A stretch of 11,290 nt of DNA from an uncultured Methanosarcinales archaeon (GCA_964484835.1 CAZAFP010000010.1:1-11290); one strand, 5' to 3'. Shown: positions 1 through 11,290, numbered from the stretch's first letter. Numbers and translations are program-made. Notes: generated by a model from the letters alone, not told the origin.

Positions 1-22
1 CTATAAAAAGATTACTATTAAG

Positions 23-30
23 AAAAAAAA
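23..30 (-). terminator. Oligo-T tract (T8 on the minus strand) 4 nt after the tRNA discriminator base; archaeal-style termination signal
   Basis: The plus strand reads aaaaaaaa at 23-30, directly downstream (minus sense) of the tRNA 3' end at 35. Archaeal RNA polymerase terminates at oligo-T runs. Confidence 0.5.
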
Positions 31-34
31 GGGA

Positions 35-116
35 CGCCCAGGGTGGGATTTGAACCCACGACTCCAGAGGAACGGGATTAGCAATCCCGCGCAATACCAG
101 GCTATGCGACCTGGGC
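35..116 (-). tRNA. tRNA-Ser, anticodon GCU (class II, long variable arm), no intron, CCA not encoded
   Basis: The reverse complement of 35..116 folds as a cloverleaf. The acceptor stem GCCCAGG/CCTGGGC is 7 bp and perfect. The anticodon stem is CGGGA/TCCCG with loop TTGCTAA, giving anticodon GCT. The 13-nt variable arm TTCCTCTGGAGTC has its own short stem. The T arm is GTGGG-TTCAAAT-CCCAC and the discriminator is G, followed by TCCC rather than CCA. This is the only GC-rich island in an AT-rich region. Confidence 0.93.
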
Positions 117-141
117 ATATCACAAAGTGTATTTTATTTTT

Positions 142-149
142 TTTATAAA
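142..149 (-). promoter_or_regulatory. Putative TATA box (TTTATAAA, palindromic) for the tRNA-Ser gene
   Basis: TTTATAAA lies 26-33 bp upstream of the mature tRNA 5' end at 116, the canonical archaeal TATA distance. On the minus strand a purine-rich BRE-like GGAAAC sits just upstream of it. Confidence 0.45.
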
Positions 150-196
150 GGTTTCCTTCGATAGTTTTTTAAGTTTGTCTTTTTACATAATTAAGT

Positions 197-1153
197 ATGT
201 TTTTCAGGAAGAAGTATGAAAAGGTTGTTTTGGATACTAGCGCGGTGATCCAGGGCGTTTTGTCTTTTCACAGGCCTAAGATAGGGGAAGTTGTTGTTCA
301 CGAGGCTGTTTTGTCTGAATTGGAAAATCAGGCTAATAAGGGCAGGGATCAGGGTTTTAAAGGATTGGCTGAATTGAAGAAGTTGAAAGATTTGTATAAA
401 GTAAGGTTTTCGGGTAAGCGTCCTAACGAGTTCGAGATTAAGTATGCTAAGAGTGGCGAGATTGATTCTATTATTAGGGATTTAGCTTTGGAAGAAAAGG
501 CTTTTTTGGTAACTGGCGATAAGGTTCAGGCTTCTATTGCTGAGTTGAAAGGTGTTAAGACTTTGTTTTATACGGTTCCTGATGTCTTGTTAGGTATTAA
601 GAAGTTTTTTAAGAAAGATAAGAGGTTGTTTTTTAAGAAGGATGGTGTTTTTTCTTTGAATAATGGTTCTTTGAAGAAAGTGTCTAATGAGGATTTTTAT
701 TATTTGTTGAAAGACGTGGTTAATTCCAAGTATTATTCTTTTTTTGATAATTATCGTGTTTCTTTTATCAGTGGTTTTGGTTTTTTAGTGGAGGATTTGA
801 GTATTAATGATGTTAGTGGTTATAATTTGTCTGATTTGACGCGTGTTAAGAGGGCTCGTTCTTTATTTTTGAAAGGAGATTCAGAGTTTTTTATGCATTC
901 CTTATTGGATTATCATAGGTCTAAAGGTCGTTTTGTTTGTTTGGTTGAGAATTTTAGTAGCCAGGAGCATTTCCCATCTTTAAGTGTTAAGGATGTTGTT
1001 TCGTTAAAGCCTTACCTAGTGGGTGTTTCTAGTTCTGAAGAAGATGTTATTTTTTTATTAAATCGAGGTTTTGCAGTTGTCAGTAGTGTTGGTGATAAGT
1101 CTTTATTTGATTATGTTTTGGATTTGGAAAGTAAGAAGTTGTATAAGAATTGA
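197..1153 (+). CDS. PIN-domain protein (PINc type, resembling the N-terminus of archaeal PIN-ATPase-KH proteins); the C-terminal ~190 aa are uncharacterised and have no P-loop
   Basis: ATG start, TGA stop, 318 aa. The N-terminal ~125 aa show the PIN acidic set in canonical contexts: D13 (VVLDTSAV), E41 (VLSELENQA), D90 (GEIDSIIRD) and D108 (LVTGDKVQA). No GxxxxGK[ST] motif occurs anywhere in the protein. A local duplication FFKKDKRL/FFKKDGVF lies at aa 137-152. Confidence 0.6.
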   Translation: MFFRKKYEKVVLDTSAVIQGVLSFHRPKIGEVVVHEAVLSELENQANKGRDQGFKGLAELKKLKDLYKVRFSGKRPNEFEIKYAKSGEIDSIIRDLALEEKAFLVTGDKVQASIAELKGVKTLFYTVPDVLLGIKKFFKKDKRLFFKKDGVFSLNNGSLKKVSNEDFYYLLKDVVNSKYYSFFDNYRVSFISGFGFLVEDLSINDVSGYNLSDLTRVKRARSLFLKGDSEFFMHSLLDYHRSKGRFVCLVENFSSQEHFPSLSVKDVVSLKPYLVGVSSSEEDVIFLLNRGFAVVSSVGDKSLFDYVLDLESKKLYKN

Positions 1154-1429
1154 AAAAAAGAAGATAAATCAGGCTTTTTATCCCGCTATGTAGTTATTTC
1201 TGCATGTTTTTTGAACGCTGTGTGTTTTACCGTGTGTTTTAAGCCTGAAATTGTTGAACCTGTTGTTTAGGGTTCTAGAAAAAATTGGTTGTTTTGTGTT
1301 TAGAGCTCTCAGATTTATCACCAGCACTTTTTTTGTTAGTATACAGAAACGTATATTTACTATATAAATTTTTCCTTTATTCTCGTCTCTTAAGAAAGTA
1401 TTTATTTCAATATAGTAATTATTTATTAT

Positions 1430-1438
1430 AAAAAAAAA
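1430..1438 (-). terminator. Oligo-T tract (T9 on the minus strand) 2 nt after the TAA stop of the 485-aa gene
   Basis: The plus strand reads aaaaaaaaa at 1430-1438. On the minus strand this gives TAA-tc-TTTTTTTTT. Confidence 0.5.
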
Positions 1439-1440
1439 GA

Positions 1441-2898
1441 TTAATTTGTAATTCTTCCTTCAAAATCATTAACATGCACTAAGCCAAATCTGGCACTCCC
1501 CGTGTCTTCATTAGCCAGGTTTCCTTTAATTAAATAAGCATTATCAGGTATAACCCCATTATAATCTCTCTCGTATAATCTTAATAAGCCCTGAGCCCTG
1601 TTAGATATGACGTGCTCCTCACCATCTTCGTTAGTTAAAACTTGCTCATTCACATAGATTCTGTTATCCCTGGCTTCGAAGGAATCACCAGGCACGCCTC
1701 TGACTATCTTTATCCTAGTACCTGTAACGTGATCTAATGCTATTATATCCCCTTCACCAGGAGTGTTTTCTTTATAATAGCCTTCTATTAAAGTGGCTGT
1801 ACTCCCTTGACTCAGCACGCCTTGCATGGCATTTCTTTCCATAGTTACAGTTCTTGTGGAATATGCAGAAGTATCAACTTGTTGTAATTCAGCATCTTGT
1901 TCGTCTTCAGAAGGTTCTTCTTCAACTTCCTCTGATTCATCAACAGATTCTTCCTCTGATTCATCAACAGCCTCTTCTTCTGATTCTTCAGTTTCATCTA
2001 CTTCAGAATCGGTTTCTTCCTCTTCAACATCATCTGATTCTTCAGAAGGTTCTTCTTCTGTTTCGTTAACAGGATCGGATTCGTTGATAGGAACTGTGTC
2101 ATTAATCGTTTCGTTTCCAGAATGAGTTTCATTAACAGCAGTCTCATTATCTAATCCTACTAATACTGTTATGAAAAAATCATTACTTTCTAAAACACTA
2201 CCGTCTTTAGAAGCATAGACTTTATTTCTCCAAACACCTAAATCTTCTCCTGTTATTATTAACTCATTATTGATAATTTCATAACTGTAACCTTGACTAC
2301 TTCTAGCATCAAAATCAATATCTTCTCCTTCGAAGTAATCTGAAAGGTTATAAGATATGTTTTGTTCCAAGTTCACAGTTTTATTCTCTAAATCTTGGAC
2401 TAACTCTAAAGAAGAATCAGTTTCGTTAAAAGATTCGTTAACGTCACTTTCAACTTCTTGTTCATCTTCAAATTCCAAAACATAATAACTCAGACTTTCC
2501 AAGTCAAAAGTCAGGTTGCCTTCCAAAACGATACTTAATTCTGTAACATTAACTTCTTCTAAAGAACAAGTTTCTTCACATTCTTCATAAAACTCCACAG
2601 TTTCATTATCTAATTGAGAAGAAACTACTCTTAAAGGACCATCACTTGTAATAACATCAACCTCTAGAGTCCCGTTCCCATAAGCAAAACCTGTAAGTCT
2701 TAAAGATGAAACTCTCTCTCTTTCAAAATCTAACGAGGATGTTTCGTTAAAAGATTCGTTAACGTCGAAAGATTCTTCAACCTCGAAAGTACTGGTAACC
2801 ATACCTGTAACGAAGACTCCTGATACTATCAAATAGTATACACCATAAACAAATGCCGTCACTAAGACGGCTAATAAGAGAGAGTTTTTTCTATCCAT
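1441..2898 (-). CDS. Membrane-anchored, sequon-rich surface protein with a long acidic linker and a C-terminal S26 signal-peptidase-I-like domain (nucleophile position is Ala)
   Basis: 485 aa, ATG start, TAA stop. There is an N-terminal hydrophobic anchor (aa 7-33). I count 17 N-x-S/T sequons in aa 47-280 and none afterwards. An E/D/S-rich linker spans aa 279-337. The C-terminal ~135 aa align by eye to the bacterial SPase I boxes: box B NAMQGVL (expected SMxPTL), box C GDIIAL, box D RIKIVRGVPGD (expected KRxxGxPGD), and box E VIPDNAYLIKGNLANEDTGSARFGLV (expected VPxxxYFVMGDNRxxSxDSRxxGxV). Confidence 0.6.
   Translation of the reverse strand: MDRKNSLLLAVLVTAFVYGVYYLIVSGVFVTGMVTSTFEVEESFDVNESFNETSSLDFERERVSSLRLTGFAYGNGTLEVDVITSDGPLRVVSSQLDNETVEFYEECEETCSLEEVNVTELSIVLEGNLTFDLESLSYYVLEFEDEQEVESDVNESFNETDSSLELVQDLENKTVNLEQNISYNLSDYFEGEDIDFDARSSQGYSYEIINNELIITGEDLGVWRNKVYASKDGSVLESNDFFITVLVGLDNETAVNETHSGNETINDTVPINESDPVNETEEEPSEESDDVEEEETDSEVDETEESEEEAVDESEEESVDESEEVEEEPSEDEQDAELQQVDTSAYSTRTVTMERNAMQGVLSQGSTATLIEGYYKENTPGEGDIIALDHVTGTRIKIVRGVPGDSFEARDNRIYVNEQVLTNEDGEEHVISNRAQGLLRLYERDYNGVIPDNAYLIKGNLANEDTGSARFGLVHVNDFEGRITN
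1927..1974. repeat. Two tandem 24-bp units inside the acidic linker of the 485-aa gene
   Basis: ttcctctgattcatcaacag occurs at 1927-1946 and again at 1951-1970, a 24-bp period with 20 consecutive identical bases per unit. On the minus strand it encodes AVDESEEE/SVDESEEV. Confidence 0.85.
2420..2445. repeat. Copy 1 of a perfect 26-bp direct repeat (partner at 2741-2766)
   Basis: gtttcgttaaaagattcgttaacgtc is identical at both sites. The offset is 321 bp, exactly 107 codons. It encodes DVNESFNET at aa 152-160. Confidence 0.9.
2741..2766. repeat. Copy 2 of the perfect 26-bp direct repeat (partner at 2420-2445)
   Basis: Same 26-mer. It encodes DVNESFNET at aa 45-53. The flanking bases differ on both sides. 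Confidence 0.9.
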
Positions 2899-2905
2899 CC
2901 TTTAT

Positions 2906-3205
2906 TTATTTCTTTTTCTTGGTTGCTTTCTTAGCAGTGGACTTTTTAGCTGTGGATTTCTTACTACTTTTTTTCTTAGCAGATGTTGATTTCTTCACAG
3001 GCTTCTTTTTTGTTGATTTCTTAGCAGGCTTTTTCTCAGGCCCTTCCATACCTTTTTTTACTTCACCAGGAATATCTTCAATACCTTGCTTAAATTCTCT
3101 TATGCTTTCACCAGTATTCCTAGCTAAGCCAGGAGCTTTCCTACCTACAAAGTAAATTATAGCTATCAACACAAGCATCCCTATTATTTCCCATAAACCT
3201 ATCAT
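2906..3205 (-). CDS. tatA: Twin-arginine translocase subunit TatA/E family with an unusual lysine-rich C-terminal tail
   Basis: 99 aa. There is a single N-terminal TM helix (WEIIGMLVLIAIIYFV) followed by GRKAPGLARNTGESIREFKQG. This matches the TatA hinge and amphipathic-helix signature FG.kKlP.lar.lG..iReFK. An AGGAGG Shine-Dalgarno lies 9 nt upstream. Confidence 0.85.
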   Translation of the reverse strand: MIGLWEIIGMLVLIAIIYFVGRKAPGLARNTGESIREFKQGIEDIPGEVKKGMEGPEKKPAKKSTKKKPVKKSTSAKKKSSKKSTAKKSTAKKATKKKK

Positions 3206-3214
3206 TTTTTCATT

Positions 3215-3220
3215 CCTCCT
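3215..3220 (-). promoter_or_regulatory. Shine-Dalgarno (AGGAGG) for tatA
   Basis: The plus strand reads cctcct at 3215-3220, with 9 nt of spacing to the ATG at 3205-3203. Confidence 0.6.
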
Positions 3221-3262
3221 ATTAAAATTATTATATTTATGACATAATGTAAATATTCCCTT

Positions 3263-3976
3263 TTATATATTTTTTCCCTTCTTCCGTGTTAATTTAGCTA
3301 TCAAGACACCAAGTTCATAACTTCCATAAATAGGAATTATCATAAGGAACATGCTGAAAGGGTCAGGAGGGCTTAGTAAAGCACTTAGTATCATAACTAC
3401 AATGAAAACACCAACTCTATGTTCAGTAACATCTCTTATCGTTAAAAGTTCATATCTTACAAGCAGAGGTATTACTAAAGATATCTGCAATATAAATGCA
3501 AGGGTTAAAGCCATCATAATCATATATCTTAAAACACTAGTTATACCCCACATAGGCTCAACTAACAAGTAAGATGTTGAAAGCATTAAAAGTACAAATT
3601 TGGAAAAAACCAATACACCTACTAAGGCACCTATAATTCCTAACAGTAAGGAACTTATAGCTATAACGACTAATAATCCCCTGTGATGTTCAGTAATAAC
3701 AGGTCTCACATAACTGTATATCCCTGTAAATATAATAGGTATACCGAAAAATATACTTAAAGACGTGGCAATAGTAGCTCTTGCATATAAATTTTCAAAA
3801 GGATTTAAGGCCACTAATTGGTTAGGGTTTAAACCCATGTAATTTATTAGCCAATCCATTAAATATGAAGATGCCCAAAAAAATAAAGCAAATAACAGAA
3901 TAAGAGGTATAACGAGCCTTATGAATAATTTTTTAAGCTCCAACATATGCTCTCTAATAGTTTTTTCTTCATCCAT
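3263..3976 (-). CDS. tatC: Twin-arginine translocase subunit TatC
   Basis: 237 aa. The N-terminal motif is TIREHMLELKKLFIR (TatC signature xxEHLxELRxRL). About six hydrophobic segments are present. The C-terminal conserved region is LSPPDPFSMFLMIIPIYGSYELGVLIAK (TatC: tPpDvxsq..la.P...LYE). Confidence 0.9.
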   Translation of the reverse strand: MDEEKTIREHMLELKKLFIRLVIPLILLFALFFWASSYLMDWLINYMGLNPNQLVALNPFENLYARATIATSLSIFFGIPIIFTGIYSYVRPVITEHHRGLLVVIAISSLLLGIIGALVGVLVFSKFVLLMLSTSYLLVEPMWGITSVLRYMIMMALTLAFILQISLVIPLLVRYELLTIRDVTEHRVGVFIVVMILSALLSPPDPFSMFLMIIPIYGSYELGVLIAKLTRKKGKNI

Positions 3977-4003
3977 AAAACTCTCTCTTCAAGAAAAAAA
4001 GCA

Positions 4004-4135
4004 TTATTTTTTTTCCTTTTCCAATTTTTCCAACCTTTGTAACTCACTAATCAAAGGAGCAACTTCACTATAAGGTTGTTGGGCTAGATAATTTAATACT
4101 GCCTGTAATAATTCCTTACTTATTTTAAAACTCAT
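4004..4135 (-). CDS. Small hypothetical protein, 43 aa (not in the supplied ORF track)
   Basis: Hand translation gives MSFKISKELLQAVLNYLAQQPYSEVAPLISELQRLEKLEKEKK with a TAA stop at 4004-4006. A GGGTGG Shine-Dalgarno-like element lies 7 nt upstream of the ATG (4135-4133). The ORF is same-strand and ends 27 bp upstream of tatC. It is predicted to be helical. No family was recognised. Confidence 0.3.
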   Translation of the reverse strand: MSFKISKELLQAVLNYLAQQPYSEVAPLISELQRLEKLEKEKK

Positions 4136-4142
4136 AATTCAA

Positions 4143-4148
4143 CCACCC
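4143..4148 (-). promoter_or_regulatory. Shine-Dalgarno-like GGGTGG for the 43-aa ORF
   Basis: The plus strand reads ccaccc at 4143-4148, with 7 nt of spacing to the ATG. A TATA-like TTATATAAAT (minus strand, 4186-4195) lies further upstream. Confidence 0.35.
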
Positions 4149-4199
4149 TTTAAATATTTGTTATTGACGTAGATAACTACACGTAATTTATATAACTTT

Positions 4200-4949
4200 T
4201 TAAGTTAAATCCCCTATATACCCTATTATTGTTTCAGTACCATTATTGTAAATGCCATAGTCCGAGTTATGTCCTTCTATCACTTCAAAATTTTGAATGT
4301 TTTGCTGATTCATATCCAAATCTTGACTGGCACCCGTGTAAGGAACGAAGTCATCATCTACATTTATCGTGACAGTTCTTCCACTCTCACTCGTTGTTAC
4401 ACTATTCCCTCCTGAAATTGTCACTATATCACTATCACCTACTGTGCTACTGCCACTATCCCCTGCTATGGTAAAAGAAGACATGTCTCCACTCTCCCCT
4501 ACTTGACTTTCTACAAAGTCTTTCGTAGCAGCATCTGATCCACTTATAGGAGTAGGAAGACCTGTTACTGTGTTGCCGTCCATGTCAATACTTCCATCCA
4601 TGGTCCCCCCGCTTAATTGCAAGTATAGGTTATCAAACCAAGATTGATCTACATTAATAGTTCCTGAAGTTGTTATAGGCCCCCCTGTTAAACCCGCTCC
4701 TGTATCAACTTCTGTTACGGATCCGTCACCACTTTCCTCTACTTGAGCGTCTACGTAGCTCTTTGTAGCTGCTTGGCTTCCTTGAGTAGGAGTTGGCAGT
4801 AATAATTGTCCTGTGAAGTTATAAATACCACTTATAGTATCTCCACCCCTAAGTATATATAAAGAGTCGTGGCCAGGATTATTCTGGGCGAGTGCGAACG
4901 GAATTAAAAATAAAACCGCTATTGTTATGAAGATTAATTTTTTATTCAT
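4200..4949 (-). CDS. Secreted protein with phage-tail-fibre-like repeats (LSGGTMxG..M..N.v..L..P....DAatK.fV motif), putative adhesin
   Basis: The track ORF 4200..4958 begins at a TTG. The first ATG is at 4949 (MNKKLIFITIAVLFLIPFALA|QNN) and gives a Sec-type signal peptide with an A-x-A cleavage site. Numbered from the TTG, two ~50-aa repeats lie at aa 33-80 and 111-160. A third partial copy lies around aa 205-224. The protein is rich in G, S, T and D. Confidence 0.6.
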   Translation of the reverse strand: MNKKLIFITIAVLFLIPFALAQNNPGHDSLYILRGGDTISGIYNFTGQLLLPTPTQGSQAATKSYVDAQVEESGDGSVTEVDTGAGLTGGPITTSGTINVDQSWFDNLYLQLSGGTMDGSIDMDGNTVTGLPTPISGSDAATKDFVESQVGESGDMSSFTIAGDSGSSTVGDSDIVTISGGNSVTTSESGRTVTINVDDDFVPYTGASQDLDMNQQNIQNFEVIEGHNSDYGIYNNGTETIIGYIGDLT

Positions 4950-4979
4950 TTTTATCAATAATGATATTTGCGGCTTACA

Positions 4980-4987
4980 TATATAAA
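4980..4987 (-). promoter_or_regulatory. Putative TATA box (TTTATATA on the minus strand) for the tail-fibre-like gene
   Basis: The plus strand reads tatataaa at 4980-4987. This is 22-29 bp upstream of the TTG at 4958 and 31-38 bp upstream of the ATG at 4949. Confidence 0.4.
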
Positions 4988-5037
4988 TCTTTTTCTAAAA
5001 AAATCGAGGATATTACTAAAAGATATTTTTCAAAAGA

Positions 5038-5045
5038 TATTTATA
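5038..5045 (+). promoter_or_regulatory. Putative TATA box (TATTTATA) for serS; the transcript is probably leaderless
   Basis: The box starts 32 bp upstream of the serS ATG (5070), and no Shine-Dalgarno lies in between. The same TATTTAWA motif sits at the same distance upstream of three other genes in the window. Confidence 0.45.
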
Positions 5046-5069
5046 TCTGGTATTTGATTTAAAAATAGT

Positions 5070-6347
5070 ATGCAAGATATAAATTTAGTAAGGGAAAATC
5101 CCGAGGTAATAAAAAAAGATTTGGAGAAAAGAAAAGATACAGAAAGAATTAAACTCGTTGATGAAGTTAAGAGTTTGGATGAGAAATGGAGAAAGCTGAA
5201 ATATGAAGAAGATCAGCTTAGGAGTAAGAGAAATAAATTAAGTAAACAAGTCAGCCAATACAAAAAAGAAGGTAAAGACGCTGCTAAAATTTTAGAGGAA
5301 GTTAAGAAGATACCTAACGAGATTAAAAAGTCTGAAGGAGAGAGGAAAGAATTAGAGCAAAAAATTACAGAAGGTCTTTATAATTTACCCAATATAACTG
5401 TAGATTCCGTGCCTTATGGTAAGGACGATTCTGAAAATGTGGAAATAAAAAATCATGGTGAGAAGAAGAAAAAAAATTTTGAGTTAAAACCCCACCAAGA
5501 AATCGCAGAAAACCTAGGAGTGGCAGATTTTGAAAGAAGCACTAAGCTTTCAGGTAGTGGTTTTTATATTCTTAAAGGAGACTTGGCCTTGCTGAATCAG
5601 GCTTTAATAAGATTTGCAATAGATCATATGATAAATAAGGGTTTTGAATATACAGAAGTTCCTTATATGATGAATAAAGATGCTTACCAGACAGGAGTTT
5701 CCATGGAAGATTTTGAAGACGTAATGTATAAAATAGATGGGGAAGACAAGTATCTAATTGCAACTTCCGAACATCCTTTGCTTGGCCAGTTCATTGGTGA
5801 AAAAATAGAGGAGGAAGAACTGCCTATTAAGTTAACTAGCTATTCTATGTGCTTTAGAAAGGAAGTTGGAAGCCATGGTATTGACACGAAAGGCTTGTTT
5901 AGGACTCATCAGTTTAACAAGGTTGAGATGGCTGTTTTATCTAAGCCAGAGGATAGTTGGGAAATACACGAAGAACTTCAGAAAAACGCTGAGGAAGTAA
6001 TGCAAAAATTAGAATTGCCTTACAGGGTTGTTAATATATGCACTGGAGACCTCGGGGATTTAGCCGCTAAAAAATATGATATCGAGGCTTGGATGCCCAG
6101 AGGGGAAGAGTATAGGGAAGTAGGCAGTAATAGTAACTTTACTGATTACCACGCTAGGAGAGCTAATATAAAGTATCATAAAAAGAAAACTAATGAGTTT
6201 CCATACGTGCACACCCTGAATAATACAGTAATAGCAACTAGTAGGATAATGGTGGCTATTCTCGAGAATTATCAGAATGAAGACGGTAGCGTTACGGTTC
6301 CAGAGGTTTTGAGGCCGTACATGTTTGGTAAGGAGATTATGAAATGA
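5070..6347 (+). CDS. serS: Seryl-tRNA synthetase (bacterial-type class II aaRS)
   Basis: 425 aa. The N-terminus MQDINLVRENPEVIKKDLEKR is followed by a long coiled-coil arm. Motif 2 is FRKEVGSHGIDTKGLFRTHQFNKVE. The motif 3 region is TLNNTVIATSRIMVAILENYQNEDGSVTVPEVLRPYM. Confidence 0.97.
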   Translation: MQDINLVRENPEVIKKDLEKRKDTERIKLVDEVKSLDEKWRKLKYEEDQLRSKRNKLSKQVSQYKKEGKDAAKILEEVKKIPNEIKKSEGERKELEQKITEGLYNLPNITVDSVPYGKDDSENVEIKNHGEKKKKNFELKPHQEIAENLGVADFERSTKLSGSGFYILKGDLALLNQALIRFAIDHMINKGFEYTEVPYMMNKDAYQTGVSMEDFEDVMYKIDGEDKYLIATSEHPLLGQFIGEKIEEEELPIKLTSYSMCFRKEVGSHGIDTKGLFRTHQFNKVEMAVLSKPEDSWEIHEELQKNAEEVMQKLELPYRVVNICTGDLGDLAAKKYDIEAWMPRGEEYREVGSNSNFTDYHARRANIKYHKKKTNEFPYVHTLNNTVIATSRIMVAILENYQNEDGSVTVPEVLRPYMFGKEIMK

Positions 6348-6616
6348 ATGGAATTGTTTACATAATAATAGGAATAATAGTGACCTTCGCCAGTAATTGG
6401 GTTTTGAATAATGTCGAGACTCCAGGAATGAATTTTTTTTACTACGGAGGTATTTTATTAATAGCCACAGGCGTAGCTAAATTAGCTTTTAATTATGTTA
6501 AAAAAGAAGAAAAGGATGAAAAAAATATAATAAGATGTGAAAAATGTGGGGTTAAACATTACGAAATAAGTAATTACTGTCATATTTGCGGTGCTAAACT
6601 CAAGAAAAATATATAA
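6344..6616 (+). CDS. Small membrane protein with a C-terminal zinc ribbon
   Basis: 90 aa. Two hydrophobic helices are present (IVYIIIGIIVTFASNWVL and FYYGGILLIATGVAKLAF). They are followed by CEKCGVKHYEISNYCHICGAKL (CxxC-x12-CxxC). The start overlaps the serS stop in an ATGA arrangement. Confidence 0.6.
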   Translation: MNGIVYIIIGIIVTFASNWVLNNVETPGMNFFYYGGILLIATGVAKLAFNYVKKEEKDEKNIIRCEKCGVKHYEISNYCHICGAKLKKNI

Positions 6617-6624
6617 AGAAAAAA

Positions 6625-6630
6625 AAGGAG
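6625..6630 (+). promoter_or_regulatory. Shine-Dalgarno-like AAGGAG for the nitroreductase gene
   Basis: aaggag at 6625-6630, 11 nt upstream of the ATG at 6642. Confidence 0.4.
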
Positions 6631-6641
6631 TTGTTTAAACA

Positions 6642-7307
6642 ATGGATGTTACAAAAGCCATAGACCAGAGAAGAAGTATAAGACATTTTAATACTAAATC
6701 TATAGAGTTTGAGAAGATAGCTTTAATCTTAGAAAACGCAGGTAAAGCACCTAGCAGCGGGGATATTAAAGATTATCGTTTCATATTAGTTACTGATTAC
6801 GAAGTTATAAGAAATATAGCCCAAGCCTGCACAGAACAATACTGGATAGAGACAGCGCCAGTTGTCATAGTAGTATGTGCCGATAAAGAAAGATCAGAGT
6901 CTTTTTACGGAGACAAAGGAAAAAATATGTATTCCATACAAAACGCGGCCGCGGCTACTCAGAATGCTCTTTTGACAGCTACCGAGCAAGGATTAGGTAG
7001 TTGTTGGGTAGGTAGTTTTGATGATGAAAAAATAAGTATGTTGCTGAAGATGCCACCACATGTAGATCCACAGGCAGTTATAGCACTAGGTTATTACGAT
7101 GAAGAGCCTTCTGAGAAAGAGTTAGATATAGAACATTACGTTTACTTCGGCAGTTACGGTAATAAATTTTCCGACCTTAATCTAGTTACTAGGGAGTATA
7201 GTAAAGAGATTGAGAAGCAGCTTAAAAAACAAAAGAGAGGTCTTGATTATTTCTCAGATAAATTAAAAAAGTATATAGAAAGCATCCGGAAAAATAAACA
7301 GAAATAA
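6642..7307 (+). CDS. Nitroreductase-family flavoprotein with a basic helical C-terminal extension
   Basis: 221 aa. The N-terminal AIDQRRSIRHF is the RRSxRxF signature of the nitroreductase fold. The core also shows QNAAAATQNALLTATEQGLGSCWVGSFD and VIALGY. The last ~50 aa (KEIEKQLKKQKRGLDYFSDKLKKYIESIRKNKQK) lie beyond the usual fold. Confidence 0.85.
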   Translation: MDVTKAIDQRRSIRHFNTKSIEFEKIALILENAGKAPSSGDIKDYRFILVTDYEVIRNIAQACTEQYWIETAPVVIVVCADKERSESFYGDKGKNMYSIQNAAAATQNALLTATEQGLGSCWVGSFDDEKISMLLKMPPHVDPQAVIALGYYDEEPSEKELDIEHYVYFGSYGNKFSDLNLVTREYSKEIEKQLKKQKRGLDYFSDKLKKYIESIRKNKQK

Positions 7308-7313
7308 CTAGAT

Positions 7314-7325
7314 AAATTATTTAAA
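7314..7325 (+). promoter_or_regulatory. Putative BRE/TATA element AAATTATTTAAA for the helicase gene
   Basis: The element starts 34 bp upstream of the ATG at 7348. The identical 12-mer occurs at 10607-10618, 33 bp upstream of the ATG at 10640. Confidence 0.45.
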
Positions 7326-7347
7326 TAAAATCTTGATTCGTTATTAC

Positions 7348-9201
7348 ATGCCCGTTTCGCTATTTCCTTATGACAAGCCAAGACCTATACAAGATGTTCT
7401 AATCAGTGAGATAAACAAAGCAGTTAACAATAATAGTCAATTAATAGCTCACGCCCCTACAGGTCTTGGTAAGACAAGCGCTAGTTTAGCTGCGATGTTA
7501 AGCAATACGTTAGACACTGGTAAAACTGTTGTGTTCTTAACCAGCATGCATACTCAGCATAAGTTGGCTTTGGATACAATAAGAGATATTAGGAATAAGC
7601 ATAACGTAAAGGTAGTTGGAATCGATGTTATTGGAAAGAAACATCTTTGTTTACAACCAGGCGTTACTAACCTAGGCGCTAGTGAATTTATAGATTATTG
7701 TAAAACTCTCAGGAATGAAGGAAAGTGTAAGTTTTATAACAATCTTAAAAAAGGAGATGAATATTCTAAAAATACAAAGGATGCGGTTAACGAGTTTAAA
7801 AAAACAAGTCCTGTTCAGACAGAAGACGCTCTTAAAATTTCTGAGAAGTACCAAGTTTGTCCTTATGAGACTGGTTTAATCGTGGGTAAAGAAGCTCATG
7901 TTATCGTAACTGATTATTATTATTTGTTTAATCCAAAAATAAGAGATACTTTTTTAGCTAAGATTGGTAAAGAATTGGAAGATCTTGTTTTGATAGTTGA
8001 TGAAGCGCATAATCTTCCTAGCAGGATTAAAGACTTGAGCAGTCATAATATGTCTAATATAACTTTAAACAGAGCCATATCTGAAGCGGAAGAGCTGAAT
8101 CAGGACAAGCTAGCTAGTGTTTTGAGAGAGATTAATGAAATACTGGATTATTACAGTGCTAATATTGAAAAAGAATCTTATATGCGCATGGAGGAATTCA
8201 GAGACCGCGTTAGTATATTGTATCCTTATGATGATTTAATAGAATTATTAGAAGAGAATGCTGAAGAAATTAGAGAAGAGCAGAAGACGAGTTATTTAGG
8301 AAGCGTGGCTAATTTTTTAGATGCTTGGCAGAAAGAAGAAGAGGGTTTTGCCAGGATATTTTCAAAAAAGCAAGGTTTGAGGAGTGAGATAAAAAACGTG
8401 GGTTATAAATGTCTTCATCCGGGTGTCATTACCAGCGAGGTTTTTGAAAGGGCTGCGAGTAGTGTTGTTATGAGTGGTACCTTGACGCCTACGAGTATGT
8501 ATAAAGAAGTTCTCGGATTAGATAGGGCCGAGGAGTTAACTCTTAAAAGTCCTTTCCCTGATGAGAATCGTCTTAATATTGTAATACCCAAGACTAGTAC
8601 GAAGTATACTCATAGGAATGAAGCGCAGTATAAAGAGATTGCTAAGATAGTGACTAATATAGCAAATCAAGTCCCCGGAAATTCAGCCATATTCTTCCCT
8701 AGTTATAAATTAAGAGATAACGTCCAGTTGCAGATGCGTGGTTTGGAAAAAACTGTGTTGAAAGAAACCCAGGGTTTGAATAAAACTGAAAGGGAGGAAA
8801 TTCTTGATAAGTTCAGACAATACAAAGAAGACGGAGCAGTATTATTAGGTGTTAGCAGTGGCAGCTTTGCAGAGGGTATTGATTTGCCAGGGGATTTGTT
8901 AAAAGCAGTCGTGGTAGTCGGTCTTCCTCTTCAGGTTCCTGATTTGGAGACTAAAGCAGTTATAAAGTATTACGATGCTAAATTCGGGAAGGGTTGGGAT
9001 TATGGTTATTTATTCCCTGCATTTAATAAAACGTTGCAGAGTGCTGGTCGTTGTATAAGAAGCGATACGGATAGAGGAGTGGTGGTTTTCTTGGATGAGA
9101 GGTATGCTTGGCCTAACTATTCTAAGTGTTTCCCAGAGGATTATAATTTGAGAACGACACTCTTATATACAAGTTTGATTAAGAATTTTTTTGAGAAATA
9201 A
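7348..9201 (+). CDS. xpd: XPD/Rad3-family (DinG-like) SF2 DNA helicase with an Fe-S cluster domain
   Basis: The Walker A motif is AHAPTGLGKTSA and the DEAH box is IVDEAHNL. Four Cys lie between them in the contexts HLCLQP, DYCKTL, GKCKFY and QVCPYE, the 4Fe-4S arrangement of XPD. The C-terminal helicase motifs are SGSFAEGIDLPG and LQSAGRCIRS. The track ORF starts at a TTG (7333). I prefer the ATG at 7348 (MPVSLFPYDKPRPIQ) because the TATA-like element fits a leaderless start there. Confidence 0.9.
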   Translation: MPVSLFPYDKPRPIQDVLISEINKAVNNNSQLIAHAPTGLGKTSASLAAMLSNTLDTGKTVVFLTSMHTQHKLALDTIRDIRNKHNVKVVGIDVIGKKHLCLQPGVTNLGASEFIDYCKTLRNEGKCKFYNNLKKGDEYSKNTKDAVNEFKKTSPVQTEDALKISEKYQVCPYETGLIVGKEAHVIVTDYYYLFNPKIRDTFLAKIGKELEDLVLIVDEAHNLPSRIKDLSSHNMSNITLNRAISEAEELNQDKLASVLREINEILDYYSANIEKESYMRMEEFRDRVSILYPYDDLIELLEENAEEIREEQKTSYLGSVANFLDAWQKEEEGFARIFSKKQGLRSEIKNVGYKCLHPGVITSEVFERAASSVVMSGTLTPTSMYKEVLGLDRAEELTLKSPFPDENRLNIVIPKTSTKYTHRNEAQYKEIAKIVTNIANQVPGNSAIFFPSYKLRDNVQLQMRGLEKTVLKETQGLNKTEREEILDKFRQYKEDGAVLLGVSSGSFAEGIDLPGDLLKAVVVVGLPLQVPDLETKAVIKYYDAKFGKGWDYGYLFPAFNKTLQSAGRCIRSDTDRGVVVFLDERYAWPNYSKCFPEDYNLRTTLLYTSLIKNFFEK

Positions 9202-9204
9202 CAT

Positions 9205-9212
9205 GAGGAGGT
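9205..9212 (+). promoter_or_regulatory. Strong Shine-Dalgarno GAGGAGGT for adk
   Basis: gaggaggt at 9205-9212, 7 nt upstream of the ATG at 9220. Confidence 0.65.
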
Positions 9213-9219
9213 AATAACT

Positions 9220-9840
9220 ATGAATATTGTAATAACAGGACCCCAGGGTTGTGGTAAAGGAACACAGGCAAGTTTGATAAGCAATGAAAAAGGAATAAAA
9301 CACGTCTCGATGGGTGATGTTTTAAGAGACGTTGTTAAGAACAAAGGGGAGAATCATGAGTTGATTCGTGATGCTATGAAGAAAGGAGATTTGATTCCTG
9401 ATGAGATAAATAATAAAGCAGTTAAGAAAGTGCTTGATGAAAACCCTGGAGGTGTTATTCTAGACGGTTATCCTAGGAATACTAATCAAGCAGATTATTT
9501 GATAAAAAATACTAAGATTGATCTTGTACTGGTTCTTGATATAAGTGATGAAGAAGCTATTGAGAGAATCGGTAAGAGGAGGATATGCACCGCCACTAAT
9601 AAGATTTACATCGCGGATAAAATAACTCAGAAAGATATTGATGAATGTGAAAAAGCAGGCGGCGAGATAATAACAAGGGAGGATGATCAGCCTGAAAGTG
9701 TTAAGAAAAGGCTTGACATTTATCATAAGAAGACAACGCCTGTCTTGGACATATTCAGAGAGAAAGGTATTAATGTTCAAGTTATACCTGCAGAAGGTTC
9801 AATTGATGAGGTTTTTGAGAAGATAAAGAAATTACTATGA
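9220..9840 (+). CDS. adk: Adenylate kinase (long, bacterial-like form with a lid domain)
   Basis: 206 aa. The P-loop is ITGPQGCGKGTQ. The NMP-binding region is MGDVLRD and the core shows ILDGYPRN. The lid is RRICTATNKIY...CEKAGGEIITREDD, where only 2 of the 4 usual Zn-ligand positions are Cys. Confidence 0.95.
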   Translation: MNIVITGPQGCGKGTQASLISNEKGIKHVSMGDVLRDVVKNKGENHELIRDAMKKGDLIPDEINNKAVKKVLDENPGGVILDGYPRNTNQADYLIKNTKIDLVLVLDISDEEAIERIGKRRICTATNKIYIADKITQKDIDECEKAGGEIITREDDQPESVKKRLDIYHKKTTPVLDIFREKGINVQVIPAEGSIDEVFEKIKKLL

Positions 9841-10601
9841 TATATGCAGATGTGCATGCTCACTTGGATTTTCCAGAGTATGAGAATGACTTGAAAGAAG
9901 TTATTAAGAGAGCGTCAGATAAAGGGGTTAAGAGAATAGTTGCCAACGGAGTTAATCCGGGGAGTAATGAAAAAGTATTGGGGATAAGTAAAAATTATGG
10001 CGTTGTAAAACCAGCTCTTGGTTTTTATCCTACTGACGTTCTTGATTATTCTGAAGAGGTTATAAATAAAGAATTGGAAAGAATAAGGAAAAACAAAGAA
10101 GTGGTTGCTTATGGAGAAGTTGGTTTGGATTACAAATACTTACCTGAGAAAAATCAAGACGAAGCTAAGAAGAGACAAAAAATGGTTTTTCAAAAATTTA
10201 TAGAACTTAGCGAGAAAACTAAGATGCCTCTTATTATACATTCTAGAAAGGCCGAAAAGGACGTTCTTGAAATGTTAGAATCTTCTTCTTTGAAGAATCC
10301 AATTCTGCATAGTTTTATGGCTAAGAAGAAATTAGTTGAAAGAGCAAGTGATAACGGTTATTATCTTAGTGTTTTGCCTATTGTTAATAAATTACAACAA
10401 GTGCGTGATCTTGTTAGTTATACTCCTTTTAAACAATTGCTGACCGAAACAGACAGTCCTTATATGAGTCCTGAAGGCGGGAGGAATGAGCCTTGCAATG
10501 TTAGTTTCTGCGTTGACGAGATTGCTAAGATAAAAGAACTGGAAAAAGTTGAGGCGGCTAATAATCTTTATATGAATTATCGTAAAGCGTTTAATGATTA
10601 A
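9837..10601 (+). CDS. TatD-family metal-dependent hydrolase/DNase
   Basis: 254 aa. The N-terminal DVHAHLDF is the HxH metal motif. Also present are GEVGLDY, PLIIHSR and ETDSPYM, which are typical TatD/amidohydrolase-fold motifs. An ATGA overlap joins it to the adk stop. Confidence 0.9.
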   Translation: MIYADVHAHLDFPEYENDLKEVIKRASDKGVKRIVANGVNPGSNEKVLGISKNYGVVKPALGFYPTDVLDYSEEVINKELERIRKNKEVVAYGEVGLDYKYLPEKNQDEAKKRQKMVFQKFIELSEKTKMPLIIHSRKAEKDVLEMLESSSLKNPILHSFMAKKKLVERASDNGYYLSVLPIVNKLQQVRDLVSYTPFKQLLTETDSPYMSPEGGRNEPCNVSFCVDEIAKIKELEKVEAANNLYMNYRKAFND

Positions 10602-10606
10602 AGAAA

Positions 10607-10618
10607 AAATTATTTAAA
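10607..10618 (+). promoter_or_regulatory. Putative BRE/TATA element AAATTATTTAAA for the 84-aa gene
   Basis: The 12-mer is identical to 7314-7325 and lies 33 bp upstream of the ATG at 10640. No Shine-Dalgarno lies between. Confidence 0.45.
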
Positions 10619-10639
10619 GTAATTAATTAATAAATAAGT

Positions 10640-10894
10640 ATGGAAATCAAGATTGATACGCAGAAAGATTCTAAAGAGGAAATTAAGAAAACTATAGAAT
10701 TCTTGCAGAAATTAGTGGGTTCTGAAACTTCTACTGATGAAACAAGTACGGAGTCAGGAATGTTTGATTTATTCGATAATAACTCTGAAGACGATGATTC
10801 TGAAGATAAAAAGTTTGAAAATCCTAACAAATCTTATTATGAAAAAGAAGAAGAAAAACCAAAGGACATACCAAGGGTTGAAATATTTGATTAA
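10640..10894 (+). CDS. Small acidic hypothetical protein (84 aa)
   Basis: ATG start, TAA stop, with its own TATA-like element. There is a short amphipathic N-terminus (EEIKKTIEFLQKLVG). The rest is S/T/D/E-rich low complexity carrying GMFDLFD (aa 40-46) and a C-terminal VEIFD. No family was recognised. Confidence 0.5.
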   Translation: MEIKIDTQKDSKEEIKKTIEFLQKLVGSETSTDETSTESGMFDLFDNNSEDDDSEDKKFENPNKSYYEKEEEKPKDIPRVEIFD

Positions 10895-10895
10895 A

Positions 10896-10903
10896 TATTT
10901 AAA
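10896..10903 (+). promoter_or_regulatory. Putative TATA box (TATTTAAA) for the archease gene
   Basis: The box starts 32 bp upstream of the ATG at 10928, the same spacing as at serS. Confidence 0.4.
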
Positions 10904-10927
10904 AACAAAGCACTTTCTTTATTTTTC

Positions 10928-11290
10928 ATGAAATACGAATTTTTAGAACACACCGCTGATGTTAAGTTCAGAGCATATGGTAAAACGTTAGAAAAGGCTT
11001 TTGAGAATGCCGCAATTGCTACTTTCCAGGTTATGACCGACGTTAATAAAATAGAGAAGAAACACGATAAGGATATTAAAGTAAAAGGAGATACTGCCCA
11101 GACTTTATTGTATAATTTCTTAGAAGAACTTATTTTTTTAATGGACTCAGAGAGTTTTTTACTAGCAGACGTTAAACTAGAAGAGTTCGGACACGGTTTT
11201 TTAAAAGCTAAACTAATTGGTGATTACCAAGAAGAGTTCAAGTATGACGTTCATACTTATATTAAAGCAGTGACTTATAATGAATTGTTA
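10928..11290 (+). CDS. Archease (RtcB tRNA-ligase / tRNA methyltransferase cofactor), 3'-partial at the window edge
   Basis: This ORF is absent from the track because the frame is still open at 11290. Hand translation gives MKYEFLEHTADVKFRAYGKTLEKAFENAAIATFQVMTD...HTYIKAVTYNELL (121 codons). The EHTAD and G.tlEeaF motifs at the N-terminus and IKAVTY near the C-terminus are the archease signatures. Confidence 0.88.
   Translation, partial: MKYEFLEHTADVKFRAYGKTLEKAFENAAIATFQVMTDVNKIEKKHDKDIKVKGDTAQTLLYNFLEELIFLMDSESFLLADVKLEEFGHGFLKAKLIGDYQEEFKYDVHTYIKAVTYNELL

Follow-up and report, generated by a model that had tools for sequence, protein, structure and literature searches.

A conserved gene cluster of a Woesearchaeota lineage combines a divergent TatAC-type translocase with a predicted pseudo-signal-peptidase and a tail-fibre-like protein

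Introduction

The phoD-tatAd-tatCd genes of Bacillus subtilis encode a minimal TatAC translocase with an adjacent, dedicated cargo. In the recognition site of TatC, E103 forms a salt bridge to the second arginine of the twin-arginine motif, which also packs on Y100, and the E103A replacement abolishes substrate binding (PMC13323110). Suppressor genetics of the Escherichia coli Tat system has shown that the RR motif and the RR site of TatC are both mechanistically non-essential, that hydrophobic signals suppress defects of the TatC binding site, and that twin-lysine Sec signals are able to use Tat (Huang & Palmer 2017, PMC5539426). Among signal peptidase homologues, SipA/LepA of Streptococcus pyogenes is inactive, retains the peptide cleft, and is essential for pilus assembly/polymerisation (PMC4049620; PDB 4n31).

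Here we describe a five-gene cluster in an 11,290-nt stretch of archaeal DNA (GCA_964484835.1, CAZAFP010000010.1:1-11290; hereafter, the window) that resembles each of these systems in part. Like the phoD-tatAd-tatCd type, the cluster and its relatives encode one TatC and one or two TatA, with no separate TatB, and genes for exported proteins adjoin the tat genes; in two relatives, one such neighbour encodes a product with a Tat-type signal. In contrast to that type, E103 and Y100, invariant elsewhere, are missing from the TatC; the candidate signals carry RK, KK or KN instead of RR; fibre-like surface proteins and a predicted pseudo-peptidase take the place of a cofactor or phosphate enzyme as partners; and the host is archaeal. 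The cluster resembles that of SipA in that an S26 fold devoid of the catalytic serine is specified by a small group of genes that also includes those for surface fibres. However, in SipA, Ser and Lys are both missing and the domain directly adjoins the membrane anchor, whereas the S26 head described here keeps the Lys and is placed far out; the partner machinery here is Tat and the fibres are tail-fibre-like, no sortase or pilin gene was found in the related loci, and the sequence identity between SipA and the head is only 14-15%. Compared with the type I signal peptidases LepB and SpsB (S26A), the fold and boxes B to E are recognizable, but the nucleophile Ser is absent, the equivalents of Ser278 and Asp280 are replaced, and the domain occupies the C-terminus, at a great distance from the membrane, its gene being welded to tatA. 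Finally, the clade resembles a naturally occurring counterpart of the laboratory state of Huang & Palmer (PMC5539426), except that their mutants were engineered in a canonical system, whereas the change reported here is fixed in a natural lineage and known from sequence. No described system matching this combination of Tat, pseudo-peptidase and fibre was found in the literature, in line with the view taken in the initial annotation of the window.

Results

The five genes all lie on the minus strand, running from 4958 to 1441, and encode, in the 5' to 3' order, a fibre-like secreted protein, a 43-aa ORF, TatC, TatA and a protein of 485 aa that ends in an S26 domain. The ORF check of the window gave intergenic gaps of 64, 27, 57 and 7 nt, exactly the layout initially annotated. 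On the same strand, a possible archaeal TATA box, TTTATATA, was read by eye at 4980..4987, about 35 nt upstream of an ATG at 4949, and is a candidate for the promoter of the cluster. At the opposite end, a T9 run (1430..1438, minus strand), read directly from the sequence two bases past the stop codon of the S26-like gene, is a possible archaeal oligo-T terminator closing the cluster.

The initial annotation had staked its interpretation on the conservation of gene order in relatives, and the order is indeed conserved. The arrangement fibre, small protein, TatC, TatA (one or two copies), S26-like protein was found again in the related loci L001, L005, L007, L009-L011 and L012 (the L012 contig ends within tatA), and is kept in six distinct lineages of related Woesearchaeota contigs, while the flanking genes vary. 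There are at least three distinct flanking contexts, with serS, SecDF, an HTH gene and a giant fibre, or a 118/252-aa pair upstream, and a PIN ATPase, a block of secreted proteins, or UPF0182 downstream. In each of the six lineages, 3-9 nt separate tatA from the S26-like gene, which supports the earlier proposal that these two genes are almost certainly co-transcribed. One further locus, L006, keeps the fibre, the small protein, TatC and TatA and has lost the S26-like gene; therefore, the S26 head is dispensable at least in this locus.

These observations bear on a simple alternative, namely, that the cluster encodes an ordinary housekeeping Tat system with RR cargos elsewhere in the genome, the S26-like, fibre and small genes accompanying it by inherited order in close relatives. 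Such an explanation is compatible with the situation in L006, with the extent of sequence examined (only 10-20 kb per genome), and with the confinement of every locus to one narrow clade, outside of which the module was not found. However, the module stays while both flanks change, even though the TatCs of the related loci are just 54-64% identical to the window copy, and the short junction between tatA and the S26-like gene recurs in every lineage. Combined with the clade-wide substitutions in TatC described below, this makes an ordinary housekeeping system improbable.

The tatC gene (3263..3976, minus strand) encodes 237 aa and matches PF00902 with an E-value of 2.4e-30 and 106.4 bits against a cut-off of 25.1. 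The match covers profile positions 1-208 of 208, that is, the full-length six-TM domain, and the protein aligns end to end with the E. coli and Aquifex TatC structures (PDB alignments). Nevertheless, it scores below both NCBIfam equivalog cut-offs, the bacterial one (TIGR00945, 88.2 vs 132.7) and the archaeal one (TIGR01912, 55.8 vs 192.6), and the nearest outgroups of its clade are only 24-29% identical. The tatA gene (2906..3205, minus strand) encodes 99 aa and matches PF02416 at 23.9 bits (cut-off 21), scoring below the cut-off of the NCBIfam TatA/E models. Its product has the layout of a TatA, with an N-terminal TM helix, an FVGRKAP hinge, an amphipathic helix and a Lys-rich tail (23 K/R among the last 49 aa), and the segment MIGLWEII...YFVGRKAPGLARNTGESIREFKQG is common to all relatives (orthologues aligned by eye). 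By these profile matches, TatC and TatA are shown to make up a predicted minimal TatAC-type translocase; the original tatC, tatA and S26-like assignments all hold, the Pfam cut-offs for each and that of TIGR02227 (see below) being exceeded.

To assess substrate recognition, we scored the twin-arginine recognition residues H12, E15, F94, Y100 and E103 (E. coli numbering; PMC13323110). In the window TatC, H10 corresponds to H12, E13 to E15, Y89 to F94 and I94 to L99, whereas Y100 is replaced by T95 (codon 3692-3694) and E103 by H98 (codon 3683-3685). The pattern extends to the entire clade. The E103 position is N or H in all eight clade TatCs and E in 115/115 other TatCs, and the Y100 position is S, T, V or A in 8/8 as opposed to Y in 113/115; in contrast, H12 is kept, E15 is kept in six of the eight, and F94 is changed to Y. 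Judging by these residues, the window TatC belongs to a divergent clade whose twin-arginine binding site is remodelled: contacts for the first arginine and for the consensus Phe are retained, and those for the second arginine are lost. The predicted loss of the second-arginine site in this clade is a new finding. Two residues before the E103 position, a Glu is present in 5/8 clade TatCs; it might partly replace E103.

The 485-aa stalked protein (1441..2898, minus strand), recognized as an ORF with S26 profile matches, consists of a conserved signal/anchor (aa 1-36, MDRKN... to ...TGMVTS↓T, where the arrow marks the predicted cleavage site), two beta-sandwich domains (aa 37-250), an acidic linker with 45 D/E and no K/R (aa 251-345), and the S26 head (aa 346-485). 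The head starts at about aa 346, so that the two beta domains and the 95-aa acidic linker place it some 310 residues past the membrane anchor. The N-terminus is conserved as (D/E/N)-(K/R)-N-x-hydrophobic-hydrophobic and is followed by a TM-like h-region (25 residues, hydropathy about 2.2); in L009, the signal and first domain are reused on an unrelated C-terminus. The protein contains 17 N-x-S/T sequons compared to 5.6 +/- 2.1 expected, a number reached in 0/2000 shuffles; all are located within aa 47-278 and none in the S26 head. The stalked protein is therefore probably N-glycosylated, and the glycosylated tether proposed initially is plausible.

The head itself (1444..1863, minus strand) has an S26 (type I signal peptidase) fold without the nucleophile, as judged from the phmmer alignment with SpsB, column counts, an AF2 model and Foldseek. 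Its domain (aa 349-483) exceeds the cut-offs of PF10502 (35.2 bits vs 22.9) and TIGR02227 (47.9 vs 47). The place of the box B nucleophile Ser (E. coli S90, SpsB S36) is taken by Ala357 (codon 1828-1830), which phmmer aligns to the SpsB nucleophile. We compared the S26 columns of the eight clade members with those of 134 active relatives. The nearest of these retain both Ser and Lys, measure roughly 180-240 aa, and include one encoded in a bacterial gene neighbourhood. At the nucleophile position, the clade members have A, E, S, E, T, D, D and A, whereas Ser is found in 127/129 of the nearest active relatives. The box D general base is retained as Lys397 (1708-1710), with Lys in 7/8 clade members and 133/134 relatives. 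Box E, GDNRxxSxDSR in the reference, reads GNLANEDTGSARFG in the window, where Asp465 and Gly467 stand at the equivalents of E. coli Ser278 and Asp280. The former position is Asp in six of the eight clade members, and the latter is Gly in 8/8 compared to Asp in 131/134 relatives.

The head is also the best conserved region of the protein, with a mean pairwise identity of 53% vs 23-39% for the stalk. Its AF2 model (pLDDT 93.1) matches SpsB in Foldseek with an E-value of 8.5e-8, and the best TM-score match is SipA (4n31; TM 0.70/0.74, rmsd 3.3 A).

It could be argued that the head is still a working protease that processes either itself or, as a specialised signal peptidase, the Tat cargo, and that it employs another nucleophile or a water/Lys mechanism. 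The near-universal Lys, the single Ser and the single Thr in the nucleophile column, the scores above the Pfam and NCBIfam signal-peptidase cut-offs and the strong purifying selection on the head are all compatible with residual activity. However, six of the eight members have Ala, Glu or Asp at the nucleophile position, which varies freely beside fixed neighbours, most or all of them carry substitutions at the equivalents of Ser278 and Asp280, and the domain is away from the membrane; moreover, SipA demonstrates that the fold can be essential without catalysis (PMC4049620). We consider continued proteolysis quite improbable. The column counts confirm that the head is predicted to be a pseudo-peptidase, catalytically dead, with a family-wide loss of the nucleophile, in agreement with the suspicion that this peptidase is unable to cleave.

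The first gene of the cluster (4200..4958, minus strand) encodes a secreted protein of 252 aa if translated from a TTG. The alternative ATG at 4949 (MNKK..., 249 aa) is the likelier start because the L005 copy begins likewise. Its KK-type hydrophobic signal peptide, MNKKLIFITIAVLFLIPFALA↓QNNPGH, is followed by 'AATKxYVD / LSGGTM' shaft repeats, and the N- and C-terminal modules are conserved among the clade copies. The protein matches the tail fibre phrog_26630 (3.8e-6) and, in tblastn, annotated phage tail fibres (2e-6 to 1e-3), and no Pfam or NCBIfam family; with weak, repeat-level matches only, it can be described as tail-fibre-like. Orthologues of 175-330 aa hold the same position in L001, L005, L006, L007 and L009.

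Between the fibre gene and tatC, there is always a gene for a small protein, of 43 aa in the window (4004..4135, minus strand). Its orthologues in the same five loci are 45-53 aa long and have ...ELLQAxLNYLAxQPYSxVxxLIxELQRL... in common. Because closely similar translated copies are present in five related loci, the ORF is a real gene, and because it lacks a signal peptide and a TM segment, its product is presumably cytoplasmic. No match to protein families or phage sequences was found for this protein, which by our reading of the sequence may be a helical hairpin.

The fibre repeats, shared with phage tail fibres, raise the question whether a virus or mobile element of DPANN archaea left the cluster behind, in which case the fibre and accessory genes would be viral and Tat and S26 viral auxiliary genes. 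The BppL_N domain of an adjacent fibre and the small HTH regulator that adjoins the fibre genes in L001, L005 and L007 point in the same direction. Against this origin, genes for capsid, terminase, portal and integrase are absent from every locus, the flanks are of a housekeeping nature (serS, ribosomal proteins, SecDF), a scan of IMG/VR with the fibre yielded only two 50-residue matches, the small protein lacks any phage match, and the profile of base composition runs unbroken across the edges of the cluster. A viral derivation thus appears highly unlikely.

No RR signal was found among the ORFs of the window, as noted originally, or of L001, L005, L006, L007, L009 and L012 (10-20 kb per genome). 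The conclusion drawn at the time, that the Tat cargo must be encoded elsewhere, does not follow. Because the residues with which TatC reads the second arginine are missing from this clade, the absence of RR says nothing about the cargo; furthermore, a second, BppL_N-positive fibre protein with a Tat-type signal is encoded in L001, L005 and L007, beside the cluster in two of these relatives and 7 kb off in L007. Its signal, RKKFL(Q/K)-LGxxAxxxPLLSPSVAA↓, has RK in place of RR, a mildly hydrophobic A/G/S/P h-region (hydropathy 1.7 vs 2.4-2.9 for the cluster fibre) and an AxA site, and gives sub-threshold matches to TAT_signal_seq (TIGR01409, 12.4 bits vs a cut-off of 16.7) and to one Tat-associated family. 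The gene for this RK-signal fibre is absent from the window, L006 and L009. With its strong hydrophobicity, the signal peptide of the cluster fibre has the look of an ordinary Sec signal, and KK is frequent in the n-regions of such signals. As for the K/R-N motif of the stalked protein, it comes from only 6-8 related sequences in an N/K-rich proteome. Overall, the initial interpretation stands with regard to the cluster, the almost certain co-transcription of tatA and the S26-like gene, the dead peptidase, the gene order and the lack of a described match, whereas its conclusion about the cargo does not follow.

Discussion

What the apparently dead peptidase does, whether as a holder or as a cargo, can be approached through analogy. 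SipA offers a precedent for a head that might catch cargo at the end of a tether. The head is, however, less likely to be a catcher of signal peptides because about 310 residues separate it from the membrane anchor. The tail-fibre-like protein was initially proposed as a putative factor for contact or adhesion, should the organism be an episymbiont.

One possibility is that the stalked protein is itself a cargo of Tat (or Sec) and an adhesin, its dead head being exapted to bind ligands on the surface of a host or partner and taking no part in the handling of exported proteins; the operon would then comprise a dedicated translocase and its cargo, a pattern known from PhoD/TatAdCd of B. subtilis. 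Both the N-terminal motif and the long signal, in which small residues occupy positions -3 and -1 (...TGLVVA↓T), are in keeping with the Tat register, the combination of signal and first domain is portable, as seen in L009, and a position at the distal end of a stalk of some 310 residues with 17 sequons is typical of adhesin tips. However, KN is only a putative Tat motif, the h-region is TM-like, and the constant co-location of the fibre gene and the small signal-less protein is left unexplained. We regard this scenario as unlikely, although well worth keeping in mind; it overlaps with the explanation that we favour and does not exclude it.

Taken together, these results are best explained if the five genes together form a single conserved module of the cell surface in a Woesearchaeota (DPANN) lineage, a small uncultured group. 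The explanation that we favour, tentatively and at somewhat less than an even chance, is that the module is a twin-arginine-independent Tat system that exports and displays surface fibres, with the dead peptidase head as a non-cleaving holder. Under this model, the translocase would no longer need twin arginines and would use RK, KK/KH or K/R-N signals to export fibre-type proteins that are folded, and perhaps trimerised, in the cytoplasm, possibly with the 43-aa protein as their chaperone. Export of the fibre or of the stalked protein by this Tat system is suggested by their sequences, and the latter, with an N-terminal motif in the Tat register, may itself be a substrate. Outside the cell, the S26 head would serve as a non-cleaving peptide-binding module, as in streptococcal SipA, and would hold the exported fibres, or help assemble them, on a long, acidic, glycosylated stalk.

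Organization of the cluster and its surroundings

The five genes of the cluster lie on the minus strand in the order fibre-like protein (4958..4200; 252 aa from a TTG start, with an ATG at 4949 giving MNKK..., like the orthologue in the related locus L005), small ORF (4135..4004; 43 aa), tatC (3976..3263; 237 aa), tatA (3205..2906; 99 aa) and S26-like gene (2898..1441; 485 aa). The gaps of 64, 27, 57 and 7 nt reported in the initial annotation match these coordinates exactly. The window is AT-rich (GC 0.29-0.40 in a base-composition profile), and the GC skew, negative through most of the cluster, fits genes coded on the minus strand. By eye, a putative TATA-like box (TTTATATA) is found on this strand about 35 nt 5' of the ATG at 4949, and a T9 run, a possible oligo-T element, just 3' of the last stop codon.

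The 252-aa protein combines a hydrophobic KK signal peptide with 'AATKxYVD / LSGGTM' repeats, which match phage tail-fibre families and annotated tail fibres weakly. The 43-aa protein had no match in Pfam, NCBIfam, PHROGs or phage genomes; the ORF is closely similar in five translated related copies, and we accordingly consider it a real gene. The phage-like repeats could point to a viral remnant, an origin that we regard as highly improbable: a viral-genome scan with the fibre returned just two 50-residue matches, and the cluster is flanked by archaeal housekeeping genes (serS, an XPD/Rad3 helicase, adenylate kinase, a TatD-family DNase and a PINA-type PIN protein).

Among these neighbours, the PIN-domain protein (197-1153, plus strand; 318 aa) resembles PINA/PRK13764-type ATPases over no more than their first 150-160 residues; its counterpart in the relative L007 has 392 aa and is likewise convergent with the cluster. 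A tRNA-Ser(gct) gene occupies the contig end (32-117, minus strand). A gene at 6344-6616 (plus strand) encodes 90 aa with two TM segments and a zinc ribbon at the C-terminus; this gene and serS, whose stop codon it overlaps by 4 nt, probably share one transcript. The TatD-family gene (9837-10601, plus strand; PF01026, 5.8e-64) was ruled out as a Tat-export component because TatD is a DNase family; its location 5 kb from tatAC is probably a coincidence, and the name could mislead.

Conservation of the arrangement

Gene context was taken solely from exact-protein look-ups, with 2-21 kb visible per locus, and all relatives are uncultured. The order fibre, small protein, TatC, TatA and S26-like protein recurs in the related loci L001, L005, L007 and L009-L011, contrary to the outcome that the initial annotation had named as fatal to its proposal, namely a gene order kept in no relative. 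L012, broken off within tatA, shows TatA followed by the S26-like gene, and in L006 the fibre, small protein, TatC and TatA are present with other genes in the S26-like slot. Wherever the S26-like gene is present, 3-9 nt separate it from tatA; L001, L005 and L012 carry two tatA copies.

The surroundings vary. Upstream and downstream flanks are serS and the PIN ATPase gene in the window, SecDF and a PIN ATPase in L007, and a pair of 118-aa and 252-aa genes and UPF0182 in L009. In L001 and L005, the upstream neighbours are an HTH gene and a giant fibre protein, and downstream come secreted unknown proteins in a conserved block; L012, with its upstream end missing, has the same downstream block. 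The module is thus conserved beyond what common flanks would explain, and TatC identity to the window copy is only 54-64%. Inherited synteny around an ordinary housekeeping Tat system would also preserve gene order, a reading that in the light of these flanks we consider improbable.

The block of secreted and membrane proteins (about 75, 214, 378, 162, 589 and 1297 aa) lies 3' of the S26-like gene in four loci (L001:11571-19857, L005:11331-16711, L012:2017-9022 and L002:1578-2477), not in the window, and has only weak Pfam matches (DUF4320, Big_9, Ig-like).

Full-length S26-like homologues are very rare, with 3 among 5.8 billion clusters in a word-indexed search. An exhaustive profile search gave 7 matches below 1e-30, which include five full-length members (window protein counted) and one short form of 280 aa; one source labels the homologues Candidatus Woesearchaeota. 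A profile scan of genome contigs recovered only the L001 contig again, and two scans of metagenome contigs, with the S26-like and the TatC alignments, found no further family members. Together with the viral-genome scan, these empty or redundant results indicate that the module family is rare.

Across the clade, fibres measure 175-330 aa and S26-like proteins 280-575 aa. Within the L001 fibre (L001:7602-8594) a segment of about 80 aa is repeated in tandem almost exactly, and the linker of P0002, the S26-like homologue of L001 (L001:10001-11500), contains about three copies of 'VVGLPVDED.V.DDVF.LDQEVEEEIVEE'. The repeats and the spread of lengths imply that shafts and linkers change length fast through repeat gain and loss.

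The second-arginine site of TatC

The window TatC is a full-length PF00902 protein (2.4e-30) that falls below both NCBIfam TatC equivalog cut-offs. We compared eight TatCs of the clade with 115 other TatCs, a set biased towards the top matches of the clade profile, in HMMER and MAFFT alignments anchored on the flanking Pro and Arg and gap-free between them; the E. coli TatC reference agrees with the PDB alignment over residues 7-242. In E. coli numbering, E103 is Asn in 6/8 and His in 2/8 clade members (H98 in the window), compared with Glu in 115/115 others of this biased set. Tyr at position 100 (113/115) is replaced by Ser, Thr, Val or Ala (T95 in the window), Leu at 99 (115/115) by Ile or Val in 7/8, and F94 (Phe in 109 others, Tyr in 6) by Tyr in 8/8. 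H12 is kept in all eight, as in 114/114 others, and E15 is Glu in 6/8 and Gln in 2/8.

In a 2026 cryo-EM structure of E. coli TatBC with a signal peptide, the first Arg is water-linked to E15 and stacked beneath F94, the second is salt-bridged to E103 and packed against Y100, and the consensus Phe pocket consists of F94, L9, H12 and L13; E103A served as the binding-negative control (PMC13323110). Judged by these contacts, the clade TatC has lost the second-arginine site, a point new to this analysis. In 5/8 clade members the residue two places N-terminal to the E103 position is a Glu, which could be a partial substitute. Huang and Palmer have shown that F94 and E103 defects are suppressed by hydrophobic signal peptides and that twin-lysine Sec signals are able to use Tat (PMC5539426), so that neither the RR motif nor the pocket is mechanistically essential (PMC5539426). 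Given a dispensable pocket, the clade TatC is plausible as a working translocase that reads another signal.

The window TatA passes PF02416 narrowly (23.9 bits, cut-off 21). It shows the typical order of TM helix, hinge and amphipathic helix and ends in a Lys-rich tail (2906-3055, minus strand; 23 K/R in the final 49 aa). Such a C-terminal tail, of roughly 20-50 aa, is present in every TatA directly before an S26-like gene and in the L006 copy; the extra upstream copies of L001, L005 and L012 (57-58 aa) are without it. The AAG/AAA run encoding the window tail creates a spurious antisense 'RR' ORF at 2853-3155 (plus strand).

The stalked protein and its S26 head

The 485-aa protein begins with a signal or anchor that is conserved; behind it come two beta-sandwich regions (model pLDDT 70-85), a 95-residue linker with 45 D/E and no K/R, and a C-terminal S26 domain that passes PF10502 and, barely, TIGR02227. 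A full-length AF2 model from 3 sequences reached pLDDT 50, with the S26 part unusable, and gave only generic beta-sandwich, CBM and Ig folds in Foldseek (TM < 0.2); because of this low confidence we call the stalk domains merely beta-sandwiches. The profile matches repeats of giant proteins rich in Big_2, PKD and He_PIG, with no Pfam domain assigned to the window stalk. No K/R-G cleavage motif of a type IV pilin (class III) signal is seen by eye at the N-terminus, and this candidate was rejected. Pairing of the Lys-rich TatA tail with the acidic linker was also rejected: P0018, the 280-aa form of L009, lacks the linker and its TatA keeps the tail, and the two segments are predicted on opposite sides of the membrane.

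The glycosylated tether proposed initially is plausible. The protein has 17 N-x-S/T sequons compared with 5.6 +/- 2.1 expected (0/2000 shuffles reach 17), all in the stalk and none in the S26 head, a distribution that fits an extracellular, glycosylated stalk.

The proposal that the peptidase-like protein is unable to cleave was borne out at the level of residues. In phmmer, Ala357 lies opposite the nucleophile Ser of S. aureus SpsB. We counted columns in eight clade members and in the 134 nearest short S26 proteins from the exhaustive search. The nucleophile position reads A, E, S, E, T, D, D, A in the clade and Ser in 127/129 of these nearest active relatives; the general-base Lys is kept in 7/8 and 133/134, respectively. 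The equivalent of E. coli Ser278 is Asp in 6/8 clade members and Ser or Thr in 121/134 relatives, and that of Asp280 is Gly in 8/8 and Asp in 131/134. Mean pairwise identity is 53% in the head and 23-39% in the stalk, so that the head is the best-conserved part. These patterns mark the S26 head as dead yet under selection. The retained Lys and the high identity might also suit a specialised peptidase that is still active, which we consider very improbable given the clade-wide column changes.

Modelled alone with a deeper alignment, the S26 head reached AF2 pLDDT 93.1; Foldseek recovered SpsB (E 8.5e-8), and the top TM-score was to S. pyogenes SipA (0.70/0.74, rmsd 3.3 A). SipA, a peptidase homologue that is inactive, has its peptide cleft intact, and pilus polymerisation requires it (PMC4049620). 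No tat genes are found near the active S26 relatives P0028 and P0019 (n=2), the former in a clearly bacterial context (DnaB, RecR, GrpE-DnaK-DnaJ); on this comparison of two, Tat linkage seems specific to the dead clade.

Signal peptides and candidate cargo

The initial annotation had reported that no protein in the window carries an RR signal, which holds for every window ORF and extends to all ORFs of L001, L005, L006, L007, L009 and L012. Its further step, that the cargo lies elsewhere, does not follow, because the clade TatC is itself without the second-Arg contacts E103 and Y100.

A motif scan found one protein family with an RK signal, in L001, L005 and L007. About 20 N-terminal residues precede (N/T/S)-R-K-K-F-L-(Q/K)-LGxxAxxxPLLSPSVAA|(K/Q)FF. 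This matches the Tat consensus Z-R-R-x-F-L-K except that Lys replaces the second Arg, and an AxA site comes after the h-region. The h-region is mildly hydrophobic (hydropathy 1.7, compared with 2.4-2.9 in the cluster fibre), and the signal scores just below the TIGR01409 cut-off (12.4 vs 16.7). The protein also matches a 'Tat system-associated protein' family weakly and is itself tail-fibre-like (BppL_N, 8.2e-7), with shaft repeats in common with the window fibre (BLASTP 2e-4).

This RK-signal fibre (minus strand; L001:5657-7231, L005:..6467 and L007:1-261; strongly conserved signal xRKKFLQ/K...PLLSPSVAA|) ranges from 524 to >2700 aa. Its gene is preceded in all three loci by a LuxR/GerE-type HTH gene (65-66 aa) and followed in L001 by one for a 921-aa Laminin_G_3 lectin protein. 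The HTH/RK-fibre pair adjoins the module divergently in L001 (186 bp) and L005, and the fibre gene lies about 7 kb from the module in L007. It is absent from the window, a contig too short to judge the whole genome.

The S26-like n-region is unusually conserved, as (D/E/N)-(K/R)-N-x-hydrophobic-hydrophobic, and that of a paralogue in L009 reads K-Q-T-F-L-L. Both fit the RK-signal register, and K-K or K-H opens the sequence of five of the six cluster fibres; clade signals of interest are RKKFLQILGLSAAA..., MDRKNSLLL... and MNKKLIFI.... These likenesses are only suggestive, since Sec signals can have similar n-regions and N and K are abundant throughout the proteome. TatC residue 103 (H/N) and the S26-like n-region motif showed no pattern of covariation in five pairs.

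The L009 paralogue (L009:398-1156, plus strand; 252 aa) has the signal FKRKQTFLL...VLTGLVTA|QQ and the same first beta domain as the S26-like protein, with its C..TC motif (BLASTP 1e-6). From this reuse, the N-terminal module appears portable. The C-terminal domain of the paralogue also occurs in the neighbouring 118-aa protein, which has no signal peptide. That the stalked protein is plain cargo or an adhesin would be in keeping with such an n-region and stalk; we regard this as fairly unlikely.

Discussion

The anatomy of the system is clear. The module is conserved, the RR pocket of its TatAC is rewritten, and its S26 head, dead yet under selection, sits on an acidic stalk with many sequons. 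The partners are fibre-like, and in three relatives an RK-fibre gene is close to the tat genes. Phage relatives of the fibre-type proteins fold in the cytoplasm. We propose that TatAC may export fibre-type proteins that would fold, and perhaps trimerise, inside the cell. The small protein between the fibre gene and tatC, by its position, conservation and lack of a signal peptide, may serve as a fibre chaperone; for a protein that is secreted, help in the cytoplasm is meaningful only if folding comes before export. Outside the cell, the S26 head would be a non-cleaving peptide binder that holds fibres or aids their assembly or, alternatively, a Tat-exported adhesin tip. To this combined picture, RR-independent export of fibres by TatAC with a dead head as binder or tip, we give a little less than even credence.

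The module would work like a minimal TatAC with dedicated cargo, but it lacks the RR-site residues of TatC and RR cargo. Unlike type I signal peptidases, the head has neither the nucleophile nor box E. Streptococcal SipA is the closest parallel to a Tat-linked pseudo-enzyme derived from an export-finishing protease, yet the module has its SipA-like pseudo-peptidase without sortase or pilin. Full-text literature searches on Tat in Woesearchaeota or DPANN, and on tail fibres with Tat, gave no description of this arrangement, nor did we find one of a natural lineage that has abandoned the TatC RR pocket.

The twin-arginine motif and the acidic TatC pocket are regarded as a defining, nearly invariant feature of Tat. 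The clade would be a natural lineage without the RR pocket, bringing the candidate signals RKKFL, KN and KK; with such signals alongside an altered receptor, receptor-signal co-evolution becomes testable by residue swaps. It would also connect Tat with a pseudo-enzyme whose origin is the protease that usually completes export. In its boldest form, which we advance as a rather unlikely but possible reading, this is a Tat pathway free of twin arginines: the TatC pocket (E103 to N/H, Y100 to a small residue) would have co-evolved with RK, KK and KN signals on fibre adhesins that fold in the cytoplasm, and a co-transcribed dead peptidase, borne on a glycosylated stalk, would receive the fibre after export and leave it uncut, an undescribed route to DPANN surface appendages. 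DPANN archaea rely on contact with host cells, and a dedicated tail-fibre export module is plausible as part of their host-contact machinery.
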